Counted from the first letter of the stretch, positions 1-64,000 are shown. The stretch: 64,000 bases of DNA from an uncultured delta proteobacterium (GCA_963792825.1 CAWBXS010000001.1:47436-111435); one strand, 5' to 3'. Notes: generated from the letters alone by a model not told the origin. Translations and numbers: made by a program.

Positions 1-643
1 CCCCGAGAATTCGCGCGACGAAGTCGCCCTCTCGTAGCTCTGCCGCGTGGGCAGCGGCCTGCGCGGCAGCCGCGGGATCACCGAGCATCGAAAGTTGCAC
101 GAGCGCGAGCAACTTGAGGGCCGAAGCGCGCTCGGCCGCGGATAGCTCGAGCCCAGCCTCTCTTTCCAGCATGTCCGCCGCGACCTTCCAGTCTTGGCGC
201 CGCATGGCGTGGCGTCGCAATGCACGGAGAACGACGACATCACGCGCGTCGGCCCCGAGTGCGCGTTCGTAGTCCTGCGCGGCGGCGTCATCATCGCCGA
301 GCTGCTCGTGGAGCTCGGCGGCCGATGTCAAAAGCCGTGCGCGGGCGGAGCCGACCGCCCGCGCGGCCAACGCCTGAAGGAGATCGATCCGACGGACCTT
401 GGTTTCCGGTGTGTCGCCGACCAGCGGCAGCTCCTCGTGGCGTGAGGTGTGCTGAAAGATGGTTCGATGCGCCGCCTGGGCGCCCGCATCCGAAGGATCG
501 GAAGGGCGGCGGGAGCGCTTGGCCTGGGAGCCGGTTTGGGTCTCGACGAACGTGTCGAGCAGGGAGGCGATCGCATCCTCATCGAAATCGAAAGGGGCCG
601 TATCGGATTCGCGATTCGCCTGAGACAGGTCGTCTTCAGCCAT
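1..643 (-). CDS. TPR-like helical-repeat protein, 5' part only (runs off the window's left edge)
   Basis: Not in the ORF track; translated by hand from the ATG at 643 (GGAGG upstream): MAEDDLSQANRESDTAPFDFDEDAIASLLDTF...RARLLTSAAELHEQLGDDDAAAQDYERALGAD... The frame is open to base 1, has a TPR-like A/L/E pattern, and its start overlaps the upstream gene's stop by 8 nt. Confidence 0.75.
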   Translation of the reverse strand, partial: MAEDDLSQANRESDTAPFDFDEDAIASLLDTFVETQTGSQAKRSRRPSDPSDAGAQAAHRTIFQHTSRHEELPLVGDTPETKVRRIDLLQALAARAVGSARARLLTSAAELHEQLGDDDAAAQDYERALGADARDVVVLRALRRHAMRRQDWKVAADMLEREAGLELSAAERASALKLLALVQLSMLGDPAAAAQAAAHAAELREGDFVARILG

Positions 644-3600
644 CGTTCCTCCAAAGGGCAGAGTCCGCGTCGAGCCCAAATCGCAGTAGATCGCGCGCGC
701 GGCGGGAGGTCCTCAGCGCCTCGAGCGTCATCGTTCCGTGGAGCAAAGCGGCGAGACCCGCGCCGAGCTCCCCCGATGCCAGCAAGCCGGCCCGGTCGGC
801 GGTGCGCTGCACGCTTCTCGCAAACGCGAGCAGCGAAGAGGGCTCGGGTTGCGCGTCACCTACAGCCTCGTGGACGGCCTTACGAACCGCCCGGCGCAGC
901 TTGACGTGGGCCGCCGGCAGGATGGGTCCGGCAGACCCGAGCTCGCAGCGCGCGGCCCGGAGAACGGCCGCGAGGATGCCGGCGACTCTGTCCGGGGTGT
1001 CCTCGAGCATCCACGCCGCGCCGAGGGGCGCGGCCCAAGCGAGGCGTCCCGCGACGAATCGGCCCCCCGCGTCGAGGCCCGTTCTGGCGCTGCGCGGGGC
1101 GACCCAGTGGATTTCACCGTCGCTGCCAGTGCGTGCGATCGTCGCTGCAACGTCATCCGACAGCCCGATAGACCCTACGCGCGCCCCGAGGCGCCGAGAC
1201 AACCGCTCGAGCTCCGCGTACACGGGATCGTCCGGGGCGGCCGCGCGAGTTCTCACTCGGTCTTTCGCCAGGGCCGGCCCCGCATGCCGCACGACCTCGA
1301 GAAGCACGGGGTCCGCCTCCGGATCCCATGTTGCGGTTCCCGAGACATTCTCCAGGCGCAGGGCGCCGCCGCCCTCTGCAAAGGCGGTCAGTCCGAACGT
1401 GCTCTGAACGGCCCGCGTCGCCGCGACGCGCTCGCGATGTCCTCGCCACATCGCGGCCTGGGCAAGACCCTCGAGGGACGCGGCGTCGAGCTCCCCATCC
1501 TCGATCTGCGCCCAAATCGCACGTTCGTAGGACGCCACGGCTTGGTCCCCGTCCGTTTCATCGAGCAGCTCGACCAGGCCGGAGATCGCCGCCGCGTGCG
1601 TTGGCTCGCTCTCGAGCGCGCGGGTGTAGGCCTCGATCGCAGCGCCGCGGTTTTGGAGGCTAGCTTCGAGCGCACCCATTCGCGTCCAAGTCTGTGCGTC
1701 TGCGGCCCCGAGTGCTTCCACCGCCCGAAGCTCTGCCAACGCGCGGTCTGGCGCCCCGAGGTGACTCTCCAAAAAATCCGCCGCCCCGAGGTGAGCCAAC
1801 CGACGCTGCTCCGGCGGGATCGCAGCCTGGGAGAGACGCTGAAGACAGTCGACCGCTTCGGGCCAATGCTCGAGCGAGACGTGAACCTCCGCAGCCAAGG
1901 CGAGCGCGCCTGCGTGATCGGGCTCCGAGGTGAAGAGCTCGTGGAGAACGTCGAGCGCTCCCGGGCGATCGCTGAACCCGCGAAGCAGGCGGGCGCGTTC
2001 GTAGAGCAGGTCGAGCCGATCGTTGGGGCTGCCGACGGCGAGGCGCCTCGAGATCAGCGCCTCGAGGGCGTCGGCATCCTCTTGGTGTGCGAGCAGGTCG
2101 TGCAGTCTGCGGAAGGCGATGTCACGAGTCGGATCTTCTTCGAGCGCCTCTCGGAAGAGATCTTCGGCCTGCTGGTACTGTGAGAGGCATTCGAGCCGAA
2201 CCACGCCGGCCTCTTCCAAGAGATCGCCTCTGAGCGGGCCGTCCACGAAGGCGGCGAGCCGTTCGCACGCTTGCGCCACGAGCGGCCACTGCTCCGCTTG
2301 GCGAGCCGCGCCCCGGAGCGTTTCCCACAGTGCGAGATCGTCCGGCCGCTCATTCACCGCGTCGGTCAGCAATGCGACCGCTTCAGCGCCCCGATCGGCT
2401 TCGACGAGCGCTCGGCAATAGGCAGCATCGAGCGCGCCGCGGCCGAGGGTCTCGCTATGCTTGCGCTTCGTCGCGAGGGCGTTCGCACGAAGCTCCGCAT
2501 CATCTCCAGGTGCGAGCGCTTCGTCGATTGCGGTGGCAGCATCCGGATTCAGCTCAGCCAAGTCTTGCGCTTCTTGGGCGAGCATGAAGAGCTCGTCGGC
2601 TGCATCCACCCCACGCACTATGCGCGCGGCGCGAAGACCCTGCACGAGCACCTCAGCCCGCAAGCTCTCGCTCGGGGCCGACCAAGCCAGCTGCAGCCAA
2701 GCGTCACTTGCGGACGAGCCCCGTTCTTCGAGCGATGCCCGAAGCACGCCATAGGCCGTCCCAAACTCGCTCTGCGTCTCGGTGGGCGGCTCCGCGTCAG
2801 CGAGAGCTTCTTCGGCCGCCGATCGTTGATCGGCCGTGGCGAGCCACCGAGGCATCGACAACAACGCGATCGCCGCCGCAACTGCAGCGGCCGGATGATC
2901 GAGCGCTCGGTGGTAGGAGTCGCTCGCGGCGGGTCGGGCCTCGCTGCCCGATCCCAACGCGTCGCCTCGGAGTAGGGCGTAGAGCTCTGAAATCCCGCCA
3001 CCCAGGTCGGCATCGGAGAGATGTGCGTAGGCCCGCCCGAGGCCCCGTTCGTCGCTTTGGCGGCGTGCGACGTCGAGCAACGCCAAGGCAGCAGACGGCG
3101 AGCGCGGCGCTTCGAGCAATGCCTGCTCGTAGGCGTGGCGAGCGGCGGCCCAATTCCCGTCGCGTTCGGCCGTTGCTCCGGCGAGGAGCAGCGATAACGC
3201 TCCAAGCGCTGCGCCCGGCTCACCCCCCGATCGCTCGCGCGCCAGGGACACCACGGCTTCGGGTCGCCCTCCTTCGCGCAAGACTCCATCGAGTAGGCAG
3301 ACGACATAGCGGTCGTCAGGACTGGTGCGCAGGGCTTCGCGCAGGGCCCGCTCTGCTCCCTCCCAGTTCCGGCTGCGCGCGTGCGCCCGCGCCGCGGCAC
3401 ACAAGTGCGCGACCTGAAGGTCGCCCGAGGTGAGCCCGGCAATCACCTCGTGGGCCTCGGCCAGAAGGCCGGCGTTTCCTGTCCATGCGGCGTGCGCGCG
3501 TGCGACGTGAGGCGCCCACGCACGGTTGTTCGAGTCTGAGAGGGCCTCGCGCAGAAGCAGCTCGGTTTCTGCGCTGGCTCCGGAGGCATTTCGCGCCATT

Positions 3601-5060
3601 TCGTATCTGCTGAGCTCGAGCATCGCACGCTCGACGGGTTCGATGTCACACCCGAGGAGACCTTCACAGCGTTTCCGAATCACCTCGGTTTGTTTCGCGT
3701 AGAGCGCGGCGCCGAGCGCTTCGCGCAAGATCTGCGACTTCGAGAACGTCGTTTCGAGGGCGGCCTCTTCGTAGAGCGCCTGCGCACGGCTCGACGCCGC
3801 CGCGCTCATCGTCATCAGTTGTGCGGCATGCCACTTGAGTCGTGAGCGGTCATTGCCCACGGCGGCGTCTGCCTCTCGACACAAGCGCTCGGCCCGCTCC
3901 GCATGAGCCCCTCCGCGGATCGAGGCGACGTCGAGGGCAGCTCGGGCGTAGCCTGAGTCCGGAAAGCGCGCGACCGCGTCCCAAAGGGTCTCCGTCGCTT
4001 CCTGAAGGTCCGCGCCAGACAGGGCGCGCCGCACCTCGTGCGCCACGAACGCCGCGTCCTCAGGGGCCTCAGCGAGAAACCATTCGGACGCTCTGCGCGA
4101 TGCCGCTTCGTTGCCCCGGCGCTCCTCGACGAGCAGTGCTTGGAGTCGAGCCGACCGCCGGTCCGGGCACAGCCGCAAGGAAGCATCGAGGTAGCCCGCC
4201 GCGGCGTCGGCGTCGTCGAGCTGAATCTCGCTGCACGTCGCGGCCTCTTGCCGCATGAATGCCGCGAGGGCGAGACGTTCCTCTGGCGGGACCGAGAGGC
4301 TCAAGGGATCGGAAGAGCCGCCACCTCGCACAGCCGCCTCGAGGAGCTCCGCCATCGAGGTCGCCGCACGAACGAATACTTCCCATCGCTCGTGCTCTCG
4401 GGCGGTCCGGAGTTGAAGAGACCGCGCTTGCCAGATGACGGCTTCGGACTCGCACGCGCGCTCGAGGGCGTCGATCGCTTCGTCGGGATGCCCTGCATCA
4501 ATCTCGCTCAACGCCACGTCGATCCACAGGGCGGCTCCCAAGTCTCGGTCGCTGGCGTGCTCCGCTTGAACCCGCAGCGCGTGTCGGACGGCGTCTTCGT
4601 CGCCCCGAGCGTCGGCGAGCCACTCGAGGACGAGGGCAGGCACCACCGGTGCCGGAGACCGCGCGATCGCCTTCTCGAGAAGCGACGCCCCATCCTCCGA
4701 GTCGATCGCCAAGTCCACGAGTGCCGCAGCGCTGATCGCAGGGCTCCGCGCCGACGCCGCATGCTCGTGACGAAGAGCTGCGAGGTCGGGGTCTTTGGAG
4801 CGTTCCGCCAGGCGAAGGCGAGCGATGAGGGCTGGCTGGAACCCCGGCGCAACCGAATGTGCCCGCCCGTAGTGCTCCGCCGCCTCATAGACCTGCGCGA
4901 GCTCGTGCTCGTAGAGCGCACCGATTCGATAGAGAATTGCGGCTTGGCTCATCGGCTCCGTTTCTGCGTCGAGCTCGCGGCACAAGTTCGCGATACGCAG
5001 CGAAATCAAGTCCTGCTTGCGCGAAGCCCCTCCTGGGCGTGGTGGCGGCTCCTCGATCAT
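636..5060 (-). CDS. Giant TPR/helical-repeat protein (~1470 aa), myxobacterial type
   Basis: 1491-aa ORF, likely start MIEEPPPRPGG at 5060. Repeated TPR-like units such as AILYRIGALYEHEL, YEQALLEAPRSPSAALAL, AEDLFREALEEDPT and AIEAYTRALESEPTHAAA. Confidence 0.8.
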   Translation of the reverse strand: MIEEPPPRPGGASRKQDLISLRIANLCRELDAETEPMSQAAILYRIGALYEHELAQVYEAAEHYGRAHSVAPGFQPALIARLRLAERSKDPDLAALRHEHAASARSPAISAAALVDLAIDSEDGASLLEKAIARSPAPVVPALVLEWLADARGDEDAVRHALRVQAEHASDRDLGAALWIDVALSEIDAGHPDEAIDALERACESEAVIWQARSLQLRTAREHERWEVFVRAATSMAELLEAAVRGGGSSDPLSLSVPPEERLALAAFMRQEAATCSEIQLDDADAAAGYLDASLRLCPDRRSARLQALLVEERRGNEAASRRASEWFLAEAPEDAAFVAHEVRRALSGADLQEATETLWDAVARFPDSGYARAALDVASIRGGAHAERAERLCREADAAVGNDRSRLKWHAAQLMTMSAAASSRAQALYEEAALETTFSKSQILREALGAALYAKQTEVIRKRCEGLLGCDIEPVERAMLELSRYEMARNASGASAETELLLREALSDSNNRAWAPHVARAHAAWTGNAGLLAEAHEVIAGLTSGDLQVAHLCAAARAHARSRNWEGAERALREALRTSPDDRYVVCLLDGVLREGGRPEAVVSLARERSGGEPGAALGALSLLLAGATAERDGNWAAARHAYEQALLEAPRSPSAALALLDVARRQSDERGLGRAYAHLSDADLGGGISELYALLRGDALGSGSEARPAASDSYHRALDHPAAAVAAAIALLSMPRWLATADQRSAAEEALADAEPPTETQSEFGTAYGVLRASLEERGSSASDAWLQLAWSAPSESLRAEVLVQGLRAARIVRGVDAADELFMLAQEAQDLAELNPDAATAIDEALAPGDDAELRANALATKRKHSETLGRGALDAAYCRALVEADRGAEAVALLTDAVNERPDDLALWETLRGAARQAEQWPLVAQACERLAAFVDGPLRGDLLEEAGVVRLECLSQYQQAEDLFREALEEDPTRDIAFRRLHDLLAHQEDADALEALISRRLAVGSPNDRLDLLYERARLLRGFSDRPGALDVLHELFTSEPDHAGALALAAEVHVSLEHWPEAVDCLQRLSQAAIPPEQRRLAHLGAADFLESHLGAPDRALAELRAVEALGAADAQTWTRMGALEASLQNRGAAIEAYTRALESEPTHAAAISGLVELLDETDGDQAVASYERAIWAQIEDGELDAASLEGLAQAAMWRGHRERVAATRAVQSTFGLTAFAEGGGALRLENVSGTATWDPEADPVLLEVVRHAGPALAKDRVRTRAAAPDDPVYAELERLSRRLGARVGSIGLSDDVAATIARTGSDGEIHWVAPRSARTGLDAGGRFVAGRLAWAAPLGAAWMLEDTPDRVAGILAAVLRAARCELGSAGPILPAAHVKLRRAVRKAVHEAVGDAQPEPSSLLAFARSVQRTADRAGLLASGELGAGLAALLHGTMTLEALRTSRRARDLLRFGLDADSALWRNDG

Positions 5061-5073
5061 CCGCCGTCCCCGA

Positions 5074-5835
5074 TTATGCGAGTGTCCAACCGCCGTCGAT
5101 GACCATGACATCCCCCGTTAGGTAGTCCGACTCGTCCGAAGCCAAGAAGACCGCGCCTCCCGCAATGTCCCGAGGCTGACCGATCCGTCCAATCGCGGTT
5201 CGATCGACGATACTCTTACGTATTTGGTCGTTGTCGACCAACACTTGGGCGAACTTGGTTTCGATGAGTCCTGGCGCGATCGCATTGACGCGAATGCCCG
5301 ATCCGCCCAGCTCCATGGCCAACGTCTTCGTCATCGAGATCACCGCAGCTTTGGTCATGGCGTAAACACCCTGCATCGGTGCTGCCATCAGTCCGACCAC
5401 GCTCGCGATGTTCACGACCGACCCCTTGGCCTGTCGCGCCTGCAAGTGGCCTGCGACGAGTTGAATCATTCCGAAGTAGCCTTTTACGTTGACCTCGAAC
5501 GTCTTGTCCCATGCGCCTCCGTCGATGGTGAGCATTGGACCGAAGTGCGGATTCGTCGCGGCGTTGTTCACGAGGATGTCGATTTTCCCGAACGCTTTCA
5601 ACGCCTGCTCTAACATGTCTTGTCGCTGATTTGGGTGGCCGACATGGCAAGCGATCGGCATGGCTTCTCCCCCCTGGGCCCGGATCTGGTCAGCGACCGC
5701 CTCCAGGCCTTCGATCTTTCGCGAAACGAGAACGACCTTGGCCCCCTCTTCGGCCATGTTGGCTGCGATCGCCGCTCCGATTCCGCGGCTTGCCCCCGTG
5801 ACGATCGCCACCTTGCTTCGTAGGCGTTCACCCAT
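5074..5835 (-). CDS. Short-chain dehydrogenase/reductase (DHRS4/FabG-like)
   Basis: TGASRGIG Rossmann motif, NNAA, catalytic YAMTK, NAIAPG, and C-terminal TGDVMVIDGG. Confidence 0.92.
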   Translation of the reverse strand: MGERLRSKVAIVTGASRGIGAAIAANMAEEGAKVVLVSRKIEGLEAVADQIRAQGGEAMPIACHVGHPNQRQDMLEQALKAFGKIDILVNNAATNPHFGPMLTIDGGAWDKTFEVNVKGYFGMIQLVAGHLQARQAKGSVVNIASVVGLMAAPMQGVYAMTKAAVISMTKTLAMELGGSGIRVNAIAPGLIETKFAQVLVDNDQIRKSIVDRTAIGRIGQPRDIAGGAVFLASDESDYLTGDVMVIDGGWTLA

Positions 5836-5974
5836 CTGGTCCCCTCCGTTCGGTCTGACACGTATAGCGCTCCGCGGGGTGGTTTCGCCAGCGCGAACTG
5901 CATGGGCCTTGCGCGACTCCTCCGCTGAGCAAGACTAGGCCGTTGCCCGCTTCGCCGAAGAGGTCGTCCTGACG

Positions 5975-6961
5975 TTGTCCTATGCGATCGCCGCGGTCGT
6001 CGTGGGCTTCATTGCGGTGGTCTGGGGTGCCGACCGTTTCGTCTACGGGGCGGCCGGGCTCGCTCGCAATCTAGGGGTGAGCCGCCTGGTCATCGGGTTG
6101 ACCATCGTCGCGTTCGGCACGTCCGCGCCCGAAATGGTGGTCTCTGGAATGGCCGCCGCCGCGGGAAGCCGAGCGATGGGAATCGGAAATGCGATCGGCT
6201 CCAACATCACCAATGCGACGTTGGTTCTCGGAGCCGCCGCGATCGCATCTCCGCTCAGAGTTCACTCGCGTCTGCTCATCCGGGAGATTCCGTTCCTCTT
6301 CCTGATCATGGCGGTTGCCTGGGCGCTCCTCGCAGACGGGTTGTTGAGCTTGATCGACGGGATCGTCTTGCTGACCGGTATGTTCGTGTTGCTCGCGTGG
6401 ATCGGTGCGCAGGCGCGCAAGGAGTCGCCAGGGGAGCTGGACCCGCTCGCGGCAGGCGTAGAGGACGGCAACATTCCCGATTCGATCGCGACCCCTAGGG
6501 CGGTCAGCCTCTTCGCGATCGGGCTGCTCGTCGTGCTCGTGGGCTCTCGGGTGCTCGTTTGGGGCGCGGTGCAGATGGCGCACGACCTCGGGGTGAGCGA
6601 GCTCGTCGTGGGGCTCACGCTGGTCGCGCTCGGCACGAGCCTTCCTGAGCTAGCCGCTTCGGTTGCGGCGGCACGCCATGGCGAGGACGACATCGCGATC
6701 GGCAACGTCGTCGGGTCCAACATGTTCAACCTGCTCGGCGTGCTCGCGCTGCCTGGTATCATCGCCCCTGGGACCGTGGATCGATCGGTGGTCGCCGTAG
6801 ACTTCCCCATCATGGTGGGCGTCACGTTGCTGGTCGTGCTCATGGCGCGCAACAAGCGCAGTCACATCGGCCGCAAACGAGGGTTCGCCCTCGTCGTCGT
6901 GTTCGTAGGCTATTTCGTGATGCAGTTTGCGACTTCCCCGCTCCCCCACGCCGGTCTCTAG
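5975..6961 (+). CDS. Calcium/sodium antiporter (CaCA family, YrbG-like)
   Basis: Two alpha repeats (AFGTSAPE...GNAIGSNITN; ALGTSLPE...GNVVGSNMFN) and about 10 TM segments. TTG start. Confidence 0.93.
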   Translation: MSYAIAAVVVGFIAVVWGADRFVYGAAGLARNLGVSRLVIGLTIVAFGTSAPEMVVSGMAAAAGSRAMGIGNAIGSNITNATLVLGAAAIASPLRVHSRLLIREIPFLFLIMAVAWALLADGLLSLIDGIVLLTGMFVLLAWIGAQARKESPGELDPLAAGVEDGNIPDSIATPRAVSLFAIGLLVVLVGSRVLVWGAVQMAHDLGVSELVVGLTLVALGTSLPELAASVAAARHGEDDIAIGNVVGSNMFNLLGVLALPGIIAPGTVDRSVVAVDFPIMVGVTLLVVLMARNKRSHIGRKRGFALVVVFVGYFVMQFATSPLPHAGL

Positions 6962-7575
6962 GGGCACCGCGTCCACACGAGAGTCATGTTGTTGGCCGGC
7001 ATTGCAACTCGCTCCGAGAGCGTGAAGCCGGTGCGCCCACCGAGGCTCGTGAGATCGTCGATGTCGCGAATTCCCCAGCTCGGATCGCGAGATCGCAGAT
7101 CTTGGTCGAATGCCGCGTTGCTCGGTGCGGTGTGCGTGCCGTGAAGCCGGTAAGGGCCGTACGTGACCAGAGGTGAGCCCGCGGTCAGCAGCTCACCCGC
7201 GCCACGAAACAGCGCCTCGGTCGTCTCCCAGGCCGAAATGTGAATCATGTTGATGCAGACCAGGGCGTCCGCCTTCCTGATCGGCCACTGCGGCCACCGC
7301 ACGTCGAGCTCCAAAGGGGGAAGGAGGTTTTCGAGAGCCGCCTCCTCGACCCGCGCGCCAATGCTCCGCAGGGCCTCGAGGGATACATCCGTGGGCTGCC
7401 AACGCAGAGCGGAAAGATGCTCGGAAAAGAAGGTCGCATGCTGGCCAGTACCACTCGCTACTTCCACGACGTATCCGGAGGGTGGCAGGACCCGGCGGAG
7501 CACGTCGAGGATCGGTTGCCGATTGCGTTCGGCGGCAGGCGCAAAACCTTTTGCCATCACGATTGCATAGCTCAT
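6958..7575 (-). CDS. DUF938 family SAM-dependent methyltransferase
   Basis: APAAERNRQPIL, EVASGTGQHA, WQPTD, INMIHIS, YGPY, SNAAFDQDLR and MPANN are all typical DUF938 motifs. The start may be the ATG about 18 nt downstream. Confidence 0.9.
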   Translation of the reverse strand: MSYAIVMAKGFAPAAERNRQPILDVLRRVLPPSGYVVEVASGTGQHATFFSEHLSALRWQPTDVSLEALRSIGARVEEAALENLLPPLELDVRWPQWPIRKADALVCINMIHISAWETTEALFRGAGELLTAGSPLVTYGPYRLHGTHTAPSNAAFDQDLRSRDPSWGIRDIDDLTSLGGRTGFTLSERVAMPANNMTLVWTRCP

Positions 7576-7619
7576 AACGTCTGATCATCGAATCGAAACG
7601 CGCTGAGCAAGGGGCAAGG

Positions 7620-9815
7620 GTGGGTTGGAGGCTCGTCGTCGCGGTCTGTTTGGGAGTGCCGTGGCTGACCCGGGGCTTGCTTCTGCACGAGAAGCGCCTC
7701 GCTGTCGCTCCGATCGATTTGAGGGGCGCGCTTGCCGATGCGTCGGTCGCCTTGTTGGTCATCGGCATCGCCGGCGCCCTGCTCGCCACGCGCCGCTGGT
7801 GGGGCCGCGTACTCGCGCTCAGCGCGGTCCTCGCGTTCGTCGCGGCGAGCTTCGGGATCTACGAGTTCGTCTCGGTTTTCGATTCTCTCTACGCGCTCAG
7901 TCACGTCGGTTTCTTGGTGGATTCGACCTTCATCGGCGGCTCGGTTCGTCACGTCCGGCATCCCGTCTTGCTCATATCGATGGCGGCTCTCGCGATCGCG
8001 GCCGTCTCGTGGGCAGGCTCGCCGCCTAGGCTCTGGTGGAGAGGGTGGGGCATCGCGTTCGCTGCGTGCGTGCTCGGTCAGGTCGTCATCCCCGCCTCCG
8101 ACGACGAAGACGAGTGGCGACAGAGCCATGCGATTCAAGCGAACATGGTGTTTCCCCGGGTCCTCGAACGCGTCGCACCGCGTACGATGAGCGCCGAGGT
8201 GCGGGACGTCTTCCGGAGCGACCTTCACGCCGAGCGGTGGGTTGGACCGCTCCGCGGAAGGCCGAACGTGCTTCTCATCCTGATCGAGGCTGCCTCGGGC
8301 GCCTATCTCCCGTCGGTGGCTGCGGCTGAGGGGGTCCAGAGCGCCACCAGCATGCCCAAGTTGGACGCGCTCGCTCAGCGACACATCCTTTTGACCCACG
8401 TGGTCTCGCATCAAAGACAGACCAACCGCGGCGAGTACGGCATCCTGTGCGGCGACTACCCGAAGCTTCTCACCGACCAGTCCAAGATGAGCGAGCAGGT
8501 CTATGGAACCACGCGCCGATGCCTCCCCGAGGTGCTGCGCGAGGCCGGCTACGCTACGGCGTACATTCAATCGGCGCCCCTCGCCTTCATGCTGAAGGAC
8601 CAATTCATGAAGAGGGCCGGCTTCGAGGAGCTGACCGGAGACCCCTGGTTCGAGGAAAGTTACGCGCGCACGGCTTGGGGCGTCGATGACAAGGCCTTCT
8701 TCGAGCAGTCGCTCGGTAAAGTGATCGCGCTTCACGACGCAGGGCGTCCCTTTTTTGCAGCGCTTCTGACCGTTGGCACACATCACCCGTTCACCTTCCC
8801 GGATTCTGCCAACTGGCCAGGCGCTGAGACCCGGCAAGCACGCGCTTTTCGATGGGCGGACGACGCGCTCGACGAGTTTCTGGCGGAGCTCGAACGCAGT
8901 GGCTCGCTAGACGACACGGTCGTGATCATCACATCGGACGAGTCGTCGGGGCTCGAGCGGGCGGCGAGTGCGACCCAAAGACTGCTCTCCCAGAGCTGGT
9001 CCTTCGCCGTCGTCATGCTTCCCGAGCCACGCGCGAAGCGAATCGACACGATCTACGGACACGTGGACACCGCACTCTCGGTGTCAGATCTCCTCGGGCT
9101 CGAGCGCCAGGCGAGCCATTTCATCGGCAGGAGCTGGTTCCGCCAGTACGAAACGCCACGTCCGCTCTTCGCGGGCAACACGTACGCGCGAAGCGTCATC
9201 ATGTGGGAGCCCTCCGGCAGCGCCGTCCTTTGCGATGAATCGTTTCGCAGCTGTGCTCGCTCGGTCCCCGTCGGCGATCAAGTGTTTGGTCCCAAGCGGC
9301 GGACCGAAGTGGCATCGCCCCATGAACGCCAGCTGCTCGCCGAGGTCGCGCGACTGACGCGCTCGGGCCGGCCAGACATGACCCACGCAGAGGCGCTCGA
9401 GCTGCTGACCGAGCCCGAGGTCACCATCCGGCCCGCCGACGGCAAGAGGCTGCTGATCGGCGGCCAGTATCTCCGTGTTCCGGGCGGCACGATCCTCAGC
9501 GTCGACTTGGACCTGGAGGTCGTTGGGCCACGGGCTGCGATAGCGTTTCATCAAGACGTCTTTGTCGGCGGGTACTCGAAGTTCGTCCGGGACGAGGTGC
9601 GGCTCCAAGAGGGGGAGCGGTGGCGGTTGAGCTATGAGATCGGTGTGCCGAAGGACACGAGCCAGCTCGTGGTCGAGCTCTACGCGACGGCCTCGTCCGG
9701 CGAGCCAGCGACGATTCGATTCCACGAGGCCCGGCTTTCCATGACGGATCGGGGAGCGACGGTCGAGACGGTCGTCGTCACTCGAGATGAGGTGTCGTCA
9801 CCCGATCCTCGCTGA
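7620..9815 (+). CDS. Membrane-anchored LTA-synthase/sulfatase-fold (alkaline phosphatase superfamily) transferase
   Basis: N-terminal TM helices, then PNVLLILIEAA, QTNRGEYGILCG (Thr nucleophile position), TVGTHHPF, DDALDEFL and VIITSDE, followed by an extra C-terminal beta-rich domain. Confidence 0.78.
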   Translation: MGWRLVVAVCLGVPWLTRGLLLHEKRLAVAPIDLRGALADASVALLVIGIAGALLATRRWWGRVLALSAVLAFVAASFGIYEFVSVFDSLYALSHVGFLVDSTFIGGSVRHVRHPVLLISMAALAIAAVSWAGSPPRLWWRGWGIAFAACVLGQVVIPASDDEDEWRQSHAIQANMVFPRVLERVAPRTMSAEVRDVFRSDLHAERWVGPLRGRPNVLLILIEAASGAYLPSVAAAEGVQSATSMPKLDALAQRHILLTHVVSHQRQTNRGEYGILCGDYPKLLTDQSKMSEQVYGTTRRCLPEVLREAGYATAYIQSAPLAFMLKDQFMKRAGFEELTGDPWFEESYARTAWGVDDKAFFEQSLGKVIALHDAGRPFFAALLTVGTHHPFTFPDSANWPGAETRQARAFRWADDALDEFLAELERSGSLDDTVVIITSDESSGLERAASATQRLLSQSWSFAVVMLPEPRAKRIDTIYGHVDTALSVSDLLGLERQASHFIGRSWFRQYETPRPLFAGNTYARSVIMWEPSGSAVLCDESFRSCARSVPVGDQVFGPKRRTEVASPHERQLLAEVARLTRSGRPDMTHAEALELLTEPEVTIRPADGKRLLIGGQYLRVPGGTILSVDLDLEVVGPRAAIAFHQDVFVGGYSKFVRDEVRLQEGERWRLSYEIGVPKDTSQLVVELYATASSGEPATIRFHEARLSMTDRGATVETVVVTRDEVSSPDPR

Positions 9816-11808
9816 GCTGAAGTCTGCACTCGATGCGTCGGAGCTGCTCCTGCTCCCAGCGACCGAGCTCACTCCGGAGACTCTGCTGCGCCCGCCGGCT
9901 AGACCCGTCGCCGCCGGTGTTCTCATCGAGGCCTAAGTGATCGTCGAAGAACGCGGTGGTGTCGGACCCCCGGTGATGTATCAAACGATAGGGACCCCGG
10001 GTGATCGCCCCCTTCGGCTCGTAGCTCTCGCTCGACACACGAATTCCCCGCAACCGGGCCCGAATCGATGCATCGTCGAAGCGGGAGAGCCGAAAGGTCT
10101 CGAAGAGCTCGCGACCGCGTACCGGGAAAGCCTCCGAAAACGTGGGCCGATCCGCTAGGTGTCGATCGAGCGTGAAGAGGCTCTGCGCAGCGACGTCGGA
10201 GGGCATGGGGAGACCTAGGAAGTGCAAGACCGTCGGCGCAACATCGGCGAGACTGACGCCCACCCTGGGTTCGGCCGCGGCAAGGCCGGCGTGCCAGAGC
10301 ACCAACGGCACGTCGATCATCCAGGCATCCAAGTAAACGTGATGTCCGAAGTAGGACCGCTCGCCCAACGCCTCACCGTGATCCGAAAAGAAGACGACCA
10401 GGGTGTCATCGAGCCATCCGTCCTCTTGCAAATAGGCCAGGAGGCGCCCGAGCTCGTGGTCGAAGTAGGCTACCTCGCTCAGGTATGTGTTCTTCGCTCC
10501 TCTACCGAACGGAAACGCGCGTCGCGATTGGTAGGGCTCGTGTGGAGCGTAGTAGTGGATCCACGCCATGACCGAAGCGTCATCGGCTCGCGCGTCGCGA
10601 AGACGCGCGATCAACGCATCGGTCGCACCAGCGTCCGTCGGGGCGAACGTGATGTCGACCCCGGCCGCGAGGAACTGTTCGACGATCGGAAGACGGAACC
10701 AGCTGACGTCGGGCAGCACCGCGAGCTGCTGGTCGACGCGGCCTCGGGAGCGGGTGAAGATCGTGTCCGGTAGTGCGGGGGAAAGATACAGCTCCGCAGG
10801 GCTCAGGCCGGTGAACGCGCTGCCGACCGCGAACAAGGTGGCCGGATAGGTCGACGTGGCATGTGCGAAATAGACCCCGGTCTTGGCGAGGCGCGACAGC
10901 TCCGGGGTGACGGGCTTACCTTCCACCTGCAGGCCCACGACGTCCTTTCGAAGGGCGTCGACCGTGATGATGACCACGTTGCGGCGGCCATCGGGGCCGA
11001 TGCCAATCGCGGACTGCTCGACCAACAGCTTCGGCTCCGCGCATGTCTTCGTGGTTGCCGAAAACGCCACCTCGCGGACGCGATGGGGCAGCACGTAGAG
11101 ACTTGCCAATGCGCCCGCGCGGCTGTGGGCGATCACCTCGCGCTGACCGGTCGCGACCCAGCGGCGATTGAAGCGTGATCCCAGGGCAAAGACGACACAC
11201 GCCACCGCAGCCATGAGCGCGACCACTCGCCATGACGACTTACGCACGAGCAGATGGACGATCGCACTGCACAGAACGCCGGCCGGGAAGACGAGCTGCG
11301 CCATGGAGGAGTCGTATGCGCGATAGTGCAGCATCACGCCGGCGAGCAGCGCGACCGCAGTCATCGTCAGCACGGCCCAGACCGCCACCTGGCTCCTCCC
11401 TTCGCTGCGCATACCGGAGATCAGCCACCACCAGCCTCCTCCGCCGAGCAGCCCCAATCCGCAGACCATTGCCAGACGAGCCATCGCGCGCCGCGGGTGA
11501 AACATCCAGTGGGGCCCCGAGAGCAGGAAGTCCGCGTGTTCCCAGCCGATGGCGGCCGTCAACAGGGCTACGGCCGACAGCGAAGCCACCATCACGGCTT
11601 TCGAGGCTCCGGAGGCTCGAGACGCGGCCGCAAGGACCAATGTGGTCGGGATCGAGCCGATCAACGCGAGCCACGACAGCTGTGCGAGGAGCTCGACCGA
11701 GACCGAGTCCCCCACGAGCAGGCCGGCAATCAGAAACGACGCGCAACCCAGGTAGGCACAGACCCACAGAGTCAGCGCCGAAGCCAAAGGCTTATCGGAC
11801 ATCGACAT
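9778..11808 (-). CDS. Membrane-anchored sulfatase-like hydrolase/transferase
   Basis: About 7 N-terminal TM helices, then RNVVIITVDALRKD, TPELSRLA, ATLFAVGSAFTG (Thr type, no CxPxR), WIHYYAPHEPY and FSDHGE. Confidence 0.82.
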   Translation of the reverse strand: MSMSDKPLASALTLWVCAYLGCASFLIAGLLVGDSVSVELLAQLSWLALIGSIPTTLVLAAASRASGASKAVMVASLSAVALLTAAIGWEHADFLLSGPHWMFHPRRAMARLAMVCGLGLLGGGGWWWLISGMRSEGRSQVAVWAVLTMTAVALLAGVMLHYRAYDSSMAQLVFPAGVLCSAIVHLLVRKSSWRVVALMAAVACVVFALGSRFNRRWVATGQREVIAHSRAGALASLYVLPHRVREVAFSATTKTCAEPKLLVEQSAIGIGPDGRRNVVIITVDALRKDVVGLQVEGKPVTPELSRLAKTGVYFAHATSTYPATLFAVGSAFTGLSPAELYLSPALPDTIFTRSRGRVDQQLAVLPDVSWFRLPIVEQFLAAGVDITFAPTDAGATDALIARLRDARADDASVMAWIHYYAPHEPYQSRRAFPFGRGAKNTYLSEVAYFDHELGRLLAYLQEDGWLDDTLVVFFSDHGEALGERSYFGHHVYLDAWMIDVPLVLWHAGLAAAEPRVGVSLADVAPTVLHFLGLPMPSDVAAQSLFTLDRHLADRPTFSEAFPVRGRELFETFRLSRFDDASIRARLRGIRVSSESYEPKGAITRGPYRLIHHRGSDTTAFFDDHLGLDENTGGDGSSRRAQQSLRSELGRWEQEQLRRIECRLQLSEDRVTTPHLE

Positions 11809-13498
11809 CTGCGATCTTCTCGTCGAGTGCCTGCTCGGCCGCGATGACGCGGGTCGCTCTCACCGGGGGCTCGAAGGAGCTGTGAAAGAGCCACCAACGA
11901 AAATTGGAGGAAACTGGGGTCAGTCGCCAGACCTCGATGTCGCGAGTCTCGCGTCGGAGATCGATCATGAAGTAGTCGCCGAACTGACGATACGGATGGC
12001 GCGAGGCGAACGCGGCTCGCTCGTCTTCCGTGAACGCATCGACCGCTGCAACGAAAACCCACCCTGTCGCTCCCTCGTCGTTTGGGATTTCGGCTCGAGG
12101 GTTCTGTGCCCAACGATGAGTGACGCGGTCCAGAGTGATGTCGAACCGAGGCTCGAGACGAAGCGGTTTGAGGCTCGTGTGGAGCTGCACTCCGGTATCT
12201 CGGTCCGTCCAGGCTTCGAGGCGCCGGGCGAGACGAAGCTCTGGTCTTCCCGAATCGTAGGCCTCGATCGTGCCGCGCACCGGAGTGAAGAACCACATCG
12301 ACCCGCCGACGCGGCGCCCTTCGGGAATGATCTGTGCGGCGCGCACTGCCAACGGAACGAGGAGCAGGAATACGCTGAACCCGACGAGAGCACCCGCCCG
12401 CTCCCGAAGCCATCGCGCCATGGCGAAGAGCGTCACCGGGACAGCGATGGCCACCGTCGGAAGGAGGGGCCAGGCCCAATACGAATGAACGATGGCGCTC
12501 CACCGAAAGGTCCAATAGTGAACCAACCCAGCCACCAGAAATGACACCGGGACCAAGTCGCGCGTTCGCGCCGTGCCACGCACCGCTCGAACGGCCCACG
12601 TCCCAAACCATGCCCCGCAAAGGCCTAGGACGGGCAGAGTGAACATCAGCTCCGGAACCACCAACAGGTGCGTTCGAAAGCGCTCCCACGAAAGCGCGCG
12701 CCGTGCGTTGAACGCCCCGGCCAACTCGTCGAGATTTCCGGTGAGGACTTCCACCAACACGAAGTGGCCTGCGAAAAGCACCAACACCCAAAGACAGAAC
12801 ATTCCCAGCTGCACCGCCGACCCGCTTGGGGGCTTGGCGGCGCTCCGCCGGACGAGCGCCGAGGTCCAGTGCACGGCGATGCAAAAGGCGACGTAGTATG
12901 CGGGCCAGTCCCACATGGCCGCCATGGCGAAGGCCAAGAAGAACAGTGCTAGCTTCGGGGGGCTCCAAGGCGGAGCGCGGCTCGCTTGGACGTACAGGTA
13001 GAGCGTCAGCAAGCTCCAGAAGATGAATCCAGCCGAATGGTTGGCCATGTTCGTGTAAATCGCGTTGATCGGAAGGACGACGTAGACGGCCGATGCGGCG
13101 AGGGCGTGCGCGTCATCCCAGAGCCTTCTGACCACGGCAAAGAGCATGCAGAGGGCCGCCACACTCCAGAACGCAGCGACCAGTCGGATCGAAAGCTCGC
13201 TGTCGCCGAACAGCTTCACGCTGGCGACGTCGTGTAGGTGCAATGCCAGGGGGGCGTGGGTGTAGAGCTCGTCTTGACTCGGCGGCACGTTTGCGGTGTC
13301 GTACTGGAGCGGAAACAACACGCCCCATCGCAAGGTGTTGCGTGCGGCGTTCTGATACGCGGCGCCATTCCAACCGTTGTGACCGCGGGTCCACTGGTCG
13401 GCGATTCCCCAGACCCCGAGAAAGATCTGGAGCGCGAGCACTGCGGCGAAGGCGATGCGAAACGGCTTCCGCGTGCCGCCGGCGCGATCAGGGCTCAT
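11792..13498 (-). CDS. GT-C fold glycosyltransferase (ArnT/PMT_2, GT39/83-like)
   Basis: Multi-TM protein with a luminal loop (GHNGWNGAAYQNAARN...YTHAPL), ELSIRLV, ALAASAVYVVLP and WDWPAY, plus a soluble C-terminal domain. Confidence 0.75.
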   Translation of the reverse strand: MSPDRAGGTRKPFRIAFAAVLALQIFLGVWGIADQWTRGHNGWNGAAYQNAARNTLRWGVLFPLQYDTANVPPSQDELYTHAPLALHLHDVASVKLFGDSELSIRLVAAFWSVAALCMLFAVVRRLWDDAHALAASAVYVVLPINAIYTNMANHSAGFIFWSLLTLYLYVQASRAPPWSPPKLALFFLAFAMAAMWDWPAYYVAFCIAVHWTSALVRRSAAKPPSGSAVQLGMFCLWVLVLFAGHFVLVEVLTGNLDELAGAFNARRALSWERFRTHLLVVPELMFTLPVLGLCGAWFGTWAVRAVRGTARTRDLVPVSFLVAGLVHYWTFRWSAIVHSYWAWPLLPTVAIAVPVTLFAMARWLRERAGALVGFSVFLLLVPLAVRAAQIIPEGRRVGGSMWFFTPVRGTIEAYDSGRPELRLARRLEAWTDRDTGVQLHTSLKPLRLEPRFDITLDRVTHRWAQNPRAEIPNDEGATGWVFVAAVDAFTEDERAAFASRHPYRQFGDYFMIDLRRETRDIEVWRLTPVSSNFRWWLFHSSFEPPVRATRVIAAEQALDEKIADVDVR

Positions 13499-13531
13499 GC
13501 CGGGGCAGTATGGCCGCTGACACCGACTCCG

Positions 13532-15145
13532 TCAGCTTTCGAGAAGACGTCGGGCGACGACGTGCGCCTGAATTTCGTTTGCGCCCTCGAAGATGCTGAG
13601 CACTCGTGAATCCACCAACAGACGCGACGCTGTGTATTCCTCCGCGTAACCGTTGCCACCGTGGATTTGCACGTTCGCGTCGGAGGCCTCCCAGGCAGCT
13701 CGGGTCGCAAGGAGCTTGGCCATCCCGGCTTCGAGGTCGCAGCGCTTGTCTTCGTCCTTCTCACGGGCACTGAAATAGGTGAGCTGCCGGGCGGCTTCGA
13801 TTCGCACGACCATTCGGCCGATCTTTCGAGCGACCCGCGGGAACTGAAAGATGGGCCCACCGAACTGCTCTCTCTCGGTTGCGTACAAGATCGCGTCCTC
13901 GAGCGCTGCTTGTGCGAGGCCCACGCCCCGTGCTGCCGTTTGAATCCGAGCGCTCTCGAACGTGCGCATGAGCTGCTTGAATCCCGCGCCCTCCTCGCCG
14001 CCGAGAAGGGCGTGTCCTGGAAGCTCGAAGTCCTCGAAGCTCAGCTCGTACTCCTTCATCCCGCGGTAACCGAGAACCTTGATTTCGGTGCCGGTGAGTC
14101 CTTTGTCGACGAACTCGGGTCCGCCGTCTTCGCCGGTCAGGCGCGTCTTTTCGGCGAGGAACATCGAAAGTCCCTCGTAGCCGGGCTCGTCTGCATTGGT
14201 CCGCGCGAGAAGCGTCATCAGGTCTGCGCGCACCGCATGGGTGATCCATGTCTTTTGACCATTGACCACGTAGCTTCCATCCGGCTGCTTGGTCGCCCGC
14301 GTCCCGAGGTGCGCGAGGTCGGATCCGATGTTGGGCTCGGTGAAGACCGCCGTGGGGAGGACTTCCCCGGCAGCGATCATGGGAAGCCACTTCTGCTTTT
14401 GCTCCTCGGTGCCACCACCCATGATCAGCTCGGCTGCGATTTCGGCGCGGGTTCCGAGTGAGCCTACGCCGATGTAGCCGCGCGACAGCTCCTCGGTGAC
14501 GACGCACATCGCCACCTTGGTCATCCCGAGCCCGCCGTACTCCTCCGGAATCGTGAGGCCGAACACGCCGAGCTCGCTCATCTGGTCGACGATGTCCATC
14601 GGAATCAGGACGTCCCTTCGGTGGATGTCCTGGGCCTTTGGAATGACCTCGACGTCGACGAACCTCGAAAACTGTGCTCGGATCTCCTCGAGCATCTCCT
14701 CACCGAAGCCTCGGTTCGGAAACCCGTGGTCTCGGGCATGCGCGGCGAGCTCCAGGTAAACCTTCCCGCTCGCGTGCTCGGTCGAAAAGGCGACGATTTC
14801 CGGACGCAGCAAAGTTTCGAGCAGGTCCGGCTCGGTGATGCCGAGCTCACCGAGTGAGATGTTTTCACAAGGGCCGAGGTCGACCCCTCCGACGAGCGCG
14901 CGAGCAACTTCGCCGACGTAGGCCCGAGCGACCTTGCCCTCCAAGTCTCCGCCGACGCGGTCCGCCCATGCGGTTAATTGCCGACAAGCTTCGAGCTCGG
15001 TCGCCAGATAAGAGACGGCATGAGCAGCGAGCTGGTGTTGGTTGAGCTTGGCGCCGCTGACCCGGCCACCCGTCGAGACGAGCGTTTTGACGTTGTCGTG
15101 TGCGCGCCTGTAGACCCCTTCGATGGCTTCGATGACTTTTTGCAT
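13532..15145 (-). CDS. mcd: (2S)-methylsuccinyl-CoA dehydrogenase (acyl-CoA dehydrogenase with N-terminal extension)
   Basis: True start MQKVIEAIEG at 15145, 8 nt after the ccr stop. Motifs LPTAVFTEPNIGSDL, GQKTWIT, GYRGMKEYEL, FESARIQTAARG, QIHGGNGYA and IFEGANEIQ. Lies in the ecm/ccr operon. Confidence 0.85.
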   Translation of the reverse strand: MQKVIEAIEGVYRRAHDNVKTLVSTGGRVSGAKLNQHQLAAHAVSYLATELEACRQLTAWADRVGGDLEGKVARAYVGEVARALVGGVDLGPCENISLGELGITEPDLLETLLRPEIVAFSTEHASGKVYLELAAHARDHGFPNRGFGEEMLEEIRAQFSRFVDVEVIPKAQDIHRRDVLIPMDIVDQMSELGVFGLTIPEEYGGLGMTKVAMCVVTEELSRGYIGVGSLGTRAEIAAELIMGGGTEEQKQKWLPMIAAGEVLPTAVFTEPNIGSDLAHLGTRATKQPDGSYVVNGQKTWITHAVRADLMTLLARTNADEPGYEGLSMFLAEKTRLTGEDGGPEFVDKGLTGTEIKVLGYRGMKEYELSFEDFELPGHALLGGEEGAGFKQLMRTFESARIQTAARGVGLAQAALEDAILYATEREQFGGPIFQFPRVARKIGRMVVRIEAARQLTYFSAREKDEDKRCDLEAGMAKLLATRAAWEASDANVQIHGGNGYAEEYTASRLLVDSRVLSIFEGANEIQAHVVARRLLES

Positions 15146-15153
15146 GGCTGCTC

Positions 15154-16374
15154 TTAGCCTTTCGCGATCGCCGAGCGGGTTTCTTCGAGGTTCTTCAACC
15201 CGGGTCGCGGCGCGCCGACCAGGCAAGCGACCGTACCGTGAAGCTTGTTCTCGTACATGAGCTGATGGGCCTCTGGGATTTGCTCCCAAGTGAAGAGACG
15301 CGTCATGACCGGCTGGATCTTGTTCTGGATCACCAGGCGATTCGCGCGGCGCGCGGAATCCGCATCCGCGAAGTGAGAGCCGATGATCTTCTTTTGGCGC
15401 ATCCAGAGGTGACGCACGTCGAACGTGAGGTTGTAGCCGGTCGTCGCTCCGCAGATCACGATGCGCCCGTACTTCGATGCGAGAAACACGCTGGCGGGGA
15501 AGGTGGCTTTGCCGACGTGCTCGAACACGACGTCCGGCCCCTTGCGCTCGCCGAGGATCTCCCAGATTCGCTTCCCAAACCCCTTGAGTGCGTCGCCATG
15601 GGCCTTTTGCTCCCCGGGCGTCATGTCGTCCTTGTATTGGAGAGCGGGAAAGTCCTTGCGGTTGATCACCCCGTGCGCGCCGAGCTGCATCGCGAGCTCT
15701 GCCTTGTCGTCGCTCGAGACCACCGCAATCGCCCGCGCGCCCATCACTTTGCAGAGCTGTATCGCGAACACCCCGAGGCCCCCGCCGGCGCCCCATACCA
15801 GGACATCCTCGCCGGGCTCGAGGCGGGCGCGGTCGACGAGCATCCGGTGGGCAGTGTAGTACGTGAGGCCGTAGCTCGCGGCCTCTTCCCAGCTCAGGTG
15901 TGCCGGCTTTGGAAGCACCTGCTGTCCCTGGACCCTCGTGAACTGCGCGAAAGAGCCGTCGGGGGTTTCGTAGCCCCAAATCGTCTGCATGTCGTCGGTG
16001 CCTGGGTTGACGAGATGGTTGCAGTGCAGCACCACCTCGTCGCCGACCTTGTGATCGTGGACCCCCGGTCCGATCGCCCAGATGACGCCCGACGCATCGG
16101 AGCCGGCGATGTGGTACTCGAGGCCGTGCCCCTTGAGGATGTTGACCGGCTCGCCGAGCCCAGCCCAGATACCGTTGAAGTTCACGCCCGCGGCCATCAC
16201 TTGAACCAGCACCTCGCCCGGGCCGAGATCCCAAACCGGCACCTCCTCGGGTTGGAATGATTTCTTCGGCTCGCCGAAACGTTCGGGCCGGATCACGTAG
16301 GCGTGCATCTTGCTCGGCACGGCGCCGAGCTCTGGGACTTGACCGATCGGTATGATGTTTGGACCTTTACTCAT
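15154..16374 (-). CDS. ccr: Crotonyl-CoA carboxylase/reductase (ECR family)
   Basis: VMAAGVNFNGIWA, HIAGSDASG, IWGYETPDGSFAQF, GAGGGLG, VFEHVG and WMRQKKIIGSHFA. Confidence 0.92.
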   Translation of the reverse strand: MSKGPNIIPIGQVPELGAVPSKMHAYVIRPERFGEPKKSFQPEEVPVWDLGPGEVLVQVMAAGVNFNGIWAGLGEPVNILKGHGLEYHIAGSDASGVIWAIGPGVHDHKVGDEVVLHCNHLVNPGTDDMQTIWGYETPDGSFAQFTRVQGQQVLPKPAHLSWEEAASYGLTYYTAHRMLVDRARLEPGEDVLVWGAGGGLGVFAIQLCKVMGARAIAVVSSDDKAELAMQLGAHGVINRKDFPALQYKDDMTPGEQKAHGDALKGFGKRIWEILGERKGPDVVFEHVGKATFPASVFLASKYGRIVICGATTGYNLTFDVRHLWMRQKKIIGSHFADADSARRANRLVIQNKIQPVMTRLFTWEQIPEAHQLMYENKLHGTVACLVGAPRPGLKNLEETRSAIAKG

Positions 16375-17386
16375 CTCTTCCTCGTGGTGTCTTGCCGAGC
16401 GTCTTTAGATAGTCTCGACTCAAGCGATCGCAAAGACTCAGGGGCGTTTCGCCGCCGTCGAGCTCTCGTTCCGTGCGGGCGCGCACCTCTTCTAGCCCTC
16501 CTAGGGTCGAAACGCCGTGCTCGCCATGCTTGCGGCTGAAAAGATCGAGGGCCCACTGGACCTCGCCCCGGCGTCGACGCGCCGCGAGCGTCGGCGCCAG
16601 ATGCTGCCTATGCCGCTCGAGGGCATCGGCGAGCGCATCGATTCCCATGCCTTTGGTTGCGCTGGTCGCAAGAATCGGGGTCTCCCAATCAGAGTCCTGG
16701 GCCCCGGCTCCGACCGCATGGGCGGTCCGGACGGCCCCCCTCAGGTCGGCGACCGCACGCTCCGCGAGCTCGTTGTGATCCGCTTTGTTGACGACGAGGA
16801 TGTCGGGGATTTCCATGATGCCGGCTTTGAGAAACTGGAGCACGTCGCCGCTTCCTGGCTGGATCACGAGCACCACGGTGTCGGCGACATGGACGACATC
16901 AATCTCCGACTGGCCTACTCCAGTCGTTTCCACGACGACCATGTCATAGGCGGCGGCCAAAACCCGGACGGCCGAATTTGCGGCATAGGCGAGGCCGCCG
17001 ACTTCACCGGCGGTTGCGAGGGAGCGGACGAAGAGCCCTGTGTCCGAGGGGTCGAAGCTCATGCGCGCGCGATCCCCGAGCAAGGACCCGCCCGACTGCA
17101 CACTCGATGGATCGACGGCGACGACCCCGACCGTGCGACCTCGACTCCGGACGGCCCGCGCGAGCACCGAAGTCAGCGTGCTTTTTCCAACGCCTGGGGG
17201 GCCGGTGAGCCCGACCCGATGACCCCCCGCCGCCTTGGGAGCGTCTCTGAGGCTCGCGAGCAATTCGGTCACGCGTGCCTGAGATTCCTGACGTCGATCC
17301 TCGACGAGGTTCAAGGCACGTGAAACGGCCGTCTTGTCCGCGGACATCACGCGCCTTGCGTCGTCGGCGAGATCACTCGGCGGCAT
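16367..17386 (-). CDS. meaB: MeaB/ArgK-type GTPase chaperone of B12-dependent acyl-CoA mutases
   Basis: GLTGPPGVGKST, VDPSS...GGSLLGDRARM, VETTGVGQSE, QFLKAGIMEI and NKAD. Overlaps both ecm and ccr. Confidence 0.93.
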   Translation of the reverse strand: MPPSDLADDARRVMSADKTAVSRALNLVEDRRQESQARVTELLASLRDAPKAAGGHRVGLTGPPGVGKSTLTSVLARAVRSRGRTVGVVAVDPSSVQSGGSLLGDRARMSFDPSDTGLFVRSLATAGEVGGLAYAANSAVRVLAAAYDMVVVETTGVGQSEIDVVHVADTVVLVIQPGSGDVLQFLKAGIMEIPDILVVNKADHNELAERAVADLRGAVRTAHAVGAGAQDSDWETPILATSATKGMGIDALADALERHRQHLAPTLAARRRRGEVQWALDLFSRKHGEHGVSTLGGLEEVRARTERELDGGETPLSLCDRLSRDYLKTLGKTPRGRDE

Positions 17387-19379
17387 GCTGGCGGTCCACC
17401 AGATCGATCAGCTCGCTCATGATGTGATCGAGCTCGAAATCCTTCGGCGTGTAGACCGCGGCGACTCCTTCACGTCGAAGCCGCTCGGCATCAGCGTCGG
17501 GAATGATGCCGCCGACGACCAGCGGAACGTCGCCGAGCCCTGCATCCCGAAGGCGCTGCGCCACTTCGGGGACGAGCGCGAGATGGGAACCGCTGAGGAT
17601 GCTCAGGCCGATCAGATGAACCCCTTCCTCGAGCGCGGAGGCTACAATCTGTTCCGGAGACACGCGAATTCCTTCGTAGACGACGTCGAAGCCGACATCG
17701 CGAGCCTTGATCGCGATTTGCTCTGCGCCGTTCGAGTGGCCATCGAGGCCTGGCTTGCCCACCAGAAGCTTCGGCCGTCGGCCCATCCGGGCCTCGAGCT
17801 CGTTCAATCGCTGCCGCAGCCGCGCGACCGTGGCCGCCGACGCTCCGGACCCCGTCGTCTTCACGCTCGCGCCAGCGACGCCCGTGGGCGCGCGGTACTC
17901 GCCCCACACCTCGCGAAGAGTATTTGCCCATTCGCCAGTCGTGACCCCCGCGTGGGCCGCTGCGATGGACGGGATCATCATGTTCTCGTTGGTTTTCGCA
18001 ACCTGCCGCAACTCTGCGAGGGCACGGCCCACCGCCGCATTGTCCCGCTCTTTCTTCCACCGTGCGAGGGCGGTGCGCTGATGCGCGTCTACCTCGGGGT
18101 CGACCGTGAGAATCGCCTCGTCGAGGTTTTCGGTGAGCGGCGAGGGCTCACCCTCGATGAACTTGTTGACCCCGACGACGATCTGCTCACCGCTCTCAAT
18201 CGCGCGAAGCCGAGCGGCGTTCGACTCGACGAGCTTCTGTTTGATGTAACCGCTTTCGACCGCTTCGATCGCTCCGCCGCGTTTGAGCACCTCTTGGACC
18301 TCTGCCCAAGCCGACTCGGCGAGCCGTTTGGTTTGCTTCTCGACGACGACGCTGCCTTCGAAGAGGTCTCCGTACTCGAGCAGGTCGGTCTCGTAGGCCA
18401 AGATCTGCTGGGCACGCAGCGACCATTGCTGGTCCCAGGGGCGTGGAAGACCGAGCGCCTCGTTCCATGCGGGAAGTTGAATCGCGCGGGCCCGGGCGTC
18501 CTTGCTGAGGGTCACTGCCAGCATCTCGAGAACGATTCGGATGATGTTGTTCTCGGGTTGCTGCTCGGTCAGACCGAGAGAATTGACCTGAATGCCGTAA
18601 CGGAAACGTCGCTGCTTCGCGTCGGTGATGCGGTAGCGCTCTCGGGCGACCCGGTCCCACAGCTCGACGAAGGCGCGCATCTTGCACATTTCCTCGACGA
18701 ACCGAATGCCCGCGTTCACGAAGAAGCTCATTCGCCCGACGACCTTGCCAAACTCGCTGTCCGGAACGCGACCCGTCGCCTTGACGGCGTCGAGGACGCC
18801 GATCGCCGTGACGAGGGCGTATGCGAGCTCCTGTGTCGGCGTCGCGCCGGCTTCTTGGAGGTGGTAGCTACAGATGTTGATGGGGTTCCATTTCGGAGCT
18901 TTGTCGACCGTGTAGGTGATCAAGTCGGTGGTCAGCCTCATCGACGCTGCAGGTGGAAAGATGTGGGTGCCGCGCGACAGGTATTCTTTGATGATGTCGT
19001 TCTGAGTCGTGCCGAGAAGAACACTCGGGTCGATTCCCTGCTCCTCGGCGACCGCCACGTAGAGCGAGAGCAACCAGACCGCGGTTGCATTGATCGTCAT
19101 CGACGTGTTCATTTGGTCGAGAGGCAGGCCGTCGAACAGAGCGCGCATGTCCCCGATGTGCGAAACAGGCGTTCCGACCTTGCCCACCTCGCCGCGGGCG
19201 AGCGGATCGTCGGCGTCGTAGCCGGTCTGGGTCGGCAGATCGAAGGCCACGCTGAGGCCGGTCTGCCCCTTCGCGAGGTTGGTGCGATAGAGCTCGTTCG
19301 ATGCCGCTGCCGTGCTGTGGCCCGCGTAGGTCCGCATGATCCAGGGCTTGTCGCGCTCCCGCTTACCGTACTCCGCCAT
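17373..19379 (-). CDS. ecm: Ethylmalonyl-CoA mutase (B12-dependent, MeaA/Ecm)
   Basis: Start MAEYGKRERDKPWIMRTYAGHS at 19379. RTYAGHS and QVNSLGLT are Ecm-type signatures, whereas MCM has RQYAGF. C-terminal B12-binding motif KPGLDGHSNG. Confidence 0.92.
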   Translation of the reverse strand: MAEYGKRERDKPWIMRTYAGHSTAAASNELYRTNLAKGQTGLSVAFDLPTQTGYDADDPLARGEVGKVGTPVSHIGDMRALFDGLPLDQMNTSMTINATAVWLLSLYVAVAEEQGIDPSVLLGTTQNDIIKEYLSRGTHIFPPAASMRLTTDLITYTVDKAPKWNPINICSYHLQEAGATPTQELAYALVTAIGVLDAVKATGRVPDSEFGKVVGRMSFFVNAGIRFVEEMCKMRAFVELWDRVARERYRITDAKQRRFRYGIQVNSLGLTEQQPENNIIRIVLEMLAVTLSKDARARAIQLPAWNEALGLPRPWDQQWSLRAQQILAYETDLLEYGDLFEGSVVVEKQTKRLAESAWAEVQEVLKRGGAIEAVESGYIKQKLVESNAARLRAIESGEQIVVGVNKFIEGEPSPLTENLDEAILTVDPEVDAHQRTALARWKKERDNAAVGRALAELRQVAKTNENMMIPSIAAAHAGVTTGEWANTLREVWGEYRAPTGVAGASVKTTGSGASAATVARLRQRLNELEARMGRRPKLLVGKPGLDGHSNGAEQIAIKARDVGFDVVYEGIRVSPEQIVASALEEGVHLIGLSILSGSHLALVPEVAQRLRDAGLGDVPLVVGGIIPDADAERLRREGVAAVYTPKDFELDHIMSELIDLVDRQHAAE

Positions 19380-19477
19380 TCGCCGGTCCTTTCCTGTGCG
19401 ATTCGCCCGAGGGGCCAAGAGCGTAGCTCGTTTTCACCATCGCCTGCGATCCGGCGCTCGCGACCGTTGCGGCGCTC

Positions 19478-19604
19478 TTTACAGCTTCACAAAGTCTAGC
19501 CGGACTCACCTCGATTATCATAGCGCCGTGAAGGGTCAAGCGGTTGAGAAACCCGGGTTTTGGTTGGTTCTTCGCCCTGGTGGATCTTGTAAATTTACGG
19601 TAAA
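19478..19604. promoter_or_regulatory. Candidate ScfR-family operator motifs in the ecm/scfR divergent intergenic region
   Basis: TTTACAGC-TTCACAAA at 19478-19493 and CTTGTAAATTTACGGTAAA at 19586-19604 (overlapping palindromes GTAAATTTAC and TTTACGGTAAA). These AT-rich islands resemble the TTTGCAAA half-site of PccR/PrpR/RamB. Confidence 0.45.
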
Positions 19605-19612
19605 TAGCCGGA

Positions 19613-21118
19613 ATGGCTGAGACGAACGCCGCGATGGGCCAACGTCTTCGAGAGCTTCGGCTCCGACGCGGGTTGCAGCAGAGCGAGGTGGCGCGTCGGC
19701 TCAAGATCTCGCCGGCGTACTTGAGCCTGATCGAGAAGGGCCGACGCGTCGTCCAGCTGCCCCTGCTGTTTCAGGCGCTCGAGCTCTACGACGTCGCGGT
19801 CGAGGACTTCATGGCGAGCCTCGGGGAGCGCCGCGCCGACGATGGTCTCGCTCGACTCCTCGACGAGCCCTTGTTGCGCTCTTTGAACCTCGTCGAGGAG
19901 GACCTCACCAGCCTCAGCGCGGAGCCGCGCATGGTGACGACCATCACGGCTCTCTTCAATCTCTACAAGAACACGCGCAGTCAGCTCGATCACGTCATCG
20001 CGAGCATCGCACAGCGCGAACGCCAAGCCGACGAAGATTCGGTTCGTTTCGACTACAGCCCCTACGACGAGGTCACGGACTTCCTCGAGCAAAACCACAA
20101 CTGGTTCGAGCTGCTCGAGGAGCGTGCGCAGCAGTTTCGCCGCGATTGCGCGTTCGGGCGCCGAGTGACGAGTGACGATCTCGAGCGCGGGCTGCGCGAC
20201 CAGATCAGCGTCCGCGTGCATCGAGTTCCCAAGCGGGCCGACAGCTCCGTCATCCGCACTTGGAACGCCAAAGAACGAATTCTGACGGTGTCGGATGAGC
20301 TGTTCGAACAACGCTTGAAGTTCCAGCTCGCACACACGGTAGCGCTCGGCCTCTTCGACGAAGAAGCACTGCACGAGCCCATTCTCCAGGGCTACAGGGG
20401 GCAGCACGCCGAGACACGGAGGTTGATCAAGATTCACCTCGCCAACTATTTCGCAGGCGCGCTCCTGCTTCCCTATCCAGAGTTCTACCGCGAAGTCATG
20501 AGCACACGCTACGACGTCGAGTTGCTCGCGCAGCTTTTCGAGTCGTCCTATGAGACGGTTGCTCACCGGATGTGCAACTTGTCTGACCCGCGACGCCGTG
20601 GAGTCCCGATGCACTTTCTGAGAGTCGATGTCGCGGGCAACATCTCCAAGCGGTATGCGGGGGACGGAATTCGGTTCCCGCACCAGGGCGGCTCTTGTCC
20701 CAAGATGGCGGTTCACTTGGCCTTTCTGACACCGAGCGTGATCACCAAGCAGTACTCGGCGTTTCCCGACGGGTCGACGTACTTCTGCTTTGCGAAGGTC
20801 GTCAGCGAGCCGCAGCAGGGTTCGCTCGTCAAGGGAACGACGTACAGCATCGGGCTGGGAACACATGCGCACCATGCAAAGCATTTCGCGTATGCGGACG
20901 CGCTTCCGTTTGCCGATCCGAAGAGGATGGCGGTGCCCGTCGGGACGACGTGCCGGTTCTGCGAGAGGACCGACTGCAACATGAGGTCGGCGCCGAGCTA
21001 CAAGTTCGCGTTTCGCGTCGACGAGTACACCAAGAAGGACAACTTCTTCTCGCCGTTGGTGAGCGGGGACCCTGGCGTGGCGGTGCACAAGCCGGCTCGC
21101 CGGAAGCCGACTGCATGA
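19613..21118 (+). CDS. Short-chain fatty acyl-CoA regulator (ScfR; RamB/PrpR/PccR family) XRE transcription factor
   Basis: N-terminal XRE HTH (GQRLRELRLRRGLQQSEVARRLKISPAYLSLIEKG), RLKFQLAHTVA, ANYFAGALLLPY, SYETVAHRM, RVDVAGNISKR, and the C-terminal Cys cluster CRFCERTDC. Confidence 0.92.
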   Translation: MAETNAAMGQRLRELRLRRGLQQSEVARRLKISPAYLSLIEKGRRVVQLPLLFQALELYDVAVEDFMASLGERRADDGLARLLDEPLLRSLNLVEEDLTSLSAEPRMVTTITALFNLYKNTRSQLDHVIASIAQRERQADEDSVRFDYSPYDEVTDFLEQNHNWFELLEERAQQFRRDCAFGRRVTSDDLERGLRDQISVRVHRVPKRADSSVIRTWNAKERILTVSDELFEQRLKFQLAHTVALGLFDEEALHEPILQGYRGQHAETRRLIKIHLANYFAGALLLPYPEFYREVMSTRYDVELLAQLFESSYETVAHRMCNLSDPRRRGVPMHFLRVDVAGNISKRYAGDGIRFPHQGGSCPKMAVHLAFLTPSVITKQYSAFPDGSTYFCFAKVVSEPQQGSLVKGTTYSIGLGTHAHHAKHFAYADALPFADPKRMAVPVGTTCRFCERTDCNMRSAPSYKFAFRVDEYTKKDNFFSPLVSGDPGVAVHKPARRKPTA

Positions 21119-21142
21119 TATGATGCCCCACTGGAGGTCAGG

Positions 21143-21628
21143 ATGCCGTCGTTCGATGTCGTTTCCAAAACCGACCAACACGAGGTCGAGAACGCGCTCA
21201 ACCAGGCGAGCAAGGAAATCGCGCAGCGATACGACTTCAAGGGCACCGACACGACGATCGAGCGAACCGACGAGGGAATCGTGCTTCGTGCGAACAGCGA
21301 GGGTAGGCTCGACGCCGCGCGTGACGTGCTCGAAAGCAAGATGGTCCGCCGCCAGGTGTCGTTGAAGTCGCTCGACGCCGAGGAGCCGCAGAAGGCAGGC
21401 GGACAAATGTGGCGTCAGCTAATCAAGGTCAAAGAGGGCGTCTCGAAAGAAAAAGCAAAGGACATCGTCAAGGCCATCAAGGACGGGAAGTTCAAGGTCC
21501 AGGCGTCCATACAGGGCGATTCGGTGCGGGTTTCGGGAAAGAAGCGCGACGATTTGCAGGCGACGATCGCGTTTCTCAAGGAGCAGGACTTCGACCTGCC
21601 CCTGCAATACGTGAACTTCAGGGACTGA
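21143..21628 (+). CDS. yajQ: YajQ family cyclic-di-GMP/nucleotide-binding protein
   Basis: MPSFDVVS, RYDFKG, KVQASIQGDSVRVSGKKRDDLQ and LQYVNFRD. Confidence 0.96.
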   Translation: MPSFDVVSKTDQHEVENALNQASKEIAQRYDFKGTDTTIERTDEGIVLRANSEGRLDAARDVLESKMVRRQVSLKSLDAEEPQKAGGQMWRQLIKVKEGVSKEKAKDIVKAIKDGKFKVQASIQGDSVRVSGKKRDDLQATIAFLKEQDFDLPLQYVNFRD

Positions 21629-21638
21629 GGCGGGTCGT

Positions 21639-22502
21639 GTGACACGAGCCAAAAGAGAGCTGACCGTCGGCTATCAGGGCACCGAGGGGGCCTACAGCCA
21701 ACTCGCAGCGATGCATCACTTCGCGAACGAGGCCGCGCGCCTAGTCTGCGTCGGCTATCACAGCTTTCGCGAGATGCTGCAGGCGCTCCGGGCCGGCGAG
21801 GTGGACTATGCGGTGCTCCCGATTGAGAACTCGATCGCAGGATCGATCAACGAGAGTTACGACCTGCTCGCCGAGATGGGGCTGCATCTCGTCGGTGAGG
21901 AATATCAACCGATCGCGCATTGTCTCATCGGGGCGGCGGACGTTGCGGTGACCGACATTCGCCGCGTCTACTCGCATCCGGTTGCGCTGGCGCAATGTCG
22001 CCGCTTCCTCGAGACGCTCGATGACTGTCACGTCGAGGCTTTCGTCGACACCGCGATGGCGGTCGAGAAGGTCAAACGAGATGCCGATCCGACGCAGGCC
22101 GCGATCGCGAGCGAAGAGGCCGCGGCGCTCCACGGACTACCCATCATTCGGCGGGACATCGCAGATCATCCCGAAAACTACACCCGAATGGTCATCGTCG
22201 CATCGGAGCCCGAACGCGTCGAGCGGGGCATCTCCTGCAAGACCTCTCTGATCTTTTCCACGATCCACGAGCAGGGTGCCCTCGCTCGATGCATCTCCAT
22301 CCTCGCCGCCCGGGGCCTCAATCTCACCAAGATCGAGTCGAGACCCAAACCGGACACCCCGTTCGAGTACGTCTTCTACGTCGACTTCGAGGGTAATGTC
22401 GACCGAGACGCCACGCAGGCTGCGCTTCGCGAGCTCGAGGCGGTGACGACCTTTCTCACCGTGCTCGGCTCCTATCCGATAGGTCGCGCAAAGGTCAGCT
22501 AG
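21639..22502 (+). CDS. pheA: Prephenate dehydratase (PDT + ACT domain)
   Basis: YQGTEGAYS, PIENSIAG, SHPVALAQC, NYTRM, KTSLIF, NLTKIESRP and LGSYP. Confidence 0.94.
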   Translation: MTRAKRELTVGYQGTEGAYSQLAAMHHFANEAARLVCVGYHSFREMLQALRAGEVDYAVLPIENSIAGSINESYDLLAEMGLHLVGEEYQPIAHCLIGAADVAVTDIRRVYSHPVALAQCRRFLETLDDCHVEAFVDTAMAVEKVKRDADPTQAAIASEEAAALHGLPIIRRDIADHPENYTRMVIVASEPERVERGISCKTSLIFSTIHEQGALARCISILAARGLNLTKIESRPKPDTPFEYVFYVDFEGNVDRDATQAALRELEAVTTFLTVLGSYPIGRAKVS

Positions 22503-24816
22503 CGACCGCCCCGGCCATGTGCGCCAAGCGGTCCGCATCTGCCGGAAGGCCGGCAGCCAAACAAGTCGTGGAGACCACTTTCAGCGCAGCGGCTTCCCCC
22601 GGACCATCCTTCTGAGAGCGTGCGGCGGCGAGCGCCTCGAGCGCGTCGATCATCGCGTCCCGCGCTCGGCCTTGCGCGAGCTGAAGACAGGCCGACGCAA
22701 TCGAAATCCGGATCGCGGCGCCCGCGGTTTGCTTGGGGCTCTTCTTGGCGGCGGTCAGCGCTTCCTTCGCCTTGGGCACGTCTTGCCGGCTCAGGTAGGA
22801 GATGACGCGGAGGCAATGCACGCCCGTCAGATCGCCGCCCGCGGCGATCGACGCTTCGATCAGGGCGTCGACCTTCTCGTGGTCACGTTCTCGGAGCTTT
22901 CGGATGAGCGCTGCGGCGGGGCTGCTGAGCGAAGCTTCAGGGATGGGAATCGTGGGCCTTTCGTCCTCTTCGTCCTGCGGCGGGCTGGACGGAGACCGGA
23001 CCGCCTTGCTGATCTCCGAGGCGGCCGAGCGCGTGTCCCGGTTCGGCTGGTATTGGACAGCGGCTGCCGCCAGGCGAACTGCCGAGCCCGTGTAGCCCTG
23101 GTCCGCCGCCAGCGAGCTTGCTTCGAGAATCGCATGGGTGCCTCGCTCGAGGTCGCCACCCTCACAGAGGTAGGCGCCCACGGTGGCCGCCATCGACGGG
23201 CCGATGAGTGGCTCTGCGGTGTGCAGGGCCTGCGCGACGAAGCGATAGACTTCGCTGCGGCGCGCCGGTGGCATTCGTTGCACCACCGCCCTTCGGAGGA
23301 GCTCGGAGTCGGGCTTAGCCTGGGGGGTCAAGAGACCATCGCTGATCAGTGCGGCGAGAGCGCGCTGACGCGTTTCGGCCGGTATCCCATCGAGCGCCAC
23401 TGCGACGTCGATTACTTGGGCCGACGAAGCGGGGAGGGCTGTGCACGCGATCTCCAAGAAGCGCATCGATGACGTGTCGAGGGTTGCGAACCGCTCTTCG
23501 AGCAGCGCCCGGGGGCCCACGTGTTGACGCCGCTCCGCGTGCTCGTCCCGCCACACGAACCTCCTGCCGTCGTGCACGACGTCGCCGGTCGCAATCAGGG
23601 TTCGCGCAGCCTCCGTGATCCCGAGGACCGTCGCACCGCCCGCGATCACCAACTGCTTGGCGATCTCCATATCGACGTCCGGTCCGAGGAGGCCCGCCGC
23701 CACCGTCAGCGCTTCTTGCGGGTCGAGTGCAGGGAGGTCGATGTTCGTCACGCTCCGAAGCCCGCGAAGGCCAGCCGGGACGCTCGATTCCGTCGTGCGA
23801 ATGCAGAGCAGAGCCGCCACGCTGTCGTCGGACAGGACCGCCCCCAAGACCTCGAGCGTTGCCGGATCGACCGCCAAGAGCCGGTCGACGTAGACCCACG
23901 GCAGGCCGTGTGCCTCCGCGAGCGCCCTGAACGTCACCTTGAGCGCGTGGATTGCGGCTGCGCGTGGGGGGGGCGTCGCGCAGGCGATCGCCTTGAGCGC
24001 ATCGGCCACTGCGGGCTCGACTCGTTTCAGCCCCTGGCGCGTGGGCTCGAGGGCCCGCCACGCCTTGAGGAGAGCTAGACGAAGGCCTCCAAGCGGCTCG
24101 AGCCCGCCAGGCACGGCTCCAATCTCGAGAAAGATGGGCGGCCGGACCTTGTCGCGAAGCGCGAGCACGCCGCCACGCGCACCGCAGCCGAGCGGCCCCC
24201 TCAAATAGAAGACGCACGTCTTCGATCCGGTAGCGGCCATTCTAACCGGCTCGAGAGCATCGAGAATGCTGACCGGAACTGGGGGAGGCTCGAGCAGCCC
24301 AACCGACTGCCGGCACTCTTCGAGCAGCGGGCGGTTGCGATCGATCGCCTCGCCGTGCAGCGCGAACGAAGTGGTGCTGACGGATCGCCCGAACAAGTAG
24401 GTCCTCGACGCCGCTTCGCGAGACTCCACATCGAGGACGACCTCGCCTGCGCGTGCCTGATTGGCCAAGAGCTGTGCGCGATCGATCGCGCTGCCGCTGT
24501 TGGTGAGACTGCCCGTATCGTCTTTGGCACGTTGAATGTCTCCGGTCGCGATGCCGAAGGCAATGGGGAGCCCGCCCGCGGGCACCGGCTGTGACTCGGC
24601 CTCCGTCAGCAGGCGCAGCGCGAGGTTGATCGCGGTCTTCAGGTCGTGCAGGCCGAAGCTCGCGACGACGGTGCCGGCGAGGGAGGAGATGACTTCGCCC
24701 CCATGGTCTCGCACCTCGCGCGTCACGTAGCGTGCCCACTGCCCAGCCGCGGCCGTGGTCTCCTCCTCTTCGAAGGCCGGAGGAAGGATTCGGTGCCAGA
24801 GGACGAAACGTTCCAT
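22495..24816 (-). CDS. Degenerate class III nucleotide cyclase-like + P-loop (STAND-like) + TPR protein
   Basis: N-terminus resembles a cyclase homology domain (GGEVISSLAGTVVASFG, FGIATGDI, GSAIDRAQLLANQARAGEVVL). Then a degenerate Walker A (GPLGCGARG), a Walker-B-like stretch (VYVDRLLAVDPATLEVL), LLEERFATLD, and C-terminal helical repeats. Confidence 0.62.
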   Translation of the reverse strand: MERFVLWHRILPPAFEEEETTAAAGQWARYVTREVRDHGGEVISSLAGTVVASFGLHDLKTAINLALRLLTEAESQPVPAGGLPIAFGIATGDIQRAKDDTGSLTNSGSAIDRAQLLANQARAGEVVLDVESREAASRTYLFGRSVSTTSFALHGEAIDRNRPLLEECRQSVGLLEPPPVPVSILDALEPVRMAATGSKTCVFYLRGPLGCGARGGVLALRDKVRPPIFLEIGAVPGGLEPLGGLRLALLKAWRALEPTRQGLKRVEPAVADALKAIACATPPPRAAAIHALKVTFRALAEAHGLPWVYVDRLLAVDPATLEVLGAVLSDDSVAALLCIRTTESSVPAGLRGLRSVTNIDLPALDPQEALTVAAGLLGPDVDMEIAKQLVIAGGATVLGITEAARTLIATGDVVHDGRRFVWRDEHAERRQHVGPRALLEERFATLDTSSMRFLEIACTALPASSAQVIDVAVALDGIPAETRQRALAALISDGLLTPQAKPDSELLRRAVVQRMPPARRSEVYRFVAQALHTAEPLIGPSMAATVGAYLCEGGDLERGTHAILEASSLAADQGYTGSAVRLAAAAVQYQPNRDTRSAASEISKAVRSPSSPPQDEEDERPTIPIPEASLSSPAAALIRKLRERDHEKVDALIEASIAAGGDLTGVHCLRVISYLSRQDVPKAKEALTAAKKSPKQTAGAAIRISIASACLQLAQGRARDAMIDALEALAAARSQKDGPGEAAALKVVSTTCLAAGLPADADRLAHMAGAVAS

Positions 24817-24828
24817 CGCGATGACGAA

Positions 24829-25509
24829 TCAGCTGCGGAGCTTGGCTTTGAGGGCCGCTAGCTCGTCGCCCACGTCGTCCTCATTCTCCCCGGACTGCAG
24901 GGCCTCGAAGCGCGCATCGAGCTCGGCGCGTTTCGGATCTTCGAGCAAACCGTGCGCCTCGACCTCCGCGTCCAGCTGGTCTATCTGATCGGCCATGCGC
25001 TCGAGATCGGAGAACGCACCGCCTCCGAGTCTGTCGCCCGTCGGACGATCGGGGTCTGGCGGATGCGTGCGTGCCTGTCGGACCTGCGCGGCCAGGGTTT
25101 TTTGCCGCGCCTTGAGGTCGTCGAGCTTTTCTTCGATTCGCTCGAGCTGGGCCTTCATCGCTCCGGCGGCGGTGGCTTGCTCGGCCGCTCGTGCGCGCAC
25201 CCGCTTCGCTTCCATGAGCGTTCGCGACTTACGCCTGAGCGCCTCTCGCGCGAGGTCTTCATCATCGTCCTCGAGCGCGAGGATCGCTTTTTGTTCCCAG
25301 TCCGCTGCCTCTCGTTGGAGCTCGCTTTCCTTCTTCTCGAGACGCTTGGCGCTACCCATGGCCCCGATCAGATCTTTGCGCGCCCGTTTGAGGGCCGATT
25401 TCATGTCGGCCACGGTCTGCCCGATCATCTTGTCCGGGTCCTCCGCCTGGTCGATCAGAGCGTTCAGATTGGATTTGATCACCCGGTTCAGCCGACTGAA
25501 GATGCCCAT
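24829..25509 (-). CDS. pspA: PspA/IM30 (ESCRT-III-like) family protein
   Basis: Start MGIFSRLNRVIKSNLNALIDQAEDPDKM at 25509; long coiled coil; C-terminal DELAALKAKL. Confidence 0.93.
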   Translation of the reverse strand: MGIFSRLNRVIKSNLNALIDQAEDPDKMIGQTVADMKSALKRARKDLIGAMGSAKRLEKKESELQREAADWEQKAILALEDDDEDLAREALRRKSRTLMEAKRVRARAAEQATAAGAMKAQLERIEEKLDDLKARQKTLAAQVRQARTHPPDPDRPTGDRLGGGAFSDLERMADQIDQLDAEVEAHGLLEDPKRAELDARFEALQSGENEDDVGDELAALKAKLRS

Positions 25510-25605
25510 GCCCCCTCGTAGCATCACGATCCCACGCGCGGAGCCTCGTGTAAAGGGATTGAGCTTTCTCGACTTCCGGCTTCCGTTCGTGCTAGCTCGA
25601 AGGCC

Positions 25606-26571
25606 ATGCTGAAGGGGGCACAAGTCCTGATCACCGGGGGCGCAGGGTTCATCGGGACCGCGCTCACCGCGCGTCTGGCAGAGGACAACCGCGTGCGGGT
25701 GCTCGATATCCTCCGCCGTAATGCGCTCTCGAAGGCCGGTCTCGATCGACATCCCAACGTAGAGCTCATCGTCGGAGACGTCCGGGACATGACGGCGGTT
25801 CGAAGAGCAGTCACCGGCTGCGAGTACGTCATTCACATGGCGTCGATCGCCGGGGTCGACACGGTCTTGAAGAACCCCGTCATGACGATGGAAATTTCGC
25901 TCGAGGGCACGATGAACGTTCTTCGGGCTGCCAACGACTGCACGGGGATCAAGCGCGTGATCGATTTCTCCACGAGCGAGGTATTCGGTTCGTATGCGTT
26001 TCGTGTCCGCGAGGCAGATGTCACCAGCCTCGGCGCCGTCGGCGAAGCACGCTGGACTTATGCGGTCAGCAAGTTGGCGACTGAGCATCTGGCTCACAAC
26101 TACTGGAAGCAGTTCGAGCTTCCGACGGTGTCGATTCGCCCTTTCAACATCTATGGGCCTGGGCAGGTTGGGGAGGGTGCCGTGCACGCGTTCGTGGTGC
26201 GGGCCCTTCAAGACGACAAGCTCTTCATCCACAACGAAGGCGACCAGATTCGCTCTTGGTGTTACATCGACGACATCGTCGACGCGATCCTGCTCGCGAT
26301 GGAGCGCGAAGAGGCCATCGGAGAGAGCTTCAACATCGGAAATCCCCGAAGCACCATCACGATTTATCAGCTCGCACAGCTGATCGTACGCCTCACCGAA
26401 AGCAAGTCCCCCATCGAGTTCGTCGAATGGGATTTTCCGGACGTCGAGCTGCGTATTCCCGACGTCAAGAAGGCCGAGGCGCTCTTGGGGTTCCGGGCGC
26501 AGGTCGAGCTAGAGCAGGGCCTGCTCGACACCGTCGAGTGGTATCGGCGCAAGCTCAACGGCGAGGTGTGA
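25606..26571 (+). CDS. NAD-dependent nucleotide-sugar epimerase/dehydratase (extended SDR)
   Basis: ITGGAGFIG, HMASIAGV, STSEVFG, YAVSK, RPFNIYGPGQ and RSWCYIDD. Confidence 0.92.
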   Translation: MLKGAQVLITGGAGFIGTALTARLAEDNRVRVLDILRRNALSKAGLDRHPNVELIVGDVRDMTAVRRAVTGCEYVIHMASIAGVDTVLKNPVMTMEISLEGTMNVLRAANDCTGIKRVIDFSTSEVFGSYAFRVREADVTSLGAVGEARWTYAVSKLATEHLAHNYWKQFELPTVSIRPFNIYGPGQVGEGAVHAFVVRALQDDKLFIHNEGDQIRSWCYIDDIVDAILLAMEREEAIGESFNIGNPRSTITIYQLAQLIVRLTESKSPIEFVEWDFPDVELRIPDVKKAEALLGFRAQVELEQGLLDTVEWYRRKLNGEV

Positions 26572-26572
26572 C

Positions 26573-27670
26573 ATGGCCGGCGGTCATGCGAGGGTCTACG
26601 ATCTGTCCCCGGCCCGCCCGGACGGCTGGTTCGAAGAGATCCTCAAGCAGTCGAAGGAGTTCGAGACCGCGTCCAGGGTCATCGGTCGCGACACGCTTGC
26701 GCTCGCCCTCGTTGCCGGCGTGCGCATCGTGAGCTTGACTGCCAACGCCGGCGCTCAGGAGCTGACGACGGTCGAGTTCTCGCTCGGCCAGGACCAGACG
26801 ATCCGCGAGACCCCGCTCCCGGAGTTCCGTGAGGTCATTGCACGACAGCTCTTGATGCCGTTGCAGAGCGCCCCTCTACCGGACGATCCCCCCGTCGAGG
26901 CGCTGCAGGCGCACATCGGAGGGCGCTATCTGCTCGAAGCCTCGTTGTTCAAGGTGCGCCCCCTCGAGCTTCGGCATGAGCTCGGTCTCTCCGAGATCAC
27001 CTTGGAGTTCAACGAGATCCGGCACGTGATGCCGCTCGAGGACTTCAGGGACGTGCTGGATGGACGCGTGCGTTCGGAGCTGGGGGTGGCGGGAGCGGAC
27101 GATGCAGCGATCGACCTGACGGTCGTCGACCACGCCGAAGCGGCAAATGCGAGGGGCAACTGGGCTGCCACCATCGCCATGCTCAACCCCTGGCTGGGTC
27201 CCATTTCCATGATGCTGCGCACGGGGGAGGCCGAGAAGCTCGGCGAGGAGGTGCACGGGCGGCTGTCGGTGAGCCTCGACCTGCTCGGTACGGCCTACGC
27301 CAAGCTGGGCGAGCTCAACGCGGCCAACGAAGTCCTACGACTCGGGGTTCAATGGGCGGGCGAATCGGGCAAGGCCGGCAAGCTTTTCATGTCGCTAGGC
27401 CGAGCTTCGGTGGCGAGTCAAAGACATGGAGAGGCGATCGGGCTGCTCCGAAGAGCGATCTCGCTCGGGGCGGCGGAGCGAGACGCGCTCCCGCTCCTCG
27501 TGAAATCGCTGACCGAACGCGAGCAGTGGCTGGCTGCGTTGGTTTGCGCGGAGCGGGCTCGTGCTCTTGGCGAGGACACGTCGGAGCTCCAGGCGGTCCG
27601 TGACGACCTCGAGACACGCCTCGGGGATGCTTGGCCGCGGTTTCGAGCCTGGATGAGCGACCCGGAGTAG
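26573..27670 (+). CDS. Hypothetical protein with C-terminal TPR repeats
   Basis: 365-aa ORF with high-GC codon bias, 1 nt after the epimerase stop. The C-terminus is TPR-like (LDLLGTAYAKLGE...; FMSLGRASVASQRHGEAIGLLRRAISLG). Confidence 0.72.
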   Translation: MAGGHARVYDLSPARPDGWFEEILKQSKEFETASRVIGRDTLALALVAGVRIVSLTANAGAQELTTVEFSLGQDQTIRETPLPEFREVIARQLLMPLQSAPLPDDPPVEALQAHIGGRYLLEASLFKVRPLELRHELGLSEITLEFNEIRHVMPLEDFRDVLDGRVRSELGVAGADDAAIDLTVVDHAEAANARGNWAATIAMLNPWLGPISMMLRTGEAEKLGEEVHGRLSVSLDLLGTAYAKLGELNAANEVLRLGVQWAGESGKAGKLFMSLGRASVASQRHGEAIGLLRRAISLGAAERDALPLLVKSLTEREQWLAALVCAERARALGEDTSELQAVRDDLETRLGDAWPRFRAWMSDPE

Positions 27671-27713
27671 TCGCTTTACTTTGGCTGCGAGGCTTCGTAC
27701 CGTTGCCGCTCGG

Positions 27714-29213
27714 ATGCCGGGCTTTCTTATGTCGATCGACCAGGGAACCACGGGTTCCACCGCGATGCTCCTGTCCTTGGACGGGAGGGTTCTCGCGCGC
27801 GCGAACCAAGAGTTTCCTCAGCATTTTCCGCGGCCCGGCTGGGTCGAGCACGATGTCGAGGAGATTTGGAAGAGCGTCGGCGATGCCGCAAGCGAGGCGA
27901 TCGAGCGTGCGGGAGTCGCCGCCGGAGACTGTTTGGGCATCGGAATCACGAACCAGCGCGAAACCACCGTTCTGTGGGATCGGAAGACGGGTAAGGCCCT
28001 GCACAACGCCATCGTGTGGCAGGACCGCCGAACCGCGGAACGCTGTCGAGAGCTGAAAGAAGCCGGCAGGGAACAGATGTTCCGCGAGCGCACTGGGCTG
28101 GTGCTCGACCCGTACTTGGCGGGAACCAAGCTCGAGTGGTTGCTCGATCACGTCGAGGGAGCCCGCGCACGCGCAGAAAAGGGCGAGCTCGCATTCGGAA
28201 CGATCGATTCTTGGTTGGTATACCGGCTGTCTCGCGGCCAGGCGCACGTGACAGATGCAAGCAATGCCTCGCGGACGCTTCTCTACGACATCGGCAAAGA
28301 ACGCTGGGACGAGGAGCTCGCGGCGGTGCTACGGGTACCGATGGTGCTGCTCCCTGAGGTTCGCAGTTGCTCGGAGGTGTACGCGCAGACCTCCGGGGTT
28401 CCCGGCCTACCCGACGGGATTCCAATCGCCGGAATGGCTGGTGACCAGCAAGCTGCCCTGTTCGGCCAGACCTGCTTCGAGGTGGGGGACGCCAAGTGTA
28501 CCTACGGCACGGGCGCCTTCCTGTTGATGAACACCGGCACGAGCTTGGTGCATTCCAACAATGGGCTCCTCACCACCATCGCGTGGCGCCTCGGGGACGA
28601 GACCGTGTATGCGCTCGAGGGCAGCGCCTTCATTGCGGGCGCGGCGGTTCAATGGTTGCGTGACGGGCTCGGGCTGATCGCTTCCTCGGATGAGATCGAA
28701 GCCAAGGCCAGGGAGGTCGACCAGACGGGCGATGTCGTATTCGTACCGGCATTGGCGGGGTTGGGGGCGCCGTATTGGGACCCACGTGCGCGGGGCCTCA
28801 TCTATGGGCTCACGCGAGACACGACCGCCGCGCACTTGGCGAGGGCCACCCTCGAAGGAATCGCGTTTCAAATCGCGGATCTGGTCGACGCGATGCAAGC
28901 CGACGCCAATCGCCCGATCAAACGCTTGAGGGTCGACGGTGGCGCGGCCCGCAATGACTTACTGATGCAATTTCAGGCCGACATGCTCGGGGTGACGATC
29001 GACCGTCCCGAGAACGTGGAAACTACTGCTTTTGGAGCTGCTTACTTAGCTGGCATGGCCGTCGGGGTATTCGACGGCCTGGGATCCGTCATAGATGCTT
29101 ACCGTATCGAACGTAGCTTTGAGCCCCAGATGACTCGAGCGCAGCGAGAGAAACACCTGGGACGATGGCGCGACGCGGTGCGGCGGGCGCGAAGTGAGAT
29201 AGGAATAACATGA
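27714..29213 (+). CDS. glpK: Glycerol kinase
   Basis: SIDQGTTGS, GITNQRETT, NAIVWQDRRT, TDASNASRT, GDQQAALFGQ, KCTYGTGAF, PALAGLGAPYW and RVDGGAARND. Confidence 0.96.
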   Translation: MPGFLMSIDQGTTGSTAMLLSLDGRVLARANQEFPQHFPRPGWVEHDVEEIWKSVGDAASEAIERAGVAAGDCLGIGITNQRETTVLWDRKTGKALHNAIVWQDRRTAERCRELKEAGREQMFRERTGLVLDPYLAGTKLEWLLDHVEGARARAEKGELAFGTIDSWLVYRLSRGQAHVTDASNASRTLLYDIGKERWDEELAAVLRVPMVLLPEVRSCSEVYAQTSGVPGLPDGIPIAGMAGDQQAALFGQTCFEVGDAKCTYGTGAFLLMNTGTSLVHSNNGLLTTIAWRLGDETVYALEGSAFIAGAAVQWLRDGLGLIASSDEIEAKAREVDQTGDVVFVPALAGLGAPYWDPRARGLIYGLTRDTTAAHLARATLEGIAFQIADLVDAMQADANRPIKRLRVDGGAARNDLLMQFQADMLGVTIDRPENVETTAFGAAYLAGMAVGVFDGLGSVIDAYRIERSFEPQMTRAQREKHLGRWRDAVRRARSEIGIT

Positions 29214-29929
29214 GCGAGAATGATGTCGGGCAAGACAAACGAGACAAAGAGGCACTAGAGGTAGCGGTAGCTTGGGAGGCACTTGAGGACGCGTTCGAGA
29301 ACAATGCACCCGAGGTGCACAGTTACCTGCATTTCGATACCGGTGAGGTGATTCGCATCGTCGACGGGGTTGCAGAGCCCGCGATGCACGCACGCATCAT
29401 GAACGACAGCAGGTATCTCCGAATCGATCCGGTTTCGTCGCGTGAGCAGTACAGATGGATGGAGCGCTTCATTGCGACGGTCGAGGACGAGGAGCTGCGG
29501 CGCCGGTTGAACATCGCAATCGATGGCAAGGGGGCGTTCCGGCGTTTCAAGGACGCGCTCGTGAGCCACCCGGTCGACCGGGAGCGTTGGTTTGCATTTC
29601 GCTCGGAACGGCTGCGATCTTGCATGGAGTCGTGGCTGACTGCGCACGGAGTCCGTGCGGTGGAGCGCCCGACCTGGCACGTGCCGACCGCTGAGGAGGT
29701 CCAGCCCGAAGTCCAGATCAAGCGTGAATTGGTTTCGCCGGATCCGAGCCCCGTCGTGCTCGGGGGTGACCCTCGGGCGGGACTGCACGAGCTGGTCGAT
29801 GCCCTCGCCTCGCAAGACACGGAGATCGCCCGTGCTTTTCTCGAGTTCCTCGTCGAGCGGCGTCATCCCCCGAGGGTTCGCCCGAAGTGGGCCGAGGCCG
29901 TGGCCGCTCCGCCCACCGAGACGGAATGA
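29210..29929 (+). CDS. UPF0158 family protein
   Basis: ALEDAFENNAPEVHSYLHFDTGEV, SSREQYRWMERFI, IDGKGAFRRFKDAL and ERWFAFR. Overlaps the glpK stop (ATGA). Confidence 0.85.
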   Translation: MSENDVGQDKRDKEALEVAVAWEALEDAFENNAPEVHSYLHFDTGEVIRIVDGVAEPAMHARIMNDSRYLRIDPVSSREQYRWMERFIATVEDEELRRRLNIAIDGKGAFRRFKDALVSHPVDRERWFAFRSERLRSCMESWLTAHGVRAVERPTWHVPTAEEVQPEVQIKRELVSPDPSPVVLGGDPRAGLHELVDALASQDTEIARAFLEFLVERRHPPRVRPKWAEAVAAPPTETE

Positions 29930-30084
29930 GGACCGGACGTCTGGTTCGGGCGTAGGCGGGGCTGGATCCCACGGCCACTACCTGTAGTGGGGGTCACGCA
30001 CTGACCCTCGCTTCTGGTCGCGTAAGCCGTTGCAATATCGCATGTTCAGTGATAGCCACCTGCAACTACTCCTTTGGGGGCAGC

Positions 30085-33000
30085 GTGAAGATCAAGAAGC
30101 TCCAGATCGTTGGCTTCAAATCCTTCGTCGATCAGACGACGGTCCACTTCGACCACGACATCACTTGTGTCGTTGGGCCGAACGGGTGCGGCAAGTCCAA
30201 CATCGTGGACGCCATCAAGTGGTGCATGGGCGAGCAGTCCCCATCGCGTCTCCGCGGCAAGAACATGGAAGACGTGATCTTCAGTGGGGCCGAGGGCCGG
30301 GGGCCGCATGGCTTTGCCGAGGTCACGCTCACCTTCGACAACACCGACGGGCTCGCCCCGCCTGACTACCGCGACTATGCCGAGATTCAGGTGGCCCGCC
30401 GGCTCGATCGTCAGGGTCACAGCGACTATTTCATCAATCGCACGCCGGTGCGGCTGCTCGACATCACCAACCTCTTTCTCGGGACTGGCGTCGGCAAGCG
30501 CGCGTACTCGATCATCGAGCAGGGACGCATCGGGTACATCGTGACCTCCAAACCGGAGGACCGCCGCGCCATGATCGAAGAGGCTGCCGGCATCAGCAAG
30601 TTCAGGCTGAGCAAGAAAGCGGCCGAGCGTAAGATGGACCAGACCCGTCAGAACCTGCTGCGCGTGACCGACATCATCGGCGAGCTGGAGCGAAGCCTCG
30701 CTTCCCTCAAGCGGCAAGCGCAGAAAGCCGAGCGATACAAGCGGTACAAGAAAGAGATGCGCGACCTCGATCTGTGGGTTGCGTCGCATCGGTTCTTGGA
30801 GCTGCGCGGGCAGGCTGGCTCGGTCTCCACCTCCTTGTCGAATGCCGATGAAGCCGTGCAGGCGAGCCGCCGCAGCTTGGTTGCGAAAGAAGCTTCGGTC
30901 GAGGCGGCGCGCGTTTCGCTACAGCAGTTGAGCGTGGAAGTAGAGCACGGACAGAGCCACGCGTACGAGCTCGACAACGCGGTTCGACGGCTCGAGGGTT
31001 TGATCCGCCAGCAGCAAGACCGACAGGCAGCGTTGATCGAACGCAAAGAGCTCGCGACCCGCGAAATTCGTCAGCTCGAAGAGGAGCGCGGCCGGTTGGA
31101 CCAAGAGGCGTCGACCGTGCGTCTGTCGCTTCGCGACCTCGAGGCGCTCGAGAACGAAGCGGGGGCGCTTCTCCGAGAGGTCGAGGCAGAGCTCTCAACC
31201 CGCAAAAACCACGCCGAAGACGCCGAAACCACACTCGCGTCCGCACGAAGCCGTCTGGCCGAGGGGCGCGCCCGGATCGCCGGAGCCGAAGCGGTCCTCG
31301 CGGGATACGACGCGCGGCGCCAAGAGGTTCGAGCGCGCATGGAGCGATTGCGGGAAGAGCTGCAATCGCTTTCGACACGAGAGGTGGAGCTCTCACAGCA
31401 GCGTGGCGAGCTCGCGGCGCGCATGCTCGGGTTGCGGAGCGGGAAGATAGAAACGGCCGAACGTCGCATCGAGATCGAGACCTCGCTTGCTTCTGGCAAG
31501 GATGCGCTCCAGCAGATGGACACCGAAGTCGATGCACTGAGGGAGAACTTGGCGGTTACGAGCTCGCGGCTGCGCTCCCTCGACGAGATCCACCAACGCT
31601 TCGAAGGCGTGGGTGCCGGTGCGCAAGCGGTCATGAGCGGTTATGTCGGAACTTCGGGAGATCCGAGCCGTGTGGGTTTGGTCGGTCTGGTCGCCGATCG
31701 CGTGGAATGTGCAGCGGAGCACACCCGTGCCTTGGGAGCAGCCCTAGGTGGCGCGCTCGAGTACCTACTCGTCGTCGATACCGACGCAGCGTTGCGCGCC
31801 GCCGATTACCTCGCACGTGAAGAGAAAGGTCGGGCGACTTTCCTTCCGCGGGCGCCGGGGGGTCCGCCTAGAATAGTGCCGCCGTTCCCCTCGGGGCACG
31901 GCATCGTCGGGCCATTGTCGACCCTCGTGCAGCATTCGCACGGCGACGAGGCGTGGGTGCGCTATCTGTTGTTCGACGTCTTGGTGGTCGATACGCTCGA
32001 ATCGGCGGCTCGCCTGCACCGCGAGGGCTTCCAAGGGAGGCTCGTCACTCTGGATGGTCAAGCCTTGTTTCCAGACGGCGCCGTCGTGGGTGGCGCCACG
32101 GACGAGTCGGCAGCGCACCTCCTCCGGCTGAAGCGCGAGATTCGCGAGCTGCAAGAGACCGCTGCGTTGCAACGCGCCGAGCTCGAGCACGCAACGGGCG
32201 AGCAAGGCCGGCTTCGAACTGCGATCGCCGCTCAGCAGGCCGCCATCGATTCCGCGCGCGTGCAGGCCCATGATGCCGAGCTCGAAAACCTGGGCGCCGA
32301 ACGGGACCTTCGGGTCGTCGAGATGGAGCTCGAGCGAGTCGAGGATCGCCGCAGGGAGATCGCCGCCGCCGAAACCGAAGCGCGCGCGGCCTTGTCGCAG
32401 GTCGAGCTCGACGAGAGCCAGACCCGGCGCGAGCTCGCCGATGCGCGACGCGAAGTCGGCGAGGCTGAGGAAGCCGTGCGCGTCGGCGAAAGCGTGTTGG
32501 CCGAGCGGCGCCGCGTCGTCGAGGAGCAAACCGCAAAGGCGACCGAAGTGATGGTGAACGCGACTCGAACCCGCGAGCGCGCCGACCGCGAGCGGTCGGT
32601 CCTCGGGCAGCTCGACCGCTCCCTCTCCGAGCTCCAAGCGCGCGAGGAGCGCTTGCGCGACGACGTGGGCGTCGCGGATCGCGACCGGGGTCAAGCGATG
32701 GGCCGCATCCTGTTGCACCAGGGGCGCCTCAGCGAGACTGCCCACGACGCCGCGATGGCTCGAGAAGAGCTTTCCAAGCAGCGCGCGCGTTTCGACGAAG
32801 CACAGACCCGTCTCGGTGAGTCGGAAGCCTCACTCAAGGAGCTTCGCTCGACCATCGATGAGCAGTCCGCAGAGCTCAACGCGCTCACGATTCGGGAGCG
32901 CGAGCTGACGATGTCGTTGGAGCACCTCGAAGAACAGGTCCTCGACAAACATCGCATCGAGCTCGCCTACGTCATCGGCGACCACCATGCCAGGCCGATG

Positions 33001-33690
33001 CCCGACGCAGAGGTTACCGCGCGCGCCGAAGAGCTTCAGGGCCTCATCGACCGCATGGGCGAGATCAACCTCACCGCCATCGAGGAGTACGAAGAGAACG
33101 CGGAGCGCTACGACTACCTCACCCGTCAGCGTGGCGATCTCGAGGAGGCTCTCACGAAGCTCGACAAGGCGATCCGTCAGATGAACCGCGAGAGCAGGGT
33201 ACTCTTCCGGGAGTCGTTCGCTGCGATCAACGAGCGCTTCAAGAGGATTTTCCCGCTGCTCTTTCGGGGGGGCAAGGCCGAGCTTCGGCTGATGGATCCG
33301 CACGACATGCTCGAAACCGGGGTCGAGATCATCGCTCAACCTCCGGGCAAGCGCCTTGGTTCCCTCGAGCTGATGAGTGGCGGCGAGAAGGCGCTCACCG
33401 CGGTGGCGCTGATCTTCGCGATCTTCCAGTACAAGCCGAGCCCGTTCTGTCTGCTCGACGAGGTGGATGCTCCACTCGACGAGGCCAACATCGGCAGGTT
33501 CGCCGAAATCATCCAGCAGATGACTGATCGCTCTCAGTTCATCATCATCACGCACTCCAAACGCACGATGGAGTACGCAGACGTGCTTTACGGCGTGACC
33601 ATGGAGCAACCTGGAGTCTCGAAGCTGGTCTCCGTCGAGCTCCGCGGTGAAAAGCGCCCCGTCTCCGCCGCGGTCGAAGCCGCCGAATGA
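30085..33690 (+). CDS. smc: Chromosome segregation protein SMC
   Basis: GTG start KIKKLQIVGFKSF, Walker A GPNGCGKSN, YSIIEQG, long coiled coils with a central hinge, signature MSGGEKALT, and Walker B LLDEVDAPLD. Confidence 0.97.
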   Translation: MKIKKLQIVGFKSFVDQTTVHFDHDITCVVGPNGCGKSNIVDAIKWCMGEQSPSRLRGKNMEDVIFSGAEGRGPHGFAEVTLTFDNTDGLAPPDYRDYAEIQVARRLDRQGHSDYFINRTPVRLLDITNLFLGTGVGKRAYSIIEQGRIGYIVTSKPEDRRAMIEEAAGISKFRLSKKAAERKMDQTRQNLLRVTDIIGELERSLASLKRQAQKAERYKRYKKEMRDLDLWVASHRFLELRGQAGSVSTSLSNADEAVQASRRSLVAKEASVEAARVSLQQLSVEVEHGQSHAYELDNAVRRLEGLIRQQQDRQAALIERKELATREIRQLEEERGRLDQEASTVRLSLRDLEALENEAGALLREVEAELSTRKNHAEDAETTLASARSRLAEGRARIAGAEAVLAGYDARRQEVRARMERLREELQSLSTREVELSQQRGELAARMLGLRSGKIETAERRIEIETSLASGKDALQQMDTEVDALRENLAVTSSRLRSLDEIHQRFEGVGAGAQAVMSGYVGTSGDPSRVGLVGLVADRVECAAEHTRALGAALGGALEYLLVVDTDAALRAADYLAREEKGRATFLPRAPGGPPRIVPPFPSGHGIVGPLSTLVQHSHGDEAWVRYLLFDVLVVDTLESAARLHREGFQGRLVTLDGQALFPDGAVVGGATDESAAHLLRLKREIRELQETAALQRAELEHATGEQGRLRTAIAAQQAAIDSARVQAHDAELENLGAERDLRVVEMELERVEDRRREIAAAETEARAALSQVELDESQTRRELADARREVGEAEEAVRVGESVLAERRRVVEEQTAKATEVMVNATRTRERADRERSVLGQLDRSLSELQAREERLRDDVGVADRDRGQAMGRILLHQGRLSETAHDAAMAREELSKQRARFDEAQTRLGESEASLKELRSTIDEQSAELNALTIRERELTMSLEHLEEQVLDKHRIELAYVIGDHHARPMPDAEVTARAEELQGLIDRMGEINLTAIEEYEENAERYDYLTRQRGDLEEALTKLDKAIRQMNRESRVLFRESFAAINERFKRIFPLLFRGGKAELRLMDPHDMLETGVEIIAQPPGKRLGSLELMSGGEKALTAVALIFAIFQYKPSPFCLLDEVDAPLDEANIGRFAEIIQQMTDRSQFIIITHSKRTMEYADVLYGVTMEQPGVSKLVSVELRGEKRPVSAAVEAAE

Positions 33691-33698
33691 GCGACGCT

Positions 33699-36002
33699 CT
33701 AGGCGTCTAGCGGGGGGGGCTCGCCGACGATCGAATCGAGCGCCCTAGCGTGTGATTCCGCCAGCTCTTCCACCGGGACGTCGCAGACGCCCTCGATCGA
33801 GAGGGTGTCCCCGCCAACCCTTCCAATTCGCTCGAAGGGCACACCATACCGCTTGCAGACGTCACCCGCTGATCCGACGTTTGCTGCGGAGAGGCTGACG
33901 ATGATGCGCGACGGCTCTTCGCTGAAGAGTAGAGCGTGCGCGGGGGCATCCTCGCTCGAGGGCAGGGTTACCTGGGCTCCATGCCCATTGGCGATGCACG
34001 CTTCGGCGACGCACACCGCGAACCCGCCATCACTCACGTCGTGGGCACTGTGGAGCAACCTGCTGCGCGCGAGCTCGAGCATGGCATGCTGAAGCGCCGC
34101 TTCGGCCTCCAGATCGATCCCGACGGGTGCGCCAGTCACGAAACCGGTGTGCTGAACGAGCCACTCCGAACCGCCGAGCACTCCGCGAGATGCGCGCCCG
34201 AGGTGGACGACGACATCGCCTTCTCGGACGAACCCGAGCCCCAGACGATGCTCGGGGTCTGCGAGCTGTCCGACGACGGCCACGGTCGGCGTGGGGAGTA
34301 TCGCCTTGCCATCCGTCTCGTTGTATAGGCTCACGTTTCCGGACACGACCGGAGTGCCCAAGGCCTTGCATGCGGCGGCCAACCCGTCGATTGCCTGAGC
34401 GAACCGCCACATTTGCTCGGGTACCTCGGGATTGCCGAAGTTGAGGCAATCGGTGAGCCCAAGTGGCTTGGCGCCGACGCAGACGACGTTCCGTGTGCAC
34501 TCGGCAACCGCCATTGCGGCGCCGCCAAACGGGTCGAGCTCGACGTGGCGACCGTTGCAGTCCGCCGAAATCGCGAGAAACTTCTCTCGCGTTCCGGTGT
34601 CGTCCTCACAGAACACGCGAATGACCGCGGCATCGCCCTCGCCCGGACGAACCACGGTGCCGTCTCGCACGATGTGGTCGTATTGGCGCCAGATCCAAGA
34701 GCGGCTTCCGATGTTCGGAGACCCGAGCAAGCGGACGAGCTCGGCGCCCAGGTCGTCTGGCGCGTCGGCCGTCATCGGGACCAACGATGCCCGGTCGGGA
34801 CGCTCCTCCTGTGGCCGGTCGTATTTGGGAGCTGCGGTGGTGAGCAAATCGACCGGCAGGTCCACCACGATCACGGGGTCGGGTCGCCCCGTGCCGTCGA
34901 AGGGATCGTACCCGGGGGTGGCCCTGCAGACGAAACGCCCCGTGTCGGTTACGCGGCCGACGATCGATGCATCCAGGTCCCACTTCGCGCAGAGCTCGAA
35001 GACCTCGTGCTCGCGTCCCTTCTTCGCGACCATCAGCATGCGTTCCTGCGACTCGCTCAGGAGCATTTCGTAGGGGCTCAGCGACTTGGTGCGGCGAGGA
35101 ATGGCGTCCAGGTCGAGCTCGATCCCGTTACCGGCGCGTTCGGCCATCTCCACCGATGATGAGGTGAGGCCCGCCGCGCCCATGTCTTGCACGCCCGACA
35201 GGCAACCGGTCGCGAAGATTTCGAGGCAAGCCTCGAGCAGCAGCTTCTCCATGAAGGGATCGCCGACCTGCACCGTGGGAAGCTTGCTGTCCGTTTCCTC
35301 TCCGAACTCGGCGCTCGCCATCGTGGCTCCGTGAATTCCATCGCGTCCCGTCTTGGCGCCAACGTAGATGATCGGGTTGCCGACGCCCTCGGCGACTCCG
35401 AAGAACAGCTCCTCGGTCTTGGCGATGCCCACCGTAAACGCGTTGACCAAGATGTTTCCGTCGTAGCTCGCGTCGAACTGAACCTCGCCACCGACGGTCG
35501 GGACGCCGATGCAGTTGCCATAGCCTCCGATACCCGCGACCACGCCCTTGAGAAGATGAGGGGTCTTGGGATGCTCCGGCCGCCCGAATCGAAGCGAGTT
35601 CAGGGATGCAACGGGCCGCGCACCCATGGTGAACACGTCGCGGAGGATGCCGCCAACACCCGTTGCCGCCCCCTGGTACGGCTCGATGTACGAGGGGTGG
35701 TTGTGGGACTCCATCTTGAACACCGCGCAGAAGCCGTCGCCGATGTCCACCGCACCTGCGTTTTCTCCGGGCCCCTGCACGACTTGCGGACCGGTCGTAG
35801 GAAGTCGCCCGAGGTGTATTCGCGAGGACTTGTAGGAGCAGTGCTCCGACCACATCACGCTGATGACGCCGAGCTCCGCGTAGCTCGGTGTCCTGCAGAG
35901 CGTGCTCAAAACGCGCTCCCATTCATGGTCCGCCAGTCCGACCTCGCGGGCGATTTCGCGCGAGCTGTCGGGCTCTCCGGGGAAGTTGACCGGTGCGCTC
36001 AT
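33699..36002 (-). CDS. purL: Phosphoribosylformylglycinamidine synthase subunit PurL (small type)
   Basis: [54 protein letters not shown] and SGNVSLYNE. Confidence 0.97.
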
Positions 36003-36694
36003 TGGAACCCCAAGTGACGTCGCAGCGATGTAAACAGAGCGAGCCCATCGTCGTTGCCGAGAATCGCTTCGCTCGCCCGTTCCGGATGCGGCATCATCCC
36101 GAGAACGTTCTTCTCTCGATTGTACAAGCCGGCGATGTCAGAGATCGAGCCGTTGGGGTTGGCCTCGGTACCATTCGCGGGATCGCCCTTGGGCGTGGTG
36201 TAGCGAAACGCGATCTGATGGTTGCGCTCCAACTCCCGCAGCCCGTCCGCGGTCGTGTGATAGCGGCCATCCGCATGCGCGATCGGCAGGCGGAGCACCG
36301 TGCCTTTGCCCATGTCGGTGAACGGGCCTTCGTTCTCGACGCGTAAGTAAATGTCCCGGCATTCGAATCGTAGGTGGGCATTTCGAGTCAGCGCCCCGGG
36401 TAGAAGGCCCATCTCCGTCAGGATCTGAAAACCGTTGCAGATTCCGAGCACCGGACCGCCGCGGGCGGCAAATTCGCGGATCGAGCGAACGATCGGGCTG
36501 AATCCCGCGATCGCGCCCGCCCGCAAGTAGTCGCCATACGAAAAACCGCCCGGAATGACGACGGCGTCGGCATCGCCGAGACTGGTTTCTTTGTGAAACG
36601 AGTACCAGGCATCGGCGCCCAAGACATCGCGCACGGCATGCAAAGCATCCCAGTCGGCGTTGGAGCCTGGAAATTGTACGACAGCGACTCTCAT
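35999..36694 (-). CDS. purQ: Phosphoribosylformylglycinamidine synthase subunit PurQ
   Basis: Start [12 protein letters not shown] at 36694; [27 protein letters not shown] and GMMPHPER. Confidence 0.96.
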
Positions 36695-36749
36695 CGGGCG
36701 GTTCCGGCGCGCGGAGCATAGAACGGACCGGGATTCAGGCAACGCGCCA

Positions 36750-37376
36750 CTACCGAATCAACTCGAAGTAGCTGTGGGCGAGGTCGCGTTCGAGGCCGTC
36801 TACTGGGGTGACACGGAAGACGATCGTGCCCCGGCACGTCGATGCATCGACGACGCCATAGGCGCGGCTGTCCTGTCCCATGTAGGCTCGGAAATCGCCG
36901 AGCAGGTAGAGCTTGCCCGCCTCGACTTCGGTCCGTTGGACGCGGTGCCGGCCCCCCTCCTCCTCGAAGATGAGGTGTGGCTCGACTCCGAAGTGCTCGA
37001 TGCCCCAAACCACCGAGGTCGTGAGGTCGTTATCCGCGTTGTGGAAGACGGTCTCGCCTCGCTTGTCGAAGATGACGGACTCGTCATCGATGCGCAGGTC
37101 GTTACCAAAGGAGTCTATCGTCATTCCTGCCGTTGCCGCGACCCGGCCGACGACCCAGCCTTCCTCGGTCGGGTGCTGACAGACCGCGATGGACCCGAGC
37201 TCCGGGGTGGCCTTCTTGTTGATGAGCACCCGCTCCCCGCGCAGAAGCGTCGGCGCCATGCCGTTGTGTCCGACTTCCGCCATGTCGAACAGCAGCACCT
37301 TGAGCACCAAGGCGATCACGATGAGGAGGGCGCCTACCCATGAGAGGCATCCGAGCCCGCTTCGGAGCGTTCCCAC
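36750..37376 (-). CDS. Signal peptidase I (S26) homologue lacking the catalytic Ser and Lys
   Basis: One N-terminal TM helix. Box B GHNGMAPTLLRGERV, box C LGSIAV, box D WVVGRVAA, box E LYLLGDFR...DSRAYG. Start approximate (GTG at 37376 or 37391). Confidence 0.8.
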   Translation of the reverse strand: MGTLRSGLGCLSWVGALLIVIALVLKVLLFDMAEVGHNGMAPTLLRGERVLINKKATPELGSIAVCQHPTEEGWVVGRVAATAGMTIDSFGNDLRIDDESVIFDKRGETVFHNADNDLTTSVVWGIEHFGVEPHLIFEEEGGRHRVQRTEVEAGKLYLLGDFRAYMGQDSRAYGVVDASTCRGTIVFRVTPVDGLERDLAHSYFELIR

Positions 37377-37383
37377 ATCTTGC

Positions 37384-38022
37384 CTATCCACCTTTTGCGA
37401 GGGCCTTGTCAAGCGCACGCGAGAATCGCTGAAGGACTTCGGCGGGCTGGCTTGCTTCGTAGATCGCACGGCAAATCGCAACGCCGACGGCACCTGCAGT
37501 GATCAGTCCGCACAAGTGCTCCGGTCCGATCCCTCCGAGCGCGTATGTCGGAATCCCGACATGGGCGATCGCGCGGCCAAATCCCTCGATGCCGATCGGC
37601 GAAGCCTTACCCGGTACTTCGAAGATCGGGCTCAGAAACGCATAGCTGGCCTCGTCCTTCGCGGCCTCCCGGAGGCCCTGCCGATCGTGCCTCGAGACGC
37701 CGATCATCGCGAGCTTCGGCCACTGGCGACGGACCTCCGGGGAGGGCAGACCTCGCTCCGGCAGGTGCGCGCCGTCTGCGCCGACGATTTCTGCGAGGTC
37801 GACCCGTCGGTTGACGGTCAGCTCGCAACCGGCGGCGCGGGTCAACGAGCGAAGCGCCCGTCCCCATTCCACGAGCTGACGATCCGATGCGCCCTTCGCC
37901 CTGAGCTGCACCCCGACCAGACCGGGAGAGCAGCCCTCGAGCGCACGACGAATGGGAGTCACCGGACCATCGGGGTGTCCTGGATCGGTGATGATCCAGA
38001 TCCGTGGCAGTCCGCCGGTCAT
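37384..38022 (-). CDS. ThiE/TenI family protein (looks more like thiazole tautomerase TenI)
   Basis: VQLRAK, VNRRVDLA, ADGAHLP, GVSRH, LSPIF and YALGGI. Follows thiS-thiG. Confidence 0.8.
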   Translation of the reverse strand: MTGGLPRIWIITDPGHPDGPVTPIRRALEGCSPGLVGVQLRAKGASDRQLVEWGRALRSLTRAAGCELTVNRRVDLAEIVGADGAHLPERGLPSPEVRRQWPKLAMIGVSRHDRQGLREAAKDEASYAFLSPIFEVPGKASPIGIEGFGRAIAHVGIPTYALGGIGPEHLCGLITAGAVGVAICRAIYEASQPAEVLQRFSRALDKALAKGG

Positions 38023-38032
38023 CGTGACGTCG

Positions 38033-38830
38033 TCATGACCGGCCGTCTTGGTCGGAGCCGATCACGCCTTGGAGCGGGCTCGAAGCCGTTGCGTAGAGCT
38101 TGCGTTGAATCCTGCCTGCGAGGAACGCGTCGCGGCCGGCCTCGACCGCAGCTTTCATTGCGCGCGCCATTCGCACTGGATCCGCGGCCCCCGCGATGGC
38201 TGTGTTCATCAGAACGCCGTCGATGCCGAGCTCCATCGCGATCGCTGCATCCGAGGCGGTACCGACACCCGCATCGACGATGACGGGCACGTTCGCGTGC
38301 TTGACGATGATCTCGATGTTGAAAGGGTTCCGCACCCCGAGTCCGCTGCCGATCGGCGCGGCAAGAGGCATGACTGCGGCGCAACCTAGATCCTCGAGGC
38401 GCCGAGCGGCGACGGGATCGTCGTTGAAGTAGGGGAGCACGGTGAAGCCGTCTTTCACGAGGCTCTTGGCAGCCTCGAGCGTTGCAGGGACATCGGGGAA
38501 GAGCGTCTTCTCGTCGCCGATGACCTCGAGCTTGATCAGTGGCGTGTCGAGAAGCTCCCTCGCCAACCGAGCGGTCCTCACCGCATCCTGTGCGGTGTAG
38601 CAACCTGCGGTGTTCGGCAGGATCGTGTAGTGACCCTCACGGAGCACCGTCATGATCGAATCAGCCCCGGTGGCCTTGAGATCCACCCGGCGTACCGCGA
38701 CCGTGACGACTTCGCAGCCGGACGCCTGCAGCGCCTTTCGGGCCGTTTCGAGATCCGGGTACTTGCCAGTCCCCGTGAAAAGTCGCGAACGGAACTCGAA
38801 TTCGCCAATCTTCAACACTTCGTCGGACAT
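38033..38830 (-). CDS. thiG: Thiazole synthase
   Basis: [41 protein letters not shown] and [10 protein letters not shown]. Confidence 0.97.
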
Positions 38831-39031
38831 CTAACCGCCTCCTACGAAGTGGACGATCTCGACGCGGTCTCCATCGCTGAGCTCGGTGCTCTCATACCGG
38901 GCCCGCGGCACCACTTCTTCATTGCGCTCGACGGCCACCAGCGTGTCTGCGAGGTCGAGCGATGCGAGCAGCTGCTTCACGGTCGTGCGCAACTCGACCT
39001 GCCGTTCTTGACCGTTGACGACCAACTGCAT
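38831..39031 (-). CDS. thiS: Sulfur carrier protein ThiS
   Basis: 66 aa; [26 protein letters not shown] with the C-terminal Gly-Gly. Confidence 0.95.
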
Positions 39032-39116
39032 CAGACGGAGCGTAGGTCGACCTCACGCATGCCGCAAGCGGTTCGGAAGATGGGCGCGGGGAGTGGCGAA
39101 TGTTAGGCTCGGCCGC

Positions 39117-39986
39117 ATGAGGCGAATCGTGCAGGGTGACAATCTGGATGTCCTCGAGGCGCTCCCGCGCGAGTTTGCACGGTTGATCTACATCGATCCG
39201 CCCTTCAACACGGGACGCAAGCAGTCGCGAGCTCGAATGAATGTGCGCGCCGCTGCTGACGGCGAGCGCAAGGGCTTCGGTGAGCGGCGCTTCGACGTCG
39301 AGCGGCTCGACAGTCCCGTCTACGAAGACCACTTCGACCAGTATCTTCCCTTCCTGATGAGTCGAATCGAAGCGGCGCTTCCGTGTCTGACCGCCGACGG
39401 GTCGCTTTTCGTCCACCTCGACTACAGGGAGGTGCACTACGTGAAGGTCGCGCTCGACGGCCTGTTGGGACGGGATCGCTTTCGCAACGAGATCATCTGG
39501 GCGTACGACTTCGGGGGGAGGCCGAAGCGGTGGTGGCCGGCCAAGCACGACACGCTGCTCTGGTACGTTCTCGATCCCAAGCGCTACGTCTTTCGATTCG
39601 AAGAGATGGATCGCATCCCCTACATGGCTCCCGGGCTCGTCGGAAAGGAGAAGGCTGCCCGTGGCAAGACTCCGACCGACGTCTGGTGGCACACCATCGT
39701 TCCCACGAACAGCAGAGAAAAGACCGGCTACCCGACGCAGAAACCGCTCGGCATCCTCGAGCGCATCATCAACGTTCACACGGACCCGGGTGACACCGTG
39801 CTCGACTTCTTTGCGGGCAGCGGGACGACGGGGGAGGCCGCTGCACGCCTTGGACGAGGCTTCGTTCTCATCGACCAGCATCCCGATGCGATCGCGACCA
39901 TGCGTACGCGGCTCGCCGAATGGGAGCCCGAAGTCGAGGCCTCGGAGAACGGTCAGCGGGGCACGAGCTCGACCTCGAACACGTGA
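39117..39986 (+). CDS. Solitary beta-class amino-DNA methyltransferase (N6A/N4C)
   Basis: Start MRRIVQGDNLDVL at 39117; IYIDPPFNTG, FRNEIIW, YPTQKP and DFFAGSGTT (motif IV before motif I). Confidence 0.92.
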   Translation: MRRIVQGDNLDVLEALPREFARLIYIDPPFNTGRKQSRARMNVRAAADGERKGFGERRFDVERLDSPVYEDHFDQYLPFLMSRIEAALPCLTADGSLFVHLDYREVHYVKVALDGLLGRDRFRNEIIWAYDFGGRPKRWWPAKHDTLLWYVLDPKRYVFRFEEMDRIPYMAPGLVGKEKAARGKTPTDVWWHTIVPTNSREKTGYPTQKPLGILERIINVHTDPGDTVLDFFAGSGTTGEAAARLGRGFVLIDQHPDAIATMRTRLAEWEPEVEASENGQRGTSSTSNT

Positions 39987-40852
39987 GGCCAGAGCTTTCC
40001 CGTCAGAAGAAAAGTCTTGGACTGTGGTCTATATGCGATGCCGTTGAGGACGTCTGACCGCATTCTGTCGGCGCGCGACAGCAAGCCGCTTGCGTCGATG
40101 ATCGCGGTGACACGCCCCGTCGTCGCGTCGATGCGCAGGATCTCGTCGCTCTGCCAGACGTTCGCATAGACGTCCGAGCCAACGCACTCGAGCTCGTTGA
40201 GCTTTCGGACGGGTCGCCCGCCATTCAAGACGCTGACCTCGCTCAGGAGCTCCATCGACTCCGGATCGCGAAAGTCGAGGATCGACGAACCGTCGCTCAT
40301 CACCAGGGCAGTGCCGTCGTAACAGAGTCCCCAACCCTCGCCGGGATACCGAAGCGTCTTCTTCCGCTCGAGCGTGGCAAAATCGGACACGATCGCCAAG
40401 CCAGAACGCCACGTGAGCTGAATCAAACGGTCACCGACGCGCGCCAGCCCTTCGCCGAAGAGATTCGGTTCGAGCTTGCGCTCCGTCAGCACACGGCCGT
40501 CCTCGAGTCGGACCCTGCGGAGCGAAGAGTGTCCGTATTGGCCGGTGCTCTCGTACAAGACGCCGTCATCCCAGATCAGCCCCTGGGTGAATGCGTCGGT
40601 CGCATGCGGGTAGGTGCGGATCACCCGCACCCGCAGCCGTTCGATCGCCGGCTGGGGAACGGTGCCCGGAGCTTCCGCCGGGCTGATGTCGACCGATGTG
40701 ACGGTCTCCTCGACGGGCTTCAGGAATCGTAGAGTCAGGGCGAAGCCCGCAGCGAGAAGAGCGCCTATGAAAAGACCCAGCCACAGCGCACGCGCCGACC
40801 GTTGCTCGGTGCGCCTGTCCGTTTTCGTCTGGCGTCGTCGAACCCCTGCCAT
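39953..40852 (-). CDS. Glutaminyl-peptide cyclotransferase (bacterial beta-propeller type), membrane-anchored
   Basis: HATDAFTQGL, YESTGQYG, FGEG, QLTW, GEGWGL, MSDGS, LNELE, ANVW, VLNGIA and TGKLWP. N-terminal TM helix. Confidence 0.93.
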   Translation of the reverse strand: MAGVRRRQTKTDRRTEQRSARALWLGLFIGALLAAGFALTLRFLKPVEETVTSVDISPAEAPGTVPQPAIERLRVRVIRTYPHATDAFTQGLIWDDGVLYESTGQYGHSSLRRVRLEDGRVLTERKLEPNLFGEGLARVGDRLIQLTWRSGLAIVSDFATLERKKTLRYPGEGWGLCYDGTALVMSDGSSILDFRDPESMELLSEVSVLNGGRPVRKLNELECVGSDVYANVWQSDEILRIDATTGRVTAIIDASGLLSRADRMRSDVLNGIAYRPQSKTFLLTGKLWPHVFEVELVPR

Positions 40853-40928
40853 CCAGAAAGGAGCCTAGCCGTCGGGCTCCGGGACGCCAATGCTTGACGC
40901 CGGCGGTGGCACCCAGTAGCTCCAAGCC

Positions 40929-42083
40929 GTGCGACCCGATTTTCCGAGGCCTTTCAGACCCCGAGCGACGACCGTCGACGAGTCTTTGCGGGCAACTCGT
41001 GCAGAGGTATCGCTCGACGCAATCGCGCACAACCTCGGAGTCGTCCGGCGCGCGGCAAACGGGCGCAAGGTACTGGCGGTCGTCAAAGCCGATGCATACG
41101 GGCACGGCGTCGTTCCCGTCGCTCAGCGCTTGCAGGCGGAGGGTGTCGATGGGTTCGGCGTCGCGCTTGCGGAAGAGGGGCTCGAGCTTCGCGAGGCCGG
41201 CATCGACCGAGCGATTCTCGTCCTGAACGGCATCAGCGGAGGCGCCCACAGGGACATCATCGCCTCCGGGCTCACGCCGGTGTTGTACGAAATCTCGGAA
41301 GCAAGCGAGTTCGATGCGGTCTCGGGGGGCCGGCCGATCGACGTGCACTTGAAGATCGACACCGGAATGGGACGCCTCGGGGTGCCGCTCTACGAGGTCA
41401 GCAACTTTCTCCGGGACCTTCGGCGATTTCCTTCGATTCGCATCGTGGGCCTGATGACTCACCTCTCGACCGCCGATTCGGACCCTGATTACGTGGCAGA
41501 ACAGGTCGCCGCGTTTTCCCAAGCCCATGGCCTCGTCCGCAGGTTTGGTCATGAGCCCGTCGTGTTGCACGCTGCGAACAGCGCGGCGCTGTTCCGACAC
41601 CCAGAGGTCCATTTCGATTGGGTACGTCCGGGACTTGCGCTCTACGGTTATCCTGGTTCGGACACGATCGACGCTCCACTTCGTCCTGCCATGCGCTGGC
41701 GCACCGAGATACTCAGGCTCCGAACCCTCCGCGCTGGCGAGTCTGCTGGCTACGGGCGCTCGTTTCGTGCCACGTCGGAAACCCGCCTCGCGACGATTCC
41801 AGTCGGGTACGGCGACGGCTTGTTACGTTCCGCATCCAATCGAGGGCACGTGCTCATCCATGGTATTCGCTGTCCGATTCTGGGGAACATCGCGATGGAC
41901 CTCACTACCGTCGACGTTTCCAAAGTTGCAGACGTCGGGATCGGCGATGAAGCGCTCTTGCTCGGAGAGCAGGACGGGGCCGTTCTCGATGCACGCGACT
42001 TGGCGACCGCAGCAGGAACGATTCCCTACGAGGTGCTGACCAACGTGTCGCGGCGCGTCCCCCGCATCTATCTGAATGAGTGA
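40929..42083 (+). CDS. alr: Alanine racemase
   Basis: AVVKADAYGHG (PLP lysine), KIDTGMGRLG, MTHLS, AANSAA, RPGLALYG, GYGDG and TIPYEVL. Confidence 0.96.
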   Translation: MRPDFPRPFRPRATTVDESLRATRAEVSLDAIAHNLGVVRRAANGRKVLAVVKADAYGHGVVPVAQRLQAEGVDGFGVALAEEGLELREAGIDRAILVLNGISGGAHRDIIASGLTPVLYEISEASEFDAVSGGRPIDVHLKIDTGMGRLGVPLYEVSNFLRDLRRFPSIRIVGLMTHLSTADSDPDYVAEQVAAFSQAHGLVRRFGHEPVVLHAANSAALFRHPEVHFDWVRPGLALYGYPGSDTIDAPLRPAMRWRTEILRLRTLRAGESAGYGRSFRATSETRLATIPVGYGDGLLRSASNRGHVLIHGIRCPILGNIAMDLTTVDVSKVADVGIGDEALLLGEQDGAVLDARDLATAAGTIPYEVLTNVSRRVPRIYLNE

Positions 42084-42115
42084 CGTGTTCGAGCTGAATC
42101 GTGCTATGAATCCTC

Positions 42116-42964
42116 GTGCCTGACGCCGCGCCGAGCGCACCCGAGACCCCCGACAAGACGTCGAAGCTTCGGGCAGTCGGTCGAGATGGGGCCGACTGGC
42201 TCGTCAAAGCTCTCTTGTCGCCGTTCGTCGAAATCAGCGCCCTCTCCAAGCTCCTCTGGGAGGCCGTGTTCTGGGGTATTCGACCGCCCTATCGCGGTTG
42301 GCTGTTTGTCGAGGCCATGGAGTTCGTCGGCATCGGATCGATCTTCCTCGTCTCGCTGACGGCGCTCTTCGTCGGAGCTGTGCTTGCGCTACAACTCGTC
42401 GATGGCTTTCGGGACTTCGGTGCCGAAAATCAGACGGGTGCCGTCATCGGGCTTGCGTTGGCTCGGGAGGTCGGACCGGTGTTTGCGGCGCTGATGGTTA
42501 CCAGCCGTGCCGGGAGCGCGATGACGACGGAGCTCGGTTCGATGCGCGTCTCGAATCAGATCGATGCGTTGGTCACGATGGCGGTCAACCCGGTACAGTA
42601 TTTGGTCGTGCCGAGGTTGGTGGCCGGCTTCGTCATGGTGCCGGTGCTGACGACGCTCTTCAACATCGTCGGGGTGTTCGGGGCCTTCTGTGTGGCCGTT
42701 TACCTTCTCGGTCTCGATCCTGGTGTGTTCATGGACCGCCTCAAGTGGCTCGTCGATTGGGACGACGTCTCGCAGGGTCTCATCAAAGGCATGGTGTTCG
42801 GAGTTGCGGTCACTTTGATCGCATGCCGGCAGGGTTTGTATGCGAAGGGGGGTGCGGCTGGAGTAGGGCGTGCGACCAACCGTGCCGTCGTGCAAAGCGC
42901 AATCGCCATACTCATGCTCGATTATCTCGTGACGAGCCTCGTCTTGGGCCAGGGTTTCTTTTGA
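42116..42964 (+). CDS. mlaE: MlaE-family ABC transporter permease
   Basis: GAVLALQ, AREVGPVFAALMVTSRAGSAMTTELGSMRVSNQIDAL and GVGRATNRAVV. Confidence 0.94.
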   Translation: MPDAAPSAPETPDKTSKLRAVGRDGADWLVKALLSPFVEISALSKLLWEAVFWGIRPPYRGWLFVEAMEFVGIGSIFLVSLTALFVGAVLALQLVDGFRDFGAENQTGAVIGLALAREVGPVFAALMVTSRAGSAMTTELGSMRVSNQIDALVTMAVNPVQYLVVPRLVAGFVMVPVLTTLFNIVGVFGAFCVAVYLLGLDPGVFMDRLKWLVDWDDVSQGLIKGMVFGVAVTLIACRQGLYAKGGAAGVGRATNRAVVQSAIAILMLDYLVTSLVLGQGFF

Positions 42965-43776
42965 TGAAATTCTCTTGGCGCGATGTCATGGGGCGAACAC
43001 CGCCTTCTTTGCCCCCGCACGCGAAGGAGGACCCCATTCACGTACGGATCCGCGACTTGCACAAGAGCTATGGCAATCTCCACGTATTGCAAGGCGTTTC
43101 GCTCGATGTCTACCGCGGCAAGACGAACTTGATCATCGGTCCATCGGGGTCCGGCAAGACGGTATTGATGCGCCAGCTGATCCGTCTCGAAAAACCCGAC
43201 TCAGGTCAGCTCCTCGTCAATGGCATCGACTTCGCTCGACTCGAAGGCCTCGCGCTCGCGGCCCTCAGGCGCACGTTCGGCATGGTGTTTCAGATGTCGG
43301 CATTGTTCGACTCGATGACGGTTTTCGACAATGTTGCGTTTCCACTGCGGGAGCACACCAGTCTCTCGCGAAAAGAGGTGAGCGAACGCGTGATGGACCG
43401 TTTGGCTGCGCTCGGGATCGCGGCGGCTGCGCAAAAGCTTCCTGCCGAGCTCTCGGGTGGAATGCAGAAGCGCGTTGCCGTCGCCCGGGCAATGATTCTG
43501 GAAAGCGAGATCCTGATCTACGACGAGCCCACGACGGGCCTAGACCCCATCACGACCGAGATGGTCGATGACTTGATCGTGGAAGCGCAGGAGCTGTTTG
43601 GTGTGACGTCGATCGTGATCAGTCACGACATGGCTTCAGTCGTGCGCATCGCCGACCGTCTGAGCTTTCTGCACGAGGGGAAGATCGTAGAAACGGGGAC
43701 GCTCGAGGACTTGTTGCACAGCGACGATCCGGCGACGGCGGAGTTCATGAAGGCCTCCAGGGTCACCTTCGAATAG
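42964..43776 (+). CDS. mlaF: MlaF/Mkl-family ABC transporter ATP-binding protein
   Basis: Start MKFSWRDV at 42964; GPSGSGKT, FQMSALFDSMTV, LSGGMQKRV, YDEPTTGLDP and SHD. Confidence 0.93.
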   Translation: MKFSWRDVMGRTPPSLPPHAKEDPIHVRIRDLHKSYGNLHVLQGVSLDVYRGKTNLIIGPSGSGKTVLMRQLIRLEKPDSGQLLVNGIDFARLEGLALAALRRTFGMVFQMSALFDSMTVFDNVAFPLREHTSLSRKEVSERVMDRLAALGIAAAAQKLPAELSGGMQKRVAVARAMILESEILIYDEPTTGLDPITTEMVDDLIVEAQELFGVTSIVISHDMASVVRIADRLSFLHEGKIVETGTLEDLLHSDDPATAEFMKASRVTFE

Positions 43777-43798
43777 CCGAGCATTTGGTGGGCCGCCG

Positions 43799-44011
43799 AT
43801 GACCGATGTGCTTCCGCTACACGTCCTTGGTGCTCATCAGGAAGCCCTCGACCGGGGCGAGGAGGGCTACTTGGACCCCGATACCGGGCTCTTCGTGATG
43901 ACGGCCGACACCCTTCGGGCGCGCGGAGCGTGTTGCGGCTCTGGATGTCGCCACTGCCCATACTCCGCTGATGAGCAGCGGGCGGCCGGTCGGCCTTCGA
44001 CCCGGCGTTGA
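43799..44011 (+). CDS. Small Cys-rich protein (DUF5522-like)
   Basis: 70 aa with YLDPDTGLFVMT...RGACCGSGCRHCPY, the motif I associate with DUF5522. Confidence 0.72.
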   Translation: MTDVLPLHVLGAHQEALDRGEEGYLDPDTGLFVMTADTLRARGACCGSGCRHCPYSADEQRAAGRPSTRR

Positions 44012-44018
44012 ATCCTCT

Positions 44019-44885
44019 TCAGGCGTAGTTGCGCACAACGACTTCGCTCACGTTGCCGCGCTTCTTCGCGTCGCAGTTGATCGCGCGCGGGGCGGCTACG
44101 GTATCGATGTGATAGCGTGCGTAGAGCTCTCGGATGAAGTGGAGGTCGCTATTCGAAAGCATGAGCTTGCAGCCGCGACGATCCAGCGCCCGAAAGACGT
44201 CATGAAGACGAACCTGGTCTTGCCGGGTGAAGCCGCCGCGCGCGTACGAAGTGAAGCTTGCCGTTTGGGAGACGGGCTCGTACGGAGGATCGAAGTAGAC
44301 GAAGTCGCCTGGCTTGACGCTTTCGAGTAGCGCTTCGAAGGGCGCGCACTGAAGCTGGGCGCCTTGGAGCGCTTCGCTGGCCGCGCATAAGACGTCTTCA
44401 TTCAAGATGCGTGGATTTTTGTAAGAACCGGCGGGCACGTTGAACTCGCCTTTTCGATTGACCCGATGCAAACCATTGAAGCAAGTCTTGTTCAGGTAGA
44501 TGAACATTGCCGCTCGGTTCGATGCGGACATGCGTTGGGCCTGATTGTAGCGTTGACGAACCTGGTAATAGCTCGTCTTGGAGTGACGCTCTGCAAGCGC
44601 TCGAAGCGCTTCGACGACGCGTTTGGCGTCGTCGCGAATCGCGAGGTACGTCGCGATCAGAGCGGGGTTGATATCGGTCAGGAGCGCTCGTTCCGGCCTG
44701 CGCGAAAAAAAGAGCGCGCCACCGCCGACGAATGGCTCGACGTGGCGCATGTGCTCGATCCCCCTCGGAAGCAGCGGTCGCAGTTGGCTGAGCAATCGGC
44801 CCTTGCCCCCGGCCCACTTCACGAAGGGGGCTGCCTCCCTCGGCTGTCGCTCCGTCCGAGTCGCAACCGCTACGGATGTCGTCAT
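44019..44885 (-). CDS. dam: Dam-family (D12 class) DNA adenine methyltransferase, solitary
   Basis: PFVKWAGGK, EPFVGGGA, YLNKTCFNGLHRVNRKGEFNVP, YFDPPY, LSNS and EVVVRNY. Confidence 0.92.
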   Translation of the reverse strand: MTTSVAVATRTERQPREAAPFVKWAGGKGRLLSQLRPLLPRGIEHMRHVEPFVGGGALFFSRRPERALLTDINPALIATYLAIRDDAKRVVEALRALAERHSKTSYYQVRQRYNQAQRMSASNRAAMFIYLNKTCFNGLHRVNRKGEFNVPAGSYKNPRILNEDVLCAASEALQGAQLQCAPFEALLESVKPGDFVYFDPPYEPVSQTASFTSYARGGFTRQDQVRLHDVFRALDRRGCKLMLSNSDLHFIRELYARYHIDTVAAPRAINCDAKKRGNVSEVVVRNYA

Positions 44886-44978
44886 GTGTAGTATGGTTGC
44901 CTACACAAGCGACAGAGTGGAAAAAAGCGGCGTGGGTGCTGAAAATTCTCCTTTGTTTTCGGCTAGCTCGGCCCGTGC

Positions 44979-46256
44979 TCATCGAGCGTCGGCCACCATG
45001 CTGCGAAGCCGGTCGAGGGCCTCCTCGAGCACTGTCATCGGAGGTCCGAATGAAAAGCGCATGTGTCGGACGAACCGTGAGGGCCGGCCGGTCCTGCGCT
45101 TGCCCGGGTTTACGTCGAAGAAGTGACCCGGCACGCAGATCACCTGCCGGAGAAGAGCCGCTCTGAAAAAATCATCGCTGTTTCGAAGCGAAGACGGCAG
45201 GCCGCTCAGGTCTCCCCAGGCGTAGAAAGTGCCCTCGGGCTCGAGGTCGAATCGTACGCCGATGTCCTTCAGCCCGCGGATCAAAAAGTCGCGCTTCTTC
45301 TCGAACTCGGTGTGGAGAGCCTCGGTCTCGGCAAGCGTCGGCTTCTCCTGCACCAAGTCGATCGCTGCGCGCTGGATGGGTGCAACCGCGCCGCCATCGA
45401 GGAACGACCCGGCGCTTGCGACCGACTCGATGACTTGCTTGGGACCTACAATCCAGCTCACGCGAAAGCCAGGGTATCGCCAGTTCTTCGTGAGCCCATC
45501 GAACACGATGATTGGATCCTGATCGACGTCCTCCACGTACTGTGCAGCGCTCACGATCGATTGATCACCGGTCCATACGTAATGAGAGTAGAATTCGTCG
45601 AGCAGGAGGGCGCAGTTCGCAGCACGCGCGGTGTCTACCCACCCTGCCAGCCCATCTCCTCGCACGAGTCTTCCGGTTGGATTGCAGGGATTGCTGGCCA
45701 AAATTGCGCTGAGACCGCGGCCGAGGATTTCCTCTTCGAGCGCTTCGCGCGTGAACTCGTAGCCTTGCTTCGGGTCGAGCAGGATCGGGATCGGCAAAAA
45801 TCGTCGAAAGACGTCGAGCAGCTCTTCGTACGCCGTGTAATCGGGGAGAAAGTGACCGAGATGAATTGGCGCGATGGCGGCGCACGCACGCATCACCGCG
45901 ACGCGGCCGCCGCCCGCGATGGCGACGTTCTCCGCGGTGTACTGCGACTTGATTCCACGTCGAAAGAGCTGGTTGTAGAGCCCGGCGACCGACTCGCGAA
46001 GCTCCCACACGCCGGGGACCGGAGCGTAATCGAGGTCCTCGGGATGCACGTCGATGTTGGTGACACGCGATGGCGCCCCGGGAAGCGGGGCGGTGTCCGG
46101 CTGTCCTTGTCCGAGATTGCACCAGCCTGGGGCATCAGGGTTGAAACCGCGCTTCTGCGCCTCGACCGTCACGTAAATGACTCCGGTACGCGGCACCGGC
46201 CGAAACGCGGCGGCCTCTGCGACGTCGTTGACTGGATCGGAGTCGGGACGGCTCAT
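44979..46256 (-). CDS. PLP-dependent aminotransferase class I/II
   Basis: Start MSRPDSDPVND at 46256; NLGQGQPD, SNPCNPTG, DEFY, DGLTKNWRYPGFRVSW (PLP lysine) and RFSFG. Confidence 0.9.
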   Translation of the reverse strand: MSRPDSDPVNDVAEAAAFRPVPRTGVIYVTVEAQKRGFNPDAPGWCNLGQGQPDTAPLPGAPSRVTNIDVHPEDLDYAPVPGVWELRESVAGLYNQLFRRGIKSQYTAENVAIAGGGRVAVMRACAAIAPIHLGHFLPDYTAYEELLDVFRRFLPIPILLDPKQGYEFTREALEEEILGRGLSAILASNPCNPTGRLVRGDGLAGWVDTARAANCALLLDEFYSHYVWTGDQSIVSAAQYVEDVDQDPIIVFDGLTKNWRYPGFRVSWIVGPKQVIESVASAGSFLDGGAVAPIQRAAIDLVQEKPTLAETEALHTEFEKKRDFLIRGLKDIGVRFDLEPEGTFYAWGDLSGLPSSLRNSDDFFRAALLRQVICVPGHFFDVNPGKRRTGRPSRFVRHMRFSFGPPMTVLEEALDRLRSMVADAR

Positions 46257-46305
46257 TGGCTGCAGCACTCTAGCAGAAGTCTCGAAATGCGATAGCCTGC
46301 AGACC

Positions 46306-47052
46306 ATGGACGTGTTGCGGATCGAAGAGCTCATGGTCGACTGCGTGGTCGGGGTGTACCCGCATGAGCGGAATGCCTCCCAGCCACTTCGCGTCGATAT
46401 CGAGATGCGGCTCGAAACCGAAAAGTCAGCGGTCAAGGAGAGCCTGCGATCCACGATAGACTACGCGGCTACGGCGTCGCAGATCGTGTTTCTCTTGCGT
46501 AGCTGCCGCTTCCGCCTTCTCGAAACCGCGGGGCACGTCCTGGCCCGATACATCCTCGCCCCTCCGGCGCCCGACGAGCGCCGCGCTCAGGTAGACTCGG
46601 TCGCGGTTCGTCTCAGCAAGCCCGGTGCGCTCCGGGGGTTTGCAATCCCTTCGCTCGAGATCGAGCGGAGCGCGTCGTGGTGCCGCTTCGATGTCGAACA
46701 GAAGCCTTTTGGGACGGTCGACGTGATCTACGAGACGAAGACCGCTGGCATCTATCGTCTCAACATCGCCCCGGGTAGAAGCATCCCGCTCCACGTGCAT
46801 CAGCAAATGCGCGAGTCCGAGATGGTGTTGGGCGACGGGCTGCTCTGCCAGGGGCAACTCTGCGCGCCGGGGACGGTTCATCGCTGGCCCAGGGGTGCCG
46901 CGCACACGTACCAGAACCCGACCGAACGACATCAGACGATCCTCTGCGTCGATTCGCCGCGCTTCATGCCGGCGGACGAAATCGAGGTCGTTGGAGAGCC
47001 AGCCGACGTGCCGGCAGAGCCTCCATGGGGCCCAATCGCAGGCTTGGGCTGA
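46306..47052 (+). CDS. folB: Dihydroneopterin aldolase (FolB) fused to a C-terminal cupin domain
   Basis: FolB motifs GVYPHER, QPLRVD, TIDY, LLET and KPGA, then a cupin with PLHVHQQMRESE...HTYQN. Confidence 0.85.
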   Translation: MDVLRIEELMVDCVVGVYPHERNASQPLRVDIEMRLETEKSAVKESLRSTIDYAATASQIVFLLRSCRFRLLETAGHVLARYILAPPAPDERRAQVDSVAVRLSKPGALRGFAIPSLEIERSASWCRFDVEQKPFGTVDVIYETKTAGIYRLNIAPGRSIPLHVHQQMRESEMVLGDGLLCQGQLCAPGTVHRWPRGAAHTYQNPTERHQTILCVDSPRFMPADEIEVVGEPADVPAEPPWGPIAGLG

Positions 47053-47053
47053 G

Positions 47054-47827
47054 ATGACCGTCTCGAAAGGCAGAGTGATCGTTACCGGGGCGACACGCGG
47101 GATCGGACGCGCGACCGCCGAAGCGATCCTCGCGCATGGGGGCAAGGTCGTCGGGATCGGCCGTGACGTGCAGGCGTTGACGACGCTCGAATCTGCCGCA
47201 CCGGATCGCGTACGTACGATTGCGGCCGACCTCGCCGACGTCGCTCGTGTTCCTCAGGTCGCAGAGCGTGCGATCGAGGCCTTTGGAGGGGTCGACGGGC
47301 TGGTGAACTGCGCGGGCATCGTCCGCTACGAGCCCGTCGGCGTCATCGACCTCGACTCGGTCGAACAGCAGCTTCGGGTCAATCTGATTGCGCCCATTCT
47401 GCTCTCCCAAGCGGTCGGGGAGCATCTTCGCGGCCGCGGAGGGTCCATCGTCAACGTTTCGAGCACGCTATCGGAGCGCGTTGCACCGAGCACGGCGGTG
47501 TACGCGGCAACCAAGGCTGCTCTCAACACGCTGACCAAGGCACTCGCGCTCGAGCTCGCGCCCGCGGGCGTGCGGGTCAACGCCGTGCTGCCGGGTGGGG
47601 TGGAGACCGACATGCTTCGAATCCCGCGCTTGCTTCCGGGCGAGACCCTCGGCCCGGCCGAGCTCGGCGAGCGAGCGCGGGCCCAATTGACCGCCATGGC
47701 GGCGCTGCACCCTCTGGGCCGCCTCGGGACACCTCAAGAAGTCGCAGCCGTCATCATCGCCGCGCTCGACCGGATCTGGCAGACGGGAAGCTTGATCACC
47801 ATCGATGGTGGCCTGTCGATTGCCTAG
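47054..47827 (+). CDS. Short-chain dehydrogenase/reductase
   Basis: Start MTVSKGRVIVTGATRGIG, 1 nt after the folB stop; NCAG, YAATK, RVNAVLPG and TGSLITIDGG. Confidence 0.9.
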   Translation: MTVSKGRVIVTGATRGIGRATAEAILAHGGKVVGIGRDVQALTTLESAAPDRVRTIAADLADVARVPQVAERAIEAFGGVDGLVNCAGIVRYEPVGVIDLDSVEQQLRVNLIAPILLSQAVGEHLRGRGGSIVNVSSTLSERVAPSTAVYAATKAALNTLTKALALELAPAGVRVNAVLPGGVETDMLRIPRLLPGETLGPAELGERARAQLTAMAALHPLGRLGTPQEVAAVIIAALDRIWQTGSLITIDGGLSIA

Positions 47828-47867
47828 GCTTGAAGGGACGGGTGTTTTCACACAGACTCCGCCCGAC

Positions 47868-48407
47868 GTGGCTCGCACCCAGAAGGTCGTTCTCGACGCG
47901 GACGCTATCCAGCGAAGCATTCGACGTATTGCCGTTGCGATTCTGGAGGCGACTTCGGGAGTCGCAGATCTGACTCTGATCGGGATCCGTCGAGGCGGCA
48001 TCGCACTTGCGAAACGCATTGCGGAAGAGATCGCGCAGGCTGAAGGCCGACCCCCTCCGGTAGGCAACGTCGACATCTCTTTGTATCGCGACGACGCTGC
48101 CACGGCGCTTCCCAATCCCAAGATTGGCCCAAGTGACATACCGTTCGACGTGAACGGCCGACACGTCGTTCTCATCGATGATGTCCTTCATACGGGGCGC
48201 ACCGTGCGCGCCGCGATTGAATGCCTCCAGGATCACGGACGCCCAGCCCGAGTATGGTTGGCGGCCCTTTGCGATCGGGGAGGGCGCGAGCTTCCCATCG
48301 CTCCCGATTTCGTCGGCCGCGTCATCGAGGTCGCCGAGGGCGGCAGACTCGACGTCTGGTTGGACGCAGCCGGCCCGGATCGAGTCGTGCTCACGGAGGA
48401 CCGCTGA
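47868..48407 (+). CDS. pyrR: Bifunctional pyrimidine regulator/uracil phosphoribosyltransferase PyrR
   Basis: [32 protein letters not shown] and [15 protein letters not shown]. Confidence 0.94.
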
Positions 48408-49360
48408 TGGCGGCGTTTCGCAAGAGAAGCCTCCTCGATGTGGACGGGCTGACGCGAGCCGACGTCGAACGGATCCTGGACACGGCCGAGGCTTTCCTTC
48501 AGGTATCGCGCCGCCCCGTGCGAAAGGTTCCGACGCTTCGCGGCAAGACGGTAATCAACCTCTTCTACGAGGCATCCACGCGTACCCGGACGTCGTTCGA
48601 GCTCGCCGGAAAGCGGCTGAGCGCAGATGTCATCAACATGAGCGTGTCCTCGTCGAGCGTCGGAAAGGGCGAGACACTTCAAGACACCTGCCGAACGCTC
48701 GAGGCAATGCATCCCGACGTGGTCGTCATCCGGCATGGTGCTTCAGGAGCGGCGCACTACGTCGCCTCGAAGATCGACTGCAGCGTCATCAATGCAGGTG
48801 ACGGGATGCATGCTCATCCGACGCAAGCGCTACTGGATGCGTTCACCATTCGGCGCGAGAAGGGAACGCTCGAGAACTTGGTGGTCACCATCGTTGGCGA
48901 CATCGCACACTCGCGCGTTGCGCGCTCCAACGCCCACCTGCTCAAGCTGTTCGGCTCAGAGGTGCGAGTCGTCGGTCCGCGCACGTTGCTTCCTGCGGCT
49001 GCCGACTCTCTCGGCGTTCGGGTGTTCGACCGGCTCGAGGAGGCGCTCGACGGCGCCGACGTGGTGATGGTCCTCCGCATTCAGCGAGAACGGCTGACCG
49101 GAGCGCTTCTGCCGAGCTTTCGCGAGTACGCCCGCACGTTCGGCATCGGTCCGCGGACTCTCCGGTATGCCAAGCCCGATGCCATCGTCATGCATCCGGG
49201 GCCGATGAACCGAGGAATCGAAATCGAAAGTCTCGTCGCCGACGGCGAACGGAGCGTCGTTCTCGAACAGGTCGAGGCTGGAGTCGCCATACGGATGGCG
49301 CTTCTCTATCTGCTCACCGGCGAGTCAGCGGAGTCGCCCGATGTCGGCGAGGACGATTGA
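48407..49360 (+). CDS. pyrB: Aspartate carbamoyltransferase catalytic subunit
   Basis: [53 protein letters not shown] and HPGPMNRG. Confidence 0.96.
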
Positions 49361-50532
49361 GCGACGTTCGCACCGGCCTAGACCGAATCGCGCAGGGTGA
49401 CTCCGATGCGGTTCGTTTGATCGCCGGCCGAAGGGTGGGGTTACTGGCTCACGCTGCGAGCGTCGATCGAATGCTCCGCCCGGCGGCTTCGATCCTGCAA
49501 GGGGCGGGCGCAAACGTTTCTGCGCTTTTCGGTCCCGAGCACGGATTCGCAGGTGCCGCTCAGGACATGGTTGGAGTGCGAACGCACGACGCGGCCGAAG
49601 TTCCAATCTATTCGCTCTATGGGGACCACGTCGAGGACTTGAGTCCGAAGCCGGAATGGGTGCGTGGGCTGGACGCCATCGTCATCGATCTGCAGGATGT
49701 GGGATCGCGCTACTACACGTACGCGTGGACTGCTGCGCTCACGATGAAAGTTGCAGCGGCGGTCGGGACCGACGTGGTGCTCCTCGATCGGCCCAACCCG
49801 CTCGGGGGCGCACGCGTCGAAGGTGCTCCCCAACGCGCCGGATATCTCTCGTTCGTGGGGTTGTATCCAATCGCGGTGCGGCACGGTCTCACCATCGCGG
49901 AGCTCATGCTATGGGTCCGCGATCGTGAGCAGATCGATCGAGACGTCTTGCATGTCGTCCCGATGGACGGTTGGAAACGCTCGATGGAGTGGAAAGACAC
50001 GGGTCTGCCCTGGGTCATGCCGTCGCCGAACATGCCCACCCTAGACACGGCCACGGTGTATCCCGGCGGATGCCTCATCGAAGGCACCGAGCTTTCCGAG
50101 GGACGAGGTACGACGAGGCCCTTCGAGCTTTGGGGTGCCCCAGGCCTCGATGTGCGGCATCTTCTCGAGCTCGATCTCCATGGTGTCACGCTCCGCTCGC
50201 TCGAGTTCACACCGACGTTCCACAAGCATGCCGGTCTTCGTTGCTCGGGGGTGCAGGTGCACGTGACCGATCCGTGGGTGTTCAGGCCGTATGAAACTTA
50301 TCTGCGCATGCTTGCCATTGCACTCTCTACGTATCCGAGCGAAGGGCGCTGGCGCACGGAAACCTACGAGTTCGTCTCCGATCGTCCTGCGATCGATCTG
50401 CTCACCGGTGGTCCCGAGTTTCGCCTTGCCGTCGAAGCCGGTGCGTCGCTAGACGAAATGCTGAGGGAGCAAGCTCGCGGTGCAGCGAAGTTCGATGACG
50501 AACGCCGAGAGGCGTGGCTCTACGAGAAGTGA
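49357..50532 (+). CDS. namZ: DUF1343 exo-beta-N-acetylmuramidase (NamZ family)
   Basis: [38 protein letters not shown] and [11 protein letters not shown]. No obvious signal peptide. Confidence 0.9.
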
Positions 50533-51470
50533 CGGAAGCCGGTTCGTTCGATTTCGATTGGTCGACCGGTTGGGCTGATGACCCGCACGCCAGAGCCTGC
50601 GATGATTTCTCCGATCTTCGTCCCCAAGGCCGCCGCTTCGGGCGATTCAGGGGCGGTGGACATCAGCTCGTAGTCTTCGCCGCCGGTCAGTGCGAGCATG
50701 ATGGGATCTAGCCCTAGTGCTTCACAGGTGGCTTGGTAGCCGGGTGCCATCGGAATCGCATCAGCATACAGCCTCGCGCCCACTCCGGAGGCCACGCAGA
50801 CGTGCTGGAGGTCTTGCACGCAACCATCCGAAACATCGACTGCTGCAGTTGCCAGGTTCGCGACCAGCTTCGCCGTGTGACCGTTAGTCGGCGGCCGTTT
50901 CCATCTCTCGATGAAGCGCGCGGCGCCTTCCAGGTCTCGTGCACCAGCCTCCAGGAGAGCGAGTCCGAGCGCGGCTCCGCCGAGTGTTCCCGTCACGTAG
51001 ATCGAGTCGCCTGGGTGAGCTCCGCGACGGGTCACCGACTCGGCGATGGGCAGCCCGAAGACGGTCGTCGTGATCGACAACGCGCGGCCCTGGCTTAGAT
51101 TGCCTCCGATGACGCGCGCCCCGGTGGTGCTCGCCGCCTCCGCGAGGCCTTCGATCAACTCGTGGAAGTCGGGGTCAGGGAAGTCCGCGGGGAGTGTGAG
51201 CGCGAGCACTGAGGCGCTCGGTAGGCCGGCCATCGCCCAAACGTCGCTCACCGCCGCGACCAAGGCGCGATACCCGAGGTCGCGGAGGGAGATGAGGTCG
51301 CGTCGAAAGTGGACGTCTTCCACCTGCGTGTCGACCGTGACGATGGTGGGCCGGTTTCCGAAGTCGATCACCGCGGCGTCGTCTCCGATCCCGACGACGA
51401 CCTTCTTCGAGTCGCCATCGAGCTCGAAACGCCTTTTCAGCCATTCGATTTTGGCGAACTCATCGTCCAT
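50520..51470 (-). CDS. thiL: Thiamine-monophosphate kinase
   Basis: Start MDDEFAKI at 51470; GIGDDAA, EDVHF, AVSDVWAMAG, IGGNL, YVTGTLG, DVSDG and GGEDYEL. Confidence 0.93.
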   Translation of the reverse strand: MDDEFAKIEWLKRRFELDGDSKKVVVGIGDDAAVIDFGNRPTIVTVDTQVEDVHFRRDLISLRDLGYRALVAAVSDVWAMAGLPSASVLALTLPADFPDPDFHELIEGLAEAASTTGARVIGGNLSQGRALSITTTVFGLPIAESVTRRGAHPGDSIYVTGTLGGAALGLALLEAGARDLEGAARFIERWKRPPTNGHTAKLVANLATAAVDVSDGCVQDLQHVCVASGVGARLYADAIPMAPGYQATCEALGLDPIMLALTGGEDYELMSTAPESPEAAALGTKIGEIIAGSGVRVISPTGRPIEIERTGFRHFS

Positions 51471-52872
51471 CGTCGCCCGCGGCGGGAAGCATGACCGTGA
51501 ACAACGTGCCCTCACCAGGCACGCTGGCCACCTCGATCTTCCCACGATGCCCGTCCACGAGCTGCTTGACGATCGATAGCCCCAAGCCGGCGCCCCCGTG
51601 GGCTCGGGTGGTGCCCGAATCGATCTGGTAAAACGCGTCGAAAATCCTCGGGAGCTTATCCTCGGGTATGCCTAGACCCGTGTCACGCACCGTCAGGACG
51701 ACCGCCGGTCGACCGGGTGGCGCGAACAAGGCGGCGCCAAGCCCCGAGGGGCCTTCGGCTTCCAGCTGTCCGGGTTCCACTCCCAGCACGACCTCGCCGC
51801 CCTCGCGCGTGAACTTCAGAGCGTTGTCGGCCAGGTTGATCAGAATTTGCCGAAGCCGAACCGGATCTCCCCAAATCTTCGGCGTCCCGTCCGTCACCTG
51901 GATGTCGAGCGCGATGTTGCGACGGTTCGCGTGAGGAACGATCGTCGAGCCGACGTCCGAGAGCAAAGCCCGAGGATCGACCGCCTCGTAATGAAGCTTC
52001 AGGTTCTTTGCTTCCAGACGACCGAGGTCGAGGAGGCTGCTGATCAATCCGAGAAGCTGGTCAGCCTTGCTACGAATCGTCTTGAGGAGGTCCGCTTGGC
52101 CGTCACTCAGTGCGCCTGCCGCACCGCTTTCGAGCATCTCGGCATAGCCGATGATCGAAGTCAGCGGGGTTCGAAGCTCGTGGCTCACGGTGGCCAAGAA
52201 CGTGGACTTGAGCTGATCGAGCTGTTTCAGCTCGTCGTAAGATGTCTTCAGCGCTTCATTCTTCTCCGCGAGCTCTCGGTAGTTTTCCCGAACGTTCGCG
52301 ATTTGCATCGTCGATGCCAGGTGGGCGCGATGGCCGGAAAAGACGAGCAGCTCCAGTACGCCCTTCAGATGAGAGCAGAGCTCCCCTGCGATGTCTTCGC
52401 GTACGCGCGGCATTCGTTGGAAGTGCTCGCGCGCCGTCGGGCCATCGATCCCCTCGTCGACGGAGGTCAATGACGCCGGTGGGGCGCCGGCCTCTGCCGG
52501 CACGTAAGGTCCCACGATCAATCGGCCGATGATACGCCCTTGATAGGCGAGAGGCACGATTCGATAGACCGCTCCGGTGAAGCAAGGGTGCACGATGACC
52601 CCGTTGTCCGGCTCCAGGTCTCGAACGATTCCGACGGTGCGCGCACATTCACGCTCGCCCCCACTGAAGGTGTTGAGATAGCTGCACAAGGGGCGATCAC
52701 GATGCACGTCGGCGAGCAGATCGCCCTCGTGCGAGATGACGCGGACCGGAAGCCCAAACAAACCAAAGAACGACTTCGCAACGGACGTCACCGAATCGCG
52801 CCTGAGCACATCCTCGAGGCGTACTACGTCGCCCATCAGAATGTCAGCCGCATTGGTATCGTCCCGCGTCAT
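51460..52872 (-). CDS. Cytoplasmic sensor histidine kinase with N-terminal PocR-like sensor domain
   Basis: PocR-like FGLPVRVI...LCSYL...ECA...HPCFTGAVYRIVPL...IGRLIVGPY; H-box VSHELRTPLTSI; N-box NLADNALKFT; G boxes DTGLGI and GAGLGL. No TM helices. Confidence 0.88.
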   Translation of the reverse strand: MTRDDTNAADILMGDVVRLEDVLRRDSVTSVAKSFFGLFGLPVRVISHEGDLLADVHRDRPLCSYLNTFSGGERECARTVGIVRDLEPDNGVIVHPCFTGAVYRIVPLAYQGRIIGRLIVGPYVPAEAGAPPASLTSVDEGIDGPTAREHFQRMPRVREDIAGELCSHLKGVLELLVFSGHRAHLASTMQIANVRENYRELAEKNEALKTSYDELKQLDQLKSTFLATVSHELRTPLTSIIGYAEMLESGAAGALSDGQADLLKTIRSKADQLLGLISSLLDLGRLEAKNLKLHYEAVDPRALLSDVGSTIVPHANRRNIALDIQVTDGTPKIWGDPVRLRQILINLADNALKFTREGGEVVLGVEPGQLEAEGPSGLGAALFAPPGRPAVVLTVRDTGLGIPEDKLPRIFDAFYQIDSGTTRAHGGAGLGLSIVKQLVDGHRGKIEVASVPGEGTLFTVMLPAAGDDGR

Positions 52873-53543
52873 CGTTCTGCTCCGCTTGGATCGTGTTTCA
52901 GTCTCGATTCCACATCCTTCATGAACCTGCGAGGGTTGATCCCGAAGCTCTGTTCGAGCTGGTGCGCCTCCTCCAGCTTGTTCCAGGTCTCGCGAATCAA
53001 TCCGCGGAGCGTTTGCATGACGCCATAGCCTCGCGTCGCCACTGCTTTGTAAATCGTCTCGCGGCTCTGATTTGCAATCGCCTCGAGCTCTTCGTCCGTC
53101 CGGATGTCTTTCATGTCGCGCTTGTTGAACTGAATGACTATCGGAACGCGGTTTGGGTCGAGCCCGGCTTCCTGAAAGTTCTGTTTGAGATTCGCGAACG
53201 ATTCCCGGTTTGCGTCCGCCTCACTGCGTTGGGAGTCTGCGATGAAAGCGACGCCGTCGGCGGCTTGCAAGACGAGCCGACGGGTTGCGTTGTGCATCAC
53301 CTGTCCTGGAACCGTGAAAAGCTTCAGCCGGACTTTGAGACCCGTCTCCGAGCTCACGGTGATCGGGAGCATGTCGAAGAACAGCGTTCGGTCGTTTTGC
53401 GTTTCGAGTGTCATCAGCTCGCCGCATGCACTGGAGGTCCCGAGCCAGTGAATCGCTCGCAGGTTGGTCGTTTTGCCGCTGAGCGCCGGGCCGTAGTAGA
53501 CCAGCTTCACCGTCAGTTCTTTCGCCGCGAAATCTATCTGCAT
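52869..53543 (-). CDS. MglA-like small GTPase (no adjacent MglB; SofG-like)
   Basis: KLVYYGPALSGKTTN, DRTLFFD, TVPGQV, DGVAFIADSQ, FNKRD and AVATRG. Start MQIDF at 53543. Confidence 0.9.
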   Translation of the reverse strand: MQIDFAAKELTVKLVYYGPALSGKTTNLRAIHWLGTSSACGELMTLETQNDRTLFFDMLPITVSSETGLKVRLKLFTVPGQVMHNATRRLVLQAADGVAFIADSQRSEADANRESFANLKQNFQEAGLDPNRVPIVIQFNKRDMKDIRTDEELEAIANQSRETIYKAVATRGYGVMQTLRGLIRETWNKLEEAHQLEQSFGINPRRFMKDVESRLKHDPSGAER

Positions 53544-53574
53544 GCCGAGTCGCGAATCCAATCATTGCGGCGGG

Positions 53575-53928
53575 CTACCCTCGCATGAAGAGCCAAACCC
53601 CCGCCCCCATCAACACCAACATGATAAAGAAGGCGACCCATGTCAGCGTCCTTTTGTGCTCGGTGACGGCGGGTTTGACCCGCGTGTCCTGAAGCTGTTG
53701 CGCCGCGAGCACGATCAGGTTGTCGATCTGCTTCGACGCTTCCCCACGGCGGTCCGGGTCGTTCTCACGCACCTCCCGGTAACGTTTTCCGGCCTCGGGA
53801 AGTCGATCGAGGGCGACACAGACGGCGACAAACCTCCGATGTGCCTCGATGTTTCCCCACTCGGCCTCGACCTGCGTCCACGCTTCGTCGATCGGATCCA
53901 CCGGCAAAAAGGGTAGCACGGCCGCCAT
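53575..53928 (-). CDS. Small hypothetical protein with C-terminal TM anchor
   Basis: MAAVLPFLPVDPIDEAWTQVEAEWGNIEAHRRFV..., ending in the hydrophobic segment LTWVAFFIMLVLMGAGVWLF. Lies just upstream of the GTPase gene. Confidence 0.65.
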   Translation of the reverse strand: MAAVLPFLPVDPIDEAWTQVEAEWGNIEAHRRFVAVCVALDRLPEAGKRYREVRENDPDRRGEASKQIDNLIVLAAQQLQDTRVKPAVTEHKRTLTWVAFFIMLVLMGAGVWLFMRG

Positions 53929-54122
53929 GTGACAAAATGGGCTTATCCATGGAAATAAAATGCCAGTCACGCCCTCGCGCGCCGGCCCAGGAACACCGAG
54001 CCAACCCCGGTGCGTTGGCCGGAATGGGAGCAATGCCTCCCACCTCGAATCCCCCGCTCGAGCGTTGGGCTGCCCATCACGAAAAACCTATTGAATTCTA
54101 TCACTTGGCCTGCAGAAAGAAG

Positions 54123-54193
54123 TTGACATCGGATGAGCCGGCACCGTAGTTTCCGGCCTTAGTGGGAACCTGTGGGATCAAGTGCCATCCCAC
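54123..54193 (+). promoter_or_regulatory. dcw (mraZ) promoter with MraZ boxes
   Basis: TTGACA (54123-54128), 18 bp, TAGTTT (54147-54152). Then GTGGG at 54162, GTGGG at 54172 and GTGCC at 54182, with the 10-bp period typical of MraZ operators. Also an inverted copy ATCCCAC at 54187-54193. Confidence 0.8.
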
Positions 54194-54217
54194 AGCCGCT
54201 GACGTGAAAGGGTTCGT

Positions 54218-54670
54218 TTGTTCCGAGGACGTTACGAGCACAGCATCGACGGGAAGGGCAGAACCTCGGTTCCGTCCCGCTTCCGCGAGGTGATGACCGC
54301 AGGGGGCGACTCGAAGCTCGTGCTGACGACCGGGTTGGATGCGTGTCTCGTCGCCTATCCGATGGCCGAGTGGCTTGCGTTCGAGAAGCGGCTCTCGGAG
54401 CTTCCGCGGTTCGATACGGATGTGGTCACACTCAAGCGCATCTACGTATCGGGCGCGGTCGAATGCGAAATCGACAAGGTCGGGCGACTCCTCATCCCCG
54501 CAGCGCTTCGCAAGCACGCTCGCCTGCAGCGCGATGCACTCTGGGCGGGAATGGGAGCCTACATCGAGCTGTGGGCCAAAGAGAGCTTCGAAGACCTTCG
54601 TAACGAGGCGCTGAGCGATCAGGATCGTCGTTTGGGGATCGCCAAACGGTTAGCGGAGCTCGGTCTGTGA
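54218..54670 (+). CDS. mraZ: Division/cell-wall cluster transcriptional repressor MraZ
   Basis: TTG start; FRGRYEHSIDGKGRTSVPSRFR, CEIDKVGRLLIP and IELW. Confidence 0.95.
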   Translation: MFRGRYEHSIDGKGRTSVPSRFREVMTAGGDSKLVLTTGLDACLVAYPMAEWLAFEKRLSELPRFDTDVVTLKRIYVSGAVECEIDKVGRLLIPAALRKHARLQRDALWAGMGAYIELWAKESFEDLRNEALSDQDRRLGIAKRLAELGL

Positions 54671-55557
54671 TCGGGTTCGATCACATCCCTGTCTTGCTCG
54701 AGCAACTCGTGGAGCAGCTCGCACCCGTGGCGGGCGGTGTCTATGCCGACGTCACGGTGGGCGGCGGAGGCCATGCTCGTGCGATCCTCGAGCGCAGTGC
54801 GCCGGATGGACGTCTGATCGGGACGGATCGCGACCCGAATGCGCTCGACGCAGCAGCAATCGCCCTCGCGGGATTCGGTAATCGCGTCACGCTCCGCAAA
54901 GCGCGGATGCGCGACCTTCGCAGCGTCTTGAGCTCGCTCGACGTCGAGCGAGTGGATGGCGTCGTTGCGGATCTCGGCGTCAGCTCCGCTCAGCTCGATG
55001 GCGCCGAGCGAGGCTTTTCATTGGCCAACGATGGACCGATCGACATGCGCATGGACCCAACCGAAGGGGAAACCGCATTGGATCTCATCGGCCGTTGCGA
55101 TGCTGAAGAGCTCGCCAACGTGATCTATCGGTACGGCGAGGAGCGACGTTCCCGAAAGATCGCGCGCGGCCTGCGACGCGCATACGAGAACGGCGAGCTC
55201 GAAACCACGGCTGACCTGCGCCGCGAGGTGCATCGGGCCGCAGGGCCTCGCCGTGGACGAATCGATCCCGCGACGAGAACGTTCCAGGCGCTCCGCATCG
55301 CCGTCAACGAAGAGCTCGACGAGCTCGAATCGTTGCTCGAACAGGTTCCCGATGTGCTTCGACTCGGCGGCGTCATCGCCGTCATCAGCTTTCACTCGCT
55401 CGAGGACCGGATCGTCAAACACGCATTCCGAGACAGCGAGCGCCTCTTGCCGTTGACCAAGCGTCCGATCATCGCTTCGGATGACGAACGCAAAGACAAT
55501 CCGAGGGCACGTAGTGCCAAGCTCCGTGCCGCTCGGCGGGTAGGGGTGTCTGCGTGA
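54667..55557 (+). CDS. rsmH: 16S rRNA m4C1402 methyltransferase
   Basis: HIPVLL, DVTVGGGGHA, DLGVSSAQLD, DMRMD, FQALRIAVNEEL, FHSLEDRIVK and NPRARSAKLR. Confidence 0.96.
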   Translation: MIGFDHIPVLLEQLVEQLAPVAGGVYADVTVGGGGHARAILERSAPDGRLIGTDRDPNALDAAAIALAGFGNRVTLRKARMRDLRSVLSSLDVERVDGVVADLGVSSAQLDGAERGFSLANDGPIDMRMDPTEGETALDLIGRCDAEELANVIYRYGEERRSRKIARGLRRAYENGELETTADLRREVHRAAGPRRGRIDPATRTFQALRIAVNEELDELESLLEQVPDVLRLGGVIAVISFHSLEDRIVKHAFRDSERLLPLTKRPIIASDDERKDNPRARSAKLRAARRVGVSA

Positions 55558-55859
55558 AGGGCCGCTTTTTGCCGCTCTGGTGTGTTGCAGTCTTCGCGAC
55601 GGCCGCTGCGTTCGTCGTTCACTTGGCGATTCGCTTCGAGACCGTTCGGCTCGGGTACGAGGTCAGTGAAGAGCGCGACAGGCAACTCGAGCTTCTACAA
55701 GATCGGCGACTACTGTCCATCGAGGCCGCGACACTCCGACAAAGTGGTCGCATCGAGACGATCGCGCGGGGAAGCCTCGGCATGGAAGTCCCCAAACCCA
55801 CCCGCATCGTCACCATGAAAGAGGAATCGAACCGCGGGGCCGCGGGGAGGGTGCGGTGA
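55554..55859 (+). CDS. ftsL: Cell division protein FtsL
   Basis: Single TM helix plus coiled coil, ending RIETIARGSLGM. Lies between rsmH and ftsI. Confidence 0.82.
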   Translation: MKGRFLPLWCVAVFATAAAFVVHLAIRFETVRLGYEVSEERDRQLELLQDRRLLSIEAATLRQSGRIETIARGSLGMEVPKPTRIVTMKEESNRGAAGRVR

Positions 55860-57919
55860 AGAATCGGCGCCAGACTTGGTTTCGTGCACGGGTCGCGCTG
55901 CTCGGCGTGTGCGTGGTGTGCGTGGCAGCGGTGGTGCTCGTCCGTGCGTTCCACCTGCAAATCGCGACGGGCGACCGCTTGCGCGAGATGGCGGAAGGTC
56001 AATACCTTCGCGAGCTACGGGTCTCGCCTCGAAGAGGGGCGATTTACGATCGGCACGGTGCCGAGCTCGCGGTCAGCGCTGATGTCGAAAGCGTCTACGC
56101 CAACCCACGTCGCCTCAAAGCGATGGACAAAGACCCTCGAATGGTGGCGAGGCAGATCGCACGCATTCTCGATGTCGATCCCACGCAACTCGCGAAGCGC
56201 CTCGCTGCCAATCGCTACTTCGTCTGGATCGCGCGACGGATCACGCCTCACGAGGCCAAGCGCATTCGCGAGCTAGACATCCCGGGCGTCGAGCTGGCGA
56301 CGGAGGCCAGACGTTACTACCCGAACCGGCACCTCGCGGCTCATCTCTTGGGCTTTGCAGACATCGATGGACGAGGCATCGAGGGGATCGAGCTCGCATA
56401 CGAGGACAAGCTCCGTGGCTCGGACCGACGGGTTGCGGCGATCCGAGACCGCCGAGGTCAAGTCGTCTTCGCGGATGACCTCGAAGACGATCGATCGATA
56501 CAAGGCCAAAGCATCGTCCTGACGATCGACAAGGCAATACAGCACATCGCAGAGCGAGAGCTCGCGTTGGGAGTGCGAACCTTCGAAGCGCGCGGAGGAA
56601 GTGTCGTCGTGATGGATCCGTCGACCGGCGAAATTCTCGCGCTTGCGAATTATCCTCCCTTCAACCCGAACGAGCCATCCAAGCACCCAATCGCGAGCAG
56701 GCGAAATCGTGCCATCGTGGACCGCTTCGAACCGGGTTCGACCGTGAAGCCGTTCACCATGGCTGCGGCCCTGGCAGCTGGGACCGTGAAGCCAAATCAA
56801 TCCATCAACTGCGAAAATGGTGTTACGCGCCTCGGTGGGCGCCTCCTTCACGACGCCCATCCCTACGAGTGGCTGACACCCACCCAGATTCTCGCCTACT
56901 CGAGCAACATCGGAACCGCGAAGATCGCCCTCAGCCTCGGCAAGAAGGACCTGTTCAGAGCCCTTCGGCGCTTCGGGTTTGGAGAGCCCACGGGCCTTGG
57001 AGTCCCCGGCGAAACGGCGGGCATTCTGCGGCACTACAGGAGCTGGTACGAGATCGACACCGTTGCGGTGTCGTTTGGCCAGGGCATGAGCGTGACGAAC
57101 GTGCAGTTGGCGACCGCGATGAGCGCGATTGCAAACGGCGGGCAATTGATGCAGCCGACCCTCGTTCGTCGACTGACCGACGGGCACGGTGCCACGATCG
57201 AGGAGATCCATCCGCGGGTTCGGCGCCAGGTGGTTCCGAGACGGGTCGCCAAGCTGGTAGGGCAAATGCTCACGGCGGTCACCGAGCCCGGCGGAACCGC
57301 GATCGAGGCGGCGGTCGACGGTTACTTGGTCGCGGGCAAGACCGGCACCGCTCAAAAGGCCGACTACCTGCATGGCGGATATGCGAAGGACAAGTGGCTC
57401 GCATCGTTCGTCGGATTCGCCCCGGCAGAGCGGCCCGCAGTCGTGATTTCGGTGGTCATCGATGAGCCCGTGATCGCCCACTACGGTGGAACCGTCGCTG
57501 GTCCGGTCTTCAGGCGAATCGCCGAGGTCACGCTTCGCCACATGGGGATCGCGCCCGAAGGCAGACGAGCGGTCCTGACCGAGAAGAAAGAAGAGCGGGC
57601 CGAGGCCGTCGAGGCGGAGCCGGCTCGCGAGCAGGAAGCGGTCGAAAAGGGCGAGAGCGCCGTTCCCGACGTTCGCTCGCTTCCTCTGCGGCAAGCGGTC
57701 GTTGCTTTGCACGCCGAGTCTCTGGTCCCGGAGGTGGAGGGCTCTGGAGTCGTGGTCGCGCAAGACCCCTCGCCCGGCAAAGCGGTTCCGCATGGCGCCG
57801 TGGTTCGTATCCGGCTCGAACGACGGCGCTTCGAGACCGACGCCAGCGAAACCACGGTTCGGTTTGGGCCCGACAAGACGCTCACCGCCGCGTTACCGCG
57901 GAGACCGCATGCGCCGTGA
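55856..57919 (+). CDS. ftsI: Class B penicillin-binding protein FtsI with C-terminal PASTA domain
   Basis: RRGAIYDR, FEPGSTVK (SxxK), YSSN (SxN), SFGQG, GKTGT, and PASTA-like VPDVRSLPLRQA...QDPSPG. Confidence 0.95.
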   Translation: MKNRRQTWFRARVALLGVCVVCVAAVVLVRAFHLQIATGDRLREMAEGQYLRELRVSPRRGAIYDRHGAELAVSADVESVYANPRRLKAMDKDPRMVARQIARILDVDPTQLAKRLAANRYFVWIARRITPHEAKRIRELDIPGVELATEARRYYPNRHLAAHLLGFADIDGRGIEGIELAYEDKLRGSDRRVAAIRDRRGQVVFADDLEDDRSIQGQSIVLTIDKAIQHIAERELALGVRTFEARGGSVVVMDPSTGEILALANYPPFNPNEPSKHPIASRRNRAIVDRFEPGSTVKPFTMAAALAAGTVKPNQSINCENGVTRLGGRLLHDAHPYEWLTPTQILAYSSNIGTAKIALSLGKKDLFRALRRFGFGEPTGLGVPGETAGILRHYRSWYEIDTVAVSFGQGMSVTNVQLATAMSAIANGGQLMQPTLVRRLTDGHGATIEEIHPRVRRQVVPRRVAKLVGQMLTAVTEPGGTAIEAAVDGYLVAGKTGTAQKADYLHGGYAKDKWLASFVGFAPAERPAVVISVVIDEPVIAHYGGTVAGPVFRRIAEVTLRHMGIAPEGRRAVLTEKKEERAEAVEAEPAREQEAVEKGESAVPDVRSLPLRQAVVALHAESLVPEVEGSGVVVAQDPSPGKAVPHGAVVRIRLERRRFETDASETTVRFGPDKTLTAALPRRPHAP

Positions 57920-59438
57920 AGCCAGAGAAGGCATGACGCTCGAGCAACTCCAGAAGGGCGGTGTTGGCGGTCGCATTACTGGTTCTGCGAAGCAGACCGT
58001 ACACGGAGTGCATCACGACTCTCGGCAGGTCACCGAGGGCGACCTGTTCGTCGCGGTGTCGGGGCGAACCCACGACGGCTCCAGCTTCGTCGACGATGCG
58101 CTGGCGCGGGGCGCCGTCGCGCTGATGGCCGAGCAGCAGCTGTCCTACGACATCCCGCAGATCACCGTTCCGGACGCGCGATTGGGACTCGGGCGCGCGG
58201 CCGAGCTGGTTTATGGCGCTCCGACGAGCGCCCTCCGCACCGTCGGCATCACGGGCACCAACGGAAAGACGACGACGGCCCATCTCCTGAAGAACGCGAT
58301 CGAGAGCGTGTCCGGCAAGCCTGCCCTGATCGGAACGACGGGGTTGATCGCTTTCGGATCGGAACGCCCTTCGCTTCACACGACGCCGGAGGGCGACGAC
58401 ATCTCGCGGTTTGCTCGGCACGCGCTCGAAGCCGGAGCAACGCATCTCGTAATCGAGGTGTCGAGCCATGGTCTCGCGTTGCGCCGGGTCGACGCGATCG
58501 ACTTCGAAGTTGCCGCGTTTACCAACCTCTCTCGAGATCACTTGGATTTCCACGAGACGATGGAGAGCTATGGGCAGGCCAAAGCGCGGTTGTTCACGGA
58601 GCTCACGCGGAAATGCGCGGTCATCCACGTCGATGACCGCTTCGGTTCGGAGCTCGCAAATCACTTGCAAATTCCCGTGATTCGTTGCTCGCGCAATCCA
58701 GAACGCAACGCCGAGATCTCGGCAACGAGCTGGTCGGTGACGCGCGCGGGAATTCACGCAGAGGTCGAGACGCCTTCGGGGACCGTGGAGATCCGCAGCC
58801 CCATGCTTGGCGAGCACAACCTCGAGAACCTGCTGGTCGCGCTCGGTTGCGCCCATGCGCTTGGTCTGGATTTGAATGCCGTCGCAAAGGCCTGGTGGTC
58901 TGTCACCGGAAGCAACGGACGCCTCGAACGGATCGCGCACCCCGGAGACGTCGCTGTTCTCGTCGACTATGCGCACACGCCGGATGCGCTCGAACATGTG
59001 GTCGGCACCATGCGCGCCGTGACGCCGAAGCGGCTGATCGTCGTCTTCGGGGCAGGCGGGGACCGCGATAGAGGCAAGCGACCCGAAATGGGACGGGTCG
59101 CGGTGCAAGGGGCCGACATCTGCGTGCTGACCAGCGACAATCCACGAAGCGAAGACCCCCGGAGCATCCTCGCAGAAGTCGAAGCGGGGGCGAGGAGCGC
59201 TGGAGGCGTGCGCATCGACCTCGATGCGCTTAGCGCTGCGAGTCGTGGCTATTGCACGGTGATCGATCGCAAAGAGGCCATTCGAGCCGCCATCACGGCT
59301 GCCAGACCGGGAGACACCGTGTTGCTGGCGGGCAAGGGGCATGAAACGTATCAGATCGTCGGATCCGAGCGAGCACACTTCGACGACCGTGAAGAAGCGC
59401 GAGCGGCAATCGCCCTCTGCGCTGGTGGAGAACGATGA
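57909..59438 (+). CDS. murE: UDP-MurNAc-L-Ala-D-Glu:meso-DAP ligase
   Basis: GITGTNGKTT, HTTPE, EVSSHGL, FTNLSRDHLDFH, VDYAHTPDAL, DNPR (DAP-type) and AGKGHE. Start at 57909 or 57933. Confidence 0.95.
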   Translation: MRREAREGMTLEQLQKGGVGGRITGSAKQTVHGVHHDSRQVTEGDLFVAVSGRTHDGSSFVDDALARGAVALMAEQQLSYDIPQITVPDARLGLGRAAELVYGAPTSALRTVGITGTNGKTTTAHLLKNAIESVSGKPALIGTTGLIAFGSERPSLHTTPEGDDISRFARHALEAGATHLVIEVSSHGLALRRVDAIDFEVAAFTNLSRDHLDFHETMESYGQAKARLFTELTRKCAVIHVDDRFGSELANHLQIPVIRCSRNPERNAEISATSWSVTRAGIHAEVETPSGTVEIRSPMLGEHNLENLLVALGCAHALGLDLNAVAKAWWSVTGSNGRLERIAHPGDVAVLVDYAHTPDALEHVVGTMRAVTPKRLIVVFGAGGDRDRGKRPEMGRVAVQGADICVLTSDNPRSEDPRSILAEVEAGARSAGGVRIDLDALSAASRGYCTVIDRKEAIRAAITAARPGDTVLLAGKGHETYQIVGSERAHFDDREEARAAIALCAGGER

Positions 59439-60841
59439 GCACTCCGATCCCAGCGAACCGCGCGCAATTTAGTCGGGACGAGGTGCTTGCTGCGACGGGA
59501 GGTAGTGCGTGCGGGCCTGCCTTTGAACGGATCTCGGGCGTGGTCACCGACTCTCGAAAGACCGAGCCCGGAAATCTATTCGTTGCGCTTCGTGGGGAGC
59601 GCTTCGATGCAAACCAGTTCGTCGCACAAGCGATTGATTCCGGCGCCGCGGCCGTGATGGTGGAGCGCGGGACTCCGCTGCCCGAGCACGTCAGCGCCGT
59701 GGAGGTCGCTGACACGCTCCACGCGCTCGGTGACCTGGCAAACGTGCACCGCGCTGCATGGAGCGGAACGGTCATCGGGGTCACCGGCTCCGTCGGCAAG
59801 ACGACGACGAGGGAGCTGACGGCTGCTGCGCTTCAATCGGCGGGTCGCCGGGTGCTCAAGACCACCGGCAATCTCAACAATCGCGTAGGCGTTCCCATGA
59901 CGCTCTTTCAGCTCGATGCGGCGGTCGATACTGCCGTCATCGAGATGGGGACGAGTGAGCCCGGGGAGATCGCACGCTTGGCTGAGATTTCGGCGCCGGA
60001 CGTCGGCATCGTCACCCGCGCGAGCCTGGCGCACACCGAGGGGCTGGGATCGGTGGAAGCGGTGGCTGACGAGAAGGTCGCACTGCTACACGCCCTTCCG
60101 CAGGACGGCTTGGCGGTGGCCTACGGGGACGATGCGCCGGTCAAGAAACGCGCCTCGGTGGTGCGGGCCAGGCACAAGCTCTTCTACGGCCGATCGGCCG
60201 GGAACGACGTGCGGGTCGTGGATTGGAGCGTCGTCGTCCATGGCACGCATGCCCGGGTTCAGGTCCGCGGCGAGGAGATCGACATCACGATGGGCTTGCT
60301 CGGGGAGGGCGCAGTTCTCAACGCGGCAGGCGCCCTGGCGATTGCGTTCGGGCTCGGCGTGTCGCTGCAGGACGCCGCTCGAGGAATCGCGACCGTCTTG
60401 CCCTCGCCAGGCCGCCTTCAGCTCCGGAAGGGTACGGGCGACCGGCTCATTCTCGACGACTCGTACAATGCCAATCCGGCCTCCGTCGAGGTCGCGCTCG
60501 ATGCAGGGCGCGCTCTCGCGAACGAACGCCGAGCGCCCCTGATCGTGGTCCTCGGTGACATGAAAGAGCTCGGGGCACAAAGCGAGGAAGCGCATCGGAG
60601 GATTGGCCAGCTCGTGGCAGACACCCAACCCTTCCTGTTCGTCGGCTGTGGTGAGGCGATGCACGAAGCCGTCGCCGCCGCAAACGCGCGGGGCGCCGAC
60701 ACGCTTTGGTTCGAGGAGTCGGCCGAGTGTGGGGAGCTCACCGACAGGCTGCCCTTGAAGGCCGTCGTCCTCGTCAAAGGCTCACGGTCGATGGAGATGG
60801 AGCGCGTGATCACTCCTCTCCTGCAGGGAGAGCAACGATGA
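59435..60841 (+). CDS. murF: UDP-MurNAc-tripeptide:D-Ala-D-Ala ligase
   Basis: TDSRK, GSVGKTTT, NLNNRVGVP, EMG, DDSYNANP, GDMKELG and VKGSR. Confidence 0.95.
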   Translation: MSTPIPANRAQFSRDEVLAATGGSACGPAFERISGVVTDSRKTEPGNLFVALRGERFDANQFVAQAIDSGAAAVMVERGTPLPEHVSAVEVADTLHALGDLANVHRAAWSGTVIGVTGSVGKTTTRELTAAALQSAGRRVLKTTGNLNNRVGVPMTLFQLDAAVDTAVIEMGTSEPGEIARLAEISAPDVGIVTRASLAHTEGLGSVEAVADEKVALLHALPQDGLAVAYGDDAPVKKRASVVRARHKLFYGRSAGNDVRVVDWSVVVHGTHARVQVRGEEIDITMGLLGEGAVLNAAGALAIAFGLGVSLQDAARGIATVLPSPGRLQLRKGTGDRLILDDSYNANPASVEVALDAGRALANERRAPLIVVLGDMKELGAQSEEAHRRIGQLVADTQPFLFVGCGEAMHEAVAAANARGADTLWFEESAECGELTDRLPLKAVVLVKGSRSMEMERVITPLLQGEQR

Positions 60842-61965
60842 TCTATTACCTGTTCTACCCGCTGCACACGCACGAATCCCTCTCGTTTCTGAACGTGCTT
60901 CGTTACGTTCCGTTCCGATTCCTCATGGCGACGATCACGTCGCTCCTACTGACTTTCGGCCTCTACCCGTGGTTCATCCGCCGGTTGCAGAAGAAGCAGA
61001 TCGGGCAGGTGGTTCGTGCCGATGGCCCCGAAACTCACCTCTCGAAAGCGGGCACGCCGACGATGGGCGGCGCCCTCATGTTGCTCGCCTTGGTTCTTTC
61101 CACGGTGTTGTGGGCAGACCCCTCGAACTCGATGGTCTGGGTGGTCACGGTGATCACGGTGGCGTATGGCGTGGTCGGGTACGTCGACGATACTTCGAAG
61201 ATTCGAACTCGTTCGGCAGGCGGACTTTCGGGTCGTTACAAGCTTCTCCTGCAGTTCGCCGCATCGATCTTGCTCTGCAGTTGGCTTTACTACGGCGAGG
61301 CTGGCCTCCCGAGCGACTGGCTCGACATCCGTCACCGTCTCGCAGTCCCGTTTCTCGCCTTTTCGAAATACCCGGTCGAGCTCCCGCCCTGGCTGTACGT
61401 CATCTTTGCTTCGTTCGTCATCGTGGGCACCTCCAATGCCGTGAACCTGACCGACGGTCTGGACGGCTTGGCCATCGGCCCGGTCATGATTTCCGCGGGT
61501 ACGTACGCGATTCTCGCCTACCTGGCCGGCCTGACGCTGTTTGGTAACGTGGTCGCCGCCTATCTCGACATCCCTCACATCGAGAGTGCCGGAGAGCTGA
61601 GCATCTTCGCCGCATCGGTGGTCGGCGTCGGGTTCGGCTTCCTTTGGTACAACACCTATCCAGCCCAAGTGTTCATGGGCGATGTCGGCTCCCTCGCGCT
61701 CGGAGGCGGCCTTGGGGCGCTGGCAGTTCTGACCAAGAACGAGCTCCTCTCTTTGATCCTCGGCGGCATCTTCGTCGTCGAGGCCGTGAGCGTGATTCTG
61801 CAGGTCGGCTACTTCCGCCTGACCGGCCGGCGCATTTTCCTCATGGCGCCGATTCACCATCATTTCGAGAAGAAGGGCTGGCCCGAGCCTCGGGTCATCG
61901 TTCGGTTCTGGATCATTGCAATCGTGCTCGCCGTGTTCAGCCTGGCGACCTTGAAGTTGAGGTGA
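60838..61965 (+). CDS. mraY: Phospho-N-acetylmuramoyl-pentapeptide transferase
   Basis: Start MIYYLFY at 60838; KAGTPTMGG, SNAVNLTDGLDGL, FMGDVGSL and MAPIHHHFE. Confidence 0.96.
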   Translation: MIYYLFYPLHTHESLSFLNVLRYVPFRFLMATITSLLLTFGLYPWFIRRLQKKQIGQVVRADGPETHLSKAGTPTMGGALMLLALVLSTVLWADPSNSMVWVVTVITVAYGVVGYVDDTSKIRTRSAGGLSGRYKLLLQFAASILLCSWLYYGEAGLPSDWLDIRHRLAVPFLAFSKYPVELPPWLYVIFASFVIVGTSNAVNLTDGLDGLAIGPVMISAGTYAILAYLAGLTLFGNVVAAYLDIPHIESAGELSIFAASVVGVGFGFLWYNTYPAQVFMGDVGSLALGGGLGALAVLTKNELLSLILGGIFVVEAVSVILQVGYFRLTGRRIFLMAPIHHHFEKKGWPEPRVIVRFWIIAIVLAVFSLATLKLR

Positions 61966-61967
61966 TC

Positions 61968-63320
61968 GTGGAGCTGTCTGCGAAGAATGTGACCGTGGTT
62001 GGGTTGGGCGAAACTGGGCTGGCGGTCGCACGCTTTCTGGTGCGGCACGGCGCGCACGTTCAGGTCAACGACCGACGCGATGCGCAGGCGCTCGGCGTGG
62101 CGGCCGCCGAAGCCGAAGCGCTCGGCGTCAAGGTGATCCTCGGGGGCCATCCCAACCGCGCATTCGAAGGGTCGGACCTGATCGTGGTGTCCCCCGGGGT
62201 TCCACCCTTGCCCGAGCTCGACCGCGCCGAGCAGGCTGGTGCGCTCGTCGTCAGCGAAGTCGAGCTGGCTGCGCGGTTCATCGAAGCGCCCCTCGTCGCG
62301 ATCACCGGCACGAACGGAAAAAGCACGGTCACGACTCTGATTGGCGAGATGTGCCGCCACCTCCACCGGCCGGTGTTCGTCGGAGGCAACCTCGGCCGGC
62401 CGATGATCGAAGCAGTGGGTACCGACGCCGGCACGAAGGGCGGGCTCGTCATTGCCGAGCTGTCGAGCTTCCAGTTGGAGCGCGTTTCCAAGATGAAAGC
62501 CCACATCGCAATCCTCTTGAACATCAGCCCCGATCACCTCGATCGCTACCCATCCCTCGAGGCCTACGCGGCTGCCAAGGCCCGAATCTTCGAGCGCCAG
62601 GACGCCGGGGACTTTGCCGTTCTTCCCGCCGACGAGCCGGGGCTGCGACGGTTCGTCGCGAATGAGACCAACATCGTTTCGTTCGGTGGAAGCGATGGTG
62701 ACGTTCGCGTGGTGGAAGGCGTGCTGTCCGACACGCAGACCTCTCTTCGTGTTCCGGTCGCGGAGCTGAAGATTCGCGGCTCTCACAACGCGACGAACGC
62801 CTGCGCCGCCGCCCTTGCCGCACGCTTGCTCGGCTGCGGGAGCGACGACATTGCGGCGGTCTTGCGGGAATTTCCGGGGCTGCCGCACCGCATGCAATTT
62901 CTAGGGTCCATCGCTGGCGTCGAGTACATCGACGATTCCAAGGCCACCAACGTAGGCGCGGCGGTTGCCTCGATCGATGGGTTGAGGGGTTCGACGGGCA
63001 AGATCGTCCTGATTGCAGGCGGCGTCGACAAGGGTGGCAGCTACGAGCCGCTCCGGGAGCGCATGACCGACGAGGGAAGGGGACTGGTGGTTCTCGGGCA
63101 AGCCGCAGGGCTGTTGGAGCTTGCGTTCGCAGGTGCCCCGATCGAGCTCCGTCGGGCCGACTCCATGAACGACGCGGTCGCGCATGCTGCATCACTGGCG
63201 CGCCCCGGAGACACCGTGCTCTTGGCTCCGGCGTGCTCGAGCTTCGACATGTATCGATCATATGCCGAGCGGGGCGACCATTTTCAGCGAGCCGTCGCGA
63301 ATCTCGGAGGAACAACATGA
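61968..63320 (+). CDS. murD: UDP-MurNAc-L-Ala:D-Glu ligase
   Basis: GTG start at 61968; VSPGVP, ITGTNGKST, ELSSFQL, LNISPDHLDRY, DDSKATN and PACSSFD. Confidence 0.95.
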   Translation: MELSAKNVTVVGLGETGLAVARFLVRHGAHVQVNDRRDAQALGVAAAEAEALGVKVILGGHPNRAFEGSDLIVVSPGVPPLPELDRAEQAGALVVSEVELAARFIEAPLVAITGTNGKSTVTTLIGEMCRHLHRPVFVGGNLGRPMIEAVGTDAGTKGGLVIAELSSFQLERVSKMKAHIAILLNISPDHLDRYPSLEAYAAAKARIFERQDAGDFAVLPADEPGLRRFVANETNIVSFGGSDGDVRVVEGVLSDTQTSLRVPVAELKIRGSHNATNACAAALAARLLGCGSDDIAAVLREFPGLPHRMQFLGSIAGVEYIDDSKATNVGAAVASIDGLRGSTGKIVLIAGGVDKGGSYEPLRERMTDEGRGLVVLGQAAGLLELAFAGAPIELRRADSMNDAVAHAASLARPGDTVLLAPACSSFDMYRSYAERGDHFQRAVANLGGTT

Positions 63321-64000
63321 CCCAGCCCTCGAACCCCTCGCCTCCAACGGAGCCTGGTGCCCCCGATGTCACGCTGGCAGCGACTATCGTCGGCTTGATC
63401 GCGTTCGGAGTCGTGATGGTCTACAGCGCGAGCGCGGTTTACGCGAGGAACCTGTTCGGAGACGGATACCATTTCTTGGTCAGGCAGACGGTCTTCGCGG
63501 CGGTGGGACTCGTCGTGTTGGCTGTCTTCACGCGGATCGACACCAAGTTGCTCCGCCGTTCGACCTATCCGGTGCTGATGATTTCGGTCCTGCTGATGCT
63601 TGCAGTCGCCGTCGGTCTAGGCCGCAGCGCGGGCGGAGCAACGCGATGGCTCGCGTTAGGTCCAGTCAACGTCCAGCCAGCCGAGCTCGCCAAGCTCGCC
63701 ATGATCATGTGGCTCGCCCATTCCCTGGCGAAGAAAGCCCATCGCGTCCGGACATTCTCGATCGGTTTCCTGCCACACGTTCTGGTGGCCGGTCTGCTGA
63801 TGTTGCTCTGCCTCGCGCAGCCCGATTTCGGGAGCGCGGTGATGATTGCTCTCTTGACCTTCGTGGTGCTCTTCGCAGCGGGAGCCAAGGCCGGCTATCT
63901 GCTCGGTTGTGTGATGCTTGCGGTACCGATCGGCTACGGAGCGATTGCGTCCTCTCCGTATCGAATGCGTCGGATCGAAGCGTTTCTCGAGCCGTTCGAG
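63317..64000 (+). CDS. ftsW: Peptidoglycan glycosyltransferase FtsW, partial (runs off the right edge)
   Basis: Translated by hand from the ATG at 63317: ...FGVVMVYSASAV...FLVRQ...GGATRWLALGPVNVQPAELAK...QPDFGS. Follows murD. Confidence 0.93.
   Translation, partial: MTQPSNPSPPTEPGAPDVTLAATIVGLIAFGVVMVYSASAVYARNLFGDGYHFLVRQTVFAAVGLVVLAVFTRIDTKLLRRSTYPVLMISVLLMLAVAVGLGRSAGGATRWLALGPVNVQPAELAKLAMIMWLAHSLAKKAHRVRTFSIGFLPHVLVAGLLMLLCLAQPDFGSAVMIALLTFVVLFAAGAKAGYLLGCVMLAVPIGYGAIASSPYRMRRIEAFLEPFE

Follow-up and report, generated by a model that had tools for sequence, protein, structure and literature searches.

Does the ScfR-family regulator that faces a set of ethylmalonyl-CoA (EMC) pathway genes in an uncultured myxobacterium control that pathway? 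The EMC pathway is a CO2-fixing route of acetate assimilation, and synthetic carbon fixation often uses it as its chassis of choice. Its regulation is poorly understood, and to our knowledge CcrR is the only transcriptional activator described as dedicated to an EMC gene. CcrR of Methylobacterium extorquens is a TetR-family activator of ccr (Hu and Lidstrom, 2012; PMC3370644); unlike ScfR, it belongs to an unrelated family, has a single known target and carries no known acyl-CoA or Fe-S sensing domain. In Paracoccus, the effect of the ScfR protein RamB on the EMC pathway is indirect, and the down-turning signal is described as "unknown" (PMC10370305).

Results

An EMC operon divergent from scfR

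We analyzed a window of 64,000 nucleotides (GCA_963792825.1 CAWBXS010000001.1:47436-111435). Four minus-strand genes, mcd (13532-15157), ccr (15154-16374), meaB (16367-17386) and ecm, also named meaA (17373-19379), overlap at their successive ends by 4, 8 and 14 nt. They lie head-to-head with scfR (19613-21118, plus strand) across a 233-bp divergent control region (19380-19612) common to ecm and scfR, and these coordinates agree with the arrangement that an earlier, sequence-only reading had described, with overlapping genes facing a full-length ScfR over about 230 bp. The ATG at 19379 is the ecm start, conserved across 15 relatives, and a call that begins at the TTG of 19418 probably overextends the gene. 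On its other side scfR neighbors yajQ; pccB does not adjoin.

The enzyme identities proposed from short signatures were borne out over the full proteins. Ecm (668 aa) fuses MM_CoA_mutase and B12-binding domains in one chain, lacks the MutB-type N-terminus and carries IMRTYAGHST, which includes the RTYAGHS signature, where MutB of the same genome carries IRQYSGFST. Its identity is 63-65% with the proteins annotated "protein meaA" in Paracoccus, Ruegeria, Methylobacterium and Streptomyces, versus ∼39% with Mcm, and with a separate MutAB in the genome it is predicted to be an ethylmalonyl-CoA mutase distinct from Mcm. Ccr (406 aa) belongs to a divergent subtype in which a loop is shorter. In a profile search it was the sole TIGR01751 match in the genome (496 bits, cut-off 379), which has no other ccr, and it aligned with M. 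extorquens Ccr (4GI2) at 443 bits with an indel of ∼10-12 aa. The CO2-binding residues of 4GI2 are kept (NFN, the E of WGYET and the H of GSHF), and the protein is a predicted carboxylating crotonyl-CoA carboxylase/reductase. MeaB matches the B12 mutase G-protein chaperone profiles (TIGR00750, 257 bits, cut-off 241; PF03308). Mcd (541 aa) has three ACAD Pfam domains (residues 156-539) behind a ∼150-aa N-terminal extension, and it aligns, extension included, with the (2S)-methylsuccinyl-CoA dehydrogenase of Paracoccus denitrificans (6ES9; E 3.4e-168, residues 7-540).

As judged by homology, one operon of the window, ecm-meaB-ccr-mcd, thus encodes the part of the route specific to the EMC pathway that leads from crotonyl-CoA to mesaconyl-CoA. 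Its Ecm (56-65% identity), Ccr and Mcd are orthologous to those of the EMC pathways of Alphaproteobacteria, Streptomyces and Leptospira, whereas in the Ruegeria, Paracoccus and Leptospira records meaA adjoins neither meaB, mcd nor any ScfR.

The host genome and the rest of the pathway

The source genome is a 99% complete, 4.4-Mb metagenome-assembled genome (MAG) of a Polyangia-class Myxococcota. All close relatives are Myxococcota MAGs labeled Myxococcales SG8_38, Sandaracinaceae or Polyangiales, in keeping with the myxobacterial origin first suspected; the host is described as a marine or soil myxobacterium. The idea that this lineage is not usually credited with the EMC pathway was too strong: the presence of EMC genes in Myxococcota had been remarked on before (PMC10576062), and ccr passed its profile threshold in 56 of the 301 Myxococcota genomes surveyed.

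The pathway genes said to be missing from the window, epi, mch, mcl and mcm, do lie outside it and were sought in the rest of the genome. Mch (C1:441803-442876; E 4e-128 to 4E3E and 3e-119 to 8HGN) and Mcl1 (C2:1312318-1313367; E 5e-155 to 4L7Z) are of the Chloroflexus/Roseiflexus type; a CitE-like gene adjoining Mcl1, the one considered for malyl-CoA thioesterase, is mcl2-like (E 1e-46 to Mcl proteins), and MutA-MutB-MeaB are also encoded elsewhere. For the ethylmalonyl-/methylmalonyl-CoA epimerase we found a sub-threshold candidate only (52 bits, cut-off 115), and the Pcc candidates are four acyl-CoA carboxylase beta paralogues of weak identity to a PccB (27-34%). Isocitrate lyase gave 0 PF00463 matches in the 99% complete genome, with control profiles positive, and AceA, AceB (malate synthase A), PrpB and PrpD gave no tblastn match in it. 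By its gene content, the genome is without a glyoxylate cycle and without a methylcitrate cycle; absence of the glyoxylate cycle is typical, though not obligatory, for the EMC pathway.

Myxobacterial ccr homologues often serve polyketide synthesis, and ccr is common in the phylum. The cluster could accordingly provide secondary metabolism with extender units, ethylmalonyl-CoA or related ones, with ScfR tuning the supply. We consider this very improbable: Ecm, Mcd, Mch and Mcl use up ethylmalonyl-CoA instead of providing it, there is no neighboring PKS, the genome is small, and because it has neither isocitrate lyase nor malate synthase A, another C2-assimilation route is needed.

A full-length ScfR with conserved Fe-S and CoA residues

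The 501-aa product of scfR, the only ScfR gene in the genome, is a full-length ScfR/IsaR-family protein, as read at first sight from its XRE HTH and CxxCxxxxC motif. An XRE-type HTH (HTH_31, E 2.7e-13; HTH_3, E 8e-11; residues 8-65) is followed by an IrrE/M78-like domain (PF06114, Peptidase_M78, residues 199-320) and by PF09856 (residues 323-478, 161 bits), with a GAF-like region and a [4Fe-4S]-type C-terminus in which the cysteines are spaced C447-X2-C450-X4-C455. The protein aligns with Mycobacterium PrpR (MtPrpR, 6CZ6) over residues 149-472 (E 4e-55), and C362, C447, C450 and C455, invariant in 38/38 members of its clade, match the [4Fe-4S] ligands C363, C447, C450 and C455 of MtPrpR; these four cysteines are the predicted ligands of a [4Fe-4S] cluster.

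The likeness to MtPrpR/MccR (6CZ6, 6CYY; PMC6765138) extends to the adenine-stacking Phe/His and three basic CoA-contact residues: F237, H318, R337, K346 and R347, equivalent to PrpR F240, H319, R338, K347 and R348, are likewise kept in 38/38 clade members. The pocket differs elsewhere, in that PrpR K217, K410 and R159 are not conserved and the equivalent of Arg159 is Thr155. Unlike MtPrpR, which controls prpDC, this ScfR resides in a genome without prpB and prpD.

A distinct ScfR clade that co-occurs with ccr

We placed the protein in a tree whose references were set by gene context: PccR (pccB-pccA-scpA), MccR (prpD-C-B), IbcR-like and RamB (aceA/aceB), together with MtPrpR. It falls with its relatives in a discrete clade (SH-aLRT 100, stem 2.36 substitutions/site) outside all of these references, and grouping with PccR or PrpR, which would have counted against a separate subgroup, was not observed, nor was grouping with RamB. 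Identity is at least 52-55% within the clade and at most 40% to all else.

Each known class was considered in turn as a home for the protein. It lies outside the group holding the pccB-pccA-scpA-linked PccR reference of Bartonella, which sits with other proteobacterial ScfRs far from the clade. PccR of Cereibacter (Rhodobacter) sphaeroides activates pccB, used within the EMC route, and has repeated boxes upstream, as relayed for Carter and Alber (2015) by PMC12632250; it adjoins pccB-pccA(-mcm) and governs the methylmalonyl-CoA part of the pathway, whereas for the ScfR described here no box precedes mutA. For MccR/PrpR, the protein is outside the group with the prpD-C-B-linked Pseudochrobactrum reference and MtPrpR. 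As a RamB equivalog (NCBIfam NF038139) it scores 297 bits against a cut-off of 700, and linkage to isocitrate lyase or malate synthase A is precluded by their absence from the genome.

Class 2 RamB of P. denitrificans forms a tetramer, responds to CoA esters, EMC intermediates among them, and is divergent from its target operon with two near-identical boxes (PMC10370305). The window ScfR resembles it in domain architecture, Fe-S motif and divergence from an operon, and TGTAAA-type boxes occur in RamB-type loci. It differs in that RamB controls malate synthase and isocitrate lyase, both lacking here, in its separate, long-stemmed clade, and in being only 31-37% identical to RamB-type proteins, with Thr at the Arg159 equivalent.

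Among the 301 Myxococcota genomes, ScfR matches were bimodal, 26 at 55% identity or above and 61 at 31-40%. All 26 genomes bearing the clade also have ccr, as against only 2 of the 61 with the low-identity type; seven further ccr-positive genomes of the same class are without a clade ScfR. Of 15 low-identity loci examined, 10 adjoin a malate synthase-like gene and most also isocitrate lyase, and the RamB-type Myxococcota ScfRs adjoining aceB-aceA form their own group. Within one phylum, a RamB-type ScfR with aceB-aceA and an EMC-type ScfR with ccr/ecm are thus observed as an either/or. Full-length matches among 1.84 billion representative proteins reached 62% and 52% identity, the next being 36%. 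As far as sampled, the clade is restricted to Polyangia-class Myxococcota, and all members seen are uncultured MAGs.

scfR keeps EMC neighbors through rearrangements

The synteny survey across Myxococcota showed scfR staying near EMC genes while gene order changed. It is linked to ecm, ccr, mcd, mch, hbd or epi in at least nine different arrangements, including scfR-ccr and ecm-meaB-scfR in the same direction, and Ecm, Ccr or Mcd is encoded in 68 of 80 species-level scfR loci. Nine of the remaining 12 have less than 3.1 kb of upstream sequence and three have adequate flank. Two survey loci had no Ecm, Ccr or Mcd near scfR: in L030, scfR is divergent from hbd and an epimerase, and in L033 no pathway gene is nearby. 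In four genus members ccr lies outside the operon, replaced by a canonical ccr elsewhere without boxes.

The literature we searched contained no description of an ScfR adjoining EMC genes, and on that footing the arrangement does not appear to be documented already. The classification of Carter and Alber, as summarized by Tang et al. (2019), already takes in the EMC pathway.

Predicted operator boxes at two promoters

The direct repeat TGTAAATTTACGGTAAA (TGTAAA-N5-KGTAAA; 19588-19604, plus strand), a predicted ScfR operator, ends 8 nt before the scfR ATG and lies ∼210 nt upstream of ecm. Closer to ecm, Box A (TTTACAGCTTCACA; 19478-19491) is a single inverted TGTAAA half-site 99 nt 5' of the ecm ATG. 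In a phylogenetic footprint, TTTACAGC of Box A was invariant in 17/17 aligned loci with the ecm/scfR arrangement. The same element, as TTTACAG(A/C)(C)TTCAC, recurs 5' of scfR in a different family (L030; TTTACATCTTCAC in L037). The 233-bp region gave no match to the sigma-70 consensus.

Searched across this genome, TGTAAA-N5-KGTAAA gave 2 matches against 0.1 expected. The second is 107 nt upstream of an operon for a 3-hydroxyacyl-CoA dehydrogenase (hbd, 447 aa) and an acetyl-CoA acetyltransferase (NF004936, 632 bits), where the repeat is just 5' of a TTGAC element and one more box is near the ribosome-binding site. Exactly two matches were found in 17 of 21 genus genomes, with the direct repeat at the same position beside scfR in relatives; all 30 loci checked in genus genomes were ecm/scfR or hbd upstream regions, and a reversed-pattern control gave 0 matches in the 21 genomes. 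Conserved repeats occur at two promoters only, where ScfR may bind; proteins of the ScfR family bind paired, near-identical boxes in front of acyl-CoA pathway operons. As direct targets we predict ecm-meaB-ccr-mcd, the hbd-thiolase operon and scfR itself, and synteny together with common predicted boxes suggests a regulatory link between ScfR and the EMC genes.

The predicted regulon is not EMC-exclusive, because beta-oxidation and PHB metabolism depend on Hbd and thiolase as well. ScfR might then be a single general short-chain acyl-CoA regulator, RamB-like, with acetate, fatty-acid and propionate genes among its targets and the EMC operon as one of them. No second ScfR is encoded in the genome, and weak extra half-site pairs exist, for example upstream of an ACAD gene at C2:1761521. 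TGTAAA/TTTACA repeats are also present in the intergenic regions of RamB-type ScfRs, so TGTAAA is a family-typical half-site, and in P. denitrificans the expression of ccr, ecm and mcd is influenced by RamB, which also controls the glyoxylate cycle (PMC10370305). We nonetheless regard a general regulator as unlikely: the full repeat is at just two promoters per genome across the genus, this genome has no boxes upstream of mch, mcl1 or mutA, and the clade strictly co-occurs with ccr and keeps its EMC neighbors.

In families whose ccr and mcd are encoded away from scfR, no recognizable box was found at the ccr and mcd promoters, and boxes are confined to the stretch separating scfR from hbd. Families f2, f7 and f8 have a short hbd divergent from scfR and boxes at that site alone; their ccr-mcd intergenic and ecm promoters are free of boxes. 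It may therefore be that the direct regulon centers on hbd and scfR, and includes ecm only where the promoter is common. In the extreme case, ScfR would control only itself and hbd, for C4 acyl-CoA in beta-oxidation or PHB turnover, and the adjacency of ecm-ccr-mcd would be inherited gene order, which would fit the window repeat abutting scfR. This seems to us quite improbable, given the invariant Box A ∼100 nt upstream of ecm, the linkage to ecm, ccr or mcd in many independent arrangements, and the presence of ccr in every clade-bearing genome. For the initial proposal of a dedicated EMC subgroup, the separate clade, synteny and boxes speak in favor; "dedicated" is too strong in view of the predicted hbd-thiolase target, the box-free mch, mcl and mutA, and the families where neither ccr nor mcd has a box.

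Discussion

Our preferred reading, to which we give a probability of roughly 0.65, is that an ScfR of a distinct clade, divergent from an EMC operon, autoregulates and switches EMC entry and the upper half of the pathway through its boxes. By analogy with PrpR, PccR and RamB, ScfR would be a [4Fe-4S]-containing tetramer holding CoA or a short acyl-CoA in its conserved pocket and would bind the repeated TGTAAA boxes at the ecm/scfR region and the hbd-thiolase promoter. Because boxes are at two promoters only in the genus, it would most likely autoregulate and, on an acyl-CoA signal, switch the route from acetyl-CoA through acetoacetyl-CoA and 3-hydroxybutyryl-CoA to mesaconyl-CoA. The analysis establishes gene identities, a distinct clade, synteny, the distribution of the boxes and the conservation of Fe-S and CoA residues; from these we infer DNA binding, ligand, sign of regulation and EMC carbon flux.

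A more specific version has about even odds in our view: that these proteins form a new EMC-type ScfR/IsaR class in Polyangia-class myxobacteria, a master switch of EMC entry that would sense a non-carboxylated C4/C5 acyl-CoA through its Thr-altered pocket and act at TGTAAA repeats of the ecm-meaB-ccr-mcd and hbd-thiolase promoters.

The clade provides a concrete candidate, cheap to test, for a regulator that responds directly to acyl-CoA in the EMC pathway; its operator and two-promoter regulon are predicted, and a substitution in the pocket is known. If true, it would be the first dedicated acyl-CoA-sensing regulator of the pathway and would mirror in function the RamB of those relatives that rely on the glyoxylate cycle. 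The either/or pattern of RamB-type and EMC-type proteins illustrates how one family of sensors acquired new targets along with a change of anaplerotic strategy.

The operon and the pathway around it

The sequence-only reading had placed a compact ethylmalonyl-CoA (EMC) pathway operon, ecm-meaB-ccr-mcd, face to face with an ScfR-family regulator, and open reading frames together with profile and structure matches bear this out at 13532-21118. The minus strand carries mcd (13532-15157), whose product matches 6ES9, the Paracoccus denitrificans methylsuccinyl-CoA dehydrogenase known from its crystal structure, over the full length including the N-terminal extension (E 3e-168); ccr (15154-16374; TIGR01751, 496 bits against a cut-off of 379); meaB (16367-17386; TIGR00750 above cut-off); and ecm (17373-19379), which encodes a fused B12 mutase. 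By their ORF coordinates, consecutive genes overlap by 4, 8 and 14 nt. On the plus strand, scfR (19613-21118) encodes an XRE helix-turn-helix (HTH), an IrrE/M78-like domain and the ScfR C-terminal domain. Ecm reads IMRTYAGHST where MutB of the same genome reads IRQYSGFST, lacks the MutB N-terminus, and is 63-65% identical to annotated 'protein meaA' of Paracoccus, Ruegeria, Methylobacterium and Streptomyces, against ~39% to methylmalonyl-CoA mutases. An alignment of 17 orthologous loci keeps the ecm start at the ATG at 19379, which sets the gap between ecm and scfR at 233 bp. Unlike the window locus, the records of Ruegeria, Paracoccus and Leptospira show meaA with neither an adjacent ScfR gene nor a compact operon. 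On the same strand, scfR is followed by 21143-21628, coding for a YajQ-family c-di-GMP-binding protein, and 21639-22502, coding for prephenate dehydratase, a placement shared across the genus and not found in other genera.

The window ccr, the sole gene of its genome to pass TIGR01751 in a profile search, is of a divergent subtype, 406 aa long and scoring about 490 bits, with an indel of ~10-12 aa relative to 4GI2. Four same-genus genomes lack it from the operon, leaving Mcd-MeaB-Ecm, and carry elsewhere, amid unrelated genes and with no TGTAAA boxes, a canonical ccr of 424 aa (about 570 bits), as if a second ccr type had displaced that of the operon. Two genomes of the genus have a further ccr, 569 aa long and extended at its C-terminal end, within the loci L176 (G165:C4:18744-27913) and L177 (G195:C10:11392-20561); citE-like, MaoC-like and CoA-transferase genes come after it, and bchC-/bchX-like genes, possibly of a photosynthesis gene cluster, lie beside it. 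A photosynthesis link (Li et al. 2023) was discarded for the window's own genome, where these bchC-/bchX-like genes have no match.

The window (C1:47436-111435) comes from a 4.44-Mb genome of five contigs (C1-C5), 99% complete. The objection that this genome lacks the remaining EMC genes fails, because it encodes mesaconyl-CoA hydratase (Mch, C1:441803-442876; 4E3E, E 4e-128, 431 bits), malyl-/beta-methylmalyl-CoA lyase (Mcl1, C2:1312318-1313367; 4L7Z, E 5e-155, 519 bits) and a classical mutA-mutB-meaB set (C1:145389-150606). Mcl1 heads a cluster (C2:1312318-1316387) with a CitE-like Mcl2 candidate and sucCD-like genes downstream; the sucC/sucD-like pair is divergent and scores under the succinyl- and malate-CoA ligase cut-offs. 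Both Mcl1 and Mch belong to the Chloroflexus/Roseiflexus type of the 3-hydroxypropionate bicycle, not to the alphaproteobacterial one. The soft spot is the epimerase, whose candidate (C2:1048843-1049244) reaches 52 bits against a cut-off of 115. Four acyl-CoA carboxylase paralogues are present, none singled out as propionyl-CoA carboxylase. In this 99% complete genome, the isocitrate lyase profile PF00463 gave 0 matches while controls were positive, and tblastn found no match for malate synthase A, methylisocitrate lyase or PrpD. The genome also holds a third acyl-CoA mutase large-subunit homologue without a fused B12 domain (C5:529591-531015), a separate B12-binding-domain gene (C4:349785-350111) and a third MeaB-like gene (C4:129229-129820), whose tblastn match is split over two frames and may reflect a frameshift.

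A separate ScfR clade in Myxococcota

That the regulator represents a separate ScfR subgroup, as had been proposed from the sequence, is backed by three independent measures. Identity is bimodal: 26 of 301 Myxococcota genomes carry an ScfR at least 55% identical to the window protein (E below 1e-138), and a further 61 carry one at 31-40%. Among 1.84 billion proteins that represent about 15 billion clustered at 50%, full-length matches step from 62% and 52% down to 36% identity (639, 501 and 343 bits). Finally, in a maximum-likelihood tree of 62 sequences, with references classed by their annotated neighbour genes, the 38 high-identity proteins united in a single clade with SH-aLRT 100 and a stem length of 2.36 substitutions per site. 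Outside it fell PccR of Bartonella (pccB-pccA-scpA-linked), MccR of Pseudochrobactrum (prpD-prpC-prpB-linked), an IbcR-like protein of S. meliloti pSymB (acyl-CoA-dehydrogenase/hydratase-linked), RamB of Azospirillum and S. clavuligerus (aceA- or aceA/aceB-linked) and MtPrpR. The close relatives of the regulator all come from Myxococcota MAGs, labelled Myxococcales SG8_38, Sandaracinaceae, Sandaracinus sp., Polyangiales or Polyangia.

A malate synthase-like gene adjoins 10 of the 15 low-identity Myxococcota loci examined, mostly with an isocitrate lyase-like gene after it, and TIGR01344 and NF011645 confirmed these identities for one pair; such low-identity proteins are RamB-type. The window protein itself was rejected as a RamB, scoring 297 bits on the NCBIfam RamB equivalog model against a cut-off of 700. 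On the Paracoccaceae plasmid pLA6_002, an ScfR gene (CP031587.1 81014-82420) whose product sits far out in the tree, on an end branch of 2.6 substitutions/site, is transcribed away from genes annotated as hprA (glycerate dehydrogenase), 'soluble hydrogenase 42 kDa subunit' (possibly a serine-glyoxylate aminotransferase), glyA and ketopantoate reductase; these neighbours may form a further ScfR target set not yet characterised.

The window ScfR matches M. tuberculosis PrpR at E 4e-55. Within the clade, all four Fe-S cysteines are invariant, as are the equivalents of the PrpR CoA-contact residues Phe240 and His319, plus Arg338, Lys347 and Arg348, reported as essential by Tang et al. PrpR Arg159 touches the succinyl-CoA carboxylate in a RamB-like PrpR mutant, and its equivalent is Arg in 7/7 proteobacterial and actinobacterial references. 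Since this position is Thr, Ser or Ala in the clade (Thr155 in the window protein), it hints, speculatively, at a ligand without a distal carboxylate, for example acetyl-, acetoacetyl-, crotonyl- or butyryl-CoA.

Linkage to EMC genes

A ccr above cut-off is present in 26/26 clade-bearing genomes, against 2/61 genomes with a RamB-type protein. Gene order around the clade scfR is highly variable: the 25 fetched loci include Mcd-Ccr-MeaB-Ecm divergent from ScfR, with or without Mch; Mch-Mcd-Ccr divergent from Ecm-MeaB-ScfR; Ecm-MeaB-ScfR convergent with Ccr; ScfR and Ccr co-directional or divergent; and ScfR, then MeaB-Ecm, then Ccr divergent from Mcd-Mch. Several families instead pair scfR divergently with a short 3-hydroxybutyryl-CoA dehydrogenase gene (hbd), and one such locus also has a methylmalonyl-CoA epimerase (TIGR03081 above cut-off). 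Among the 80 best species-level scfR loci from 185,579 genomes, 68 have Ecm, Ccr or Mcd; of the 12 without, 9 have less than 3.1 kb of upstream sequence. In one family (L031 and L033, from G270 and G160), 2-oxoacid:ferredoxin oxidoreductase alpha/beta-like genes adjoin scfR.

We found no report, in the literature searched, in which an ScfR is connected with ccr, ecm or mcd, whether through gene position or through experiment; known EMC regulation is limited to the TetR CcrR and an indirect RamB effect in Paracoccus (PMC10370305). Tang et al. (2019), summing up the ScfR classification of Carter & Alber, already count the ethylmalonyl-CoA pathway in it. EMC genes in Myxococcota are already in print (PMC10576062), so the suggestion of a lineage not usually credited with the pathway is too strong. 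On these grounds, we class the window regulator as a new subclass of a known regulator family.

Predicted operator boxes and extent of the regulon

Footprinting across 17 aligned loci revealed two conserved elements: TTTACAGCTTCACA (19478-19491), 99 nt before the ecm start, and TGTAAATTTACGGTAAA (19588-19604), which stops 8 nt short of the scfR start. A perfect palindrome, GTAAATTTAC (19589-19598), occurs in the window's own genome only; because relatives have TTTGC at that place, the scfR-proximal element is treated as a direct repeat. Other repeats (D1-D3 and I1-I2) are not kept in relatives and were dropped, and scanning 19300-19700 for sigma-70 promoters and terminators gave no match.

The pattern TGTAAA-N5-KGTAAA has 2 matches in the 4.4-Mb genome, against 0.1 expected. 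The second precedes by 107 nt an operon that encodes a 447-aa 3-hydroxyacyl-CoA dehydrogenase (gene also termed hbd here) together with an acetyl-CoA acetyltransferase, which scores 632 bits on NF004936 (cut-off 375); these are the EMC entry steps. The pattern recurs in 21/21 genus genomes, with exactly two copies in 17/21, while a reversed-pattern control gave 0 matches in the same 21; all 30 fetched sites lie in the ecm/scfR region or upstream of hbd. At the hbd promoter, the direct repeat stands immediately upstream of a conserved TTGAC, and a third box, TTGTAAAC, lies ~20 nt before the ribosome-binding site. At both promoters, a direct repeat with one distal box ~75-100 bp off would suit a tetrameric regulator with four HTH domains, as in MtPrpR and RamB-Pd (PMC6765138, PMC10370305).

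We ruled out the box being clade-specific, as Azospirillum and Myxococcota carry TGTAAA/TTTACA repeats in the intergenic regions of RamB-type loci too. TGTAAA is therefore a family-typical half-site, which strengthens the assignment of the boxes to the genome's single ScfR and means that we do not claim the operator itself as new. The half-site is related to the PccR box, TTTGCAAA. Seven TTTACA copies at C5:42088-42706, considered as a repeat array, proved to be a coding repeat.

The idea of an ScfR dedicated to the EMC pathway is partly supported: gene linkage and the boxes at ecm/scfR and hbd favor a regulatory link, while searches upstream of mch, mcl1 and mutA in the same genome found no box. 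We read the predicted regulon as the hbd-thiolase and ecm operons because of this absence, because families with ccr/mcd or ecm apart from scfR show no recognisable box at those promoters and restrict their boxes to the scfR-hbd region, because the canonical ccr of the four genus members lacks boxes, and because seven ccr-positive genomes of the same class have no clade ScfR. Ahead of the gene for an acyl-CoA dehydrogenase of 382 aa (C2:1761521-1762669), two single TTTACA half-sites at a distance of 120-210 nt (C2:1761309-1761400) make this gene a weak candidate for a third target.

The safest statement is that the clade regulator does not control the EMC pathway as a whole, and that the clade is predicted to regulate C2/C4-unit entry (hbd, thiolase), with the ecm-meaB-ccr-mcd operon, which shares the scfR promoter region, as a predicted additional target in the window's family. 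This predicted connection between ScfR and the EMC pathway would be useful to specialists and testable by them.
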